The translations under genes and the position numbers were made by a program. The notes below the pieces were generated by a model, which had not been told where the DNA came from, did no database searches, and worked only from the letters and a program-made list of their open reading frames with translations. This document shows, piece after piece, positions 1-64,000 of a stretch of DNA of 64,000 bases; within the stretch, counting starts at the first letter, position 1, and the number at the start of each line of letters is the position of its first letter. The stretch covers positions 12,337 through 76,336 of the forward strand of contig CAWDSQ010000036.1 in assembly GCA_963804955.1 (NCBI GenBank). Reading direction: 5' to 3'. Origin of the DNA: an uncultured delta proteobacterium. Lineage in GTDB: Bacteria; Desulfobacterota; WTBG01; CAIYCZ01; CAIRTM01.

Positions 1-1
1 T

Positions 2-307
2 AGCGGGGTTCTCAATATGGTTTTTGAAGATGGCTGCACAATGAGCGACCTCATAGCACAGTGCTCTGCCGGAAAAAAGAATCACGGAGGTTTTGTCAGC
101 TGTGTCTCCCATCTCACCAATGAGTGGAAAAGCGCCGGGTATATCAGTGGATCGGAAAAAGGTGCGATTCAGAGCTGTGCGGCAAAATCCGATAAAGGTA
201 AGGGAGAAGGAGAGGCGGTAAGGGAGGCAAAGGTAAAAAATAACGAGCACTACAAAAGCGATACTGCAGCCCATTTAAGGCTTGCCGGTATACCTGCAGG
301 AGATTGA
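2..307 (+). CDS. 3' end of a probable secreted protein (small helical C-terminal domain); gene starts before the window
   Basis: The frame is open from the window edge. The motif GCTMSDLIAQC...NHGGFVSCVSHLTNEW...EKGAIQSCAA resembles C-terminal domains of extracellular enzymes. A terminator follows. Confidence 0.6.
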   Translation, partial: SGVLNMVFEDGCTMSDLIAQCSAGKKNHGGFVSCVSHLTNEWKSAGYISGSEKGAIQSCAAKSDKGKGEGEAVREAKVKNNEHYKSDTAAHLRLAGIPAGD

Positions 308-352
308 AAAAAACAGGCCGGATCCTTTTCTTCAGGACTGGCCTGTTTTTTA
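308..352 (+). terminator. Rho-independent terminator, likely bidirectional
   Basis: AAAAAACAGGCC...GGCCTGTTTTTT hairpin immediately after the stop codon. Confidence 0.8.
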
Positions 353-464
353 TTGCTGCCATAAAAAGCCTCCGGGCATGCGGTGACTTTTTTGGTTTTT
401 TAGTTGTCCACAGTAGGAACCGTAAGGTAAAATTCTGGGCGGGCAAGGGCGGGCACAAGATAGT

Positions 465-520
465 GAGGCTGCAGGATCAGGCGCAGCTATTTGTCATCGC
501 CTGCATCCGCCTTGTTGGTC
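465..520 (-). other. Degenerate attC-like site
   Basis: Minus strand reads GACCAAC-AAGGC-GGATGCAGGCG...CGCCTGATCC, giving L''/L' pairing with an extrahelical G. The R' GTT is missing. Confidence 0.45.
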
Positions 521-537
521 TGGACATTGTTGACTGG

Positions 538-915
538 TTAGTCTTCCTCTGAAAGAAGCCATCGCATGGCGCTTTCATAGTCCGTGTAGGCATTAATTGA
601 AAAACCCTTGTTGTGAGAGCATGTCTCAAAGAAGCTGGCGAGATTAAAGTTGACCCCCGGAAGAACAAGAAGGGCAACTTTCCTGCGAAAGGTATCACCA
701 TGATGGTACAGCTCCGCTGCAAGTTGATATACATCGGTTATCGACAAATCTGACTTTGTGTTACGGAAATCAACGAGCAACTCGTAGTCTGCCGGGGGTT
801 TACCGGACTTTGCTATATCTACGAGAAGTTGCTTGCTTGTGGCGATGTTTATAAGGCCACTAGGGGTTACCTCCATAAAATCGCTTGCGGTGATGATCTT
901 GATGTTTGTTGCCAT
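538..915 (-). CDS. Hypothetical 125-aa protein (STAS/SpoIIAA-like)
   Basis: LLVDFR...LSITDVYQLA...KVALLV...FFETCSHNKGFSINAYTDYESAMRWL pattern; compact ORF. Confidence 0.6.
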   Translation of the reverse strand: MATNIKIITASDFMEVTPSGLINIATSKQLLVDIAKSGKPPADYELLVDFRNTKSDLSITDVYQLAAELYHHGDTFRRKVALLVLPGVNFNLASFFETCSHNKGFSINAYTDYESAMRWLLSEED

Positions 916-1012
916 TTAATGCCTTCCACCTGTGATGCGCACCTTGCTCAACATACTTTCAATATAGAACACCATGCTTTTTTTTACTATCTAAATGCTC
1001 AACTTGACTGAC

Positions 1013-1149
1013 TTAATGGCGCGTATGATCAGTGGCACGCCGCTTGCGTCGGGCAACGTGCTCATAAAACCAGTTTTTTGTGCGATGCGACACATTCATT
1101 CGCACAGCCCTTGCGACGCTTTATGCCGCTGAACAGGCTGGCTGGGGCA
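1013..1149 (-). other. Second degenerate attC-like palindrome
   Basis: Minus strand GCCCCAGC...TTCAGCGGCA...GCGTCG...CGACGC...TGCCACTGATCA...ATTAAGT forms a long imperfect stem with decayed R boxes. Confidence 0.3.
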
Positions 1150-1748
1150 CTAATAATACAAGGATTTCTATACGTTTCTGTTAAAAGCCAGTCAAGTGAG
1201 AATGGTATGCGCAATCCGTATATCATGACCTTTTGGGCAAGATGGTGGAAACCGGTAACTGCCACCATGCGCCTTATCCATACAGACTGGGATACTTTAT
1301 ATGCTGCACTATCTGCTATAAAATATATTTAAATACCGTTTGCTAAAAAATGAACGGGGCGCGAACGTCTGCAGCTTCAAGTTTATATTCAGGGGCTTTC
1401 CACAGGGGGTACGACTGATTATACCGGTTATTATGTGCTTGATACGGCAACAGGAAAAATGATTGATAAATCTACCGAGGTGCATAAGCAGGGTGAATTT
1501 GACACAACCCCCAAAAACGAGCCACAGAAAAGCTGGTGATTTCGGTTTGCACCCTTTTACAAAATCGGGCTCTGGCCTATAACCCGTGTCGTCTTTGGGA
1601 TACAAGCGGCCGCCGCACAAGACGCTAAAGCGGTATGCGTACAGGAATCAAGCATGCCCATCATTCTTTGCCCGCCCCCACCGTCTTTGTCGGCGGGGGC
1701 GGAAGGAAGCTTTGCACTTCGAGCCCTTGTCTTTCCCTTTCAGGGGAG

Positions 1749-3300
1749 TTATATGCACCCAGCCTCATGTTTTGACATCTCCATCAGCCGTTCTCGGCGA
1801 TAGGCCGGCTGTTCGCGAACGGCAACCACTGCATAGGAGGCTTCCACCTTGCCTGCCGAGACGAACGGAATAAACGTGAATCCTTTTGAAGCATCGATAA
1901 ATCCGCCGAGCCGTTTATTTGACTCCGTGATGGCGCTTGTCATCCGGACTTCCGGATGCCGGGCTATTGGCTATGGCATTTTGTACCAGGGCGCTGTTGA
2001 TGGACGCGAATATCTCGGTAACGCAGTTGCGTCTGCAAAGGCTGTACGAGTAGAGCCGATTCAGGGCGGCATCATAATGTGCGGCGGCAATCTGCGCTGA
2101 CGCCAGTTCCCGCTCGCACAGCGGCTTCGCTCATATCGGGAAGCGGCAGATCGAAGCGCCGGCCCTCGCGAGACGGAAATGACGTTTCAGGGATTTTCCT
2201 CGGCAGCGTGCCTGCCGCAACAGCCTGCTCAATGTCAAGCAGCAGATTGCCGGCCCGTTCCAGGGCGGCATAATCCGCTTCACGAAAAGAGCTGCTTTTG
2301 AAAAACTCCATGCGCCAGTGATGAAAGACCTTTTGCCGATCGTTATTCATGGCGGTAATATAGCTGTCCGGGGCATCCCCCGGATTTTTTCGTTCATTGC
2401 CAATACGTGATTCCTGCCCCTTAGCTGTATGCGGAAATATGTTCAGGAAAACGAGTTGCCCGGCTTGCAGGGAGGCTTTGATGGCAGCGAGGCGGGCCAT
2501 ACCGGCCATGAACGGAACCCCCCAGTCAGGGCGCGAAGAATTGGCCAGCCTGATCAGACGCTCCTCCTGCTGTTCGGTAAAGCTCTTCAGAGCAAGCGTT
2601 TCCTGTGGTGCGAGTTTGAATGCGGCATTGCCCGATGACCAGAATGTTCCATGCCGGAGAGGCGGTGCAGCTTGCAATTGCTCCAGAGCTGACAGCGCTG
2701 ACAGCGCATCGTAGAACCGGGTAGAAGGGCCGGGTTGATGTCCGGGATAGGCATCCCGTGATATGCCCGCCACCGGCGGTTCCACCGCCCGTAAGGACAA
2801 TGTCCTGATGCGTGCCCTGGTTTGGGCAATCCGCTCTTCAATGAATCGCTCACCGTACGTGGCCAGTATTCTGTCACGCAGTAAAACCAGTGCCGGTGGA
2901 GCGGCGGCACTGCCGCTGCGGTGCTGCTTATCCCGGCTGTTTCGGTTCGCGCTCTGCTCCGGGCCGTCAGGTGACAAAATATCCAAGTCCCTTGATGGGC
3001 AATGAGACTTCGGCTGTTCTGCGATCCACAGCCTGATGCCGCTGAAGCACTAGCTCAAAGAGCGCTATATCCCGGCGCAGTTCATCACGCAGCGCCAACT
3101 GTGCATCCTGAATCAGGCACAGCCGGGTCAGAGCGTCAAGCAGGAGCGTGTAGGTTTCACCGGTTACAGCGATCAGGCTTTCACGGAGAGTCCGATTGCC
3201 GAGCTTGGTATATATATGATCGAATGCAGCGGAGTCGAGACGATGTGATTCTGATTATGCCGGAGTTTTCGTGCTGGAAGTGAAATGTCTGATCACTAAC
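1749..3300 (-). pseudogene. Fragmented, apparently truncated hypothetical protein gene
   Basis: Protein-like segments switch frame several times (DQTFHFQHENSG, HRLDSAAFDHIYTKLGNRTL, ORF 2072-2986, LYSYSLCRRNCVTEIF, ORF 1749-1943). No clear start codon. Confidence 0.5.
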
Positions 3301-3392
3301 GAAGGCAGGTGCGTTGATGAATCCTGAAGATGAAAGGATGGTAAATTCGGGAGGTTGTTGGCAAAGTATGCAAAACAGATTTTGTAATATCT

Positions 3393-4928
<1,536 letters not shown>

Positions 4929-5217
4929 ATTAAAAGCTCAAATATATAGTTAGCGTAATAAATTAAAAAAAATATAACCAAATTGTCATGAAGATGTCAA
5001 ACGTAAATGGCTATTGAACTAAAAAAGTGTTAAAAATCTTCGTATACGGTCGGGGATATGAAGACGAGGTCACCCCTTCGGGGATAGCCTGGGTGCAAAA
5101 TGGATAATGAAGGGATTCAAAATTTTTAACCCCTGCGAGGGACAGACCTACACAAGGCAGATATCCGCAGAGGCGGGTCTGCTCTTACGGTGCAAACGAT
5201 ATAAAAAATAACAATAC

Positions 5218-8200
5218 ATGAGCGAACCTGCGTGTTCTGCCCTGAATCCTGAAACAGCCATGTCTCTTCTTTTTTCTAAATTTTTCGGTGCGAACCAGCC
5301 TGGAACTCAGCTGCTTGAGGCAATACAGTCGGGCGAGGGCGAGGTGTATGCCGTGGGGCTCAAGGGCTCGGCGCCCGCGCTTGTCACCTCGCTGCTGTTT
5401 GATCTTTTAAAGAAGCATATTCTTTTTGTCACCCCCTCTGTCGAGGAAGCTCAGGAGCTGTTTGATGAGCTTCTTTTCTATCGCAACCGCGCAGCGCAGC
5501 CCGATGACATGCGCGGCTCCGAGATTCTGTTGTTTCCGCCCCTTGAGACGCAGGCATACGAAGACGTGCTCAGCCACTGCGATGTGAATGCCCAGCGGCT
5601 CTGGACCCTCTACCGCCTGTGCGACTCCGACACTCCCTGCATCGTCGTCACAACGGCCCGGGCCCTGCTGCAGAAAATTCTGCCTTCTGAAACGCTTATC
5701 AGCGGCTGCCGTACCGTCGGGCAGGGACAGGAGATCGATCGCGACAGCCTGTGCTCCGACCTTATACAGTGCGGCTATACGCGCGTGAGCGTTGTCGAAG
5801 ACCGCGGCGATTTTTCCATTCGCGGCGAGGTGATGGACATTTTTCCGCCGGGCTGCCCCCTGCCCGTGCGCCTTGATTTTTTCGGCGATATGATCGAGTC
5901 GATGAAGTTTTTCGACCCGCAGACGCAGCGGTCAAAAGACGAGCTGCGTCAGGTGACGCTCGTGCCCGTGCGCGAGGTGCTGCTGACGCGGGACGTGCTC
6001 GACGACCTGGCGCTGCGCGCCGCTGAGCCGCCCCTTGCCGATATTTTTTCCCGCAGCAAGGGCAGGATGTTTTTTGACAATATCCAGAACGGCCTTTTGC
6101 CCGCAGGGGTTGAGTACTGCCTCTCCTTTGTCTACCCGCAGCTTGCGACCCTTTTTGATTACCTGCCATCCTCTGTCGTTACTTTCTGGAGCGAGCGCAG
6201 GGTGATTGAAGACGCCATGGCCGAGCTTGCCGCCGAGGCGGCAGAGCATTATGAAGCCGCGTGCAACGAGCGGCGGGTTGTGGCGCCGCCGGAAGAGCTT
6301 TTTGTGCAGGCTGCTGAGCCCGGCAGCCTGCCTGCGGCTGTGCAGAAAGTGTTTCTGCAGGGCTGGGACATCGAGCGCCGAGACCAGTGCCGCGTGAGCT
6401 TCAGCGCCCGTTCAAACGAAGACATTCGCAAGGAGATGCTGTCCTTTGATACGCAGGCCGGCGCGCTTTCTTCGCTTGCGCAGAAGATTGAAAAGTGGCT
6501 TGGCGACGGCGTGCAGGTGGTGCTGCTCTGCCACACCAAAAGCCAGTGCGAGCGGCTGGGAAGCCTGCTTGCCGACTATGAGCTTGAGACATCTATCACC
6601 CTTGACCGGACATTTTCCGATGTGGCGGGCGAAGCAGCAGGCGGCCGCGTGGAAATCTGTACCGGCAGGCTTTCCCGCGGGTTCCGCTATGCGGACGGGC
6701 TGCTGGTTCTGATCACCGAAGAGGAGATATTCGGCCAGAAGCGCAAGCGCGTGGCGGTGAAGCGCTACAGGGAAGGCACGGCTATATCCGACTTCAGCGA
6801 CCTGAAGGAAGGTGATCTTATCGTCCACCGCGACAATGGCATCGGCCTTTACACGGGCTTTAAAACCCTTGAGGCCGGCGGCATGCGCGCCGATTATCTG
6901 CAGCTCGAGTACCAGGGCGGCGACAAGCTGTACCTGCCCGTTGACCGCATAAACCTTATCAATAAATATGAAAACGCCGACGACGGCCAGCCCCGGCTTG
7001 ACAGGCTCGGGGGTACGACCTGGGCCCGAACCACGCGCAAGGTGCGCGAGTCTATAGAAAAAATCGCCCGCGACCTGATCGAGCTCTATTCGGCGCGTAA
7101 AGTTTTCAGGGGCCATGCGTTCAACCCTCCCGATCATACCTATCGCGAGTTTGAAGCGGCATTTCCCTATGAGGAAACACCCGATCAGCTTGCGGCCATC
7201 GGCGATGTCATGGATGATATGACCCGTCCCATGCCCATGGACCGCCTCATTTGCGGCGATGTGGGCTACGGAAAAACCGAGGTGGCCCTGCGCGCGGCAT
7301 TTCGCTGCGCCATGGAGGGCAAGCAGGTGGCGGTGCTTGTGCCCACGACCGTCCTGGCCCAGCAGCACTACCAGAATTTTTGCGAGCGCTTCCGGCAGTA
7401 TCCCATCAAGGTCGATATACTGAGCCGCTTCCGCTCCGCGCGCGACCAGAAGCTTATCATACAGGACCTTGCCGCCGGCAGGGTCGATGTGATCATCGGC
7501 ACGCACCGCATCGTGCAGAAGGATATCGTGTTCCGCGAACTGGGACTCATCGTCATCGACGAGGAGCACCGCTTCGGCGTGAAGCACAAGGAGCAGCTCA
7601 AGAAGCTGCGCTCATCGGTCGACGTGCTGACGCTCACCGCGACGCCCATACCGCGCACGCTGCAGATGTCGCTGTTCGGCATACGCGACTTTTCCATCAT
7701 CGAAACGCCCCCCGAAGACCGGCTCTCCATCCGCACCACCATTACGCATTTCGACGAGATGATCATCCGCGACGCAATCCTGCGGGAGCTCAAGCGCGGC
7801 GGCCAGACATTTTTTGTCCATGACCGTGTCCGCTCGATTCATGCCATGGCGGGCTATCTGCGCAAGCTTCTGCCCGAGGCTCGCCTCGGGGTGGCGCACG
7901 GCCAGATGAACGAGCGCGAGCTTGAAAGCATTATGATGCAGTTCATCCGCAAGGAGGTAGACCTGCTCGTGTGCACCACCATCATCGAATCGGGCCTTGA
8001 TTTCCCCACGGCAAACACCATTATCATCAATAATGCCCACCGCCTGGGCCTTGCCCAGATGTATCAGCTCCGGGGCCGCGTGGGCCGCGGCAAGATCCGG
8101 GCCTATGCCTATATGCTTGTTCCCGGCTCCAACACCATGAGCCCCCTTGCGCAGAAGCGGCTTGAGGCGCTGTCCGAGTTTACCGAGCTGGGGTCCGGCT

Positions 8201-8781
8201 ACCGTCTTGCCACGCGCGACTTGCAGATTCGCGGCGCAGGTAATATACTGGGGCATTCGCAGTCGGGCCAGATTGAGTCGGTGGGCATGGATATGTATCT
8301 TGATCTGCTCAGCCAGGCTATTGCCCAGCTCCGGGGCGAGAAGATTGCGCCGAAGGTGGAGCCCGAGGTGAACATCAATCTCCAGGCCTATCTGCCCGAG
8401 GATTATGTTGAAGATGTGAACCAGCGGCTGGTACTGTACCGCCGCATAGCATCGGTTGTAACCGATGCCGATGCCGACGATATCGAGCTGGAGCTTGCCG
8501 ACCGGTTCGGCCGGCTGCCGCCGGAGGTAGAGATGCTGCTGGATGTGGCGCGCACCAAAAACGTGCTGCGCGAGAATCTGATACTCTCGGTTGACTTTGC
8601 CGACCGGCAGCTCATGTTTGCCTTTCACGAAGATGCTGAAAAGTCGCTGGAAAAGATTCTGGGCCTTGTTGCCGCCGACACCAGGCGCTTCCGCTTTACC
8701 CCCGATCTCAAGCTCTATGCCCGCTGCCCCGCGCCGCCCGGCCGCGAGCTTTTGCAGGAGATCAGGAAGATTTTTGCCTGA
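5218..8781 (+). CDS. mfd: Transcription-repair coupling factor (start may be 5260)
   Basis: UvrB-like N-terminus, CarD-like RID, GDVGYGKTEVA, DEEHRFG, TATPIPRT, QLRGRVGR, TRCF C-terminus. Confidence 0.98.
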   Translation: MSEPACSALNPETAMSLLFSKFFGANQPGTQLLEAIQSGEGEVYAVGLKGSAPALVTSLLFDLLKKHILFVTPSVEEAQELFDELLFYRNRAAQPDDMRGSEILLFPPLETQAYEDVLSHCDVNAQRLWTLYRLCDSDTPCIVVTTARALLQKILPSETLISGCRTVGQGQEIDRDSLCSDLIQCGYTRVSVVEDRGDFSIRGEVMDIFPPGCPLPVRLDFFGDMIESMKFFDPQTQRSKDELRQVTLVPVREVLLTRDVLDDLALRAAEPPLADIFSRSKGRMFFDNIQNGLLPAGVEYCLSFVYPQLATLFDYLPSSVVTFWSERRVIEDAMAELAAEAAEHYEAACNERRVVAPPEELFVQAAEPGSLPAAVQKVFLQGWDIERRDQCRVSFSARSNEDIRKEMLSFDTQAGALSSLAQKIEKWLGDGVQVVLLCHTKSQCERLGSLLADYELETSITLDRTFSDVAGEAAGGRVEICTGRLSRGFRYADGLLVLITEEEIFGQKRKRVAVKRYREGTAISDFSDLKEGDLIVHRDNGIGLYTGFKTLEAGGMRADYLQLEYQGGDKLYLPVDRINLINKYENADDGQPRLDRLGGTTWARTTRKVRESIEKIARDLIELYSARKVFRGHAFNPPDHTYREFEAAFPYEETPDQLAAIGDVMDDMTRPMPMDRLICGDVGYGKTEVALRAAFRCAMEGKQVAVLVPTTVLAQQHYQNFCERFRQYPIKVDILSRFRSARDQKLIIQDLAAGRVDVIIGTHRIVQKDIVFRELGLIVIDEEHRFGVKHKEQLKKLRSSVDVLTLTATPIPRTLQMSLFGIRDFSIIETPPEDRLSIRTTITHFDEMIIRDAILRELKRGGQTFFVHDRVRSIHAMAGYLRKLLPEARLGVAHGQMNERELESIMMQFIRKEVDLLVCTTIIESGLDFPTANTIIINNAHRLGLAQMYQLRGRVGRGKIRAYAYMLVPGSNTMSPLAQKRLEALSEFTELGSGYRLATRDLQIRGAGNILGHSQSGQIESVGMDMYLDLLSQAIAQLRGEKIAPKVEPEVNINLQAYLPEDYVEDVNQRLVLYRRIASVVTDADADDIELELADRFGRLPPEVEMLLDVARTKNVLRENLILSVDFADRQLMFAFHEDAEKSLEKILGLVAADTRRFRFTPDLKLYARCPAPPGRELLQEIRKIFA

Positions 8782-8896
8782 CGCGGACCTGCGGAGAGGT
8801 CGTTTCCACCTGCCGCCTGCCGGTTAAACTGCGTCTTGACAGGGAATTGAATAGCGCATTATATATAGGGCGGAACCACGGCAGCTTACTCTATCA

Positions 8897-9685
8897 ATGG
8901 GAGCATTCATGACACCAATCCGCCACGGTACAACAGGCTTCAGCATACTGCTGCTTATGGCTGCGCTGCTGCTCGCCCCCGGTTGCGGCAACCCGGAAAA
9001 GGAGTACTATATCGGCGGCGGGTTGAAGACGGAGTTTACCTATAACAGCCGCGGGCAGGTGCATGGCGCGATCAAACACTATGCTGAAGGGGGCAGGCTG
9101 CTGAGGGTTGAAACATGGAAGGACGGCAGGAAGGATGGCGTCACCATGACCTATGGCGATAAGGGCCAGATTCTGAGCACCGTCATATTTAAAGACGGCA
9201 GGGAACACGATCTTTCCACAGGCTTTTACGATAATGGCAGCATTGAAATCGAATGCATCTATAATAAAGGCCTTCTTGAAGGCCCTTATAAAAAGCGGTA
9301 CCAAAACGGCGTTACCGCCGCGGAAGTTTTGTACGTACATGATGAAAAAGAGGGGCCTGAAACTCTGTATTACAAAAGCGGCATTCCCAAACGGAGCTCT
9401 TACTACCGGGCGGGGCTGCTGGAAACCGCGGTCATAGAGTTTTATGAAAGCGGAGCGGTGCGGCTGGTGGAAAATTACCGCAAGGACAAAAAAGACGGCA
9501 TTGCCAAAGAATACTTCGAGAGCGGAAAGCTGAAAGCCCAGCGGCTGTACCGCAGGGGGGAAAATATCGCTTCCATAGAGTATGATGCATCCGGCCGGGT
9601 TATCAGCAGCACGGAAGAGAAAAAAGATTTCGATTTTCTTAAAAGCATACCGCGCCTGGAGCCTCTGCTGGAGTGGGCGCATTAG
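8897..9685 (+). CDS. MORN-variant repeat lipoprotein (YwqK-like)
   Basis: Lipobox-like LLAPGC; repeated Y/F-x-x-G ... Y-x-x-G-x-x-x-G units. Confidence 0.8.
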   Translation: MGAFMTPIRHGTTGFSILLLMAALLLAPGCGNPEKEYYIGGGLKTEFTYNSRGQVHGAIKHYAEGGRLLRVETWKDGRKDGVTMTYGDKGQILSTVIFKDGREHDLSTGFYDNGSIEIECIYNKGLLEGPYKKRYQNGVTAAEVLYVHDEKEGPETLYYKSGIPKRSSYYRAGLLETAVIEFYESGAVRLVENYRKDKKDGIAKEYFESGKLKAQRLYRRGENIASIEYDASGRVISSTEEKKDFDFLKSIPRLEPLLEWAH

Positions 9686-9778
9686 AGAACCTGCCGGGCG
9701 CAACGGCATTGTGATGGGTTTCATCCGCCGTGGCGGACTGCACCCATTCAAAAGTCTGTGCCGATAATGGATTGTGAA

Positions 9779-9806
9779 GTAGGGGTTCAAAATTTTGAAC
9801 CCCTAC
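9779..9806. repeat. GTAG-type REP-like perfect palindrome between convergent genes
   Basis: GTAGGGGTTCAAAATTTTGAACCCCTAC; degenerate copy near 5111-5137. Confidence 0.75.
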
Positions 9807-9850
9807 GTGCATTTTAAGCCCTTACAAAGGCCATCGTAAAAAACCGCGTG

Positions 9851-12800
9851 TCATTTCACAGCGGCAACGGGTATAAGGGAAGCGCTCTGCGCTTCGGGCT
9901 CGATGCCGTTGATGAGCGGCATGAGTTTGGGGGCAAGGCTTTTCAGCACCTGCACGGGAAGGGAACTGGTGAAGGAATAGCCTGCCGCCTGCTGCCCCGG
10001 CACATAGGCTGTGAGCGTGCCGAAAAACCGCTCGCCAATGAAGAAAACAAAGGTGGCCGTTCTGTTGATGGCGGTTGAGCGCACGAGGTCGCCTGCGGCA
10101 TTATACACGTCGAAGCGGTTGTCGCCCGTGCCGGTCTTGCCGCCCACATCGATAGTGGCGCCGTCGGGCCGCGTGAAGGCTTTGGCGATGCGTATTGCCG
10201 TGCCCCGTTCGACCACGCCGAGAAGCTCCCGGCGGGCGACCCGGGCCACCTCCGGCTTCATGACCTGTTCGGCCCGGCTGGTCGCGGGCCTGAGAACGGT
10301 TTCATAGGGCGTGCCCGCGGCAAAGTGCATTTTTTCTATGCGCAGGCCGGGGGCGTAGACGCCGTTGTTCACCAGAATGCCCACCAGCTCGGCAAGGGCT
10401 GCGGGCCGGTCGGCAGAGCTGCCGATGGATGTGGCATAGGAGGGCACGAGCGAGTCGAAAGGGTACCCGAGGCGCTTCCACATGCGGTGTATTTCCTGGA
10501 ACGCCTCGTTTTCCATTACCATCTGAATTCGCGAGTTCTGGGCGGACTTGTGCTGTGTTTTAAACAGCCAGGTGTATACCTGCTGGCGCTCCTTCGCGCT
10601 GTCGCGGATGGTTTCGGCCTGGTTTGCTCCCGGATGGTCCCGCAGATAGGCAACGGTCCAAAGCTCCAGCGGGTGAACATGGGCCAGGAACCCGCGGTCG
10701 ACAAGCGAAAAGGAGCTGACTGCATATTTATTGTAGAGCCTTCGCAGGGTCTGGCCCGACAGCTCCGAGTTGGGCAGGTTGCTTTTAACAAAGGCGCTGA
10801 ATTCCTTCAGCCCTTTTTCCGGCATGATGGAGCGGTAGATGACGGTAAGCCTCACGGGCGCCGGCACAATGCCGCCCACCAGCGTTTTGAGGGCTTCATC
10901 GGCGCTCTTGCCCTTGTATTTTCCATAAAAGCGCGACAGGTATTTCTGGCCTTCCGTGTCGGCGAATTTGGCAAGATACTGCCTGCGGGCAGGGCCGGCA
11001 TCGGCGCCGCGGGGCCCCCAGGTCGACTCATGGCGCTGTACGATGAAGTAGCGAACGATATCGCGCATCATGCGGATGAAAACAAGGTTTACCGACTGCC
11101 GCAGCGCTTCGCGCACGGTCAGGATCTGGTCGTTGTCTTCAGGCTTGAAGTTTGAAAACGTGTGCAGGCCGCCGCCGGTAAAAAACGACTCTCCGGGATC
11201 GGCCGAATATGTGCGCTCCATGGCGGCATCGAGCATTGCCGGCAGCGAGCGGTCGGCCGTGCCGGCAAGATAGAGTATGGCCCACCGCGACAGAGGGTCA
11301 AGAGGGTATATGTCCAGCGCTTCAAGGTCCTGCACGGTGCGGCCGGCCAGCTGCTCGTGCAGCTCGCCGACTATTTCCAGATAGGTTACCAGGGTTCGCA
11401 GCTTTGCCGTTGACCCGAGCTCGAGTTTGATGCCCTCATTGATGTTCAGCGGCTGATCATTGGTATCGGTCATGATGCGCAGAAGGTTTGCCTGCTCGCC
11501 GCGCTCGTACAGGGTGAAGCTGTAGACGATCTTTGACGGGTCTTCATTGGTGAGCAGATGAAACCCGTACAGGCCCGACTGGCGGGCGAAGGCCGGCTCC
11601 TTCAGCTTATGCAGGGTCCAGGTGATCTCTTCCTGAACCTTTGCGTCAAGGGTGCCTGAAACGGTCAGGTCGAGGCGGTCAAGCTCATAGAGCTTCGGCA
11701 CATCAAGCATTGCCATGAGCTTGGTGCGCACGGCGTTAGCGGGCTTGCGCTCCAAAAACGATCCCTCGTACTGCACGGGCAGGGTCCGCCGGATGCGCAG
11801 GGGCGCGCGCAGGGCCGCGTCGCGCTCAAACGGCGTGATGATGCCCTGCGCCTCAAGCACCCGCACATAGCCGCAGGTCTGCTCCTCAAGCGAATCGATG
11901 CGCTTCAGCAGATAGCGGCCGGGCCTTCGCTGGGCGATGAACAGGCTGAGCATCTGCTTGAACGCCCGGGCCCACGGCTCCAGGTTCCTGTCATCGGCTG
12001 ACCGGGGCCGCCTGGGCAAGCGTGCGGTTCACGGCTTCGAAATCAGCGCCGTACCAGGCCCAGAGCCCGTCGCCGATGCCGATAATTTCGCCGTAGCCGG
12101 GATAGGCTCCCAGGGGGATGGAATTGATATAGTCCAGTATGATGCCCATTTGCGCTTCAAGCGTGTTCGGGCCGTTCATGTAGGACTGCAGGGATGCCGA
12201 GGCCATCTGCACCATCTTCTCCCGGGTTGAGCTGGTGCGGCCTTCCGGCGAATGGCGGTACTTTTCGATCTGCGTGGCCAGGGTGCTGCCGCCGGGGCCG
12301 CGGCCCCCGCCCGTGGCCTTGTTGATGCCGCGCTCGATCAGGGCCCTTCCCAGGCGGGTCCAGTCGACAGCAGGGTTTTTGAAGGGGTAGCGCGGGTCAA
12401 GCAGGTCGCGGTTTTCGATAAATACAAGGCTTTTGACGAGAATTTCCGGGATGGCCTCAAAATTTGCATAGGCATGCACAGGGTAGGTCATGTCAAAAAG
12501 CGTTTGCCCGCGGCGGTCATAAATTTCCAGGCCGGCCTGCGTTTTTTCACGATAGGGCGGGAAAATGCCCAGATCGCAGAGCCGCATAAGCTCAGGGGAA
12601 AAGCGCGCCTGGGTCTCCACCGCATAGCCTTTTTCTTCAGCGCGCCGGATGAAGGCGGGAAGATCGACATAGCCGCGCCGCTGGTCCGAAGGCCCGGCTT
12701 TGGGATAGCTGATGGCATCGCTCGGGCCGGGCGCCGTCCAGAAGGTGAGCTTCTGCACAAGGGTTGAAAAATACTTTGCCTGCAGCTCGGAGGACCGCTC

Positions 12801-12923
12801 CTCCATGGCCGCAAGCAGAATTACGCACAGCCACAGGGCAATAAGCAGTGCGTTCATAATAAAACGCAGCAGCCATGGCTGCCGCGGGGGCTTTTTTATT
12901 GTTTCCTGACTCTTCTGATCCAT
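9851..12923 (-). CDS. Bifunctional transglycosylase/transpeptidase penicillin-binding protein (frameshift near 12000)
   Basis: N-terminal TM; GT51 motifs IENR and GGSTLATQIEK; transpeptidase STAK, SVN and KTGT; split across ORFs 11991-12923 and 9851-12019. Confidence 0.88.
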
Positions 12924-12998
12924 GCACTTGTAATATGGTAGGGGCCTAATGAAGTCAAGTGTATTTTAGATTTTGAATCCGTATCCAAAATTAAAAAT

Positions 12999-13944
12999 TT
13001 AACATGGGATTTTCCACAATCCCGCCTTGAGATAGGGCTGCCCGGCAGAGGGAAAATCATCCGGCTCATGCTCCAGCCACTCAAGCTGCCACGATGCCGG
13101 GTGCCACTGGCGATACTGCTCCTGCGAAACAGCAGGCGAATTGACCACGGTAAGGGCAAGGCCTCCCGGGACGAGGCTGCTGACAAGATCCAGGCAGCGG
13201 GGAAAATCCTTTTTTACGGCAAACGAGCCCTGCTTGCTGCGGGCGAAGGTCGGCGGGTCCAGCACCACGCAGTCAAAGCGCCGGCCTTTTTTTGCAAAGG
13301 CTTTCATCCAGGTCAGGGCGTCGCCGTACATGAAGTCGCGCTCATCGCAGGCAATGCCGTTGAGCCCGTAGTTGCGCCGGGCGCGCTCCAGGGCTGTTTT
13401 GGCCAGGTCAAGGTTGAGTGCGCTGCTCAAACCGTTTTTCAGGCCATGCACCGAGAACATGCCGCTGTAGCAGAAGAGGTTGAGCATGGCGCCTCCGTTT
13501 TTATAGTGCGGGGCAAGCAGGCCGCGTATGATGCGCATATCAAGAAACAGGCCTGTGTGCCTGCCGAGCATCAAATCCACGGCAACCCTGACGCCGTTCT
13601 GCATCACGACGAGCTCTTCCGGCGGGGCATGGCCGTCCATGATGCTGCTGCGGCACGGGTAATCGCGCCACGGCGTTGCGCTGCCGCTTATGTCCTTCCA
13701 GAGAATGCCCCGGGGCTTGCAGGGAAGGCAGCGGCCGAGCTTGTATAATGGCAGGAAACAGGGTCTTTTGCTTCTGAAGGAGGGAGGCCTTTTCAATCTG
13801 CACCAGCAGCCAGGCTCCGTAGCGGTCAACCGTGATGCCGTCCATGCCGTCGCCTGCGCCGTTGAACAGGCGGCAGCAGTCATGCGCCGGGTCGGCATAA
13901 AGCGGTGCGCGCAGGGCAAAGGCTTTTTCAAATATGGGGGTCAT
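12999..13944 (-). CDS. Class I SAM-dependent rRNA methyltransferase, RlmI/RlmK-like (frameshift near 13720)
   Basis: RLFNGAGDGMDGITVDRYG; TGLFLDMR; LNLFCYSG; VVLDPPTF. Confidence 0.85.
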
Positions 13945-14032
13945 TGTTGTTTGTCCGACAGTAGATTTTTGGGTTCTGCAATGCTACTGTAGATATTTCC
14001 GCTGTGTTCATGTTAGTGCGGTCCTTCAGAAA

Positions 14033-14236
14033 AGAAGCCAGAAGTCAGGAGCCAGAATTCAGAATGGAAGACATACAGGCTTCAAGGAGTTTATTTGTTT
14101 TCTTTTTTCATACAATAATAACCTGTGGCGTGTTTAGTGTTTTTTCTTCTGACTTCTGACTTCTGACTTCTGACTCCTGACTACTGGCTTCTGACTTCTG
14201 ACTTCTGGCTACTGACTCCTGACTCCTGACTCCTGT
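14033..14236. repeat. Heptamer tandem-repeat element with inverted arms
   Basis: 13 copies of CT(T/C/A)CTG(A/G) at 14146-14236 and complementary units AGAAGCC/AGAAGTC/AGGAGCC at 14033-14064. Confidence 0.85.
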
Positions 14237-14267
14237 TTTTTATTTCTCCACATGATTATACCACAGC

Positions 14268-14920
14268 TTATCTGCGTCTTTTGAAAAAGGGCAGCAGCAC
14301 AATGCCGCCTGCAAAGCCGCCGATATGTGCCCACCAGGCAATGCCTCCCTGCGATGAAGAGGAGAGCGCCCGCTCAGAAACTGCAAAAGAAACCAGAATG
14401 CAAGAAAGAAGAAAGCCGGCACCTCGACAAAGTCGATGAAAATAAACAGAAAAACAAGCATCACGATTCTGGCCCGCGGATACAGGCAGAAATAGGCGCC
14501 CATCACGCCGGCAATGGCGCCGCTTGCCCCAACCATGGGAATGCGCGCCCCGGGGGCTGACCAGAGCTGTGCTGCTGCGGCGCATATGCCGCACAGCAGA
14601 TAAAACAGCAGATAGCGGAAATGGCCCATGCGGTCTTCCACATTGTCCCCAAAGATATAGAGATAGAGCATGTTGCCGAGAAAATGCAGCCATCCGGCAT
14701 GCAGAAACATGGAGGTGATGACGGTGGTGAAGCCGGCAAGGTGCATGCTGCCATGAGAGCCGAGCACATGTGCCGGGACCATGCCCCAGGCCAGCACAAA
14801 CCTGTCCAGATGGGGGCCCAGCGACAGCTGATACAGAAAGCAGACAAGGTTTGCCCCGATCAGGGCATAGTTTGTGATGGGGAAGGTGCGTGAGGCGATA
14901 TTGTCGCGAAGGGGGATCAT
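14268..14920 (-). CDS. Rhomboid intramembrane serine protease (frameshift near 14370)
   Basis: SMFLHAGWLHFLGNMLYL, GASGAIAG; the catalytic-His segment AWWAHIGGF is in the alternative frame ending at 14268. Confidence 0.9.
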
Positions 14921-15089
14921 GCTGCGGGTTTTGTCTCCTGCCGGGAAACGGTTAAGGTGCTTGTTTGTCTACAACCGGGGATATTCTATCGCGACCGGGC
15001 ACGGAAGGTCAAAGACTTCATGCACCTGTCCTCAGACGAGACGTCAGCAGAGGCTCATGCGCTTTTTCAGTTTCCGGCCGGACAGCCGT

Positions 15090-15941
15090 TTATGGGGTCA
15101 GGTTTTTGATCATGCCGGCCAGACGGTAAAATTCTTCAACGGTAAATGTTTCGGCGCGGCGCGTGAGCGCTATATTTTCTTTGTCTGCTGCCGCTCTGAG
15201 CGCTTCGGCATTGATGCTGCGCTGCCCGATATACCCCTTGAGGCAATTCTGAAATGTTTTGCGGCGCTGCGAGAAGCCCGTGCGCACAATCATGCGAAAC
15301 AGCTCTTCATCCGGGCCATGCCAGCTTTTTTCGGCAAGGGGCGCAAGCTCAATAACTGCGGAATCAACTTTCGGCACAGGGTAGAAACACCGGGCCGGTA
15401 TGATCATGCGAATGGAAGCGGCAAGATATGCCCGGCAGTAGACGGTAAGAATGCCGTAGTCTTTGCAGCCGGGCGGGGCGCAGAGCCGCTCGGCCACCTC
15501 CTTCTGTACGATAAATACGGCCCGCTTGAGAAAAGCGCTGTCTTCCAGTATTTTTATGATAATGGGAGAGGTGATGGCATAGGGAATGCTGCCGAAGATA
15601 ACAGCCCTTTTGCCGCCGAGCACGCTGCCGAAATCCGCCTTAAGGATATCCTGAAAGTGCAGCGTGACGGAGCCGTCCTGCGGAAGCTGCCGCTCCAGTA
15701 TGCCGTAGAGGTTACGGTCTATTTCATAGCAGATGACGCGTGCTCCGGTTTCATGCAGAAAAAGCGTCAGCGAGCCCGGGCCCGGCCCGATTTCTATAAC
15801 CGTGTCATCGGGGGTAAGGCCGGCACAGGACACGGCCTTTTCAGCGCTGTTGCGGTCGATAAGAAAATTCTGGCTGCGCTGTTTGCTTGGACGTATGCCG
15901 AGTTTTTTTATGATGCTCTGAGTTGGGAAGATTATGGGCAT
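15090..15941 (-). CDS. rsmA: 16S rRNA adenine dimethyltransferase
   Basis: SQNFLID, IEIGPGPGSLT, EID, SIPYAIT, QKEVAERL, FYPVPKVDSA, RRAETF. Confidence 0.95.
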   Translation of the reverse strand: MPIIFPTQSIIKKLGIRPSKQRSQNFLIDRNSAEKAVSCAGLTPDDTVIEIGPGPGSLTLFLHETGARVICYEIDRNLYGILERQLPQDGSVTLHFQDILKADFGSVLGGKRAVIFGSIPYAITSPIIIKILEDSAFLKRAVFIVQKEVAERLCAPPGCKDYGILTVYCRAYLAASIRMIIPARCFYPVPKVDSAVIELAPLAEKSWHGPDEELFRMIVRTGFSQRRKTFQNCLKGYIGQRSINAEALRAAADKENIALTRRAETFTVEEFYRLAGMIKNLTP

Positions 15942-16035
15942 GGGGAGATTCTTGATTTTAAAATTGGCGTAAGGGCGGGGTAATTCCCAATACATGTGAA
16001 TGAGATGTATAATAATCGAAAAAACAAAAACCTAT

Positions 16036-16102
16036 TGTCATTCCGGCTTGTCCGGAATCCTTATGCTGCGGTGGGAAAGATTCCGGACAAGCCGGAATGA
16101 CA
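16036..16102. repeat. GTCAT-type REP palindrome; intact example of the IS110 target family
   Basis: TGTCATTCCGGCTTGTCCGGAATC ... GATTCCGGACAAGCCGGAATGACA. Confidence 0.85.
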
Positions 16103-16196
16103 GGCATGGAGTTGTTTTCTGGAGTTTTCATTTCGTTTTATTAATCCACCGGGAGCGGGGGTACCCCCGCATTTTGGATATGCGCGAACCGGCAAT

Positions 16197-16682
16197 TTAT
16201 TTTTTGCCGGTAAAATACGGCAGCAGCCGCCTATAGGTAGATTCAAGCATCTCGGGCATTACCATGGTATCGCTCATGACGGGCATGAAATTGTGATCGC
16301 CGCTCCAGCGGGCTACGATATGCACATGCAGGTGGTCCTCGGCGCCTGCGCCCGCCACCTTCCCTAAATTGATCCCGATATTGATGGCGTCGGGCCTGAG
16401 GGCTTTGCGCAGCCTCTTCGTTGCGCTGCGCACCAGTTCAAACAGGCCGGCCAGCTCTTCTGCTGTCAGGCCCTCAAGATCGGCAACATGGCGCCACGGC
16501 ACCACCATGAGGTGGCCTGCAGTATAGGGGTATTTGTTTAAAATTACAAAGGCATGCTCGGTTTCGGCAAGTATGAAGCAGCGCTCCCGGTAGCCCCTGG
16601 TTTTCTTTATGCACAGAAAGCATCCCTTCGGCTTTTTGCCGAGTATGTAGTCGATTCTCCAGGGCGCCCAGACATTTTTCAT
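16197..16682 (-). CDS. HIT-family hydrolase
   Basis: WAPWR, LNKYPYTAGHLMVVP, AGAG...HLHVHIV. Confidence 0.92.
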   Translation of the reverse strand: MKNVWAPWRIDYILGKKPKGCFLCIKKTRGYRERCFILAETEHAFVILNKYPYTAGHLMVVPWRHVADLEGLTAEELAGLFELVRSATKRLRKALRPDAINIGINLGKVAGAGAEDHLHVHIVARWSGDHNFMPVMSDTMVMPEMLESTYRRLLPYFTGKK

Positions 16683-16764
16683 AGTGCTGTATTGACAGAT
16701 AGGTTGCTTTACACGGCAGTGTAGCACAAAAGCATGCTGGCATTCAAGAAAGTTGCATGGGGGG

Positions 16765-16986
16765 AGGAGTCAGAATTCAGTAGCCGGAATTCAGAATAAA
16801 AGACATAGAGGCTCCAGAACTCCTGTCTTAAGGGCAGGCTCGAGTGGTCTGCACCTACGCTTCAAACTTGTCCTTTTTTGACGACACTGAACAGTTGCTA
16901 CTGTTGAATCTTTTTCTACTACAGACTCAATCTAATGCTGTTGGTTTTTGACTTCTGGATTCTACTTCTGACTCCTGACTTCTGTT
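16765..16986. repeat. Second heptamer-armed element
   Basis: GAGTCAGAATTCAGTAGCCGGAATTCAGAATAAAAGACATAGAGGC (similar to 14043-14080) and CTTCTGG/CTTCTGA/CTCCTGA units at 16952-16986. Confidence 0.7.
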
Positions 16987-16989
16987 TCT

Positions 16990-17716
16990 CTAAATTCCCG
17001 TCAGCTCCATATCCCCCCATACGCCCAGCTTGTCGTCCTTGATAATGACCATGCCGTCGATGCAGCCCAGGCTTTGCCCCAGGTCTAAGGCTTTTTGAAT
17101 ATCCTGTGCGGTTTTTACGGCATTTCCGACAGCGCTTGCCGCGGCATCGGCAAGAGCTGCGGTTTTCGCCCTGATGGTTACGGCATCAGCTCTGCCGAAG
17201 CTCAGCGAGGGCCCGACTGTACCCGACGAGGTGCATATGCCGAAAGGGGTCATCTACTGCTTCGATTTTAATGCCGATTCGTTCGCTGAGGGGAGAACTG
17301 CCTGCAAATATCCCTACCGTGATGGGTCTGTTGATTTTAAAAAAGATATCGCCGCCGTTTTCAACGATGACTTCCCTGCTGTGCTTCAGAAGTTCAGCGC
17401 CCACAAAGTCTGCCACCGCGCCTGCCACCGCTGCCATGGGCCCAACGTTGCAGGCCGCGGCTGCCTGCAGCATGGCCTGCACCAGCGGCGGGGCAAACTC
17501 GTCATCGGCAAGGGGCACAAGGGATGTTTTGAATTCAGGCCTGCCCTTAATGTAGGTTTCAAGAATGTAGCGCGCCTGCACAGCGGCATCAAGGGCTTCT
17601 TTTTCAAGCTTGCGCTCTGCGCTGATGAACAGGTCCGTATCCTTCACCGCAACCGTAAACGACACAAGGCCGTCACTTGCTGAGTAATCGCGGTAGTTGC
17701 GGTTCTCGTAGGGCAT
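16990..17716 (-). CDS. UPF0280 / ApbE-like protein (frameshift near 17250)
   Basis: VGPMAAVAGAVA, IVENGGDI, GICTSSGTVGPSLSFGRADAV, ALADAAAS. Confidence 0.9.
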
Positions 17717-17748
17717 GAAGATCGGGGGTAAAAAATTTATTAAAGAAT

Positions 17749-18048
17749 TTAAGGCTTGGCGGCTCTTTGCTGCCATCTTTTTGGGTCTCGCTTGAGATGC
17801 ATTACCGCAGCAACCAAAACATGGTCTTTTCGTATCTGGTATAAAACGGCATATGGAAACCGGTTGGTCATGCAGCGTCGTGTTCGGCGGGAAAAGAGCG
17901 GCCAGGCGTCCGGGAAGGAAACAATCCGGTTAAGCGTATTCTTGACCTCGGCAGCAAATTCATACCCCAGGCCGGAAGACTGCTCATTATAATAATCAAC
18001 AGCCTCGGCAAATTCCTGTTCGGCACAGGCCAGAAAGCGGATATTCAT
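17749..18048 (-). CDS. RelE/ParE-family toxin
   Basis: AEQEFAEAVDYY...LGYEF...RFPYAVLY...VAAVMHLKRDP. Confidence 0.88.
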   Translation of the reverse strand: MNIRFLACAEQEFAEAVDYYNEQSSGLGYEFAAEVKNTLNRIVSFPDAWPLFSRRTRRCMTNRFPYAVLYQIRKDHVLVAAVMHLKRDPKRWQQRAAKP

Positions 18049-18063
18049 CGTTTGTTTATCCGC

Positions 18064-18270
18064 TCAAATACTGCCTCTAGCGGAATCAGCGCTGATATGT
18101 CCGGCATCGCAAGCGTCAAGACGTGCCTCTGCCTCCTCTGCCCAGAGGGTGTCAACAGCATCGTCAGGAGCCTTATCGAAGCTGTGAAAAAGTTCCTCGA
18201 TGAGCTGCGCCCGTTCAACAGGTTTTAAGCTCAATGCCTGTTTTAGTACTGTCTCTGTTGCTGCCGTCAT
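18064..18270 (-). CDS. Addiction-module antitoxin (TIGR02574-like)
   Basis: ALSLKPVERAQLIEELFHSF...WAEEAEARL; lies directly upstream of the toxin. Confidence 0.85.
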   Translation of the reverse strand: MTAATETVLKQALSLKPVERAQLIEELFHSFDKAPDDAVDTLWAEEAEARLDACDAGHISADSARGSI

Positions 18271-18396
18271 TGCTGAAAATCACCTCGTTTCTTCTCGAAT
18301 GATCCCTGAAAAAACTATAGCACCCGGTTTTGTTCGTGTCAATTAAGACCCGGGGAGTGACAGGGTGGCTGCTGTGCGCACGGCCCACTGCATTTC

Positions 18397-21300
18397 TCAG
18401 TGAAAGCTCACGCTGTGCTTGCCCATGATGGACTCAACCTCGGTGATGAGCAGGGGCGAGGCGCTGGTCTTGAATCCGTCGCCAAAGCTGATGACCGTTT
18501 CGCCCGAGCCGGGAATGACCACATGCATGTACACTTTTGACTTGCCGGGGTTGTTTTTCAGTATACCCTTCATTTTGGAAAGCCCGATGTCGTTTACCTT
18601 GTGGATGTGGCATTTCACGTGAATTTCGGGCGTTGCGATTTCATAGGCTTTTTCAATGGGCACGATTTCTGTTGCCAGAATGCTGTTGCCTTCGGCTTCG
18701 ATCTTGAGATCGCCCTTGACGATGATCGGGTGTTCGCCTTTGAGCAGGTTCTCATACTGCGCATACTGCTTCGGGAAAACCACCACCTTGATGGTCCCCA
18801 GCACGTCTTCGAGGGTGACATGGGCCATGAGCTTGCCGGCTTTTTTCGTGGTGAGGCTTCTCAGGGCGCTGACCACGCCGCCGATGGTGATGGCACGTTC
18901 TTTCGTTTCCGCGGCAGCGCTTGCTGTTGTCGAGCTGGTGCAGGCCCGCAGTATGACCATGTAGTGGTCAAGCGGGTGGCCGGTCACGTAGAAGCCCAGA
19001 CACTCCTTTTCGTAATTGAGCCGCTCCTTCTGGTCCCAGTCGGGCAGGTCGGGGTAGACCATGGTGTCGTCGCCGGCTGTGCCGGCTTTCTCCGATATGG
19101 CGGCAAACATGCTCATCTGGTTTTTCGCCTTTTCCTTCTGCTCGCGCTGCACCAGGGCTGTCACGTCGTCGGCAACGGCCATGAGCTGCGAGCGCTTCAC
19201 GCCGAAGGAGTCCATGGCGCCGCACTTGATAAGGCTTTCCACGACCTTCTTGTTCACCTTGCGCAGGTCAACGCGGCGGCAGAGATCAAGCAGCGACCTG
19301 AACGGCCCGTCCTTTTCCCGCGCCGCGATGATAGAATCGATGGCTGCGGACCCCACGTTTTTCACCGCTGCGAGCCCGAACCTGATCTTGTTGCCCACAA
19401 CCTTGAAGCCCTCAATGCTGTCGTTGACATCCGGCGGCAGCACGTCAATATGCTTTTCGCGGCATTCGCTGATGTAGTTGACCACCTTGTCGGTATTGCC
19501 CATTTCCGAGCTCAGCAGCGCCGCCATGAATTCAACCGGGAAGTGCGCCTTCAGATAGGCTGTCTGGTAGGTTATGGAGGCATAGGCTGCGCTGTGGGAC
19601 TTGTTGAAACCGTATTCGGCGAATTTTTCCATAAGGGCGAAAATGTCGGCAGCCTTGTCCTGGTTTATCTTGTTTTTTTTCGCGCCTTCAAGAAACTTTT
19701 CCTTTTGCTTGAGCATCTCCTCTTTTTTCTTTTTGCCCATGGCGCGGCGCAGCAGATCGGCATCGGCCAGCGAAAAACCGGCAAGATTGCTGGCGATGCG
19801 CATGACCTGCTCCTGATAGAGGATGATGCCATAGGTCTCTTTGAGAACATCCTCAAGCTGGGGCAGGGGATAGGCTATGGGCTTCCTGCCATGCTTGCAT
19901 GCCACGAAATCATCGACCATGCCGCTGCCCAGGGGGCCCGGCCGGTACAGGGCCAGAAGGGCGGTGAGGTCTTCGATATTGCCCGGCCGAATGCGCGTCA
20001 GGAGCTCCTTCATCCCGGAGCTTTCAAGCTGGAACACGCCGTCGGTTTCACCTGATGACAGAAGCTCATAGCTTTTCGGGTCATTCAGGGGCAGGTCGTT
20101 GATGTCGGGCAGATCATTTGCGGGATTTGCCCTGACAAACTCAACGCTTTTTTCAATCACCGTGAGGGTCTTCAGACCCAGAAAGTCGAACTTGATAAGA
20201 CCGATGGCATCAACGCCCTTCATTTCAAACTGCGTCATCACAACGCCATCGGTTGATTTGCACATGGGCACATAATTATCAAGGGGCGCATCGGCAATCA
20301 CCACCCCTGCGGCATGGGTGGAAGCATGGCGGGCAAGCCCTTCAAGGGCTTTTGAAATGGTGATAAGCCTTTGTATCTGCTCGTCGGTATCGATCAAGTC
20401 CTTCAGGCGCGGCTCCTGCAGAATGGCCAGATCGATGGTCATTTTCGGATCAGCAGGCACGAGCTTGGCGATGGTGTCGACTTCCTTGTAGGGCATGTCA
20501 AGGGCACGGCCCACATCCCGTATAACGCCTTTTGCATTCATGCGGCCGAAGGTGATGATCTGGGCCACATTTTCCTTGCCGTATTTCTCGGTCACATACT
20601 TGATGATGCGGTCGCGGTTCTCCTGGCAGAAGTCGACGTCTATATCAGGAGGGTTTACGCGCTCGGGGTTCAGAAAGCGCTCGAAGAGCAGGTTGTTTTC
20701 AATCGGATCGATCTCGGTGATGCCAAGGGTGTAGGCCACAAGACTTCCTGCTGCCGAGCCGCGGCCCGGCCCCACAGGGCAGCCATTGTTTTTTGCATAC
20801 TTGATGAAATCGGAAACAATGAGAAAATAGGTCGTAAACTGCATCTGCGTTATCATCTTGATTTCGTCTTCAAGCCTTTTTCGATAGACCGCGGCGCGCT
20901 TTTCGAATTCATCAGGATGGGCCCGCCTGATTTTAACAAGCCGCTCTTCAAGGCCCGTGCGGCTCATTTCCTCGAAATAGCTCTGGTTGATTTTGCCTTC
21001 GGGCGGGGTGAAGTTGGGGAATTTGTATTCACCCAGGGTTATTTCAAAATTGCAGCGCTCGGCAATGGCTATGGTGTTTTTCAGGGCCTCGGGCACAGAG
21101 GAGAAAGCCCGCTGCATTTCATCCGGCGACTTGAAGTAAAACTCCTCGGTGGTGAAGCGCATGCGGCCGGGCGTGTTGATGGTCTTGCCGGTCTGAATGC
21201 ACAGCAGCACTTCGTGGGCGAAGGCGTCACCGGCGTTCAGATAGTGGCAGTCATTGGTTGCCACCAGGGGTATGCCTGTTTTTTTCGCTATTTCAATCAG

Positions 21301-21876
21301 CCCTTCATTTACCCTGCGCTGGTCGTCGAGCTTGTTTTCCTGCATCTCAAGGTAAAAGCGCTCATTGTCAAAAAGCTGGCGGTACTCGTCGGCCAGTGCC
21401 AGGGCCTGCTTCATGTCGCCTGCAAGTATCGCATGCGGAATTTCGCCGTGCAGGCAGGCAGACAGGGCGATAAGCCCCTCATGGTGCTCCTGTAAAATCT
21501 GTTTGTCGATGCGTGGCTTATAATACATGCCTTCAATATAGGCGGCCGAGACGAGCTTGAGCAGATTATGATACCCGGTCTTGTTTGTCGCCAATAGTAT
21601 GAGATGATTGTTGGAGCCTTTGCTGCTGGAGGCGTCCTTGTCGAAACGGCTGCCCGGCGCCAGATACATTTCGCAGCCGATGATGGGCTTCAGGCCGTTT
21701 TTTGTGGCTTTTTCATAGAAATCAACGGTGCCGAACATATTGCCGTGGTCGGTCATGGTAATGGCGGGCATGTGATACTCTTTGGCCTTGTGCATCAGGT
21801 CATCAAGCCGGATGGCGCCGTCAAGCAGGCTGTACTGCGTATGCACGTGGAGATGGACGAATTCTGCGTGTTTCAT
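18397..21876 (-). CDS. dnaE: DNA polymerase III alpha subunit
   Basis: PHP domain HLHVHTQYSLLDG, GRGSAAGS, PDIDVDF, KFDFLGL, FNKSHS, OB fold. Confidence 0.98.
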   Translation of the reverse strand: MKHAEFVHLHVHTQYSLLDGAIRLDDLMHKAKEYHMPAITMTDHGNMFGTVDFYEKATKNGLKPIIGCEMYLAPGSRFDKDASSSKGSNNHLILLATNKTGYHNLLKLVSAAYIEGMYYKPRIDKQILQEHHEGLIALSACLHGEIPHAILAGDMKQALALADEYRQLFDNERFYLEMQENKLDDQRRVNEGLIEIAKKTGIPLVATNDCHYLNAGDAFAHEVLLCIQTGKTINTPGRMRFTTEEFYFKSPDEMQRAFSSVPEALKNTIAIAERCNFEITLGEYKFPNFTPPEGKINQSYFEEMSRTGLEERLVKIRRAHPDEFEKRAAVYRKRLEDEIKMITQMQFTTYFLIVSDFIKYAKNNGCPVGPGRGSAAGSLVAYTLGITEIDPIENNLLFERFLNPERVNPPDIDVDFCQENRDRIIKYVTEKYGKENVAQIITFGRMNAKGVIRDVGRALDMPYKEVDTIAKLVPADPKMTIDLAILQEPRLKDLIDTDEQIQRLITISKALEGLARHASTHAAGVVIADAPLDNYVPMCKSTDGVVMTQFEMKGVDAIGLIKFDFLGLKTLTVIEKSVEFVRANPANDLPDINDLPLNDPKSYELLSSGETDGVFQLESSGMKELLTRIRPGNIEDLTALLALYRPGPLGSGMVDDFVACKHGRKPIAYPLPQLEDVLKETYGIILYQEQVMRIASNLAGFSLADADLLRRAMGKKKKEEMLKQKEKFLEGAKKNKINQDKAADIFALMEKFAEYGFNKSHSAAYASITYQTAYLKAHFPVEFMAALLSSEMGNTDKVVNYISECREKHIDVLPPDVNDSIEGFKVVGNKIRFGLAAVKNVGSAAIDSIIAAREKDGPFRSLLDLCRRVDLRKVNKKVVESLIKCGAMDSFGVKRSQLMAVADDVTALVQREQKEKAKNQMSMFAAISEKAGTAGDDTMVYPDLPDWDQKERLNYEKECLGFYVTGHPLDHYMVILRACTSSTTASAAAETKERAITIGGVVSALRSLTTKKAGKLMAHVTLEDVLGTIKVVVFPKQYAQYENLLKGEHPIIVKGDLKIEAEGNSILATEIVPIEKAYEIATPEIHVKCHIHKVNDIGLSKMKGILKNNPGKSKVYMHVVIPGSGETVISFGDGFKTSASPLLITEVESIMGKHSVSFH

Positions 21877-22347
21877 TGAAGAGGTATCCTTGCTGGAGTT
21901 CAAAAAAGTCGCATGTGGTGTATAGCCACAATAAAGCACTCGCCGTAAATATTCAATATAAGATTTAATCTGTTGAATTTGTTTATTGTCTTTGATCAGT
22001 TCTATTGGTTCGAATATCTTCTGTGCATAACAGTTTATACAGCAATTAAGAAAGAAATTATCATCGTCCCAGTCAGGGGGAGTGGACTAAGGTGAGGGGG
22101 CATGCTTTTAGCCGTCTCAGGCGAACAACAAAAGCCCCTATCTCCCCGCCCTCTACGACCCTGTGGTGATTCTGGCCGCCTGTTTTTTGTTTCTGGTTTT
22201 TTAATTCCGGCCACTGAATTTTTTATATTTGACAAATATTTTGTTTTTTATAAAGATTATTAAAAATATTTTACACCCATTAAAGGCGGGGGAAAACAAA
22301 GCTGCATAAAAGCCGCCGATACGGCGGGAGAAAGTTCGGCGCAATCC

Positions 22348-22587
22348 ATGATTGAGAAAAAAGATCTGCTGCAGGCAGTGCAGGCGCTGCTTGATGTGGA
22401 AGAGGAAATGCTGGCTCTCTGCCAACGGCAGGTCGGCAGCATCACGTTTTTTTCCGGTCTTCCCCTGCGGAGCCGCCCCGACGTTCGCGCAGGGCTGGAA
22501 GCATTTTGTGCCCGGTCGCAGCAGCACAGGCAGGCCCTTCAAAATCTTATGGCCGGGATTCTATCGGGGGGGCAGGATGTTTACTAA
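22348..22587 (+). CDS. Small helical hypothetical protein
   Basis: 79-aa ORF overlapping the start of the next gene, which has a GGCAGG RBS-like site. Confidence 0.55.
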   Translation: MIEKKDLLQAVQALLDVEEEMLALCQRQVGSITFFSGLPLRSRPDVRAGLEAFCARSQQHRQALQNLMAGILSGGQDVY

Positions 22588-23089
22588 GTCCGACTACCTG
22601 AACTATCTAGACCTGCTGGCGGAAAAAGAGCGCGACATGATGTTCGGCCTGCACCGCCTGATTGATAAGGTATCGGACGAAGCTGTTGCGGGTCAGCTGC
22701 GCGACCTGCTGCGGGAAAAGCAGGAGGCATCCGGGGAGGTCACCCAACTGTTCGGCAGGCTGTTCGGGCTGGCTGCCGAGCAGCGGCGGTATAAGCGCGA
22801 ACCCGCCCTGGGCGAGGCAAAGCTGCGCAATCTCGAAAGCGGGGAAATGGCCGCCTGCCGCTGCCTTGATATATCCCTGGGGGGGCTGTGCGTCCAGCTG
22901 TCAGCCGAACTGCCGCAGGGTGTGCTGCTGGCACTGGAAGTCCGTTTTTTTGAATCGCGCCGTCCCGTTGTGCGCAGGGCCACGGTCAGGTGGTGCCGCC
23001 GGACTGAAGACGGCCGGTACAGGGCGGGCCTTCAGTTCGAAGCGTCACAGGCGACGCATTCAGCAGAGGCTATCTGCGAAGACGGTTGA
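22577..23089 (+). CDS. PilZ-domain protein with helical N-terminus
   Basis: RxxxR (QRRYKR) and DxSxxG (DISLGG) motifs; VRWC...AGLQF. Confidence 0.8.
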   Translation: MFTKSDYLNYLDLLAEKERDMMFGLHRLIDKVSDEAVAGQLRDLLREKQEASGEVTQLFGRLFGLAAEQRRYKREPALGEAKLRNLESGEMAACRCLDISLGGLCVQLSAELPQGVLLALEVRFFESRRPVVRRATVRWCRRTEDGRYRAGLQFEASQATHSAEAICEDG

Positions 23090-23214
23090 GACGGCGGGTG
23101 GAGGAATCTAAAATTCCGGCTGCCCCCCATCAAACTGAAGTGTAAAAAGCCGGAGAAGGACCCGATGTTGGCCCTATCCGGCTTTTTGGTTTCATTGCAG
23201 TGGAAGTAAGCAGC

Positions 23215-23664
23215 TTACCTCGAGGGATCGCTGAATTTCGGCTTCCAGTGGTCATTTCCGCTGCCGTAATAGTAGTTGTTGACGACCACTGTTTTTTCCA
23301 CGACAACCGGCCGTTCAACAACCGCAGGAGCTGCATAGTACTCCGGCGCCGGCGCATAGACTACCGGGGGAGCATAAACCACCGGTGGCGCATACATAAC
23401 CGGGGGAGCACAATAGCCGCCGCCATAGTAACCGTACCCTCTGCCCCAGTAACCGGGGTAATAACCGCCGCCATATCCGCCATAATAACCCCAGCCGCCA
23501 AGGCCAATGGCAATACTGGTAAAACTTCCGTGGTGACCGCCGCCATAGTAATGGTGTCCGCCATGGCCACCGTGTCCTCCATGGCGCCCTCCATGACCAC
23601 CGCCGGCTATGGCTTGAGCACCCGTCATAAAAAAAATCGCCACTGCGAGTATGAAAGTTTTCAT
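23215..23664 (-). CDS. Exported Gly/His/Tyr-rich low-complexity protein
   Basis: Signal peptide MKTFILAVAIFF...AIA; GGH repeats, YYG repeats, YAPP repeats. Confidence 0.7.
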   Translation of the reverse strand: MKTFILAVAIFFMTGAQAIAGGGHGGRHGGHGGHGGHHYYGGGHHGSFTSIAIGLGGWGYYGGYGGGYYPGYWGRGYGYYGGGYCAPPVMYAPPVVYAPPVVYAPAPEYYAAPAVVERPVVVEKTVVVNNYYYGSGNDHWKPKFSDPSR

Positions 23665-24077
23665 AGCGTCACCTGTATGCCTTGTCTTTATCAATCTGCT
23701 GACAGGGTTCCATCAGCATGTATTTTATTTAAAAGTATATCACGGCTTACTGCAAATTCCTACTGCTGAAACCGGCATGAGGGCTTTTAGGGTTTCGCCT
23801 TTAATCGTCGGATATATCCCCGGCTGTGATCGAGATGCTGAGAACGCAGAGCAAGAAAATTTTCCACCTCTGTGCACTCTGTGACCCTGTGATGAAACTT
23901 CTGGATGCCTGCTCTTTTCTTTCATTTTTCTTTGACAATTTTTAATAATTTTATTAGATTTTTTATTACAATATTCATACCTGTTAAAGGGGATACTCAA
24001 AACCACGCAAAATTCAAAATTCATTAAAATTTCGGAAAATTTTCCTTTCAGCCTGAATAATTTTTTCGGAGAGAGCC

Positions 24078-25319
24078 ATGAAGAACAAAGCCATTACAAT
24101 TTCCAAAAATGACCTGAGAAAGTCACTGCCCGATGTTGCCTGCAATGAAGCAGAGGATGCTTTTTTTGCTGTCTGGGCCGCAGCCCCCGGCATGGACAGC
24201 AGCAGTGCCGATTACTTTATTTCCGGCCAGAAAATTTCAAGCTCGGGCGAGACACTGGGCGGGCCTGTCGAGGTGCTGAAAACCGAAGACATACTGATGC
24301 TGCCCCGCGTGCTGTACAATCCCAACAAAAACCAATACCTGGTTATCTACTGCCGCGGGGAAAACAATTTTAATATCCGGGGCATGATTCTTGATGCCGG
24401 CGGCAGGGCTGTGGGTGAGCAGTTCAAGGTGACCGATGTGCCGGCAAACCAGTTTCATTATACCATGGCATTCAATTCCAGAAGAAATCAGTTTCTCATC
24501 ACCTACAATGACTTCCGGGATGATGTGGGGACTGCCTACGGGGTTATCATAGATGACACAGGCGCGGTCGTAAAAGGGGAGTTTGCCATCAGCAATGCCC
24601 CGGGCCATCAGGTGAACCCCGTGGTGTGCTACAACCCGCAGAATGATACCTATCTTGTAAACTGGGAGGATTTCAGAGCCCACGGCAATGGCCTTGAGCC
24701 CCTTGGCACGCTTGAGGTCATGACCGATATCTACGGCGCGCTGCTCTCCGCAGATGGCGCGATGCTGGTCAATGATATCCCCATGTGCGCCGATGCCGGT
24801 GCTGCGAATGCCGATCAGCGCTTTAACGGCATAGCCTACAATCCGAAGAAAAATGAATTTCTGGCCAGCTGGACCGATACCCGCACCAGCCTGCACAATG
24901 TGGGTATCATGGGCAGAATCGTGAAAGCAGACGGCTCCATGCCCGAGGCGGATTTTCCCCTGGTGAATCTGCCCGGCGCGCAGATGATAAGCCACACCCA
25001 TTACGCGCCGCAGGATGATGCCTACTTTATGGCTTTTGAGTGCGACCGCAATGATGTGGACAAGTTTTATTTCAAGGACATTAACGCACATCTTGATATA
25101 GCTGCCCTGTGGCTCGATGCCGGCGGCCGTCCCGCTGGCGGCATGATCGATATTTTCAGCGGCAGCGGCAACCAGCGCTTTGTGCGCTTCGCCCACAGCG
25201 CTGCAAGCAACACATTTCTGCTGGTCTGGCAGAGCGATTTCCCGGGCGTGTCCGATTCGGTCGAGGGCCATATCATGAGCGCCGGCGGCAATATTATGGG
25301 CGCGCTCTACAAAAAGTAA
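24078..25319 (+). CDS. Repeat protein, probable beta-propeller
   Basis: Recurrent YNPxxNxYLVxW / G-x-I-x-D-x-x-G units; long ORF with RBS. Confidence 0.7.
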   Translation: MKNKAITISKNDLRKSLPDVACNEAEDAFFAVWAAAPGMDSSSADYFISGQKISSSGETLGGPVEVLKTEDILMLPRVLYNPNKNQYLVIYCRGENNFNIRGMILDAGGRAVGEQFKVTDVPANQFHYTMAFNSRRNQFLITYNDFRDDVGTAYGVIIDDTGAVVKGEFAISNAPGHQVNPVVCYNPQNDTYLVNWEDFRAHGNGLEPLGTLEVMTDIYGALLSADGAMLVNDIPMCADAGAANADQRFNGIAYNPKKNEFLASWTDTRTSLHNVGIMGRIVKADGSMPEADFPLVNLPGAQMISHTHYAPQDDAYFMAFECDRNDVDKFYFKDINAHLDIAALWLDAGGRPAGGMIDIFSGSGNQRFVRFAHSAASNTFLLVWQSDFPGVSDSVEGHIMSAGGNIMGALYKK

Positions 25320-25403
25320 TCCGCCCGGATTCCGCAAGTGTGCGCACCGCACACCGGATGTATAATTAAAAGATTTCCGGAAATCAAACAGGCGGAGGAT
25401 AGT

Positions 25404-26060
25404 ATGATTATAGTCATCAACGGCAGCCCAAAACCCAAGGGCAACACGCAGCGGATGCTGGAGAAAATAGCCGGGGATACCGGCTTCGAGTATGAAATTT
25501 TCAATCTGGCCGAATTGAAAATAAGCCCCTGCACAGGATGCGTCAAGTGCGCCCGGAACAATCGCTGCATTCAGCCCGATGATATGCTGCCCATGTATGA
25601 CAGGATTGTCGCCGCCGATGCTCTGCTACTGGGCGGTGCGGTCTACTTCGGCCATGCCAATGCAGCTACGCTGACCTTTTTAGAGCGCCTTTTTCCCTTG
25701 CGGCATGTTGAGCCGCAGACTATCGGGAAATTTGCCGCGACGGTTTGTGTTGGAGGCAATGAGGCGGAGCAGAGCGTCAAACAATTATCCTATCAGCTGG
25801 AAAGCTACTTTAATTACAAAGTGATAGGCTCGGTCTTTTTCAACAGCGCCACGCCCCCGTGTTTTAGCTGCGGCTTCGGAACCACATGCCGCTATGGCGG
25901 CCCGGCCCGGTGGATGACGCAGGAAGAATTTGAAAATTTCAACGAAATCACGCCCGAGATGTTTCAAAACTTCGAGGATCATCCCGATGTGGTTGCAGCC
26001 TGTGCAAACCTTTCCCGTGAACTGAAGCAGGCCATTGCAGGTTTACCGGGACGGGTTTGA
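25404..26060 (+). CDS. Flavodoxin-family iron-sulfur flavoprotein
   Basis: INGSPKPKGNT, CxGCxxC...C, extra CFSCGFGTTC motif. Confidence 0.88.
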   Translation: MIIVINGSPKPKGNTQRMLEKIAGDTGFEYEIFNLAELKISPCTGCVKCARNNRCIQPDDMLPMYDRIVAADALLLGGAVYFGHANAATLTFLERLFPLRHVEPQTIGKFAATVCVGGNEAEQSVKQLSYQLESYFNYKVIGSVFFNSATPPCFSCGFGTTCRYGGPARWMTQEEFENFNEITPEMFQNFEDHPDVVAACANLSRELKQAIAGLPGRV

Positions 26061-26148
26061 TGCTTGCCGGATGAGCCCCATGAGCCTGCTTGTGAGTGGT
26101 AGTTGACGAGGTGGGGGAAACCCACCATTGATGTGAGGGAGGCACAAC

Positions 26149-26649
26149 ATGAAATCGATACTCAATCGCAGAAGCATCCGGAAATACACATCCCAGGCTG
26201 TAACGGACAGCCAGATACAGCAGCTTTTAAAGGCGGCCATGGCTGCTCCCTCAGCCGGTAATGAACAGCCCTGGGAATTTGTTGTCCTGCGGGATCGCAC
26301 AACCCTCAAAGCAATTCCAAAGTTTCATCCGTATGCACTGATGCTGTATGAGGCCTCTGTGGCCATTCTTGTCTGCGGTGATCTGAGCCGGGAAAAATAT
26401 AAAGGCTACTGGGTGCAGGACTGCGCCGCGGCAACGGAAAACATGCTTCTTGCGGCAGTTGAGCTGGGGCTTGGCGCGGTATGGCTGGGGGTGTATCCCA
26501 CAGAAGAGCGGGTCACGGCAATGCGCACGCTTCTGAATATTCCTGAAACAGTAGCGCCGTTTTCTTTAGTTTCCATCGGATATCCTGCGGAACAGCAAAA
26601 GCCTTCTGACAGATTTGATGCATCACGCATTCATTATAATCAGTGGTAA
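26149..26649 (+). CDS. Nitroreductase-family protein
   Basis: RRSIRKY, APSAGNEQPW, NMLLAAVELGLGAVW. Confidence 0.93.
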   Translation: MKSILNRRSIRKYTSQAVTDSQIQQLLKAAMAAPSAGNEQPWEFVVLRDRTTLKAIPKFHPYALMLYEASVAILVCGDLSREKYKGYWVQDCAAATENMLLAAVELGLGAVWLGVYPTEERVTAMRTLLNIPETVAPFSLVSIGYPAEQQKPSDRFDASRIHYNQW

Positions 26650-26760
26650 CAAGGGTGCGCTGCGCGTGCCGGATAGCAGGAAGTGGTGTGTGCACAGGTG
26701 TTTTTCGCTATACAGTCCCCGCTATGCGGGTGTTTGAGACTTTATATATGGAGGCTTGCA

Positions 26761-27312
26761 ATGAAAAAATCAATTTCAGTACCGGTTGTGTTCCTTGCCG
26801 TATGCTGTTTGCTTGCAGCCGGGTGCAAGCGCGAAGCGGAATTGTATTATGATGCAAGTGAATATGCGGTTGAAATTACCGGTTTTGGCTATACCTCCCC
26901 GCAGGATGTGGAATGCTGTGTTGTTTTCGATGCCGCCAAATTACACGATTATGTCGGGTGGAAGATCGTTGAAATAAGGCTTTTTAACCCTGATCAAAAT
27001 AATGCTGTCAGCTATACCCCCGAAGTGTATGAGGCCCGTGCCGGCATTTCAAATCCGGACGGTCTGGTCAGTATAAACTCGAGTCCGGCTGAAATCACGA
27101 GCCTTAACTGGAAAACAATCACGCTTGATACGCCGGTCACTATTGAAAGCTCCAAAGATTACTGGGCAGGATACAGGGTAACGGCGCAGGCCGGCCAGTA
27201 TCCACTTGCTGCAGGCGCGGAGCCGAATTATTCGAACAGCTACCTCTCAACGGGCGGCGGTTTTGCCTCCGTAACGTATAACTGGGTCATCAGAATAGTA
27301 GTTAAAAGATAG
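26761..27312 (+). CDS. Hypothetical lipoprotein
   Basis: GGAGG RBS; lipobox LAAGC; beta-rich domain. Confidence 0.7.
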   Translation: MKKSISVPVVFLAVCCLLAAGCKREAELYYDASEYAVEITGFGYTSPQDVECCVVFDAAKLHDYVGWKIVEIRLFNPDQNNAVSYTPEVYEARAGISNPDGLVSINSSPAEITSLNWKTITLDTPVTIESSKDYWAGYRVTAQAGQYPLAAGAEPNYSNSYLSTGGGFASVTYNWVIRIVVKR

Positions 27313-27460
27313 ATCATAAAACAGGGGGCAACCGTCCATGATTTTTCCAGAGCAGGAGAAAGCGCGGTCCGGTTTTCCTTAAATGTCACACCCCTTTTTC
27401 GTTGCACGTAGCTTATGGCGGGCGCCAGGGTGTTTGCAATAGCAGCTGAGGAATTTGTAG

Positions 27461-27652
27461 ATGTTTGATCATCTTGTTCGCGACGGCGTCATACTTTTTT
27501 TAATCGGCGTGACAATTCTCAACAAAATATGTCCGTTCATCAAACAGAGCAGAGTATCGGACACGCTTGCGACATTTCTCTGGGCAGGCTGGATCGCAAC
27601 CGTTGTCGGCTTTGTCTCGATGATGGCAGGGGTTTATGTAAATTCCTGGTGA
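27461..27652 (+). CDS. Small two-TM membrane protein
   Basis: GAGGA RBS; two hydrophobic segments. Confidence 0.45.
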   Translation: MFDHLVRDGVILFLIGVTILNKICPFIKQSRVSDTLATFLWAGWIATVVGFVSMMAGVYVNSW

Positions 27653-27685
27653 GCAGCGGATAGTTTGAGGTTGAGTCCCCTGCGA

Positions 27686-27739
27686 CGGAGATCATTTTTC
27701 TGCACAGATACAAGGGATTCCCGTCAAGCGGGAATGACA
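27686..27739. repeat. Partial GTCAT-type REP (right part only)
   Basis: ATCATTTTTC...AAGGGATTCCCGTCAAGCGGGAATGACA, near-identical to 42226-42273. Confidence 0.7.
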
Positions 27740-28005
27740 GGGAATGAAGCCATCCAGCTCATGCATGTAACTGTGTTTTGAGTGTCGGTTGCACGATTCA
27801 GTTAATTGCACTAATGAAAATCCGCACGAGCAATCCACCTGTTTGACATCTGAAGCTGAAGCACACAAATTTTTAACCATTGCATAACAAGGCCGGAGTC
27901 GGACATGCATGAGAAATAGGCCCCCGGGCTTTTTTCTATGCTATATTATAAGTTTAATTCTACGCAAGCAGCGTTTCTACTATAACAAAATCAAAGGAGG
28001 GTAAA

Positions 28006-28914
28006 ATGCGCACATGTACATCATCGGCAGTACTGGGTGTGCTGATTGCAGCAGCAGTGCTTAGTGCCGGAGGTATGCACCCGGCCGAAGCAGCACAAAA
28101 AACACAAGCCTTCACAATCAGCAGAGCGGAGCTTGAAGAAGCAGGCGCCACGCTGTTTAATCTGTCGCTTGCCATAGGCGGTGCGCGGGTCGATCTCATA
28201 CAGAGCGATAACAGCGATATCATTTTGAAGGCTGAAATAACCTATAATGACTTTGGCCCTGTACCAAAACTGCAGACAGCAGCTTCCGGCAGCATCTTTT
28301 CAGCAACGCTCAGTTCTGGAGACGAATCATCCTACATGATGCATTACAGCCCTTCCGTGCAGACATGGAGGGTTGAGATCGGCAGCTATAGCGTCGATAC
28401 AGACCTGATGGTGGCAGGCGGTGGTGTAGCGTGTGATATGGACTTTGGCGGTATGCCGCTGCGCACCATCAATCTCGCACTGGGAGGCGCATCCGCCACT
28501 ATTGACTTTACCGTCCCGACAACGCGCCGGGTGGAAAGCTTTATGGTCGAAGGCGGCGGGATGAATCTTGATATGAACCGGCTCGGCAACACGGACTTTG
28601 AGCGCTTTATGCTCGCCGGCGGAGGCGTGCTCGCCAGCCTTGATTTCAGCGGGGACTATGGCAGTACAATGCATGACGTCAAGATAATCGGCGCCGGCAG
28701 CCGGATCAGCATCTCGGTGCCGGAGGAAACCGGACAAGTGCTTGATTCGCTTTCAGTTGGTGGTCTGACAATCATTATGGGCCAGGGTTGGCAAAGAAAT
28801 ATAAACTTCTTCTTTTATAAGAATTACGAGTCGGACAATCATGACACTGCAGATGCGAATCTTGTTCTGCAACTGCTGTCAGCCGGATCTTTGATAACAG
28901 TCACACGCGACTAA
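28006..28914 (+). CDS. Exported toast-rack / LiaG-like beta-repeat protein
   Basis: AAGGAGG RBS; signal peptide; repeated L-x-x-G-G-x-x-x-x-x-D-F units. Confidence 0.65.
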   Translation: MRTCTSSAVLGVLIAAAVLSAGGMHPAEAAQKTQAFTISRAELEEAGATLFNLSLAIGGARVDLIQSDNSDIILKAEITYNDFGPVPKLQTAASGSIFSATLSSGDESSYMMHYSPSVQTWRVEIGSYSVDTDLMVAGGGVACDMDFGGMPLRTINLALGGASATIDFTVPTTRRVESFMVEGGGMNLDMNRLGNTDFERFMLAGGGVLASLDFSGDYGSTMHDVKIIGAGSRISISVPEETGQVLDSLSVGGLTIIMGQGWQRNINFFFYKNYESDNHDTADANLVLQLLSAGSLITVTRD

Positions 28915-29288
28915 GGCCGCAACTTAACATCATTATAGGGATTCAGGCATAAATCCGGGGGTAACCTGAATAAATCAGTTATAAAAAGCCGCCCGTCTCG
29001 GCGGGAAACCGTGGGACTGATGGGGCAGACCTGCGTGTCTGACCCCAGCAGGTGCGCCCTTTCAGGAGTATGTTCCCCATTTTCGGGCCGGTATAACGAA
29101 AAAGAGACAGTGGCGAATTTTTTTTACCTGCCAGAACAAAAATAATTCCGTGTGCTATACTCTACCTTTAGATTGTTTATGCCGCAGCTGGCTCTTGAAG
29201 AAAGAGACCGTTTGTGGTTCGGTAAATAACAGTTGCTTACACCTCAATGTTAAGCAAAAACAAAACACACTAACAAGGAGGATACACA

Positions 29289-29588
29289 ATGAAAAGTATC
29301 ACTATTGCCGCGACCGTCTTTTTTTTACTGGCGCTCATTGCGCCGGTTTTTGCTGAAAACGTTGCCACGGGCGACCTTTGCAATCCCAAAAAAATGGAAG
29401 AATGCAAAACAAAAATTGACACGCTTTTAAAATCGGTTGAAAGCCTGCGTTCGAGGCTGCAGAAAACGCAGTTGGAAATCAATACTGGGCGCAAACTAAC
29501 CAATGAGGAAGCCGACCGTATGTTGAAAAATATCGAGTCGACCAATCAGTCTTTACCGGCAACAGAAGGCTATATGTGGGACAATTGA
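29289..29588 (+). CDS. Small exported coiled-coil protein
   Basis: AAGGAGG RBS; signal peptide ending in VFA. Confidence 0.65.
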   Translation: MKSITIAATVFFLLALIAPVFAENVATGDLCNPKKMEECKTKIDTLLKSVESLRSRLQKTQLEINTGRKLTNEEADRMLKNIESTNQSLPATEGYMWDN

Positions 29589-29833
29589 GGCTGGCCCGGA
29601 CTTTGGCATGCCTGCAGCCTGCCTATTGCCGCATTCATAGGACATAAAAGGGGCAGAACCGCTTTTATGTCCACATGCAATCGCAATGCATGCTGAGAAA
29701 CCGCCGCGGCGGTTTCTCAGCATGCCATTTGTCCAACAATTCCCATGCCCCATATTTTTTCAGCCCTTTATGCTTTTCCCCATTTCCGGTCTTTTCATTC
29801 CAAGCCTTTTCCACAGTGCTTTCAAATGATGCA

Positions 29834-30130
29834 CTAGTGGATCATCACATTTGAAATTATCAGTTGAGATCACCCTCCCCTTAATCCCCTCCCATCAGAG
29901 GCTGTGTCATAATTGATTTATTAATGTCATTTCGAATCCGCCGCAGGCGGTGAGAAATCTTAAGCCCTTGATTTTACTTACTACAAAGATCTCTCCCTTC
30001 GGTCGAGATGACAGCAAAGTTAATTGCAATACAGCCTCTCAAGGGAGGGGAAAATTGTTGGCTCCCTCTCCCCTGGTGGGAGAGGGTTGGGGTGAGGGGG
30101 CCTACAAAATCAAATGTGAAGGCCTACTAG
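29834..30130. mobile_element. Nested MITE/REP composite
   Basis: Outer IR CTAGTnGnnnnTCACATTTGA; inner element 29898-30038 with GAGGCTGT...ACAGCCTC ends and a TCA duplication. Confidence 0.7.
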
Positions 30131-30343
30131 CCCAGCATGAAGAAAAAGGGGCTTTGCAGAAAGCGCAGCATGTCTGGCACAATATTTTAAGAAACTTATG
30201 CATTTCGATAATGTTTAAAAAGTAAAAATGCACGCCACTTCAAATTTCTGCAGCGGGGGCAGAGCATTGGCGTCGGCGACCTGCCGGCAGAAATTTAAAC
30301 AGGGTGTTTTTTGTAATGAATACGTATGCAATGAGGCTTTAAT

Positions 30344-32467
30344 ATGCGGCGTGGGAAAATGGCAGGCATACTGTGTGCGGGCGCTTTTCTGTTGCTGGTT
30401 CTGCCGGCCTTTGCGCTGGAATCGGATAATTTGACATATACGGTATCAGGCGCCGATGCGCTGACCATCACCGGCTATAGCGGTCCCGGCGGGGAAGTTC
30501 TCATTCCATCGATACTGGACGGCAGGCCGGTTGTCGGCATCGGGGCAGGGGCGTTTCTCAATCGCAGCAGCCTGACCAGCGTGACCATACCTGCCGGCGT
30601 GACTATCATCGGGCCATTAGCGTTCTCCGGGTGCAGCGGCTTGCGGCATGCATTTTTTCACGGCCATGCGCCGGTGATGGGGGCTTCTGTTTTTGCCGGT
30701 TGCGCAAGCGATTTTACTGTATACGCTGATTCGGGCAAGGCGGGCTTTAGCTATCCGAAATGGGATGGTTATCGGGCAGCCCCGTGCACTGATGCTGACC
30801 ATGACGGGTATTACAGCCAGGGCGGCGCATGCGGCCCGGTTGACTGCAATGACAATACTTCAGATGCAAAGCCGGGTGCTGCAGAAGCGTGCAACGGAAT
30901 CGACGATGACTGCGACGGAGCGCCTGATAACGGGCTGCCGTTTGCCTACTACTTCCGGGATGCCGATGCCGACGGGTATGGCGATCCTGACAGTGCCGGG
31001 CGGGTGCTCGCCTGTGAGCAGCCGGAGGGCTATGCCGATAACCGAACAGGCTTTGACTGCGATGACAATGATTCGGCCGTGCATCCCGGCGCGCCGGATG
31101 AGAATTGCAATGGTGTGGATGAGGATTGCGACAATGCAACCGATGAAGGGTACGAAGGTGTTGCGACCAGCTGCGGCATCGGGGCCTGCGCAAGGTCTGG
31201 CAGCACCTCATGCCCGGCCGGTGCTGAGGCGCCTGTTGACAGCTGCGTTGCCGGCGCCCCTGAGGCAGGCGATGCCACCTGCAACGGCATCGATGAAGAC
31301 TGCGATGGCGTCGCAGACGACGACTATATGCCCGAGCAGACCAGCTGCGGCGTGGGGGCATGCCTATCGCAGGGTTTTACTCTGTGCATGAACGGCGCGG
31401 TGCAGAATACCTGTACAGCCCGCAGGCCCTCAAGCGACACCACCTGCAACGGCATTGATGAAGACTGCGATGGCGTTGCAGACGACGACTATATGCCCGA
31501 GCAGACCAGCTGCGGCGTTGGCATATGCGCAGGCACTACGGGCAGCACGGCCTGCGTGGCCGGGTCAGTGGCGGACAGCTGCGATCCTCTGGCTGGAGCT
31601 TTGGCAGACAGCACCTGCAACGGCATAGATGAAGACTGTGACGGCGTGGCAGACGATGACTATGCTGCCGTACCCAGCACCTGCGGCGTGGGCGCATGCA
31701 TGTCCGAAGGTTTTACCCGGTGCCTGAACGGCGTGGTGCAGAACACCTGCTCAGCCCGCAGGCCGTCAAGCGACGCTAACTGCAACGGTATCGATGAGGA
31801 CTGCGACGGCACGGCAGACGACGACTATGCGGCCCGGCCGACCAGCTGCGGCGCGGGCGCATGCGCAGCCAAAGGTTCTGCCCTGTGCTTTAACGGCGCG
31901 GTGCAGGACAACTGCACAGCCGGCAGCCCGGCCGGCGAGATGTGCAACGGCATCGACGATGACTGTGACGGCGTTACTGACAACGGGCTTGAGTTTATTA
32001 CCTATTACCGCGATAGCGATGCCGACGCCTATGGCAATGCGCATAAATCCGTTGCTGCCTGTGACGGGCCGCCGGAGGGCTATGTCGACAGCCTGTCCGA
32101 TAATACAACAGCGGTGGTTTTTGACTGCGATGACAGTGATGCATCGCTGCACGCCGGATGCCCTGCTTCAGCCTGCGGCATGCAGGTCTCTCCGCGGCGG
32201 ATTTTTAAGCTGCTTGCCTTCTTTGATCCGCTCATCCCCTTTGTTGTGAGCCTCGACAGGGATAGCGCAGCGGCCTTTGCCCCTCCCATTGCCATCGACT
32301 GGGGCACTGAAGCCATCAACGATATCCTCCGGTCGAAAATCGGCCCGAGAAGCGTTGTCGGTTTTCTGCTGGTGCGGCCGTTCCGGCTTGAACCCGGCGA
32401 GTTTGATGTGACCGTCACGTTCGGCGCCGACAGCAGCAGCTGCGCCGGAACGATAGCGGTAGAGTAA
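30344..32467 (+). CDS. Exported Cys/Asp-rich surface protein: BspA-type LRR segment plus putative metal-binding (MopE-like) repeats
   Basis: Signal peptide; IGAGAF...LTSVTIP..VT.IG..AF.GC; seven CNG(I/V)D(E/D)DCD repeats; C-terminal beta domain. Confidence 0.8.
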   Translation: MRRGKMAGILCAGAFLLLVLPAFALESDNLTYTVSGADALTITGYSGPGGEVLIPSILDGRPVVGIGAGAFLNRSSLTSVTIPAGVTIIGPLAFSGCSGLRHAFFHGHAPVMGASVFAGCASDFTVYADSGKAGFSYPKWDGYRAAPCTDADHDGYYSQGGACGPVDCNDNTSDAKPGAAEACNGIDDDCDGAPDNGLPFAYYFRDADADGYGDPDSAGRVLACEQPEGYADNRTGFDCDDNDSAVHPGAPDENCNGVDEDCDNATDEGYEGVATSCGIGACARSGSTSCPAGAEAPVDSCVAGAPEAGDATCNGIDEDCDGVADDDYMPEQTSCGVGACLSQGFTLCMNGAVQNTCTARRPSSDTTCNGIDEDCDGVADDDYMPEQTSCGVGICAGTTGSTACVAGSVADSCDPLAGALADSTCNGIDEDCDGVADDDYAAVPSTCGVGACMSEGFTRCLNGVVQNTCSARRPSSDANCNGIDEDCDGTADDDYAARPTSCGAGACAAKGSALCFNGAVQDNCTAGSPAGEMCNGIDDDCDGVTDNGLEFITYYRDSDADAYGNAHKSVAACDGPPEGYVDSLSDNTTAVVFDCDDSDASLHAGCPASACGMQVSPRRIFKLLAFFDPLIPFVVSLDRDSAAAFAPPIAIDWGTEAINDILRSKIGPRSVVGFLLVRPFRLEPGEFDVTVTFGADSSSCAGTIAVE

Positions 32468-32568
32468 ACCGCCGGACCATAATGGAAGGAAGCGGTGAGG
32501 TGCTGTTTTTGCTCTGATTCGTCTTCGATATTTTAAAAGCCGGCAGTTGCCCCCCTTGTTCATGCCTT

Positions 32569-33645
32569 TTACTTCCCGTTTGACTGAATCGCAAGCTCCT
32601 CAGTGTACGTCTCCGGCATTGTGTTCAGCAAAAAATCAGCCGCCTGAGCGCGTTTTTCCAAATCCCTTGAGAAATGCATGGCAATAAAGTTCCAGGTTGC
32701 CAGTGCCGTCAGATCATGCTGCCGCTGCGGATCCATTCCGGCTGGCAGGGGCATATCGCACAGATCCAGCCCCGCCATTGCAAGGGCAGAGCAGCCGATA
32801 ATGTCAGCATTATCGGCCCAGAAGAACAGTGCGGACGCATTGGAAAACCCGGTATGCGTCCCCCCAACCAGGGTCAGCAGATATGCCGGGCCGGGGGCGG
32901 CACTCAGCAGCACGGGCGCATTTCCATCATAGGGTATAATTGCATCGATATCGCCGTGGATAAGCAGCAGGGGAACGGCGCTATCCGGGATGTCAAATAC
33001 GGTCTGGCCCTCATATGCGCCGGCAGCACAGGTAATCACCAGCGATAGACGCGAATCCCGAAGGCCCGAGGTGAAGCCGGCCATCAGGCTCACGCCGGCT
33101 CCCAGCGATGTACCTGCGGCTCCGATGCGGGCCTGGTCGATCTTTGCATAAAAGGGGCTGGAAGGATCAGAGCTGCGCTTGAGGATTTCATCGATCAAAA
33201 AGCTGACATCACCGGGGATGTTGACAATATCGGCATAGTTCAGCCTTAGGGCATCGTACAGGCTGGTTGCGGGTGCGGTAAACGATATGAAGACAACCCC
33301 CTGGGTGGCAAGGTAGCGCGCCAGATACGCCGGCTCCATCCTTTCCGACATAATGCCGTGGCTGTACACTATCAGCGGAAAAGGCCCGGGCGATTCGGTG
33401 AGCGGCGCGTTCCTGCCTGAAATGGTCCGGCGGGCATCATCGGACGGGTACCATATCTCGGTGACCAGCTTTCGGGTGTCCGGTCCCCTGCTGTTTTTAT
33501 ACGGCGCAACACCCCGGCTGGCATCCTCCAGCGTCCAGGTCCGGTGCCCTGCCTGGTAAGGGCCCGGCTCAAGGACGGACTCACCGGCCAGGGCGGAATA
33601 AAACGGAACGCCTGAAATCAGCAGCATGATCAAAAGCTTTTTCAC
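32569..33645 (-). CDS. Exported alpha/beta hydrolase
   Basis: Signal peptide; EIWYP, PLIVYSHG, nucleophile elbow GTSLG, HGDID, GTH. Confidence 0.85.
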   Translation of the reverse strand: MKKLLIMLLISGVPFYSALAGESVLEPGPYQAGHRTWTLEDASRGVAPYKNSRGPDTRKLVTEIWYPSDDARRTISGRNAPLTESPGPFPLIVYSHGIMSERMEPAYLARYLATQGVVFISFTAPATSLYDALRLNYADIVNIPGDVSFLIDEILKRSSDPSSPFYAKIDQARIGAAGTSLGAGVSLMAGFTSGLRDSRLSLVITCAAGAYEGQTVFDIPDSAVPLLLIHGDIDAIIPYDGNAPVLLSAAPGPAYLLTLVGGTHTGFSNASALFFWADNADIIGCSALAMAGLDLCDMPLPAGMDPQRQHDLTALATWNFIAMHFSRDLEKRAQAADFLLNTMPETYTEELAIQSNGK

Positions 33646-33759
33646 GGCAGCTCCTTGTGACAGTCGTGAAACTCAGCACGATTTTTCCAGCGTCAGGGGC
33701 AGTAAAAGGGGCGGTTCATTGTATTGACGTCAAGAGACGTGAGGTTTGGGCCTTACTTC

Positions 33760-34729
33760 TCTTATACGCGTAACCGGGTTTTAATGTCATCAATGATATC
33801 AACCCCCTCGGCTAGGCTTGAGGGTTTCCGGAGACAGCCAGGGGGAATGCACCTCCACACCCCGTCTGATGGTGGGATGATTCCACACTGCGGGACCGGC
33901 TGCTCCCGAGACCTGCAGCAGCGCAAGGCCCACCGTATCGGCAGCTACCAGGTCCGTGCTGGCCAGCACAATGCCCGGGGTTATGAGATTTCCTGAATCC
34001 GGCCCGCCGGAGTTGAACCCCTGCCGCGCATCAAGCACAGACAGGCGGATTTTATCCGTGCAGAGCGTTTTCAGCAATCGCTTTGTGAAAATTTATTGAG
34101 CCGTGCATAACATTGCGGTCGTCCTGGGGCAGGGCGCCCACAAAAATTTTCATGCCCATGGTGAAACCTGCCCCGCTATGCGTCCTCAGGGTCGGCAGAA
34201 CAATGATATGGTCCACCTGATCAAACAGCGCCGGAATGGAAAAGCCCCGGGGCCAAGTAGGCAGCGCCGGCCGGATGCACGGATATAAGCTCACCATCCT
34301 GAAATATGACCGGCACGGCACCGGCATCAAGGATAGCCTGGTATATGCCGGTTTGCTCAAGGCACTGCCGGGTATCCTGCCAGGTCGGGGACTGATCCCC
34401 CACAAAAACCTCACCCGCCCCGTGCTTTTTCAGAAGGGAAACAATCCTTGACACCATGAAAGGGCTGGTCGTGGCAGGGAACGGGTTTGGAGAATTGAGG
34501 GCAACCTTTATGAGTACGCTGTCGCCCGGTGACAGGAAGCCGAAGCCGCCGGCCAGATCAATCGCACGCGCAATTGCAGCAGCGTCATCGGTATCTTTTA
34601 CGAGCGATACGGAACTGATTGTGTCCGGGGGCGGGGCTTGCATCCCTGGTTCAGGGGAAGCGCACACAGCAGGGGGGCGCAACCGAGAAGTTTTAAGAAT
34701 TCTCTTCTTTTAAAAGTTTCTGAACTCAT
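33760..34729 (-). CDS. DUF362-domain protein with Tat signal (several frameshifts; end approximate)
   Basis: MSSETFKRREFLK; GDSVLIKVALN, LPTLRTHSGAGFTMGMKIFVG, ASTDLVAAD found across ORFs 34221-34682, 34052-34414 and 33799-34077. Confidence 0.75.
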
Positions 34730-34911
34730 GAGCGCGTATTCTCCTTTGATGGGCACTGAATTAATTGCCTATTGTAGTTATAGGCTCACCTATGAGGTTT
34801 TGCAATGCCGTGCAGCAGAAAAAACCGGGAACCCGGAGGCAGCCGGCAGGGTGCGCACAAAAGGATCCCGGGCAAGCAGGAAGGACGTTTGTATTCAAAT
34901 GTGCCGATCAT

Positions 34912-37148
34912 CTAGGAAAGCATCTCCAGCTCTTCATTGGCGTACATGAGGCGGCCCGCAACCAGCCGCACGATGAAGCGGTGAAAGGCCGAGGCGAGCT
35001 CCGCGTCCTGCTTCTCCATGCGCGCAAGATCATCGGCCCTCAGGCGATACAGAACGCCCGGCCCGTCGGTGTAGACCGATGCCGAACGTGGCATGCCCAG
35101 ATACAGGCCGATTTCCCCGACAACCGTTCCCGCCCCCATGGTTCGCAGACGCTTGCGTGTGCCGCCTGCCGGCTCGATATAAGCGGTGACAGTGCCCGAT
35201 TCGATGAAGTAAAGATGCTGGGCCGGGGTTCCTTTCGTAAACAGGCGAAAGCCGGCAGGCTCTTCAATGCGCTCAAGATACTGCATGAGCCTGTCGATCA
35301 TGGCGGGGTCGGGGAAGAAATCGGTTAAATGCTCTTTCAGCGAGCACGAGACACCGGTGCAGGCAAGCTGCGCTGCCTGCAAGCATCTGATTCTCGCACC
35401 ACTCTATGGCATGGTCCATATCGGCAAACACACTGCAGTGCGGGCACAGGGGCCCGTCGGCCGCGGGAATGCAGCCGCCCTCACGCAGCATGGTGCGCAC
35501 GCCGGGCTGCAGATGGACGAATATCAGGCAGACGCCGTTTGCCTCGGCGAACTGGCTCATTTTTGAGAAAATGAGCACCGACGAGGAATCGATGCCGCTT
35601 ACGAACCTGAAATCAAGCATCAGGTACCGCGCGGGCATGCGGCCCTCGGCGCGCACCAAGGCCGTGCACATGCACGAGCAGGTTATAGGCCGTGCCGAAG
35701 AAAATAAAGCCCTGGAGGCGCAGAATGGCTATCTGGCCGCCCTGCTCCTGCAAAAGGTCCTGCTCGCGGTAGGAGCGCTGCACATTGCTGTGCAGCATGG
35801 CGCCGGTAAATTCGGTCTTCACCACATTAATGCGGCTGTAGTTGAAGGCAAAAAGAATCGTTGCGGCCACGATCCCCACGCCTACGCCGGGCACAAAGCC
35901 GAACACGGCGATGATGACGATGATGGCGATCACCAGGGCGTAGTCAAACCGCGACAGCCGCCACCACCCGTCATAAACCCACTCGATCAGCAGCGACAGG
36001 CCAAGGTAGAGCAGCAGCCCCCCGAGCACGCACCGGGGAATATAGGTGACAAACTGAGCGCCCGCCAGCAGCACGCCCGCGCACAGCAGCGCTGCGGCCA
36101 TGCCCGAGACGCGGCTCGTTGCGCCTGCCTTGAAGTTGAGCAGGCTGCGGGTCAGGGCGATGCATCCCACCAGGCCGCCGAAGGGGGCCGCAAATACGTT
36201 TGCCAGGCCGTTTGATTTCAGCTCGGCGTCAAGGTCGATGTCGGTTCGCGAAGCGATTTCGATGCTTGCGGCATTGAGCAGAATCACGATGGCGGTCACG
36301 GCCATCAGCGCCAGCATATCGGGCGACTGCACCAGCAGCAGATGCCAGTTGATCCGGCCCGGGGACAGCTCCTGAAACGCATGGCCCAGCAGATGTGCCG
36401 GAAGGGGCGCGAGCAGCCAGCCCTCTGCCGCTGCCTGCGCAGGCGCCATGCCGGCGCTCAGCAATACCCCGTGCACGCAGGCAATGCCTGCCAGCAGCAG
36501 CGCGGGCATGATGAGATAGTGCTTCCAGAAGCGCAGCGCGGCGGTCAGGGCCAGAGCAAGACATGCCCCCGGCAGCCAGTGCGCTGCTTTTTCCGGCTGC
36601 AGCAGCTCAGCAGCGCTGCCTGCCGTGAGCGGCACATTGGCCATGACAGTGAACGAGCCGCTCACCAGCAGCCATCCCGTGCCAGCGAGAAAACCGCCGA
36701 TGACCGGATAGGGAATGAACCGAATCCAGCGGCCCATGCTGAACCTGCCCAGCAGATACAGGGCAAGGCCGGTGAGCGCGGTGCTCAGGGCAAGGCCTGC
36801 CCACAGCGTTGCATAGAGGGGGCCGGCGCCATCGCCGCTCATCTGAGCGGCGATGGCAGCCGCCATGAGAGCGACAATGGCTGAAATATTGGCGTCGGGA
36901 CCGGCTATGATAAAGGGCGATGAGCTGCGGCAGGCGACCGTAAAGCCTATGACGGCCGAGCTCACCATGGCGCTTGCTATGCCCAGGTTCAGGTGCGGGG
37001 CAAGGCTTCCGGAAAATATGAGGGCTGCATAGGAAATGCCTGCTATGAGGGTCATCAGGCCCGCCATGAAGCCCGCAAACAGATTGGGCGCTATGTCGCG
37101 GGGGCGAAAGTCTTCCTGAAATGCCGGCATGATGCGTATGGGCTTCAC
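34912..37148 (-). CDS. SulP-family anion transporter with STAS and cNMP-binding domains (two frameshifts)
   Basis: SYAALIFSG, RFIPYPVIGGFLAG, RLQGFIFFGTA, LDFRFVSGIDSS, GEIGLYLGMPRSASV. Confidence 0.9.
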
Positions 37149-37385
37149 GACTGCTGCCTCTGCCTGTGTTGTATATCTCTATTCTACCATTAGTAGGCGG
37201 GAGCGTGGTGATAAAAATGCGAGGGCGGGAGGCATCCATACATACAACAGTTATTCAAAGGCAGCAGCCTGGAAATTGCCGGAGCACTGAGCCTGATCAG
37301 AGGCACTAGTGTTTGCCTACCCACTGAACAATCAGGCCCGCCTGTGTTTTGTTTCGCCTGGCATGCTCATTCAGTCCCCCTGCCG

Positions 37386-39014
37386 TCAGTTTTTCGGCAC
37401 CGGCAGGATCAGGGCCGAGGGGTGGTCCGGCCCGGTCAGAATGGTGTTGGTTGCGGTGACCTCGCTTACATTGTCGGGGAAGTCTGCGCCGGTATTGGGG
37501 TTCACCTCGAAGCGCGGGTAGTTGCTGCTTGATATCTGCACCCCGATGCGGTGGCCCGCATTGAAAATAATGCTGAACGACCACAGGTCGATAGTCAGCT
37601 CGGCCGTCTCTCCCGGCACGACAGGCTCGGGCGCTGCCCCGCCGCTGCGGTACTTCAGCCGCTGTATGCTGTCGGTGAGCAGTATCTCTCTGCCGTCGGG
37701 ATAGATGTCGACGAGCTTGGCCGTGAAATCCGTGTCGGCGGCAGTGGTTTTCACAAAAAGGCGTACGGAAATCCGGCCGGTCGCCTCAACGGGTTCAGTC
37801 AGCGGATCCGTTGCAAAGGACACCACATCGCTGCGGCCGCTCACCTGCCGCTGATCGAAGGGCCCGGCCGGCAGCGACAGGTTCGCGCCGCCATGGGTCG
37901 GGCATGGATTTGCCGGATCAAAGGTAAAGGCATAGCTTTCCTCCTGCGCAGGAGGAATCTCGCTGAGCGCGTGTGACTGCCCGAGGTGGAATTCAAGCGG
38001 TTCGGTTTCCAGGGGCGGCCAGTCATCGGCCGTGCGCCAGATATTGCCCGGCGCTGAGGCATTGTCGACATCTCCCAGAACATAGTAGTACACCCGCGGC
38101 CTTTCCATGACCTCGGGGCCTGCGCCGGTCAGCCAGTACTGCATGAGCGCCCATTCCAGATCAGACTGCGGAAAAGTATAGTTGTCCGGCAACGCCAGGT
38201 CGCCCAGGTCCTGCTGCCTGCCGTGTGCCCAGGGACCCATGACCAGAAACTGATTGCCCCGGGCGCCGGCGCCGCCGCCATACTGCCGCGAGGTGAAGTT
38301 GTTGATGGTGCCCTGCTGAAAGATGTCCCACCAGCCCCCGAAGTGAATGGCAGGAGCAGTCACCCTGCCGGCCTGCGCTTCAGCGTCAAGCTGGTCCCAG
38401 AATGCGTCCTGCCGGGGATGCTCGCGCCAGGTCTGCAGCATATAGTCATTGCCCTGGCCGGCGGCCCAGTCCTCAACCAGCGCCTTGTTCCATACGCCGC
38501 CGATATAGGCCACGGCGTACAGAGAGGAGCAGGCAACGCTGATTGACTGGCCAGCAATGTCCTGTGTTGCCGGCGCCATCAGAATCTGCGTGATCCCCAG
38601 GGCCGAGCCGCCCATGGTCACGACGGTGCCGTTGCACCAGGGCTGGCTGCGGAGCCATGCCACGGTATCGGCCCCGTCCTGCAGTTCGCCCCAGGCGTCG
38701 TCAAGGAAAACCCGGTCGGTGCCTTCGCTGCCGAAGCGGCCGCGCGTGTCCTGCACCACAAGGCCGATGCCGGATGCTTTCAGGCTTCGCGCAGTTGTTC
38801 GATAGCTCTTGTCCGAGCGGCCATAGACGGTGCGCACCAGTATGACAGGCGCCGGGGTCGCCCGGGGTATAAAGCAGTCCGTCGCGAGCCGTATGCCGTC
38901 GCGCATGGGAGCCATCTGCGTGTCTGGCCGCGGGCTGCAGCCCGCGGCAGCAAGGGACATAAGCGCTGCAAGCAGCAGCGGGCACAGGGCGGACATTTTT
39001 TTTTGTATCGGCAT
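37386..39014 (-). CDS. CocE/NonD-family hydrolase (lipoprotein)
   Basis: Lipobox AAAGC; MRDGIRLATD, QDTRGRFGSEG, GGWWD, GPWAH, SSSNYPRF. Confidence 0.92.
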   Translation of the reverse strand: MPIQKKMSALCPLLLAALMSLAAAGCSPRPDTQMAPMRDGIRLATDCFIPRATPAPVILVRTVYGRSDKSYRTTARSLKASGIGLVVQDTRGRFGSEGTDRVFLDDAWGELQDGADTVAWLRSQPWCNGTVVTMGGSALGITQILMAPATQDIAGQSISVACSSLYAVAYIGGVWNKALVEDWAAGQGNDYMLQTWREHPRQDAFWDQLDAEAQAGRVTAPAIHFGGWWDIFQQGTINNFTSRQYGGGAGARGNQFLVMGPWAHGRQQDLGDLALPDNYTFPQSDLEWALMQYWLTGAGPEVMERPRVYYYVLGDVDNASAPGNIWRTADDWPPLETEPLEFHLGQSHALSEIPPAQEESYAFTFDPANPCPTHGGANLSLPAGPFDQRQVSGRSDVVSFATDPLTEPVEATGRISVRLFVKTTAADTDFTAKLVDIYPDGREILLTDSIQRLKYRSGGAAPEPVVPGETAELTIDLWSFSIIFNAGHRIGVQISSSNYPRFEVNPNTGADFPDNVSEVTATNTILTGPDHPSALILPVPKN

Positions 39015-39115
39015 AGAATCTCCTTTTTCGCAGCACAGAAGCATATGAGCCTTCCGGCTTCGGCTGCCTTGTTGACCTTACGGCGTATGGCAAAGCGGAC
39101 TCATCGAAGCCTTTT

Positions 39116-40396
39116 CTATTCCAGCACCTGCCTGCCGGTTCCGAACAGGTCCCACACAATGACCGCCAGCACCATAATGCCCGCGGCGCTGTAGAAAACA
39201 AGGTCCCACCGGCTGGTGAGCGATACGACACAGCCGACAAATACCGGCACGATGGCTCCTGCGATATTGCCCGCGGTAGTCTGCATGCCCATGATAATGC
39301 CTGCATAGCGGGGGGCTATGTCCATGGCATTGGGGCCGGTGGTGCTGCCGGTCATGGACATCATTCCCAGGGCCAGCGTAATGAGCAGGATGGCCTCGGT
39401 TTTGTTTCCGGCATGGGCCAGCAGCACCAGGAACAGGCTCGCGCTCAGCAGGCTCACCGTGTGAAGGCACTTGCGCACCAGGGTGATGCTTCCCGTGCGC
39501 CTGATCCACCAGTCGGCAAACCAACCCGTGGCATTGCTGCCGATGACCATGGCTATATAGGGCAGCATCGAGTAGACGCCCATTTCCTTGATGGAAAATC
39601 CGTGCGCTTTGACCAGGTAGGTCGGCAGCCAGGTCAGAAACATAAAGAAGCCCCAGCTGGTGCAGAAATGGTTGGTCACCAGCGCCCAGACCGGCGCCTG
39701 CAGCATAATTTTTTTCCAGGGCGTTTTTTGCAGCGGCGGAAGCTCCGGCGTATGTGCTTTGATATAGGCAAGCTCTTCGGCGCCGATCAGGCTGTGCTCC
39801 TCAGGCCTGTCGGCTGCAACCCTGTTCCAGGCCAGCAGCCAGACAAGACCGAATAATCCGAACACATAGAACACGCACTGCCATCCGAAGGTGCTCATAA
39901 TGAAGGCTGCCAGCGGGAAGGCGATAATATTGCCAACGGACACCCCCGAAAGGGTGAACCCCGCAACTCTGGAGCGCTCGCCCGCAGGGATCCATTTCGC
40001 GGTCATGCTCTGGATTGACGGGAAGTTGACGCCCTCCCCGATGCCCATGAGCGCCCGCATCGCCGTCATGCCGCCCACGCTGCGCGCCGCAGGGGTAAGC
40101 ATTGTAAACACGGACCACCAGAGCACGCCGATGCTCAGTATGCGCTTGCCGCCGAACCGGTCGGCAAGCCAGCCTCCGGGAATCTGCAGAAGCGTGTACC
40201 CCCAGAAAAATGATGAAAGGATCATGCCCAGGGCGGCCTCATTCCAGCCGAACTCCTTCATGATGACCGGCGCGGTGACTGAAATATTTACCCTGTCCAT
40301 GTAGCAGATGAGGTTGCTCAGGAAAAAAAAGATCACCAGGCGGATACGCTGCGGAATCCGGGAAGTGCGGGTCTGTGCTGGGGCTGTCGGTGGCAT
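39116..40396 (-). CDS. MFS transporter, anion:cation symporter (ACS) type
   Basis: YMDRVNIS, SSFFWGY...QIPGGWLADRFG, WLPTYL. Confidence 0.92.
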   Translation of the reverse strand: MPPTAPAQTRTSRIPQRIRLVIFFFLSNLICYMDRVNISVTAPVIMKEFGWNEAALGMILSSFFWGYTLLQIPGGWLADRFGGKRILSIGVLWWSVFTMLTPAARSVGGMTAMRALMGIGEGVNFPSIQSMTAKWIPAGERSRVAGFTLSGVSVGNIIAFPLAAFIMSTFGWQCVFYVFGLFGLVWLLAWNRVAADRPEEHSLIGAEELAYIKAHTPELPPLQKTPWKKIMLQAPVWALVTNHFCTSWGFFMFLTWLPTYLVKAHGFSIKEMGVYSMLPYIAMVIGSNATGWFADWWIRRTGSITLVRKCLHTVSLLSASLFLVLLAHAGNKTEAILLITLALGMMSMTGSTTGPNAMDIAPRYAGIIMGMQTTAGNIAGAIVPVFVGCVVSLTSRWDLVFYSAAGIMVLAVIVWDLFGTGRQVLE

Positions 40397-40789
40397 AGGC
40401 ACTTCATAGCACAATCCGGGATCAACAGAAAGCCATAACAGAGGGTATCCGTTTTGATTTTTTGTGAGGATCAGCAGGGGGATAGTTTCCAGCCAGAAAA
40501 CGGCGGTCCGGCAACCGGCCTGTAAATTTTTCAAGCCCTTCTCTGGATTTTTTTTAGATATAATTTGACGTGCAGCCGGAATTCAATCTAGAATTACCTG
40601 TAGAGCCTCCTGCTTTGCTGGAGGTGCGGTGACTTTGGCCAGCCACTCATTCAGGTCATGGCCTGGTATCTGTCATGAAGCAAGATACGCAGGAACCTTT
40701 TTTTATGGCATGCAACAAATTACTATAATCAATTATTCATGTGTTGGCGAGCAACAGAGACCTTCGTCATTCCCCTATGTTAAAAGTCA

Positions 40790-41050
40790 AGGGGCACCGA
40801 GAATGAAAGCATTGTTTTTTTCTTGGCTAATAAAGATCACATAACCATATATGCAAGGAACAATCCCTAAAACAATCTCCTATAAGCAGACAGGCCAGCC
40901 AAAGGCAAGAGCCGCTGCATTATCCGCATCATGTTTTAAAGGTGTGGGCCCGCAGTCTGGCTTGGAGCAGACGGGTTAAACCGCTGCAGGAATGACTCAG
41001 CGCTGCCCACAGAAAGAATATAATGGTGATTGTCCTTGTCCTTTGTTTTC
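40790..41050 (-). ncRNA. Predicted bridge/seekRNA (ends approximate); target-binding loop at 40944-41010
   Basis: Stem GUGGGC/GCCCAC enclosing GUCAUUC and CAAGCCAGA, which match both arms of the insertion target. Confidence 0.75.
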
Positions 41051-41059
41051 GGGGTTCAG

Positions 41060-42130
41060 TTATTCAACGATAGCCACAATATAGGGTTGCCGGTTGTTTA
41101 AAACAAAGCGTATTCGGTTCAAAAGTTTCCGGGCAATATGGATGATGGCGTTGTTCTTTTTCAGCCTCCGACACAGCTTATTAAAAGCCAGGGTCAACGC
41201 CGGGTCCTTGCGTACGGCAACCCAGGAGCTCTCCACCAGAATAGCCCGCAGCATCGGGTTGCGGCGCATGGTGATGTTGGTGATGTGTTCTTCTTCGCCG
41301 CTTGATTTTGTATCGGGGATAAGGCCGGCATAGCTTGCCAGCTTATCCAGATTTTTAAATCGGGAGATATCGCCGATTTCGGTTAGCAGTATCATTGCCG
41401 TTAGGGTGCTGATGCCGGGGATGGTTTTTAAAAGCCATACCGCTTCGACATAGTCGTAGGTTCGGGATAGCACAGTGATTTGCCGTGTTAACCCGGCAAT
41501 GAGCTTGCGCAGATGCAGCAGCTCTTCAATGAGGGTTGTCAAGGCTATGGTGCCGCTTGTGTGTTCAAACTGTACTGATTCAAGCCAGCTGATGAATCGA
41601 CGGGACCAGCGCTTTGTTTCCATTTCAGGAGGCAGAAAAACGCCATAAAAGGCCAGAAGTGAGGCAATCTGGTTCTTGCAGCGGGTCTGTTTGCGGACCA
41701 TGCCGTACCGGGTACGTAGCAAGCTGCGATCTTCACGCTGCATACTGCCGGGAATATAAATAGGCTGCAGGTCATGGCTTCTCAAGTTTTTACCCAATTT
41801 GCGGCTGTCGATTTTGTCATTTTTGCCGCGGCGCTGCTTGTCGGTCGTGGGAACATCGGCAGGGTTGACCACCATGGAGTCAACTCCCTGCTGATGAAGA
41901 CTATCATGAATCCAGTAGCCGCAAAAGCCTGCTTCGTAAGCAGCATGATACGAAGCGCCCGGGAACATGCGTTTGAGATAGCCCACAAGGCTCTGTGCAT
42001 TGGGCGGCTGTGTGAATGTTTTATGTTCATGATGTTCGGAAAAAATGCTCACGGTCCAGCTCTTTTTATGAACGTCCATGCCGACGTAGATGTTTTGCCC
42101 GGTAAAATCGGGCTGTACGGTTTGTTTCAT
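41060..42130 (-). CDS. IS110-family DEDD recombinase/transposase
   Basis: VGMDVHK, YEAG, KNDKID, IPGI, GLIPDTKSSG. Confidence 0.95.
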   Translation of the reverse strand: MKQTVQPDFTGQNIYVGMDVHKKSWTVSIFSEHHEHKTFTQPPNAQSLVGYLKRMFPGASYHAAYEAGFCGYWIHDSLHQQGVDSMVVNPADVPTTDKQRRGKNDKIDSRKLGKNLRSHDLQPIYIPGSMQREDRSLLRTRYGMVRKQTRCKNQIASLLAFYGVFLPPEMETKRWSRRFISWLESVQFEHTSGTIALTTLIEELLHLRKLIAGLTRQITVLSRTYDYVEAVWLLKTIPGISTLTAMILLTEIGDISRFKNLDKLASYAGLIPDTKSSGEEEHITNITMRRNPMLRAILVESSWVAVRKDPALTLAFNKLCRRLKKNNAIIHIARKLLNRIRFVLNNRQPYIVAIVE

Positions 42131-42368
42131 GGCAAGCCTCCTTTATGATGAGTACTACCATTTTACTGTAGCATTCTCAGTGTGGCTTGCTTCTTCTTTT
42201 AAACATAGGGTCTGGCTTGTCCGGAATCATTTTTCAGCATACCAAAAGGGATTCCCGTCAAGCGGGAATGACAAGAAATGCTGTCATACAGCTAACGTAT
42301 CCAACTGTTTTATGATTTTTGGTTACAAGATTTAGTTAAATGCTCTAACCGTGCAGAGGGGGAATCTT

Positions 42369-45062
42369 ATGAACGATGACGGCAAAAACAGGCGGCAGCT
42401 TCTGGAAGAGCTGGCGCTGCTGCGCGATAAAGTTGCAGAGCTTGAAGGCGCGGCGGGCGCCGCGCCCGGGGCTGGAATTAAAAATGCTTCCAAAAAAAGG
42501 AAAAGCCCCGCGTTCAAGCTTGACACGGCAGGAGTAAAAGCACCAGGTGAGATCGAGGCTCTCGTCCGGTTCTGTCTCGACAAAGTTCCTGACAGCGTAT
42601 GCCTCACGTCATCCGGAGGCAGAATCCTGTATGTCAATGCTCCTGCCGCAAAAAATCTGGGCTATGCCGTTGAAGAGCTGACAGGAAAATCCATGGCGGA
42701 GCTTGGCCCCAAAGCTCCCCGGGGCGCATGGAAAAAGCGGTGGTCTGAAATAAAGCAGAAGGGCTCATATTTTTTTGAAAGCCATCACATAAGAAAAGAC
42801 GGATCTGTATTACCCGTTGAAGTTATGGCAACCCATATTGCTTTCAGGGGCAGGGAGTATGGCTTTTTTCACGCCCAGGATATCAGCGGCCGCAAATCAA
42901 TAGAACAGGACCTGATAGACCAGAAAAATTTCTATGAAAAGATTCTTGAAACCGTCAATGACGGCATCTGGGTTACAAGCCCGCAGGATGTTATTATCTA
43001 TACCAATAAGGGAATGACAGGGATTTCCGGCATCCCCAAATCTAAAATTGAGGGTGTACATGTCCTCAACGGCTTCCCTGAAGAAACCATAACAAACTTC
43101 GGGCATTTTTACCGTGAGGCGCGAAAAACACTGCAGCCGGTGCAATATGAGGCATTTGTGGTGACGCCGTCAAACAGGGAAACCTGGCAGGCAGGCTGGC
43201 TGATACCGCTGGCGCATCAAGGCCGCTTTAACGGCATGATCTGCACCACACAGGATATTACTATCCAAAAGCAGACGGAGGATCAATACAGGACAATTCT
43301 TGAAACAACGCAGGACGGCTTCACCCTGCTGGATATGCAGGGCCGTCTTCTGGATGTGAACGATGCCTTCTGCGCTATGTCCGGATACAGGAGGGACGAG
43401 CTTTTGCGGATGCGCATCGGTGATATTGATGCGGCCCTGACGCCCCGGCAGATCAAAGGCATAATCAGCGAAGTAAAAAAAAGCGGAGGAACCTTTTTTG
43501 AAACAAGGCACCGGAGAAAAGATGGAAGTATTGTTGATGTGGAAATACGCTTATCGCACTTTGGCGCCGGAGAGGGAAGGATGGCCAGTCTGGCCCGCGA
43601 CATTACCGGGCGAAAGCGTATGGAGGATGAGCTGCGCCAGAGCGAAGCCGTGGCGCGCACGCTCCTGCATATACCCAGCACCGCCATGATGCTGCTTGAT
43701 ACAAAAGCCAGTTTTATTGAAGTCAATGAGACAATGACAAAGCGATTTTGCAGGACACGAGAAGAAATGAGGGGAATGTGCCTGTGGGACATCCTGCCGC
43801 CGCATGTCGCAGAGCTCAGGAAAGGATATTTTGCACAGGCTTTATCAACGGCTGAAATGGTGCGCTGGGAAGATGAGCGGCAGGGCATGTGGAACGACAA
43901 CTCCTTTATCCCGATTACCGATGAGCGCGGAAGATAGTGCAGGTAATAGGATTTGCCGTTGATATAACGGCAGGCAAGCGGGCTGAAATGCTCCTGAAAG
44001 AATCAGAGGAGCGGTACCGGCAAATATTTGAAACATGCGCCGAGGGGATTCTGGTGGCGATATTAAGACCAAGCGCTATACAATATGCAAATCCGGCAAT
44101 GTGCGGAATGCTTGGCTATACCCTTAAGGGGCTGCTGCAAAAGAGCCTGACTCCGCCATCCAACTTCGAAAATGTACAAGCTTTTGAAGAGGCAAAAAAA
44201 TATTTTGCAGAGATTGCCACGGGGAATACGATAACTGGCCGTGCCATCCCCTGCCGGCATAAGGACGGCTCTATTACTCTATGTGAATATAAGCGGCACA
44301 AAGATGAACATTGACGGCCGTGAATACAACGTGGGCTTTTTTACCGACATAACCGAGAGAAGAGCTGTTGAGCAGAAGCTGCAGAAAAGCGAAGAGCTGT
44401 TCAGGCAGACCTTTGAGCGTGCCCCTATCGGCATTGCCATTTTTGACAAAACGGGCACTGTCGTGAATGCGAACTCTTTTTTGTCAACCATTCTCGGTTA
44501 TGCAACGGATGCATTGAAAGAGCATGGTATTGATATGCATTTGCATGCAGAGGATAAGCAACGGAGCATCAAGGCTCTGCTGTCTTCCCTTGAAAAGCTC
44601 CGCGAGCATGCCGTGTGCGAGAAGCGCTATGTCGCCTGTGACGGTCATACGGTCTATGTAAAAGAATATACGCAGGGCATTTTCAGCACAGCGGATGATC
44701 TTGTGTTTCTGATTGTCCTGATTGAAGACATAACCACCCGCATGCAGGCTGAAAACCTCAATATAAATGTTATTACAAAGCTGAAGGATGTGTATAATGA
44801 GCTGCAAGACTTTTCCGCGATGCTGCCTGCGGAGCACAAATTTTCGAAACTTGTGTCCATTCATGATTACAATCTCTCCCCCATGGAGAACAGGGTGGCA
44901 TCATTGATCTATAACAGCTATTCGAATCAAAATATCGCATCAAAGCTCAATATTTCTGAAAATACGGTTAAGCATCACATAACAAGCATCTTCAGCAAAT
45001 TCAAAGTCAGAAACCGCCTTGAGTTTCTAAAAATTATCCGGGAAAAGCGGATAGTTATTTAG
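42369..45062 (+). CDS. Multi-PAS, LuxR-type HTH one-component regulator (frameshifts near 43930 and 44280)
   Basis: About six PAS/PAC units (RKDGS...VEV...DIT) and a C-terminal LSPMENRVA...SNQNIASKLNISENTVKHHITSIFSK; no kinase domain. Confidence 0.85.
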
Positions 45063-45166
45063 AAAAACCCCATGAGGAAAAGATGCCTCTGCGGCTGCTG
45101 CGGAATGCGTATGCTATACTTAAACGCAGAGCAGGCAGTAGTATGCCAGTCAGGACGAGTTGAACC

Positions 45167-45724
45167 GTGAAAAAGCTTATCGCACAAGCCCTTTTAATTT
45201 TGATGGGAGTATATTGCATGGCAGACAACGGCGATGCTTATGAAGCGGCCTATCCCAAAACGCCCGACGGACAGATTGACATCAAGACAATCCCGGCATC
45301 GAGGCTTATGGTGACCGAAAACCCCGGCAGCTATTTTGACAACAATAATGAGTTGTTTATGCGCCTGTTCCGGTATATAGGCGCCAATAATGTTTCCATG
45401 ACCGTGCCGGTTGAAGCCGACATTGAAAATGCCCGGATGAAGTTCTATGTGGGCGGCCCCGACAGCGGCAAAGACCTGCCCGACCGCGAAGAGGTGAAGG
45501 TGGTCAGCCTGCCGGAGCGGACGGTTGCGTCCATCGGTATCAAGGGTTCATATACACAAGACAAATTCGAGAAGAACAGGCAAAAGCTGGAAGCCTGGCT
45601 GCGGGAGAACCCGCGCTATGCGGCTGCAGGCGCTGCCTATGCCGTGTACTGGGACGCTCCGTTCGTGCCATGGTTTTTGAAGCACTCGGAGGTGCATATT
45701 CCCGTAACGGAAAAAAAGCAGTAG
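45167..45724 (+). CDS. SOUL heme-binding family protein
   Basis: FMRLFRYIGANNVSMTVPV; YWDAPFVPWFLKHSEV. Confidence 0.8.
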   Translation: MKKLIAQALLILMGVYCMADNGDAYEAAYPKTPDGQIDIKTIPASRLMVTENPGSYFDNNNELFMRLFRYIGANNVSMTVPVEADIENARMKFYVGGPDSGKDLPDREEVKVVSLPERTVASIGIKGSYTQDKFEKNRQKLEAWLRENPRYAAAGAAYAVYWDAPFVPWFLKHSEVHIPVTEKKQ

Positions 45725-45822
45725 CAGGCAGGTATGCCCCGGGCGCCGTTGCGCAGATCCATCCCACGCACCCTCTCTTCCTTGTGGGTGAGGGCTAAGC
45801 AGGTTTTTCTTTGACTGACGTG

Positions 45823-46491
45823 CTATTTTTGCATCAAGACTGTGCAGGCCCTCAGCCGCTTCAGCAGTTCCGAGAGAATCATGGCGGTTGCTCCCCAGAC
45901 TTTTTCGCTGCCCATCCGGTAAAACGGCACGTTTAATTCCATGTTATTCAAAATTCGTATTTCCGTGCAGCCCATGGAAGGGTCCAGAAACAGGCCAAGC
46001 GGCGTTTCAAGGATTTCGGCAACTTCGCCTGCCTCCATCCTGAGGGATGGCAGCCCCTCGTGCCAGGCAACAAAGGGGTGGACGATAAAGTCCGACGGCG
46101 AGATATACACGGGCGCCAGCGGCCCCAGCACCTGCAGGCTATCCCTCTGCAGCCCGACCTCCTCCATTGTTTCACGCAGAGCAGTGTCAAGCAGCTGCTC
46201 TCCAGGCTCCTGCCTGCCGCCGGGGAAAGAAATTTGTCCCGGATGGTATTTTAAATCTTCGTGCCGCCGGATAAGAAGGATATGCGGCGAGCTGAATTTT
46301 TCATACAGAACCAGCAGCACCGCCCCTATGCGCGGATTGCCCGGCCTGTCGGCAGGCCGCGTCAGGGGCCGCGGCGAGGGCGACATGACGCTGTGGGCCG
46401 AAGCCGCGTCAAAGCCGGGAAGGCTCAAGGCTGTGCGTATGAGGCCGGGCGAAAGCAGCATGGTTGGTGTTGTTTTTTTACCTTTGTTCAT
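45823..46491 (-). CDS. CoA pyrophosphatase-like Nudix hydrolase
   Basis: HPGQISFPGG...TALRETMEEVG; VWGATA. Confidence 0.9.
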   Translation of the reverse strand: MNKGKKTTPTMLLSPGLIRTALSLPGFDAASAHSVMSPSPRPLTRPADRPGNPRIGAVLLVLYEKFSSPHILLIRRHEDLKYHPGQISFPGGRQEPGEQLLDTALRETMEEVGLQRDSLQVLGPLAPVYISPSDFIVHPFVAWHEGLPSLRMEAGEVAEILETPLGLFLDPSMGCTEIRILNNMELNVPFYRMGSEKVWGATAMILSELLKRLRACTVLMQK

Positions 46492-46548
46492 ATAGTATTG
46501 GTTATATAGCAATATGGTATTTCTTTCAATCCGGATACGCGAGGCCCC

Positions 46549-47443
46549 ATGAAAAAGAATGCTTCTGCAGGGTCGCCACGGCCCGCCATGCACAGATACA
46601 CATATCTTTGTTTGGGCTGTTTGCTGTTTGCGGCTGCAGCAGGCCCCGCCGATGCTAAGCTGAACGCATGTGTCAGTATCCTGCCGCAGGCCTATTTTGT
46701 GGAGCGCGTGGGCGGCGAAAATATTACGGTGAGCGTGCTGGTGGGGCCGGGCCAGTCTCCCCATGCCTTTGAGCCGACTCCCAGGCAAATAATGGCCATG
46801 TCTCAGGCTGATATTTTTTTTAAAATAGGCCTGCCCTTTGAAGACCGGCTGCTGGGCAAGATCGGCAGCATTTTAAAAAACGCTGCCGTAGTTGATACCC
46901 GGCACGGCATTGCGCTCCGGCCCTCGGAAGATCACCGATGAGCATGGCGGGGGGCATGCAGGGCCCGACCCCCATATATGGCTTGCGCCGAAACTGATAC
47001 GGCAGCAGGCGCAGACCATATGCGAGGCACTGTGCCTGCGCGATGAAGTCCACTGTGCTGCCTATCGCCGCAACCTTGCCGCATTTCAGGCCGAGCTCGA
47101 CAGCCTTGATGCCGAGCTGGCGGGCCGCCTTTCTTCCTGTGCCGGCAGGGAAATATTTGTTTTTCATCCGGCCCTTGGCTATTTCGCCGATGCCTATAAG
47201 CTGAAACAGGTTCCTATCGAGATGGCCGGCAAGGAACCGGGCTCAAAATCTTTTGCCGCCCTGGTGGGGAGAGCAAGGGCAGGGGGCGTGAAGACGATTT
47301 TTGCCGAGCGGCAGTTCTCTCCCAAAAGCGCCCAGGCCGTGGCACAGCAGATCGGGGCCGAGGTCGTGATGATTGATCCGCTGGCGCGGGACTGTTTTCA
47401 GAACCTGCGCGAGATTGCGGGAATGATAGAGAAGATGAAATAG
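46549..47443 (+). CDS. znuA: Zn/Mn ABC transporter substrate-binding protein (frameshift near 46930)
   Basis: SPHAFEP, DPHIWL, FHPALGYF, IDPL. Confidence 0.85.
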
Positions 47444-47535
47444 AAAAAGTTTCATTGGTTGGATTGGTTCAATGAGTTTATGGTTATCTCCAAAGTTGAA
47501 CCTGTGTATGGTCGTTAATTTCATTGCACAATTTT

Positions 47536-47651
47536 GTCATTTCGACCGCAGGGAGTGCGCAGGTTGCGTACTCGCACTCAATCTTAGACTGAAGTGAAAT
47601 GAAGGTGTTGAAGATTTCTGCATCCCGCTTTCAGCGGGATTCGAAATGACA
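47536..47651. repeat. GTCAT-type REP palindrome inside the znu operon
   Basis: TGTCATTTCGA...TTCGAAATGACA. Confidence 0.7.
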
Positions 47652-47764
47652 GCAAGACCAATTACGACAAAGGGTATATAAGCTGGTGTCCAGCTTAAGG
47701 GGTTAGTCAGTTTGGAGACCAACCAGATAGTTTAATTGGTTCGGAAGAGGCGGACGTAAAAGTT

Positions 47765-48535
47765 ATGAGCACCGACACAATCATAGAGCTTGAAAAGGTT
47801 TCTTTTTCCTATGACGGGTTTTCCGTTCTGGAGGATGTGACCTTTTGCATACGCGCGGGCGAGTTTATCTGCGTGGTGGGGCCCAATGGCGGGGGCAAGA
47901 CCACGCTGCTGAAGCTTATACTCGGGCTGCTGAAGCCGGCGACCGGCAGCCTGCGCGTTTTCGGTATGCAGGCTGAACAGGGCCGGCAGCGCATTGGCTA
48001 TGTGCCCCAGCATGCGCAGGTCGATCCGCAGTTTCCGGTCACAGCCCTTGACGTGGTGCTCATGGGCAGGCTCACCGGCAGCCGGCGCTCGGGGTTTTTT
48101 AATGCGCGAGACAGGCAGGCGGCCCGCGACTCTCTCGGGCAGCTGGGCTTAGCTGATTTTTCCAGCCGGCCTTTCTCGGCTCTTTCCGGCGGCCAGCGGC
48201 AGCGCGTGCTCATAGCCCGGGCGCTTGTGGGCAAGCCGGAGCTGCTGCTGCTTGACGAGCCGACATCGAGCCTTGACCTGCATGTTGAAAATGAATTCTA
48301 CGAGCTGCTGAGCGATATAAACAAGCGGCTCACCATCGTGCTCGTATCTCATGATCTGGGTTTTGTAACGCCATTTTCAACAAGCGTCGTCTGTGTCAAG
48401 CGCTTCGTGCAGGTTCACCCGACAAGCCAGCTCAGCGGCGACCACCTCATCCGCGACATCTACGGAACCGATATGCTCATGGTGCGGCATGATCACCGCT
48501 GCGCCGAGAAAGGCCACGAATGTGGGAATTCCTGA
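47765..48535 (+). CDS. znuC: Metal ABC transporter ATPase
   Basis: GPNGGGKT, LSGGQRQR, LLLDEP, VSHD. Confidence 0.9.
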   Translation: MSTDTIIELEKVSFSYDGFSVLEDVTFCIRAGEFICVVGPNGGGKTTLLKLILGLLKPATGSLRVFGMQAEQGRQRIGYVPQHAQVDPQFPVTALDVVLMGRLTGSRRSGFFNARDRQAARDSLGQLGLADFSSRPFSALSGGQRQRVLIARALVGKPELLLLDEPTSSLDLHVENEFYELLSDINKRLTIVLVSHDLGFVTPFSTSVVCVKRFVQVHPTSQLSGDHLIRDIYGTDMLMVRHDHRCAEKGHECGNS

Positions 48536-49390
48536 CAGCCGTCCGTGATTACCCCTTTATGCGCTACGGCCTTGCGGCCGGGCTGCTGGCAAGCTTTGCC
48601 TGCGGCGTGGTGGGCAGCTATGTGGTTGCCCGGCGCATCAGCTACATTGCCGGCAGCATCGCTCACTGCGTGCTGGGCGGCATCGGGGCTGCGCGCTATT
48701 TTCAGGTGGTGCATGGCTGGCAGAGCTTCACCCCCCTTGTCGGCGCCGTGATCGCGGCCCTCGCCTCGGCCTTCATCATCGGCATCGTGAGCCTGCGGGC
48801 CAAGCAGCGGGAAGATACGGTCATCGGCGCCCTGTGGGCCATCGGCATGGCCGTCGGCGTGCTGTTTATCTCGCGCACGCCGGGCTATAATGAAGACCTC
48901 ATGAGCTATCTGTTCGGCAATATTCTCATGGTGGGGCCGGCAGATCTGTGGATCATCGCGGGCCTTGACCTGCTGGTGGCAGCAGTTGTCGCCCTGTGCT
49001 ACAACCAGCTGCTGTCGGTCTGCTTCGACGAGGAATTCGCCCGCATCCGGGGGTTGCGCGTCGAGCTGTACTATCTGCTGCTGCTGGCGCTCACAGCCCT
49101 GACCGTTGTGCTGCTGTCAACCGTTGTCGGCGTGCTCATGGTCATAGCGCTGCTCACCCTGCCGGTGGCGGTAGCAAATGTTTTTGTCAAGACCATGGGC
49201 CGCATCATGGCGCTGTCGGTTGTCTTAAGCGCGCTGTTTCACCACCGGGGGCCTTGCCATAAGCTACGGCCCCGATCTGCCCGCAGGAGCAACCATTATC
49301 ATTATTGCCGGCATCGTCTATATCAGCGTCGCGGCAGGCGCTGCCATCAGGGCCGGCATGCGCAAGCCCCCGGGCGGCGAACCGGCTTGA
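48520..49390 (+). CDS. znuB: Metal ABC transporter permease (frameshift near 49240)
   Basis: GSYVVARR...IAHCVLGG, YLFGNIL, VGVLMVIALLTLP; C-terminus YGPDLPAGATII in the shifted frame. Confidence 0.88.
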
Positions 49391-49456
49391 CACCCCCTGC
49401 TGTTTCTGGTAACTTCACTGAAAACCGTGACTTTTTTCCCTGGAGGGGATTTTTTT

Positions 49457-50010
49457 ATGGAGCTGGCAAACGCGATCAAGGGCAGGCGCAGCATTCGCAG
49501 CTACAGGCCCGACCCGGTCTCTGCCGCCGATCTGCAGTATATCCTTGAAGCGGCGCAGTGGGCGCCGTCCTGGGCCAATACCCAGTGCTGGGAATTCATC
49601 ATTGTGCAGGACGGGGCACTCCGGCAAAGGCTTGCCGAAACCCTGCCTGAGAAAAATCCGGCACGGGGCGCTTTCGCGCAGGCGCCGATTGTTATTGCGG
49701 CCTGCGCCGCCACCGGCATATCCGGGTTTTTCAAGGGCAGCCCGGCAACCGATAAGGGCGACTGGCTGCTGTTTGACCTGGGCCTGGCGCTGCAGAACCT
49801 TGACTCTGGCGGCCTTATGAGAAGGGCCTCGGGACTGTTCATGTGGGGTTTTTCGATGCCGGCAAAGCAGGCCAGGTGCTTGGCCTGCCCGGGGGCCACA
49901 CGGTTGTGGAACTGCTGCCGCTGGGGCATCCGGCTGAAGAGGGCAGGGTGACGCCGCGCAAACCCATAGAGGAGTTTGTTTTTTACAACGGGTATGGCAG
50001 GAAGGCCTGA
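49457..50010 (+). CDS. Nitroreductase-family protein (frameshifted near 49805)
   Basis: RRSIRSY, APSWANTQCW, DLGLALQNL. Confidence 0.85.
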
Positions 50011-50014
50011 GCAG

Positions 50015-50673
50015 ATGGGCCTTTTCATATCATTTGAAGGTATCGAGGGCTGCGGTAAAACCACGCAGATACAGCTTCTGGCAAAATATCTTGAAAGCCG
50101 GGGGCTGTCCTGCATTCTCACCCGCGAACCCGGCGGCACAGCCGTCGGCGAGGCCATCAGGGAAATTTTCCTTCGCAGCAGCAATACGGCCCTTATTCCG
50201 CTGACCGAACTGCTGCTGGTGACGGCGGCTCGCGTGCAGCATATCCATGAGGTCATTATCCCCGGCCTTGCTGCGGGCAAGATTGTTCTGTGCGACAGGT
50301 TTTTCGATGCCACCGCTGCCTACCAGGGGTATGCCGCAGGCGCCTCTCTTGAGCTTATCCGGCGCAGCCATGAGCTTTTCTGCGACAATCTTGCGCCCGA
50401 CCTGACGCTGCTGCTGGACTGCCCGCTTGAGCTGGGCCTTGCCCGGTCCCGCGCACGCAACAAGGCCGCCGGCCAGGAGCTTGCGGAGGGCCGCTTTGAG
50501 GACAAGGATATGGCTTTTCACGCCAGGGTCCGGCAGGGCATATCTTTGCGCGCGCCGACCAGGAGCCCGGCCGTTTCCACATTATCTATGCCGGGGAGAC
50601 AATCGAGGCCATACACGAAAACATCGTAAGCAGCGTGACGGCAAGGCTTCGGGAGAAGGGCTATGCCGTTTGA
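50015..50673 (+). CDS. tmk: Thymidylate kinase (frameshift near 50545)
   Basis: FISFEGIEGCGKTT, TREPGGT, CDRF, PDLTLLLD. Confidence 0.93.
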
Positions 50674-51613
50674 CGACATACGGGGCCATAGCCGCCAGGT
50701 GCTGATTCTTAAATCCATGCTCCGCAGCGGCCACCTGCCCCATGCCTTCCTGTTTACCGGCATCGAAGGCATCGGCAAGCGCATGGTTGCAGCGGGGTTT
50801 GGTGAAGGCGCTCAACTGCCTGACCCTGAGCGACGATTTCTGCGGGCAGTGCCTGCCGTGCCGCAAGATCGAGAAGATGGCCCACCCCGACGTGCAGGTC
50901 GTCGAGCCTGAAAAGAATGTGCTGAAAATCGAGCAGGTGCGGGCTTTGCAGCAGGATATCGTGCTGAAGCCCCTGGAGGGGAAAAAAAAGGCGGTCATCA
51001 TCGATCAGGCCGAAAAGATGAATGCCCCGGCGGCAAACTGCCTTTTGAAAACCCTTGAGGAGCCGCCGGAAGACACGGTGCTTGTTCTTATCGCCCAGGC
51101 CGTATCGGATATGCTCCCGACGGTGCTGTCGCGCTGCCAGCTGATACATTTTTCGCCCCTGTGCGACGCCGATCTCAGTGCCCTGCTTGCCGGGAAGGGG
51201 ATCGATGCGCAGCAGATACAGCTGCTGCTGCCGCTGGCGCAGGGCAGCCTGCAGCGGGCGCTTCTGTTTGCGGGCACCGATTTCATCTCGCGCAGAGAGC
51301 AGATCGCGGCCCGGCTCGGCGAGGGGCCTCTGCCGCGCTGAAGCTTGCCGCCGATCTTGCCGACGATGACGAGCAGCTGCCTTTGGCCCTTGAGTTTCTT
51401 GAATCCTGGTACCGGGATCTGCTGGTGCTGCTTGAGGGCGCCCTGGATGCGCGGCTCTATAATGCCGATCTTGCCGACGGGCTGGCCCGGGCTGCGGAAG
51501 GGGCAACGCGGGGACGCGTGGTTGAAAAGATCAAAAAGCTGCGGCGGCTGCAGACGGGCGCCGCATTTAATCCGGATATGCAGCTGGGCCTCGAAACAGT
51601 GTTTCTGCATTAG
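50663..51613 (+). CDS. holB: DNA polymerase III delta' subunit (two frameshifts)
   Basis: HAFLFTG..GIGK, CGQCLPC, HPDV, AANCLLKTLEEPP, TVLSRCQ; tmk-holB-ricT-metG synteny. Confidence 0.92.
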
Positions 51614-51620
51614 AGAAAAA

Positions 51621-51786
51621 GGCTGTAGGCTGTAGACTGTAGGCCATAGGCTGAGACTGTCAGCTGGAGCAGACCTCTTTTTATCTACAGACGGCTATTG
51701 TGTCATCTCGACCGAAGGGAGAGATCTTTATTAAGGATTGATGTCGCAATGCGCAACCTTCGGTCACGCAGCACCCCGAAATGACA
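51621..51786. repeat. AGGCTGT heptamer run followed by a GTCAT-type REP
   Basis: AGGCTGTAGGCTGTAGACTGTAGGCCAT...; TGTCATCTCGACCGAAGGGAGAGATCT...CGAAATGACA. Confidence 0.65.
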
Positions 51787-51871
51787 ATGAGCCTGCTCCA
51801 GTTTAGAAAAATGCTCTGGTTTTAAAACCGCAACTATTTTTGACAAGCATATAAGGAGACTGAATATACTA

Positions 51872-52693
51872 ATGGCAACAATTGTCGGACTGAAATTACG
51901 CAAAAAACTGCTCCCTTTTGACGCTGACGCCGGGGACCTGGCCCTGCGGGAAGGCGATAAGGTGATGATTGAAGACGACGGGGCGCCGGTTCTCGCAACG
52001 GTGGTTCCCCGGAGCTGCTGCAGGCATCTGCTGCCCGATACGGTGAAGCCCCCCTGCCGCAAAATTCTCCGCAAGGCAGAGGATGCCGACATCAGGCAGG
52101 AGGAGCTCAATGTCCGCATGGAAAAAGATTATTTCAAAGCCTGCCAGCGCAAAATTGTCCAGCACAACCTGCCCATGAAGCTTGTTGAAGTTGCCATTGA
52201 GCCCGACGGCAGCAAGGTGGTGTTTTTCTTTGTGGCTGAAAACAGGGTCGATTTTCGTGCGCTGGTGAAGGAGCTTGCCTCGGAGCTGCGAACGCGCATC
52301 GAGATGCGCCAGATAGGCGCCCGCACCGAAGCGCAGGTGAAAGGCGGCCTCGGCTGCTGCGGCCGCGAGCTGTGCTGTACGGGATTTCTCAAAAAGTTCT
52401 GCCCGGTGACGGTCAAGATGACCAAGGAGCAGGGGCTGCCCCTTGATCCGGAGAAGATTTCCGGGGTGTGCGGCAGGCTTATGTGCTGCCTGGCCTATGA
52501 GTATGACACCTATGTGCACATGAAGGAGGGCCTGCCGAAAATCGGCAAGCGGATCACCACTCCCCAGGGCCTGGCCAAGGTCCGGCAGGTCAATGTGATT
52601 GCCCATAAGCTGGTGCTGGAGCTTGAAGACGGCTCCATAACGGATATGAGCATCGATGATTACAAGCCCGAGATGCTTGTGCGCCAGCAGTGA
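51872..52693 (+). CDS. ricT: PSP1-domain RicT/YaaT protein
   Basis: RVDFRALVKELA...RIEMRQIG, GCCGRELCC, SGVCGRLMCCLAYE. Confidence 0.9.
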   Translation: MATIVGLKLRKKLLPFDADAGDLALREGDKVMIEDDGAPVLATVVPRSCCRHLLPDTVKPPCRKILRKAEDADIRQEELNVRMEKDYFKACQRKIVQHNLPMKLVEVAIEPDGSKVVFFFVAENRVDFRALVKELASELRTRIEMRQIGARTEAQVKGGLGCCGRELCCTGFLKKFCPVTVKMTKEQGLPLDPEKISGVCGRLMCCLAYEYDTYVHMKEGLPKIGKRITTPQGLAKVRQVNVIAHKLVLELEDGSITDMSIDDYKPEMLVRQQ

Positions 52694-52705
52694 GGTTGCG
52701 CTACC

Positions 52706-54248
52706 ATGAAGAAGCCGTTTTATCTGACAACTCCCATCTACTATGTCAACGACGTGCCCCATATCGGGCATGCCTACACCACCATCGCCTGCGACGCCCT
52801 TGCCCGCTACAAGCGGATGAAGGGCTGCAGCGTCTTTTTTCTTACCGGCACCGACGAGCATGGCCTGAAAGTCGAGAAGGCCGCCGGCGAGGCGGGCGAG
52901 CAGCCCATCGAGCTTGCCGACCGCGTCGTGCAGCGCTTCCGCAGCCTGTGGGAGAAGCTGCTGGTCACCAACACGGATTTCATCCGCACCACGGAGGCCC
53001 GCCACAAAGAGGCGGTGCGGGAATTTTTCAAGAAAGTCGAGGCAAACGGCGATGTGTACCTGGGCTCCTATGAAGACTGGTACTGCGTGCCCTGCGAAAG
53101 CTTTCTGACCGAGACGCAGCTTGCCGGCGGCGCATGCCCCGACTGCGGCCGCCCCGTGGAAAAGCTCAAGGAGGAAAGCTATTTTTTCAGGCTTTCGCGC
53201 TATACCGAGCCGCTGCTGAAGTACTATGAGGACAACCCCGATTTCATACAGCCGCCGTCGCGCCGCAATGAGATCGTCAGCTTTGTGAAAGAAGGGCTGC
53301 GCGATTTGAGCATCAGCCGCACCACCTTCAGCTGGGGCATACCGATACCGGGCAATGACCGGCATATTTTTTATGTCTGGTTCGACGCGCTGCTGAACTA
53401 TGTCTCAGCCCTGGGGTATTTCGCGGGCGGCGATGCCGCGGCCTTCTGGCCCGCAGACGTGCACGTGATCGGCAAGGATATTCTGCGGTTTCCACACGGT
53501 GTACTGGCCGGCTTTTCTGCTGTCTGCGGGCCTGCCGCTGCCGAAAAAAGTGTTTGCCCACGGCTGGTGGACCATTGAAGGGAAAAAGATGTCAAAATCG
53601 CTCGGCAATGTGGTTGATCCCGGCGCTCTTGCCGATGAGTACGGCATTGATCAGGTGCGGTATTTTCTGCTGCGGGAAGTGCCCTTCGGCCTCGACGGCG
53701 ACTATTCGCGGCAGGCCATTGTGGGGCGCATCAACAGCGATCTGGCCAATGATTTCGGCAACCTTGCAAGCCGCACGATCTCCATGGTGCATAAATATTT
53801 CGACGGCGAAATCCGCCCGGGCACGTCCGCAGGGCCTGCCGAGCTGCGGCTGCAGGACAAGGCCCGCAGCGTGATCGCCGAGGTCGACCGGCATATGAAC
53901 GCCCTTGCCTTCAACAAAGCTCTCGTCGCCCTCTGGGAGCTGGTGTCCATGGTCAACAAGTATATCGACGAGAGCGCGCCCTGGGCGCTGGCCAAAGATC
54001 CGGCTCAGAGCGAGCGTCTGGCAGCCGTCATGGCAGCCTGCGCCGATGCCCTGAAAATATCCGCCCTGCTTGCGGCGCCGTTTATGCCCCTTGCGGCCCA
54101 GAAGCTGTGGGAAGCGCTCGGGGGGGCGGGCCCGGTTGCCGGCCAGCAGATCGATACGTTTGACGTTGCCGGATGCGTGCCGCCGGGCACGCGCCTGCAG
54201 AAGATTACCGCGCTTTTTCCGCGCATTCAGGCAGACGCCCAGGCATGA
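52706..54248 (+). CDS. metG: Methionyl-tRNA synthetase, short form (frameshift near 53490)
   Basis: TTPIYYVN, HIGH, GTDEHG, YVWFDAL, GKDILRFH, KMSKS. Confidence 0.96.
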
Positions 54249-54841
54249 CCCGCTCCAATTTCAATATACCCAATGCCCTCACGCTGACACGGATAGTTCT
54301 GGTGCCGGTGCTGTTTATCGTGCTGTTGAAATCGCCGGGCAAATTTTTAAGCTTTGTCGCAGCACTGGTATTCGGCCTGGCATCCATTACGGACTTTCTC
54401 GACGGCTACCTTGCCCGCAGGATGAATCTTGTCACAACGCTCGGGAAATTTCTTGATCCCCTGGCAGACAAGCTGCTGGTGGGCGTTGCGCTCATCATGA
54501 TGATACAGCTCGACCGGGTGGCGCCCTGGATCGTGGCGCTGATCGTGGGCCGCGAGATACTGGTCATCAGCCTTCGCATGGTGGCCCTTCGCGAGCAGAT
54601 TGTCATCGAGACCACGAAGATTGCAAAGTATAAAACGGGTTTTCAAATTGCCGCCGTCATCGGCCTGCTTATCCATTACGGCTACCGGATCGGCACCGGG
54701 CCGTCAAGCTTCGTGCTTGATTTTCACGTCCTGGGAACATGGCTGCTGTACATCGCTCTGGTGATTACCCTGTGGTCGGGGGCAGACTATTTTTATAAAT
54801 TTATCAAGCTTGTTTCCGATTCGCGGGCCCCGGCAGACTGA
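54245..54841 (+). CDS. pgsA: CDP-diacylglycerol--glycerol-3-phosphate 3-phosphatidyltransferase
   Basis: NIPNALT..R, TDFLDGYLARR...GKFLDPLADK; precedes tRNA-Gly and tRNA-Cys. Confidence 0.94.
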   Translation: MTRSNFNIPNALTLTRIVLVPVLFIVLLKSPGKFLSFVAALVFGLASITDFLDGYLARRMNLVTTLGKFLDPLADKLLVGVALIMMIQLDRVAPWIVALIVGREILVISLRMVALREQIVIETTKIAKYKTGFQIAAVIGLLIHYGYRIGTGPSSFVLDFHVLGTWLLYIALVITLWSGADYFYKFIKLVSDSRAPAD

Positions 54842-54882
54842 ACAGCATGTGATATTTATGCTTTTTTTATTCGATTTTCTGA

Positions 54883-54910
54883 TTGACAAAGGCAGGAAAC
54901 TGAATATAAT
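54883..54910 (+). promoter_or_regulatory. Sigma70 promoter of the tRNA operon
   Basis: TTGACA-16 nt-TATAAT, 15 nt upstream of tRNA-Gly. Confidence 0.85.
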
Positions 54911-54925
54911 TTCTATGATTGCTGA

Positions 54926-55000
54926 GCGGGAATAACTCAGTGGTAGAGTACGACCTTGCCAAGGTCGGAGTCGCGGGTTCAAATCCCGTTTCCCGCTCCA
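54926..55000 (+). tRNA. tRNA-Gly(GCC)
   Basis: GCGGGAA acceptor stem, TTGCCAA anticodon loop, GTTCAAATC, encoded CCA. Confidence 0.97.
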
Positions 55001-55011
55001 TTTTTTTTTCT

Positions 55012-55086
55012 GGCGGCGTGGCCAAGTGGTAAGGCAAAGGTCTGCAAAACCTTCATCCACCGGTTCGAATCCGGTCGCCGCCTCCA
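55012..55086 (+). tRNA. tRNA-Cys(GCA)
   Basis: GGCGGCG acceptor stem, CTGCAAA anticodon loop, GTTCGAATC, encoded CCA. Confidence 0.97.
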
Positions 55087-55100
55087 CTTTCATACTAATA

Positions 55101-55144
55101 AAAGGCCTGCCGGCAGATGCTGCCGCAGGCCTTTGTTTTTTTTT
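55101..55144 (+). terminator. Terminator after the tRNA operon
   Basis: AAAGGCCTGC...GCAGGCCTTT followed by a T run. Confidence 0.8.
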
Positions 55145-55612
55145 CCTCAGCCGCAAGCCTGCTTCGTTTACCCCCCAGTGTCCCTCTTGGAGCGGGATTT
55201 TCTGCATACTGTAGCCGCAAAACTATTGGACGTATCGATAAAAGTTCAATCTGTCACTCCGTTGCAACTGAGCAGTCAACAGCTGATTGTTAAATTTTGT
55301 ATACCGACTTTCTCGATCCGACGTTCAGAACAAAACCGCGTTGCTCTTTATTAAGCCACTATGAATCTGGGACAAAGTAAATCACGGTTAAAAAGCGTCT
55401 GATGGCTAAATACCAGTCACACCCACTCTGACGGGAATGCCCTTTTATTTCATTTGGCATCCGGAGTACTCTTGCAGCGGACGGCATCGTGCCCTATATT
55501 CGCCCCAGACTTCCGGTCGCGGTCAATGATTTTTTGGTATAAATAAATTATTTGCATGCCGTATTAATTTTCTTGTAAAAAACAAAAAACTGGGCAATAG
55601 TCCACTTAAAAG

Positions 55613-55698
55613 CGAACCGAAAAGAGCAATCTACGCCTCACGGGTAGAGCGCAAAGTTACCGGTCTATAAAGGTTTGGACAGCGGGGCTGCCGGTTTG
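55613..55698 (+). promoter_or_regulatory. GEMM-I (c-di-GMP-I class) riboswitch aptamer, A20 variant
   Basis: AGCAA-TCTAC..GTAGA-GCGCAAAG-TTACCGGTCTA...GACAGCGGGGCTGCC; P1 AACCG/CGGTT. Confidence 0.78.
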
Positions 55699-55717
55699 GA
55701 ATTTATTGGCACATGGC

Positions 55718-55752
55718 AGGCCTGTCCTTTCCTCAAGGACAGGCCTTTTTTT
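55718..55752 (+). terminator. Riboswitch expression-platform terminator
   Basis: AGGCCTGTCCTT-loop-AAGGACAGGCC followed by TTTTTTT. Confidence 0.85.
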
Positions 55753-56008
55753 AGGCCCGATACATCTACGGCAACTGAGATTAACAGGTCATTGCGGGGC
55801 CGAAGGCCGCGGCAATCTATAATTGATGGGTTGCTGGGCTGGGAGCAGCAAACTGACTGAGCACAGCGTACTACAAAAGAGAGTGGCAAAAAGATTCCCC
55901 CTTTTAAAGGGGGGAACAAAATAAGCGTTTTGGCAAACGGATGTTCGTCCTTAAAACAGAAAATTGGGTTAACAATGGGGGATTTCATCCTGTTCAGGCA
56001 GAAAACCG

Positions 56009-56057
56009 GTCTATGAGTACAAATACTCATACCGTATGAGTATTTGTACTCATAGAC
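56009..56057. promoter_or_regulatory. 49-bp perfect palindrome, candidate multi-site operator
   Basis: GTCTATGAGTACAAATACTCATAC-C-GTATGAGTATTTGTACTCATAGAC. Confidence 0.55.
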
Positions 56058-56119
56058 ATTTGTTTAAAATTTAATATAATTTTAACAGGCTTTAAAACAA
56101 ATTTTTTAAAGGAGGGGGT

Positions 56120-59100
56120 ATGTATTTCAGAAAATCCATGCTGTTGCTGTCAGTGATTGGTTGTCTGTTTCTGTGTTCGTCTGTCTTCGCAGCTTCTAAA
56201 GACAATGGCGGCGGCGGGGGTACAGACCCTGCGTTGCAGAAGGAAGCAATTCCTTTCAACCGCCTTGGCGCAGAGATTGACAAGCGCGGTTCGGTTCAGG
56301 CCGCAGGGCCGGTTGCAACCGCCAGCGGGTACAGGCTTGCGGCAAAGACGCAGGCCCTTGAGGCAGAGGTGACCAGCGGCGGGCTTACGGTTACATCGCT
56401 TTCAAAGAGCGAGGGAGGCGGGTCGTTCTCCATTGTGCCGGTTGCGGTAAACGGGGTTCAGGCATCAAAGGGCTCTCTTCCTGCTGACCGTTCCGTCACG
56501 GACGGCACGGTGCTGCTCGACCGGGGCTGCGTGAGCGAGCGGTTTTCTTCATCTGCCGACGGCATCCGGCAGGATTTCATAATTCTCAAAGCCCCTGCAC
56601 AAAAAGCTTCAGAGCTTGTGCTCAGCCTTGCGGTAAAGGGAGCAACAGTTAAACAGCACGAAAGCAATGCCAACGCCGCGCTGCTTACCCTGACTGCGGG
56701 CCGCAAGCTGGTGTACGGCAAATTGAAAGTAACCGATGCCGAAGGGAAAGAGCTGGCAGCGCGGATGGCCATACCAGATGCAGGTTCCAAAGAGCTGCGG
56801 ATTATTGTTGCGGCACACAATGCCGCATACCCCGTCACCATAGACCCCACCATTACCGATGCAGACTGGGAAGTAATGAATCCGGGCATTCCCGGAGTGG
56901 ATTCTCGGCTTAGCGCCCTTGCCGTTGACGCCTCGGGCAGTGTGTATGCCGGTGGGGATTTTACCACCGCTGGTGGGGTAACGGTTAATAGGATTGCCAA
57001 ATGGGAAGGTTCAAGTTGGTCAGCCCTGGGCTCAGGGCTGAATAATAGTGTTAGCGCCCTTGCTGTTGACGCCTCGGGCAGTGTGTATGCAGGAGGTGAT
57101 TTTACCACTGCCGGCGGGGTAACGGCTAACAGAATTGCCAAATGGGACGGTTCAAGCTGGTCAGCCTTGGGCTCAGGGATGAATAATTATGTTAGCGCCC
57201 TTGCTGTTGACGCCTCGGGCAGTGTGTATGCAGGAGGTAATTTTACCACCGCCGGCGGGGTAACTGCTAATAGGGGTGCTAAATGGGACGGCACGAGTTG
57301 GTCAGCCCTGGGCTCGGGGATGAATAATACTGTTTACACCCTTGCTTTTGACACAACAGGCAATCTGTATGCGGGAGGTGATTTTAGCACTGCCGGCGGG
57401 GTAACGGCTAACAGAATTGCCAAATGGGACGGTTCAAGCTGGTCAGCCTTGGGCTCAGGGATGAATAGTTATGTTTACGCCCTTGCTGTTGACGCCTCGG
57501 GCAGTGTGTATGCAGGAGGTAATTTTACCACCGCTGGTGGGGTAACGGTTAATAGGATTGCCAAATGGGAAGGTTCAAGTTGGTCAGCCTTGGGCTCAGG
57601 GATGAATAGTTATGTTTACGCCCTTGCCGTTGACGCCTCGGGCAGTGTGTATGCAGGTGGGGGTTTTACCACCGCCGGCGGGGTAACGGTTAACTATATT
57701 GCCAAATGGGACGGGACGAGCTGGTCAGCCCTGGGATCGGGGATGAATGGTAGTGTTTCTGAACTTGTTTTTGATTCATTGGGCAATTTATATGCGGGGG
57801 GGGCTTTTACCACTGCCGGCGGGGTAACTGCTAATTATATTGCCAAATGGGACGGAACGAGCTGGTCAATGATGGGATTGCCGGGGCTAAGGGTCACTTT
57901 TGATGTTCTTGCCGTTGATACCTCTGGCAATCTGTATGCTGGAGGTGGTTTTACCACTGTAGGTGGAGTAGCAGCTAACAATATTGCCAAATGGGACGGC
58001 ACGAGTTGGTCAGCCCTCGGGTCGGGGATGAATGGTCGGGTTTATGAACTTGCCGTCGATGTATCGGGTAATTTATATGCGGGGGGAGCTTTTACCATCG
58101 CCGGCGGGGTAACCGTAAATTATATCGCTAAATGGAACGGCACGAGCTGGTCAGCCCTGGGATCGGGGATGGATAGTAGGGTTTACTCTTTTGCCGTTGA
58201 CGCATCGGGCAACGTGTATACAGCCACATCCGCCTCTTCATTTTCCACGATTTATAAATGGAACGGTACAAGCTGGTCACAAATACGCCTGTTTTTGAGT
58301 GGGGGGTATTATAATGCAGTTAGTGGACCATTTGCCATTGATGCAACGGGGAATCTGTATGCGGTATGTATTTCTTCCGATATATACGGGTATGTGACGA
58401 GTCGTCGGGTTGTCAAACAGAACGGCACGCAATGGGCGTCTCTGGGTGAATTTGGTGGTTGTTTAGATGATCTTAGAGCACTTGCTGTTGATTCAGCGGG
58501 TAATTTATATGCTGGAGGCGGATTTTGTTCCATTGGTGGGCAGGATACCGGTCTTGCCAAATGGGACGGCACGAGTTGGTCAGCCCTGGGCTCAGGGATG
58601 AGTAATGTTTACACCCTTGCTTTTGACACAACAGGCAATCTGTATGCAGGAGGTTCCTTTACCACGGCGGGTGGAATGCCAGCTAATAATATTGCCGTAT
58701 GGGATGGCACAAGCTGGTCAGCCTTGGGGTCGGGCATGAATAATACTGTTTCAGCCCTTGCGGTTGATGCAACGGGTAATTTGTATGCGGCAGGTGGTTT
58801 TACCACCGCCGGGGACAAATTTTCGCCATATATTGCACGGTGCAATGTGTCCGGCAGCAGCCTTCAACGACGACATCATTACCACAAGCACATACATCCG
58901 TTATTGTTCCGGATTGTTCGCTTTATATGGACGTTACGCCTGAAGGTGGCGGTACAACCTCTCCTTCTGCCGGGTGGCATTTTATACAGGGCTGTGAACC
59001 GGTGACCATTACGGCTTATCCTGCTCAAGGGTATCATTTCAGCAGATGGGAGGGGACAATCCCTTCGACGGACAATCCCACCACGATAACGATAAACAAC

Positions 59101-59481
59101 AATGCCAGTATAACGGCGGTGTTTGTAGCTGATAATTCGACAACTACCACCACAGTACCAGATGATGCCGATGGCGACGGCATTGCTGATGCCTCTGACA
59201 ACTGCCCCGGCAACTACAATCCCCAGCAACTCGATGCTGACAGTGACGGCACAGGGGATGTGTGCGACACCACGCCCGGCTGCGGGGGTTGCGGCCAGAC
59301 AGCCTGCGAAGATATTGATGCAGACAATGATGGTATCGCTGATAATGTTGATAACTGTCCAAGCGCATGCAACAGCCAGCAACTTGATGCCGATAGCGAC
59401 GGTGTTGGCGATGCTTGCGACACCACACCCGGCTGCGGCGGCTGCGGCCAGGGTGCCTGCGAGACTGTTTGCACGCCGTAG
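56120..59481 (+). CDS. Large exported protein: YPVTIDP domain, 14 x 47-aa propeller blades, InlB-B-like domain and TSP3/CGGCG tail (frameshift near 58850)
   Basis: AAGGAGG RBS; signal peptide; repeats [22 protein letters not shown]...[15 protein letters not shown]; continues in ORF 58840-59481. Confidence 0.85.
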
Positions 59482-59504
59482 TTCGCAGGGTGTGTATCGA
59501 TCCA

Positions 59505-59640
59505 CTGCGGCGGACGTGGCAATCTGATCAACACGAGATTGCTTCGTCACTTCGTTTTTCGCAATGACAGATAAAAGCAGAGGGTTTCATTACCGCCACT
59601 ATTTCTTTATGTCATTGCGAGGCCGAAGGCCGTGGCAATC
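59505..59640. repeat. GTCATTGCG-type REP copies
   Basis: GTGGCAATC...GATTGCTTCG...CGCAATGACA and GTCATTGCGAGGCCGAAGGCCGTGGCAATC; a copy lies at 55788-55818. Confidence 0.7.
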
Positions 59641-59712
59641 ACAATAAGCAGGGCTGTATCATTTTAAATGAAAATATTTGGGGAAACAGGAATCATTAAA
59701 AGGAGGGGGTAT

Positions 59713-62700
59713 ATGCAGTTCAGAAAATCGATAGTGTTGCTGTCAGTGATTGGCTGTCTGTTCCTGTGTTCGTCCGCTTATGCAGCGCATAAAGACACTG
59801 GCGGCGGTGGGGTAAAGACCCTGTTCTGCAGAAAGAAGCAATTCCTTTCAACCGCCTTGGCGCAGAGATTGACAAGCGCGGCACGGTTCAGGCCGCCGGG
59901 CCGGTTGCAACCGGGAGCGGATACAAGCTTACGGCAAAGACGCAGGCCCTTGAGGCCGACGTGACAGCAGAGGGGCTTACGGTTACATCGCTTTCAAAGA
60001 GCGAGGGTGGGGGGGCGTTCTCGATAGTGCCGGTTGCGGTAAGCGGCGTACAGGCTTCAAAGGGGCTGCCTTCTGTGCAGTCTGGCGGCCAATCATGCTT
60101 GACCGCGGCTGCGTGAGCGAGCGGTTCTCTGCATCTTCTGACGGCATCCGGCAGGATTTCATAATTCTCAAAGCCCCTGCACAGAACTCTGCAGAGCTTG
60201 TGCTCAGCCTTGATGTAAAGGGAGCAACAGTTAAACAGCACGAAAGCAATGCCAACGCCGCACTTCTGACCCTGCCTGCGGGCCGCAAGTTGGCATACGG
60301 CAAACTGAGAGTAACCGATGCCGCAGGCAAAGAGCTTGCAGCTCGGATGGCAATACCTGCTTCAGGTTCCAAAGAGCTGCGGATTATTGTTTCGGCACAC
60401 AATGCCGCATACCCCGTCACCATAGACCCCACCATCACGGATGCAGACTGGGAAGGAATGAATCCGGGCATTCCAGGAACAAATAGTACTGTTCGCGCTT
60501 TTGCTGTTGACGCTTTAGGCAATCTGTATGCTGGAGGCTTTTTTACGTTCGCTGGTGGAGTTGCGGCTAACTATATTGCCAGATGGGATGGCACGAGCTG
60601 GTCAGCCCTGGGCACGGGAATAAATGATAGTGGTTTACGCCCTTGCCTGTGACGCATCGGGCAATCTGTATGCGGGAGGTCAATTTGCTACCGCTGGCGG
60701 AGTTGCGGCTAATAGATATTGCCAGATGGGACGGTACGAGCTGGTCAGCACTGGGGACGGGGATGAATGATATTGTTTATGCTCTGGCTTTTGACGCATC
60801 AGGCAATCTGTATGCGGGAGGTCAATTTACGACTGCTGGCGGAGTTGCTGCTAATAGAATTGCCAAATGGGACGGTACGAGCTGGTCAGCACTGGGCACG
60901 GGGATGAGTAGTATTGTTTACGCCCTGGCCTTCGACGCATCGGGCAATCTGTATGCGGGTGGTCAATTTACTACCGCTGGCGGAGTTGCTGCTAATGATA
61001 TTGCCAAATGGGACGGTACGAGCTGGTCAGCCCTGGGCACGGGGATGAATGATATGTTTATGCTCTTGCTGTTGACGCATCGGGCAATCTGTATGCGGGA
61101 GGTTCTTTTACCACTGCCGGCGGGGTTGCGGCTAACTATATTGCCAAATGGGACGGCACGAGCTGGTCAGCCCTGGGAACGGGGATGAAAGCTGCAGTTA
61201 GAGCCCTTGCAGTTGACGCATCGGGCAATCTGTATGCGGGAGGTCAATTTACGACCGCCGGCGGGTTTCGGTAAACTATATTGCCAAATGGGACGGCACG
61301 AGCTGGTCAGCCCTGGGCTCGGGGATGAATGGTGCTGTCTGGGCCCTTGCCTGTGACGCTTCGGGCAATCTCTATGCGGGAGGTCCGTTTACAACGGCTG
61401 GAGGGGTGACGGTTAACAATATTGCCAAATGGGATGGCACAAGCTGGTCAGCCCTGGGCTCGGGGATGAATGGTGATGTTACCGCCCTTGCCTTGACGCT
61501 TCGGGCAATCTCTATGCGGGTGGTTATTTTACGACCGCCGGCGGGGTTGCGGCTAACTATATTGCCAAATGGAACGGCACAAGCTGGTCAGCTCTGGGCT
61601 CGGGAATGAATGGCTATGTTCGCGCTTTGCCTGTGACGGCTCAGGCAATCTCTATGCCGGAGGTGATTTTACGACTGCCGGCGGGGTAACGGCTAACAGG
61701 ATTGCCAAATGGGACGGCACAAGCTGGTCAGCCCTGGGCTCGGGCATGGATGATAGTGTTTACGCCCTTGCCGTTGACGCTTCAGGCAATCTCTATGCGG
61801 GAGGTGAGTTTACACTGCCGGGGCGTAACGGCTAACAGTATTGCCAAATGGGACGGCACGAGCTGGTCAGCCTTGGGCTCGGGGATGAATGGTATTGTTT
61901 ATGCCCTTGCTTTTGACGCATCGGGCAATCTGTATGCGGGAGGTATTTACGACTGCTGGCGGAGTTGACGTGCTAACAGTATTGCCAAATGGGACGGCAC
62001 GAGCTGGTCAGCCCTGGGCACGGGAATGAATAATTACTGTTAACGCCCTTGCTGTGGACGCTTCAGGCAATCTCTATGCGGGAGGTGACGTTTATCGACG
62101 CCGGCGGTGTTGCGGCTAACTGTATTGCCAAATGGGACGGCACGAGCTGGTCAGCCCTGGGCTCGGGAATGAATCATTATGTTACCGCCCTTGCCTTTGA
62201 CGCTTTAGATGGTCTGTATGCAGGGGGTAGTTTTACCACCGCCGGCGGGGTAACAGTTAACAGGATTGCCAAATGGGACGGCACAACATGGTCTGCCCTC
62301 GGCTCGGGAATTGGTGGAGCAACATTCCCATATGTTAACGCCCTTGCCGTTGACGCATCAGGCTATCTCAATGTCGGAGGGTTGTTTTTTACCGCCGGGG
62401 GCAAAATTTCGCCATATATTGCACGGTGCAATCTGGCTGGCGGTGCGGGTCTCGACACAGACGGTGACGGCATAGATGATGCTATCGACAACTGCCTGAG
62501 CAATTACAACCCGCAGCAGCTCGATGCTGATGGCGATGGTGCAGGGGATGCCTGCGACCCTGAACCCGGTTGCGGTGGTTGCGGGCAGACTGCCTGTGAA
62601 AATATTGATGAAGACAACGACGGCATCATTAATAACGTTGATAACTGCCCGACCACTTGCAACTCTCAGCAGCTTGATGCCGACAGTGATGGTATTGGTG

Positions 62701-62771
62701 ATGCGTGCGACACCACACCCGGCTGCGGCGGCTGCGGACAGGGTGCCTGCGAGGTTGTTTGTACGCCGTAG
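59713..62771 (+). CDS. Paralog of 56120-59481 with 14 blades and the same tail; heavily frameshifted
   Basis: Near-identical signal peptide and N-terminal domain; 141-bp repeat period; tail ends CEVVCTP*. Confidence 0.75.
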
Positions 62772-62907
62772 TGCATTCATGAATATGGTGGGTTGCGCCC
62801 AGCATATAAGACTGTTTGCTCTTACCTCTTCGCCCCTTTCAAGGGGAGAAGGCCGGGATAAGGGGATATATTAAATGAGTAACTATCGATAATTGAAAGG
62901 AGTTACT

Positions 62908-63875
62908 ATGAAGGTACAAGGTACCAAAGCAGAGAAAATGCTCGATGCGAAACTGCTTGCCTACTGCGCCATGGCTTCAGGTGCCCTGCTGGCAGCACCG
63001 CCTGCAGAGGCAGCGGTTGTGTACAGCGGGGTGAAGTCTCTGTCAGCCTCTAATTTATTAGTGGATTTGAACAATGACACTATAAATGATATGCAATTTC
63101 AAGGTTATTATCTTGATATTAATATTAAACCCCTTAATAATAATGCCGTTGCAGCTGCTCCTCTTGGAATGTTGCCTCAAGCTCTTAGAATGCCTGCAGG
63201 AGATTCAATCGATCCCGGTCTCTCATGGACATAAACAGGCTTCTCCTCAATTCGGCTTACTTGAATGGGTTGTGGGGGTTGGGGTATCATGGCTCTTGTA
63301 ATAATTATACTTATACCGGCGGTGCATTTTCAAAAGCAACAGGCTATATAGGTGTGAAGTTCAATATCGGCGATACAAAGCATTACGGCTGGATAAAGTA
63401 CAAAGGCGAAATAGATGTTTACATGTATGTGGATGATTACTATGGTTTTTGTTTTAAGGATATCAAAGCAAAGGGTACCGTACAGGGCTGGGCCTATGAG
63501 AGCACACCCAATTATACCATTCTGGCCGGTCAGACTACAGGTTCGGGCACCCCGATTGATGCGGACGGTGACGGCATAGATGATTACGTAGACAACTGTC
63601 CGAACAACTACAACCCGCAGCAGCTTGATGCAGATACAGACGGCACCGGTGATGTGTGCGACCCGAGCCCCGGCTGCGGCGGCTGCGGACAGACGGCCTG
63701 CGAAGATATTGATGCAGACAATGACGGCATCATTAATAATGTTGATAACTGTCCGAGCGTTTGCAATTCTCAGCAGCTTGATGCCGACAGCGACGGTATT
63801 GGTGATGCTTGCGACACAAGCCCGGGCTGCGGTGGCTGCGGGCAGGGTTCCTGTGAGGCTGTTTGCACGTTGTAG
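62908..63875 (+). CDS. Exported protein with TSP3/CGGCG tail (frameshift near 63225)
   Basis: AAAGGAG RBS; signal LLAYCAMASGALLAAPPAEAAVVY; YIGVKF...HYGWI...WAYESTPN..I.AG domain; tail ends CEAVCTL*. Confidence 0.75.
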
Positions 63876-63878
63876 CTC

Positions 63879-63905
63879 GTAGGGGCGAACGGCTGTTCGC
63901 CCTAC
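63879..63905. repeat. GTAG-type REP palindrome
   Basis: GTAGGGGCGAACGGCTGTTCGCCCTAC. Confidence 0.7.
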
Positions 63906-63920
63906 TCCCTTTTTCACAGA

Positions 63921-63959
63921 CAAAGGCCGGCCCTGCTAAAGGGGCCGGCCTTTGCTTTT
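63921..63959 (+). terminator. Rho-independent terminator ending the surface-protein cluster
   Basis: CAAAGGCCGGCCC...GGGCCGGCCTTTG followed by CTTTT. Confidence 0.75.
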
Positions 63960-64000
63960 GAAGCGCCGGATCAGAAGGCTTGTTTACGAAGAATTATTTT

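Follow-up and report, generated by a model that had tools for sequence, protein, structure and literature searches.

In the window (the whole 64,000-nucleotide stretch of DNA that was analysed), we identify an IS110-family insertion sequence that has an IS1111-type layout and is apparently intact and autonomous; as read from the DNA itself, it encodes a guide RNA that matches the palindromic repeat into which it is inserted. It is an ordinary further member of a family already well described, and both REP targeting and RNA guidance are in the literature; what can be observed here is its anatomy, the structure of its RNA, the matching of guides to flanks and to element ends, empty sites and independent insertions (Table 1). 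Our full reading, an intact IS110/IS1111-type element with a two-loop bridge RNA, a circular intermediate, a junction promoter and exchange between a CT donor core and a CC target core, we hold at a probability of roughly 0.8.

The two-loop RNA is encoded in the region 3′ of the transposase gene and is conserved in 24 related elements. The sequence-only reading was right that the element has terminal inverted repeats but missed this bridge RNA (or seekRNA), with its target and donor loops. Its structure emerged only through homologue comparison: folded as a single sequence, the 3′ region showed nothing significant in its folding energy (z −0.97 and −0.41), and an Rfam scan of 40500-42500 with E up to 1 matched no family. 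Across the 24 homologues, RNAalifold found compensatory changes in 13 of 27 pairs; 95.1% of alignment cells are paired, against 37–45% when the partners are slid, and covariation reaches 0.399, against 0.05–0.08 in the slid-partner controls. A covariance model of the RNA scores 117.8 bits at the present locus, and the clade's model found no match in the IS4321, IS5075 or ISEc45 loci, searches with filters off included.

Both sides of the target loop can be read against the DNA around the element. The 5′ side, GUCAUUCC, is identical to the + strand at 40766-40773 and, being complementary to the top strand in transposase orientation, stands 5′ of CAAGCCAGAC, which is complementary to the bottom strand; the pairing of the latter covers six target bases, the CT core and two element bases, in a handshake-like arrangement. 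Among 19 lineages, the left guide matches 5.0 of 8 positions in its own flank as against 2.5 in the flanks of other lineages, and the right guide 7.2 of 9 as against 3.7; the summed own guide–flank match is 232, a value reached in 0 of 20000 permutations. The donor guide likewise follows the element end in all 24 sequences (ATAGGAG with CATAGG, ATAGAAG with CATAGA, ATAAAAG with CATAAA), whereas on the 5′ side of the donor loop only 3–4 bases can pair with the transposase-proximal end, and covariation there is not clean. Relative to the other lineages, the present one and six more (9 of 24 sequences) have their 5′ target guide one base out of register, and because of this variation the exact cleavage positions are inferred.

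Table 1. Features of the element, its RNA and its target repeat, in window coordinates
Feature	Positions	Strand	Description and basis
Whole insertion sequence	40774..42213	-	1440 bp, donor-derived core counted in; junctions, empty sites, independent copy
Transposase / bridge recombinase gene	41060..42130	-	356 aa, intact; PF01548 and PF02371
Bridge RNA / seekRNA gene	40855..41012	-	Two stem–internal loop–stem modules; 24-homologue alignment, covariation
Target loop, 5′ side, GUCAUUCC	40989..40996	-	Pairs with target GGAATGAC (top strand, transposase orientation)
Target loop, 3′ side, CAAGCCAGAC	40955..40964	-	Pairs with + strand GTCTGGCTTG (42210-42219)
Donor loop, 3′ side, AUAGGAGA	40876..40883	-	Matches far end CATAGG, then near-end AGA, which is the predicted circle junction
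-35-like TTGACT	40785..40790	-	Transposase-distal end; half of predicted junction promoter
-10-like TATGTT	42202..42207	-	Transposase-proximal end; other half of predicted junction promoter
Probable donor-derived core CT (AG in transposase orientation)	42212..42213	+	Invariant junction trinucleotide, guides, published CT core
Probable target-derived core CC	40772..40773	+	Empty sites GTCATT-CC-GGCTTG in 19/20; 5′ guide pairs with CC
Left part of interrupted ~212-bp MITE-like repeat	40701..40773	+	nhmmer profile positions 7-78; alignment with 12 other copies
Right part of host repeat	42214..42355	+	Alignment and profile; rest of palindrome, second arm, terminal inverted repeat
Free-standing palindrome doublet	16037..16101	.	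Two empty cognate sites, 16037-16050 (+) and 16088-16101 (-)

The transposase gene, which is preceded by 83 nt of non-coding element sequence and followed by 286 nt, has an AGGAGG 7 nt ahead of its ATG. Its product bears out the IS110-family identity that had been proposed from the letters of the DNA, matching PF01548 (DEDD_Tnp_IS110, 2.4e-15; the N-terminal, RuvC-like DEDD domain) and PF02371 (Transposase_20, 2.4e-22; the C-terminal Tnp domain) and, remotely, the recombinases of IS621 (E 2.7e-8) and ISCro4 (3.2e-8); within its GLIPDTKSSG segment, SSG aligns with ESG of IS621, the conserved-serine SG motif. By tblastn it shares 24-25% amino acid identity with IS4321/IS5075 over 95% of its length, and 29-33% over about 81-98% with other IS110-family genes of unassigned group. 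Since amino acid identity to IS4321/IS5075 is as low as about 24%, we place the element in the IS1111 group as a likely member, by architecture rather than by a tree.

The insertion lies in one arm of a palindrome that is itself part of a repeat of about 212 bp, of which the genome holds 12 copies that are intact and 2 that an IS interrupts; its terminal inverted repeats are 14 bp long (GTTAAATGCTCTAA, found here within the right part). We call the repeat MITE-like; set against the criteria for MITEs, it shows no clear target duplication, and no parent transposon was identified. The last 8 bases of its left part, GTCATTCC, are the left half of the target; its right part holds the remainder of the interrupted arm, GGCTTGTCCGGAATC (42214-42228), and a second arm, GATTCCCGTCAAGCGGGAATGAC (42250-42272). 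The sequence-only reading had described insertion into a REP, and the site-specific insertion into a REP-like palindrome stands, but the target is this one arm inside the larger repeat and not a free-standing REP.

Empty sites are present in the same genome, as had been supposed: uninterrupted copies of the repeat have contiguous flanks, in which the left and right matches overlap by about 2 bases. The palindrome at 16036-16102 had been put forward as a near-cognate empty site; it carries GTCATTCCGGCTTG exactly on both strands, and the window holds 4 matches to this sequence with at most one mismatch, where chance would give 0.03. Because the T at 42213 is probably borne by the element, as argued below, the canonical repeat is the likely target and the repeat at 16037 offers two empty sites that are fully cognate. 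Genome-wide, AAGC-NN-GAATGAC has 35 copies, 33 of them of two types. The palindromes are short, abundant, intergenic and imperfect, and occur as doublets and as MITE-embedded copies. A search for a link to a REP-associated tyrosine transposase (RAYT) gave two PF01797 hits in this genome (87% complete), neither of them palindrome-flanked within loci of 3.2-3.3 kb.

At the junctions, we revise the core dinucleotide. The TC previously thought to be shared by both ends is probably one base off, the real donor core being CT and the target core CC. We examined 79 loci and parsed 46 junctions, and the trinucleotide at the transposase-proximal junction is AGA or AGG (TCT or CCT on the + strand) in 45 of the 46, whatever the target; the same trinucleotide is written in both guide loops. 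At the base matching T at 42213, 19 of 20 empty sites of the present genome have G and not A (transposase orientation), and in a Nitrospirota genome (G002) that contributes 12 parsed junctions of related elements, 13 canonical and 2 variant REP sites carry G and none A (22 pattern matches). Given the constancy of AGA/AGG, its presence in the guides and the G of the empty sites, we take the T at 42213 to be element-borne, with CT as donor core and CC as target core. In lineages whose far junction reads GG, all 18 copies carry the target core there, and in the second genomic copy a deletion stops exactly at TCT/GGCTTG (the slash marks the junction). By the same token, the circle junction probably differs from the 16-mer predicted earlier at the tenth base, T for C. 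Three exceptions stand beside these counts: relative L074 carries GGA at its proximal junction, the far junction of a 48-bp remnant from a sister genome reads AG, and one empty site in the present genome has the A variant (T on the + strand). Two further placements fail: given the canonical target, a GA core at positions 8-9 cannot yield the A seen at the proximal junction, and a core further left is excluded by the variation of those bases with the target.

A TC core (GA in transposase orientation), with CCCTATG/CATAGGG strictly terminal, would mean that the rare T variant of the site, GTCATTCTGGCTTG, is selected, as the 3′ guide CAAGCCAGA would demand; we consider this unlikely. TC is the sole dinucleotide that is present at both junctions and once in empty sites, and against the T variant the 3′ target guide pairs without a mismatch, but the donor guide AUAGGAGA then mismatches the end ATAGGGGA, whereas it fits the CT-core alternative at 8 of 8 positions. 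An empty T-variant site (C26) does exist in the genome, and the second copy reads TCTGG behind a 2-base deletion; yet the variant makes up 1 of 20 empty sites here and 0 of 15 REP-type sites in G002, and nonetheless stands at the proximal junction in all 12 G002 junctions, in the present element and in L003. With it, moreover, the palindrome arm loses complementarity in its hairpin. AGA/AGG stays constant even among lineages whose targets are unrelated; the far junction has a G in precisely the lineages that have G at this place in their target; and in other lineages the two junctions have different third bases, which means that GA is not generally duplicated.

With the CT core preferred, the limits of the element shift. 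They had been set at 40773 and 42210, with a left junction given as GTCATTC/CCCTATGTTAAAAG and a right junction as CTTTTAAACATAGGG/TCTGGCTTGTCCGGAATC; both are confirmed on the sequence, apart from one surplus T in the right string (CTTTTT typed for CTTTT). The terminal inverted repeat arms, 40773-40785 and 42198-42210, are 13 nt long and 92% complementary without gaps, or 14/15 with one indel, and are kept across the element's relatives; a second, imperfect pair (18 nt, 78%) lies directly internal to them. They are probably not strictly terminal, as had been claimed, because the T at 42213 would belong to the element (core CT 42212-42213) and three bases then lie beyond the repeat at one end. 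The extensions of the present copy are thus 3 bp (AGA) and 0 bp; measured from the family-wide conserved repeat TATGTT(T)AAAAG, that is, from TATGTT.../...AACATA, they are 6 bp (AGACCC) and 2 bp (GG), and the additional CCC/GG(G) complementarity of the present copy falls in programmable donor positions.

The genome holds one full copy of the element and a truncated one, 94% identical, that lies in a further copy of the MITE-like repeat. In a second genome from this genus, a copy of 97-98% identity has the very same junctions but sits in a palindrome that is different and plain, and since independent insertions share identical junctions, the ends of the element are confirmed. Position and orientation of insertion are constant in 4 contexts of the present lineage and in 12 junctions of a related lineage, in line with the IS110-family habit of inserting at one site and in one orientation with no true duplication of the target. 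The host belongs to the Thermodesulfobacteriota, and relatives occur in Nitrospirota, Bacteroidota and Ignavibacteria, and in one Nitrospirota genome they occupy at least 12 different sites. It could be argued that both copies in the present genome arose by duplication or mobilisation of an element-bearing MITE-like repeat and that the element may no longer move here: they sit at the same position of the same repeat family, their divergence (94% identity) resembles that of the flanking repeat halves (about 85-92%), and only 2 of about 35 candidate sites are occupied. We find this very improbable, given that the sequence beyond the repeat is unrelated between the two copies, that the near-identical element of the sister genome sits in a non-MITE palindrome, that gene, RNA and both ends are intact, and that the Nitrospirota relatives are spread over those 12 or more sites.

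For the transposition of this mobile element, we propose the following course, in which circle formation, promoter activity and the order of strand exchange are drawn by analogy. The target loop reads the palindromic repeat GTCATT-CC-GGCTTG on both strands and the donor loop the joined ends of the element, which may excise as a circle in the manner of IS621 and ISEc11/ISPa11. In the computed circle junction, TTGACT is followed after 17 nt by TATGTT, with the same 17-18 nt geometry in 17 of 24 relatives, and the abutted ends would build a predicted sigma-70-type promoter driving both transposase and RNA. The RNA would hold the DEDD/serine recombinase as it exchanges strands of the circle junction (CT) with those of the repeat (CC); after insertion the proximal junction retains the donor core (TCT/GGCTTG) and the far junction the target core (GTCATTCC/CCTATG). 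At the present locus, the targeted palindrome happens to fall inside the MITE-like repeat. Tentatively, and with more doubt than confidence, we suggest that donor and natural target differ at one core base because each half of the target loop encodes a core of its own, CC (GG in transposase orientation) in the half that reads the right target and CT (AG) in the half for the left target; the first, top-strand exchange would set the product, and the second strand would follow by replication or directed repair. The one-sided record of cores (donor core proximal in 45 of 46, target core far in 18 of 18) is unlike random segregation of a heteroduplex core. If this is true, natural insertions of the clade would be an in vivo trace of the order in which a bridge recombinase exchanges strands.

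Among known systems, ISPa11 combines a REP target with a long non-coding region downstream of the transposase and a seekRNA in which the top-strand complement lies 5′ of the bottom-strand one (PMC11187229); it is counted as REP-specific in the abstract of Tobes and Pareja 2006. The present element shares the REP targeting, the downstream non-coding region and the guide order. It differs from ISPa11, an IS1111-family element of Pseudomonas aeruginosa, in host phylum and in the repeat used, a comparison made by description only. Its guide order and downstream non-coding region also agree with those reported for IS1111-type elements by Siddiquee et al. 2024 (PMC11187229), and the right end is where Durrant et al. 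2024 (PMC11208160), in the part consulted, place the bridge RNA of IS1111 elements. Sub-terminal inverted repeats of about 11-13 bp (range 7-17 bp) are typical of the IS1111 group, and the 13-nt arms found here agree with this. Published terminal extensions for IS1111 are 7 (or 6) and 3 bp (PMC11187229), to which the values found here, 3 and 0 in this copy and 6 and 2 family-wide, are close, not equal. IS4321 and IS5075 insert at one position and in one orientation in a repeated palindromic target (PMC11187229); they resemble the present element in a DEDD transposase alignable over ~95%, sub-terminal inverted repeats and a downstream non-coding region, although their target is the ends of Tn21-type transposons and not REPs.

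IS621 and ISCro4 are described, in the available sections of PMC11208160, with a two-loop bridge RNA that reads both strands of target and donor and has the core within all guide pairings; a promoter rebuilt across the circle junction is likewise reported in sections of PMC11208160 and PMC13626964, and a CT core is given for the family (PMC13626964). Read opposite to the gene strand, the present element similarly has the left guide 5′, the right guide 3′ and a core of CT. Unlike in IS621, the RNA lies downstream of the gene instead of upstream, and the proteins are remote (E about 3e-8); unlike IS621 and ISCro4, the present element has long inverted repeats and a natural target core (CC) that is not the same as its donor core (CT). 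According to published abstracts, ISPpu9 and ISPpu10 of Pseudomonas putida have multiple copies in REPs, and ISPpu9 has a small-RNA gene downstream of its transposase, whose product, Ssr9, is reported not to be required for transposition, and forms circles without a hybrid promoter. REP insertion is thus common to both and the present element, and a downstream RNA gene to ISPpu9, but here that RNA bears the guides to target and donor, and the circle junction is predicted to form a promoter. Within the searched supplements of Durrant et al. 2024 (PMC11208160), the end motifs of the element were not found, and a peptide search there returned one related Bacteroidetes cluster with an empty ISfinder field.

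Overall, this element is a further, well-resolved case of REP-directed transposition guided by RNA, from anaerobes that have been little studied, in which guide and target are legible straight from the sequence and the bridge-RNA scaffold is one that goes undetected in canonical IS4321/IS5075 loci. For genome annotation, it means that a 'target' base beside such elements can be element-borne; the boundaries of the element, like the empty site that is predicted, then move by one to three bases. More broadly, the constant difference between a CT donor and a CC target could mark how the two strand exchanges are resolved.

The element consists of one long gene with 83 nt of non-coding sequence upstream and 286 nt downstream, and its transposase is remotely related (E about 3e-8) to the recombinases of IS621 and ISCro4, whose structures are solved; the SG serine motifs align. 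A second imperfect inverted-repeat pair (18 nt at 78%) lies immediately internal to the terminal one. The junctions proposed by the sequence-only reading, GTCATTC/CCCTATGTTAAAAG on the left and CTTTTAAACATAGGG/TCTGGCTTGTCCGGAATC on the right (slash, boundary), are present, although its right-hand string held one T in excess of the window sequence.

Features of the insertion and of its target repeat (window positions unless a contig of the host genome, such as C26, is named)
Feature	Position	Strand	Remarks
IS110/IS1111-like element	40774-42213	minus	limits predicted from a CT donor core and a CC target core
Transposase gene	41060-42130	minus	sole long ORF; 356 aa; PF01548 (DEDD_Tnp_IS110) and PF02371 (Transposase_20)
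Predicted bridge RNA	40855-41012	minus	target-loop module, then donor-loop module
Terminal inverted repeat	40773-40785 and 42198-42210		13 nt, 92% ungapped, or 14/15 with one indel
Interrupted ~212-bp repeat	40701-40773 and 42214-42355		non-coding; encloses palindrome doublet
Other copies of the 212-bp repeat	C26:27270-27485, C11:110987-111197 and 10 more		host genome
Free-standing palindrome doublet	16023-16110		profile match to the 212-bp repeat

A scan of 40500–42500 matched no Rfam family at E up to 1, and single-sequence folding of the region 3' of the gene was uninformative. A one-genome-per-species scan for relatives of the transposase returned 78 loci, the closest of which outside the genus (51–65% identical) come from Smithella and Syntrophaceae, Nitrospirota, Bacteroidales and Ignavibacteria, with more distant ones (38–42%) in Chitinophagaceae. 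Aligned in 24 relatives, the region resolves into two similar modules, each with an internal loop between an outer stem and an inner stem-loop; stems are conserved and loop sides variable. RNAalifold placed 27 pairs on this alignment, 13 of them with compensatory changes; 95.1% of cells pair on the structure versus 37–45% with partners slid by 1–3 columns, the covariation score is 0.399 versus 0.05–0.08 in the slid controls, and in a shuffle test 0 of 500 shuffles reached the observed values for three of five measures. The window copy scores 117.8 bits against a covariance model derived from this alignment, which picks up relatives with protein identity as low as about 40%.

The loops of this RNA match the flanks and ends of the element. 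On the 5' side of the target loop, GUCAUUCC is identical to the plus strand at 40766–40773 and would therefore pair with GGAATGAC of the target, and on the 3' side CAAGCCAGAC pairs with GTCTGGCTTG (plus strand, 42210–42219). The 3' side of the donor loop, AUAGGAGA, reproduces the terminal bases of the distal end (ATAGG) with AGA after them; its 5' side is complementary to the proximal end, the one near the transposase start, over 3–4 bases only. Across 19 lineages, guides match their own left flank at 5.0 of 8 positions versus 2.5 for the flanks of other lineages, and their own right flank at 7.2 of 9 versus 3.7; the summed own match of 232 was reached by 0 of 20,000 permutations. In 13 of the 19 the own flank gives the highest match, alone or tied, and the misses are largely lineages that share a target. 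The donor guide tracks the end sequence in 24 of 24 cases (ATAGGAG with CATAGG, ATAGAAG with CATAGA, ATAAAAG with CATAAA), and the 5' target guide is shifted by one base in the window lineage and six others (9 of 24 sequences) relative to the rest. In bridge RNAs, two loops recognise the target and the donor, each on both strands, and every pairing takes in the core (Durrant et al. 2024, PMC11208160), and in IS1111-type elements the RNA lies downstream of the gene, with the top-strand complement 5' of the bottom-strand complement (Siddiquee et al. 2024, PMC11187229). The architecture predicted here is the one published for bridge RNAs and seekRNAs.

Read in the orientation of the transposase, the element has CAAGCC-AGA-CCCTATG at its proximal junction and CATAGG-GGA-ATGAC at the far one. 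The sequence-only reading took TC (plus strand; GA in transposase orientation) as the core, with the preceding A derived from the target, but several results argue that this A, and hence the dinucleotide AG (CT on the plus strand, 42212–42213), belongs to the element. In 45 of 46 parsed junctions from 79 loci, the trinucleotide preceding the proximal repeat is AGA (29) or AGG (16), whatever the target; the exception, a GGA in the truncated relative L074, equals a target-like core. AGA or AGG stands at the same place in the 3' guides of the target and donor loops, and both change together in Bacteroidales lineages. A Nitrospirota genome with the same palindrome type (G002) has A at 12 of 12 parsed proximal junctions and G at 14 of 14 parsed far junctions, and among 22 pattern matches for its empty sites G occurs in 13 canonical and 2 variant copies and A in none; the host genome has 19 G and 1 A at such sites. 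The palindrome-arm hairpin is completed by a G at this position. Against the donor guide, CATAGG+AGA agrees at 8 of 8 positions and the earlier CATAGGG+GA at 7 of 8. The deletion edge of a second copy, on contig C26, falls exactly on the element/target boundary, TCT/GGCTTG (also written …gaagacta/GGCTTG), and was likewise counted for an element-derived AG. In lineages with other targets, the third base is unequal at the two junctions (for example, AGA versus AGC, AGG or AGT), so duplication of GA is not general; TAACCT-NN-CATAAAAT is the empty-site sequence in one of these lineages.

On the plus strand the invariant donor dinucleotide is CT, the core described as conserved in IS621-type elements (PMC13626964), and IS621 shares the guide order of the element read on that strand (left guide 5', right guide 3'). 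The most economical reading is a donor ...CATAGGGT-CT-CCTATG... and a target GTCATT-CC-GGCTTG, with insertion expected to retain the target core on the window left and the donor core on the right, a geometry that gives an element of 1,440 bp. Given the exceptions to the core pattern (the GGA of L074, AG-AATGAC instead of GG-AATGAC beyond a 48-bp remnant in a sister genome, L114, and one empty site in the host genome with a T variant on the plus strand, A in transposase orientation) and the shifted 5' target guide, the exact scissile positions are ones that we infer. The inverted repeats, claimed earlier to be strictly terminal, are not so, because AGA lies beyond the proximal one. Counted from the family-conserved part of the repeat (TATGTT(T)AAAAG and its partner), 6 and 2 bases extend beyond it, close but not equal to the 7 (or 6) and 3 of IS1111 elements (PMC11187229). 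The extra CCC/GG complementarity of the window copy falls at lineage-variable positions read by the donor loop; the third G of CATAGGG appears to be target-derived, and our predicted circle junction would deviate from the previously predicted 16-mer at its tenth base.

The flanks of the element are parts of a MITE-like repeat with 14-bp terminal inverted repeats (TTAGAGCATTTAAC ... GTTAAATGCTCTAA), for which we saw no clear target-site duplication and no parent transposon. A profile search of the host genome found 56 matches on both strands: 12 uninterrupted full-length copies, in which the left and right element flanks are contiguous, 2 interrupted by an IS, the others being partial copies or palindrome doublets that stand alone. 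CAAGCC-N-GAATGAC (transposase orientation) has 20 exact occurrences in this genome, with G as N in 19 and A in 1. The uninterrupted doublet at 16037, previously described as near-cognate, carries the canonical 14-mer on both strands and thus provides two empty cognate sites. The right half of a further copy of the repeat lies at 27690–27819 of the window and includes GTCATTCCCGCTTG at 27725–27738 (minus). Nearly one and the same palindromic repeat, GATTCC(C/G)GACAAGC(C/G)GGAATGAC, occurs in the host genome and in G002 (L020–L034 and loci L089–L110), which belong to different phyla and carry related IS with transposases 59% identical and guides reading that palindrome. A 232-aa Y1 (IS200-like/RAYT-like) transposase gene of the host genome (L116, C30:145773–146471) is not flanked by the studied palindrome.

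Within the 36 contigs searched (87% complete), the host genome holds the window copy and the one on C26 (L002, C26:94779–96099), which is 94% identical but without the first third of its transposase gene or the proximal end, and which occupies the identical position within the same repeat type. It retains the RNA gene (119.2 bits), with a compensatory change from GCC/GGC to GUC/GAC in the donor-loop hairpin. One of three other genomes of the genus searched carries a full copy, 97% identical, whose site is a plain palindrome outside any 212-bp repeat and whose junctions are identical to those of the window element; a third genus genome has the 48-bp distal-end remnant adjoining AATGAC (G003:C33:8309–8358). 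From these copies, the element appears to be mobile by itself, inserting always at one position and in one orientation.

Two loci among the relatives have unusual joints. At L032 (about 2530–2545), two Nitrospirota copies stand head to tail, and 14 bases are missing around the point where the two ends should join (…TTTTAACA/ATTAAAAGG…). This may be a tandem or circle junction that suffered a deletion, or a palindrome collapsed in assembly. L086, in a genome of the L035 lineage (G001:C1:1547019–1547037), reads TAACCT-AGA-AG-CATAAAAT, with remnants of both junctions and no element, and looks like a footprint of loss through recombination of the proximal-junction AGA with an AGA that lies within the distal end. 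A different IS110-family transposase gene has four copies in the host genome (C7:225434, C24:162902, C30:24632, C30:75291), with open frames of 402 aa in three and 285 aa in one and identical PF02371 scores.

Joining the ends in silico yields TTGACT, 17 nt, TATGTT, and the strict pattern TTG(A/C)(C/T)N, 17–18 nt, TATG(A/T)T is present in 17 of 24 relatives. Promoters rebuilt at the circle junction are a published property of the IS110 and IS1111 families (Durrant et al. 2024, PMC11208160; Siddiquee et al. 2024, PMC11187229), and we predict one for this element. The computed junction of the Bacteroidales relatives (L004–L013, L046, L066) is not TTGAC...TATGTT but TTTG, about 20 nt, TATGTTTG. 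The Bacteroidetes promoter consensus is TTTG / TAnnTTTG, and the resemblance suggests a junction promoter adapted to the host sigma factor.

The long 3' non-coding region, guide order, 13–15-bp inverted repeats and site and orientation specificity are IS1111-type features. The transposases of IS4321 and IS5075 are 24–25% identical to this one and alignable over 95% of its length, and other IS110-family genes (group not assigned) reach 29–33% over 81–98%; the RNA covariance model found no match in the IS4321, IS5075 and ISEc45 loci, even with filters off. Peptide searches of the tree table of Durrant et al. 2024 found at least one clearly related Bacteroidetes cluster with an empty ISfinder field, so the clade is sampled there, in a row that names no ISfinder element. 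Targeting of REP sequences by IS110/IS1111 elements (ISPa11, ISPpu9, ISPpu10 and others; Tobes and Pareja 2006; Pares-Guillen et al. 2025) and RNA-guided target choice (PMC11187229; PMC11208160) are already published, and this element adds a new and cleanly readable member from a bacterial group that is under-sampled. It goes slightly past the textbook picture in three respects: a target inside a MITE-like repeat, short terminal extensions, and a consistent difference between donor and target core with a one-sided outcome that may stem from the way both strand exchanges are resolved in vivo.

Follow-up and report, generated by a model that had tools for sequence, protein, structure and literature searches.

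A probable two-module guide RNA behind the recombinase gene of an IS1111-type insertion sequence in an uncultured delta proteobacterium

An insertion sequence of the IS110 family lies in the window, the 64,000-nucleotide stretch of DNA analysed here, and the question raised by this locus is whether the DNA behind its recombinase gene specifies an RNA that reads the element's own insertion site. The first-pass annotation had described a natural RNA-guided recombinase with a guide RNA 3' of the gene, aimed at a host repeat. This description stood in substance, while the core dinucleotide assigned to the system did not, and the order of the guides that it stressed is not new. The element is very probably an IS1111-type member of the IS110 family that combines a DEDD/serine recombinase with a two-module guide RNA (seekRNA or bridge RNA) of ~150 nt, as deduced from the sequences of the locus and of its relatives.

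The major data for the recombinase were profile matches of the 356-aa ORF. These were PF01548 (E = 2.4e-15), PF02371 (E = 2.4e-22), and the NCBIfam model NF033542, "IS110 family RNA-guided transposase", which scored 207.6 bits against a cut-off of 140. The protein could be aligned with IS621 (chain 8wt6_A; E = 2.7e-8) in two pieces only, and in this alignment D11, E60, D102, D105, and S241/G242 of IS621 are matched by D, E, D, D, and SG, respectively. D11, E60, D102, D105, and S241 are the residues named as catalytic in IS621 (PMC11208158). The sequence AGLIPDTKSSG corresponds to the serine motif GL-P----SG described for IS110-family transposases (PMC11187229). The subterminal inverted repeats, CCTATGTT(T)AAAAG and CTTTTAACATAGG, agree at 13 bases with one 1-nt gap, within the 7 to 17 bp that characterize the IS1111 group, and the left repeat is inset from the left end by AGAC. 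Non-coding DNA amounts to 286 nt downstream of the gene (40774-41059) versus 83 nt upstream (42131-42213). Without gain or loss of a base, the flanks rejoin as an uninterrupted arm, CAAGCC/GGAATGAC, and the same was found for a family of relatives in a Nitrospirota genome (the L020 family). Protein identity to IS4321 and IS5075 was 24.1 to 24.6% over 95 to 96% of the length (tblastn), and the best plasmid-borne relatives reached at most 33%. On its sequence organization, rather than by phylogeny, the element is assigned to the IS1111 type of the IS110 family. It is taken to be a new, deep-branching member of a kind, the IS110/IS1111-type RNA-guided recombinases, that is already known.

Table 1. 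Positions of the insertion sequence, its predicted RNA modules, and the flanking host repeat in the window
Feature	Coordinates	Strand	Sequence and remarks
Whole insertion sequence, 1440 bp	40774..42213	(-)	AGACCCTATG...AACATAGG, read without target duplication; placed from junctions, uninterrupted repeat copies, and the family rule for ends
Transposase/recombinase ORF, 356 aa, intact	41060..42130	(-)	PF01548 + PF02371, NF033542
Left subterminal inverted repeat region	42197..42210	(-)	CCCTATGTTTAAAAG; holds TATGTT (42202-42207), the -10-like half of the junction promoter
Right end	40774..40790	(-)	TTGACT (40785-40790, -35-like) and right inverted repeat CTTTTAACATAGG
RNA module 1, target-binding loop (predicted)	40944..41010	(-)	Outer stem GUGGGC/GCCCAC + CGC/GCG, two unpaired strands, inner hairpin 40967-40987
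5' loop strand of module 1 (T guide)	40988..40996	(-)	GUCAUUCC(U), complementary to right-flank top strand GGAATGAC
3' loop strand of module 1 (B guide)	40955..40964	(-)	CAAGCC-AG-AC; variable CAAGCC = left flank, AG-AC = first 4 nt of the insertion sequence
RNA module 2, probable donor-binding loop	40865..40942	(-)	Outer stem CCUUUAAAAC/GUUUUAGGG, hairpin GCAGC..GUCUGC, 3' strand AUAGGAG (40877-40883)
Left part of ~200-bp host repeat	42214..42351	(-)	Ends in hairpin arm ...GATTCCGGACAAGCC
Right part of host repeat	40708..40773	(-)	Starts GGAATGAC

Module 1 starts 50 nt past the stop (41060) of the ORF, and the minus strand at 40944-41010 reads GUGGGC AGCGCUGA GUCAUUC CUGCAGCGGUUUAACCCGUCUGCUC CAAGCCAGA CUGCGG GCCCAC, exactly as the first-pass annotation gave it. 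The two matches to the insertion site that it reported were also reproduced: at the left junction, the 9 nt to the left of CCCTATG are the same as CAAGCCAGA (40956-40964), and at the right junction GAATGAC has GUCAUUC (40990-40996) as its reverse complement. When the 287-nt non-coding region was shuffled by mononucleotides 200,000 times, with matches taken at any position, 733 shuffles contained any sense 9-mer of the 14-nt target, 25,072 contained any antisense 7-mer, and 101 contained the two together. The loop is a real observation, far beyond chance. When the RNA of the window was folded alone, the minimum free energy structure joined the two segments, AGUC (5' segment) pairing with GACU (3' segment), and the whole non-coding region folded no better than its shuffles (z = -0.97). 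Since this pairing between the guides is absent from the family consensus, the consensus of an alignment was used instead. A permissive search of 40500-42500 against Rfam 15, which may hold no bridge-RNA family, gave only two chance matches to lncRNAs (E about 6).

The relatives from which the consensus was derived were obtained by a scan of one genome per species, which found 83 of them in 77 loci with 38 to 98% protein identity. Their hosts were Thermodesulfobacteriota, Smithella/Syntrophaceae, Nitrospirota, Bacteroidales, Ignavibacteria, and Chitinophagaceae, and the regions behind their stop codons follow one evident common plan. Alignment of 27 distinct regions (alignment A1) gave an RNAalifold consensus with a two-part outer stem, an inner hairpin CUGCAG...UCUGC and a similar hairpin further on; another outer stem, CUUUAAAA/UUUUAAAG, was spotted by eye and added to this structure. 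In the consensus, both guide segments are unpaired, as had been proposed, and neither takes part in a conserved helix. Over the five helices of the full structure, 95.1% of the cells in the 27 RNAs are paired, compared to 36.8 to 46.8% with the partner columns slid. Compensatory change on both sides was observed in 15 of 30 pairs, and the covariation score was reached by none of 500 shuffles. The outer stem of module 1 co-varies, and the hairpin between the guide strands is conserved in all 27 RNAs. G-U pairs occur on the transcribed (minus) strand only, which points to an RNA rather than a DNA structure. The two modules have one build, consisting of an outer stem, a 5' strand, a hairpin, and a 3' strand.

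A covariance model (R1) built from this alignment gave 109 to 110 bits for both copies of the insertion sequence in the source genome and found the RNA inside these two copies only, with no orphan copies elsewhere in that genome. Among relatives with ~40% protein identity, the model reached L059 at 70.7 bits and L050 and L061 at 29 bits; the RNA regions of IS5075 and ISEc45 were not detected (best 5.8 bits, E = 1.8). Several relatives are rearranged in this region. L039 has a tandem partial copy, the non-coding region starting anew after the right end; the RNA of L037 ends abruptly just past AGACU, and in L030 the sequence behind the recombinase gene is unrelated. L015 has an altered module 2 and a second, weak R1 match (25 bits) 1.2 kb downstream.

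The site of insertion was defined from the flanks. Both are parts of a repeat of ~200 bp that occurs in some 15 to 25 places of the source genome, and in 7 uninterrupted copies the left- and right-flank alignments meet with a 2-base overlap. The repeat consists of two hairpins with arms that are near mirror images, GTCATTCC(C/G)GCTTG... and ...CAAGC(C/G)GGAATGAC. By exact count in the 4.26-Mb assembly, the arm CAAGCCGGAATGAC (CAAGCC-GG-AATGAC) is present in 19 copies and CAAGCGGGAATGAC in 14, where about 0.03 would be expected by chance. The flank alignments and the 19 exact uninterrupted arms uphold the assignment of the site to a host repeat family made in the first-pass annotation. The target that it reconstructed, CAAGCCA-GA-ATGAC (CAAGCCAGAATGAC, with A at position 7), is not the usual site, as it has one genomic copy versus the 19 of the G form. 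The host repeat may be REP/BIME-like or a miniature element. Its upstream hairpin, ATTCCCGCTTGACGGGAAT, followed by a T-rich run, is terminator-like. The same hairpin motif, GTCATTCCGGCTTGTCCGGAATC ... GATTCCGGACAAGCCGGAATGAC, is present in the Nitrospirota genome (L020-L034), which belongs to another phylum.

Across the families, the 3' strand of module 1 reads as the left flank followed by AG and 2 nt, and the 5' strand together with the following CU reads as the reverse complement of AG plus the right flank. In L016 the guide UAUUCGCG-AGAC faces the flank TATTCGCG-AGAC; in L035, L036, and L049 the guide UAACCU-AGAC faces TAACCT-AGAC and AUUUUAUGCU faces AGCATAAAAT; in L009 CUGUU-AGGU faces CTGTT-AGGT; and in L007 UAGUCCCCC faces GGGGGACTA. 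As an example for the 5' strand, the reverse complement of AUUUUAUGC matches the flank GCATAAAAT. The relation was quantified for the 18 of 22 guide families that had both flanks, using for each family the first listed copy with both. The mean longest common run with the family's own flank was 4.39 for the B (3') strand and 6.61 for the T (5') strand, compared to 2.64 and 3.15, respectively, with the flanks of other families. None of 20,000 permutations reached the observed match sum of 198 (maximum 153); since the families are related and several have the same type of target, this count is a strong indication rather than a true probability. Thus the guides co-vary with their flanking targets, a check that the first-pass annotation had proposed, and homologs in unrelated targets do not keep the same segments.

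These data also bear on the reading that the matches are not guides at all but a captured piece of the host repeat, or binding sites at the DNA level, with the protein choosing the target. The repeat arm GTCATTCC... and the T strand do have 8 nt in common, the subterminal inverted repeats could be protein sites, and the guide RNA is a prediction from DNA sequence. However, the matches are limited to two short strands of one loop, split by the hairpin that all 27 RNAs keep, and exactly these strands change in homologs inserted in unrelated targets. The G-U pairs fit the transcribed strand only, and for IS1111 relatives a requirement for the RNA was demonstrated experimentally (PMC11187229). This reading was deemed very improbable, and the two strands of module 1 are regarded as probable guides.

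The second module was interpreted from its 3' strand, which in all 27 RNAs opens with a copy of the final 5 nt of the right end and continues with AG. Three co-varying states were observed: AUAGG with a right end ...CATAGG (the window, L003, and L045), AUAAA with ...CATAAA (L042 and L044), and AUAGA with ...CATAGA (the other 22 RNAs). Since this strand equals the right-end/left-end junction of an excised circle, module 2 probably holds the donor; it is thus probably the donor-binding loop that completes a two-loop seekRNA or bridge RNA. By eye, no consistent match to a left-end guide (the reverse complement of AG+ACCCTATG) was found in the module 2 5' strand of the 27 RNAs; partial AAGG/CCTT matches occur in some families and none in the window, and this candidate was dropped. 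Neither the left end nor the right flank agreed consistently with the 2 to 3 nt after AG in the donor strand.

The circle junction predicted for the 1440-bp element reads TTGACT-N17-TATGTT. A strict sigma-70 rule was passed at this junction by 10 of 26 families, including that of the window, and since the promoter was found in these 10 only, it was not used as a feature of the family. No promoter-like site was found upstream of the recombinase gene in the linear form.

The following mechanism is proposed. The T and B strands of the module 1 internal loop would pair with both strands of the insertion site, and jointly they would place the element, in a single orientation, between CAAGCC and GGAATGAC on an arm of the host repeat hairpin. 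Module 2, having the same build and repeating the right end plus AG in its 3' strand, would probably hold the donor. As in ISEc11 and IS621, the RNA is inferred to be transcribed, to be bound by the recombinase, and to guide strand exchange.

The dinucleotide shared by the two junctions was deduced from bases that do not vary with the target. All 17 non-Bacteroidales RNAs have AGAC in the 3' strand, and all have it at the left junction, whatever the target; the 10 Bacteroidales RNAs have AGGC or AGGU in its place. In the B strand, AG is followed by AC, GC, or GU, and these 2 nt are the same as bases 3 and 4 of the left end in 25 of 26 cases, the exception being the decayed L045. Because AGAC is constant with any target, the A at target position 7 is deduced to be derived from the insertion sequence, and the shared dinucleotide to be AG. 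The first two bases of the right flank are AG in 19 of the 27 RNAs, GG in 7, and AA in 1 (the tandem partial copy), so that AG is common to the left and right junctions in 19 of 27, one base left of GA. The 1440-bp element has AG at its left and GG at its right junction, the uninterrupted targets have GG, and at the position of the A in its B strand, G is found in 19 of 20 uninterrupted targets. The simplest description is an element AGAC...ACATAG(G/A) inserted with no base gained or lost, in line with the description of IS1111 elements by the Hall laboratory as inserted without gain or loss of bases (PMC11187229). From these sequences, donor and target would usually share AG, and the 1440-bp element appears to tolerate or prefer a GG target.

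The L020 family showed the same at its junctions; its members, with a 59%-identical protein, were inserted 14 times into the same type of hairpin. Their 5' guide strand is the same as that of the window and their 3' strand differs; the latter, UUUAGCU, agrees with the flank in just 3 of its 7 positions. The left junctions read ...AGAC in 12 of 12 visible cases, and the right junctions read ACATAGA followed by GG(A/T)ATGAC in 13 of 14, L032 not being located by the search pattern. The five uninterrupted arms at these loci read ACAAGC(C/G)GGAATGAC.

The first-pass annotation had instead proposed the same system with a GA/TC core, a target CAAGCCA-GA-ATGAC split as 7-2-5, and an element CCCTATG...CATAGGG. 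GA is indeed found on both sides of the element in the window, the flanks overlap by exactly 2 bases in the 7 uninterrupted copies, and one genomic copy reads CAAGCCAGAATGAC. This version was nevertheless judged improbable and was set aside for the following reasons. The 19 uninterrupted arms that read CAAGCCGGAATGAC have G at position 7, whereas A is present at all left junctions seen, including the 12 visible ones of the L020 family with its A-less arms. The L035-like junctions, TAACCT-AGAC... and ...ACATAGA-AGCATAAAAT, share AG and not GA. Finally, the module 2 strand of the window reads AUAGG-AG-A, not AUAGGGGA, which favors A over G at the disputed base.

With AG as the shared dinucleotide, the register of the 1440-bp element is puzzling. 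In the register of the AG families, its two strands ask for the 15-nt site CAAGCC-AG-GAATGAC, of which there are no genomic copies. The real target, at 14 nt, is one base shorter than this site and fits each guide strand, but in differing registers, the T strand being one base out of register compared to the AG-target families. Insertion occurred where the 3' strand points in the window, L003, the L020 family, and L067, and where the 5' strand points in L048. Elements aimed at the repeat hairpin have AG at their left end and in both RNA loops, and AG on the left with GG on the right was present at every junction pair seen in the window, L003, at least 11 L020-family copies, L045, L048, and L067. 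It is conceivable, although rather doubtful, that crossover in this clade needs no core common to donor and target. If true, the crossover would be blunt or one base wide, or else a heteroduplex would be inherited strictly from one side, and either would depart from the 2-nt matched CT core of IS621. The bottom-strand guide might then include a "handshake"-type dinucleotide with which the left end of the element itself is read. The mismatch of AG with GG, like the one-base shift, is a natural experiment on the strictness of crossover in IS1111-type systems, the mechanism of which is less well known than that of IS621.

Whether the element may still be mobile was considered from its copies. The source genome has one intact copy and one truncated and broken copy, despite 19 perfect targets. 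The latter (G000 C26:94831-95970; L002/L080) is 93% identical, with a broken frame and the same kind of flank. It lacks everything from the left end to around codon 100, with the break precisely at the repeat arm (CAAGCC joined to TAG...), and its right junction has one G fewer than that of the window. Its RNA region is intact (110.3 bits); hairpin 1 is longer by one G-C pair, and the stretch ahead of the 3' guide is shorter by one base. These counts, together with the lack of a promoter-like site upstream of the gene in the linear form, would suit a real guide RNA in a dead relic, immobile in the source genome and unusable as it stands as an orthologue. This alternative was considered unlikely, as the ORF is intact and its catalytic residues align, and the predicted circle junction forms TTGACT-N17-TATGTT. 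Furthermore, L003, which is from another genome, is a 98%-identical copy that occupies a different hairpin of this type, and a 1473-nt contig from a metagenome DNA run, 96% identical, spans the element end to end; both speak for recent mobility. A low copy number is also to be expected if expression depends on circle formation (PMC13626964).

Expression was looked at in assembled contigs of public runs, where parts that are not covered carry no meaning. A 226-nt contig of a relative in metatranscriptome run X18, with 10 differences, covers 40934-41130, with DNA carry-over possible. It contains the end of the gene and module 1 and then jumps to 40806, skipping the 127 nt (40807-40933) with module 2. 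This form without module 2, in a relative 90 to 95% alike, may represent a short variant that occurs naturally, or else an artefact of assembly. The RNA-library runs X18 and X19 both hold pieces of a relative, those in X19 being pieces of the gene, and indicate presence only. In DNA run X2, a thinly supported joint (depth 2, 31-nt side) passes over 1787 nt and has 118 other letters in their place; it may be the empty locus in a relative.

The 1440-bp element reveals no new kind of system. It is a cleanly readable natural example of what is probably RNA-guided recombination, with both loops, from a lineage far from the characterized elements, and a reasonable candidate orthologue for bridge RNA or seekRNA engineering. 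Its retargeted relatives in Thermodesulfobacteriota, Nitrospirota, Bacteroidales, and other groups make up a table of guides and targets, and R1 is a model with which more can be found.

Among the closest known systems are the IS1111 seekRNA elements ISEc11, ISPa11, ISKpn4, and ISPst6 (Siddiquee et al. 2024, PMC11187229), in which, as described there, the guide RNA also lies 3' of the transposase gene; for ISEc11 and ISPa11 the likeness was drawn from their descriptions rather than from sequence alignment. In common with the elements of that report, the 1440-bp element has subterminal inverted repeats and is inserted in one orientation, without added bases, into a specific and often repeated target. 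Natural retargeting among relatives is likewise common to those elements and to this clade. In the seekRNAs the segment matched to the top strand is reported to lie 5' of that matched to the bottom strand, the reverse of the order in IS110-type elements (PMC11187229), and the RNA of the window has its top-strand-complementary segment 5' of the bottom-strand-complementary one in the same way. The first-pass annotation was thus correct in placing the right guide 5' of the left guide, but this is the published IS1111 arrangement and not a new one. The guide matches of IS1111 seekRNAs are described as overlapping, and the seekRNA as reprogrammable if the donor flanks are changed too, with a short form of ~82 nt sufficing (PMC11187229). 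Module 1 is ~70 nt and both modules are ~150 nt (about 153), compared to ~82 and ~154 nt for the short and long seekRNAs, respectively. Unlike in those IS1111 elements, the constant AGAC of the B strand reads the element's own left end, and the classic IS1111 members IS4321 and IS5075 have only about 24 to 25% protein identity to the 1440-bp element.

RNA-guided recombination of the IS110 type was described in 2024 for IS621 and its two-loop bridge RNA (Durrant et al., PMC11208160), and for 93% of IS1111 elements the same report placed a predicted bridge RNA in the right end. As described for IS621 (PMC11208160; Hiraizumi et al. 2024, PMC11208158), the predicted RNA of the window has one internal loop for the target and another probably for the donor; each would pair with both strands of the DNA, with overlap between the pairings at the crossover. 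Both elements have a DEDD plus serine recombinase, a repetitive palindromic host target, and a promoter formed at the circle junction, which is here a prediction. They differ in the position of the RNA, which is 5' of the gene in IS621 and 3' in the 1440-bp element, and in the order of the strands within the loop, which is reversed. The core of IS621 is CT and must be shared, whereas here the shared dinucleotide is AG, with GG in the target of the 1440-bp element. The left-donor guide of IS621 would have its counterpart in the module 2 3' strand; a right-donor guide is part of the IS621 bridge RNA, and none is readable in the RNA of the window. A further likeness, by description, is to ISPpu9 of Pseudomonas putida (PMC12288879), an IS110-family element that lies in repetitive extragenic palindromes and has a small-RNA gene downstream; extra orphan copies of that RNA gene are reported for ISPpu9, whereas in the source genome the RNA is confined to the two copies of the insertion sequence.
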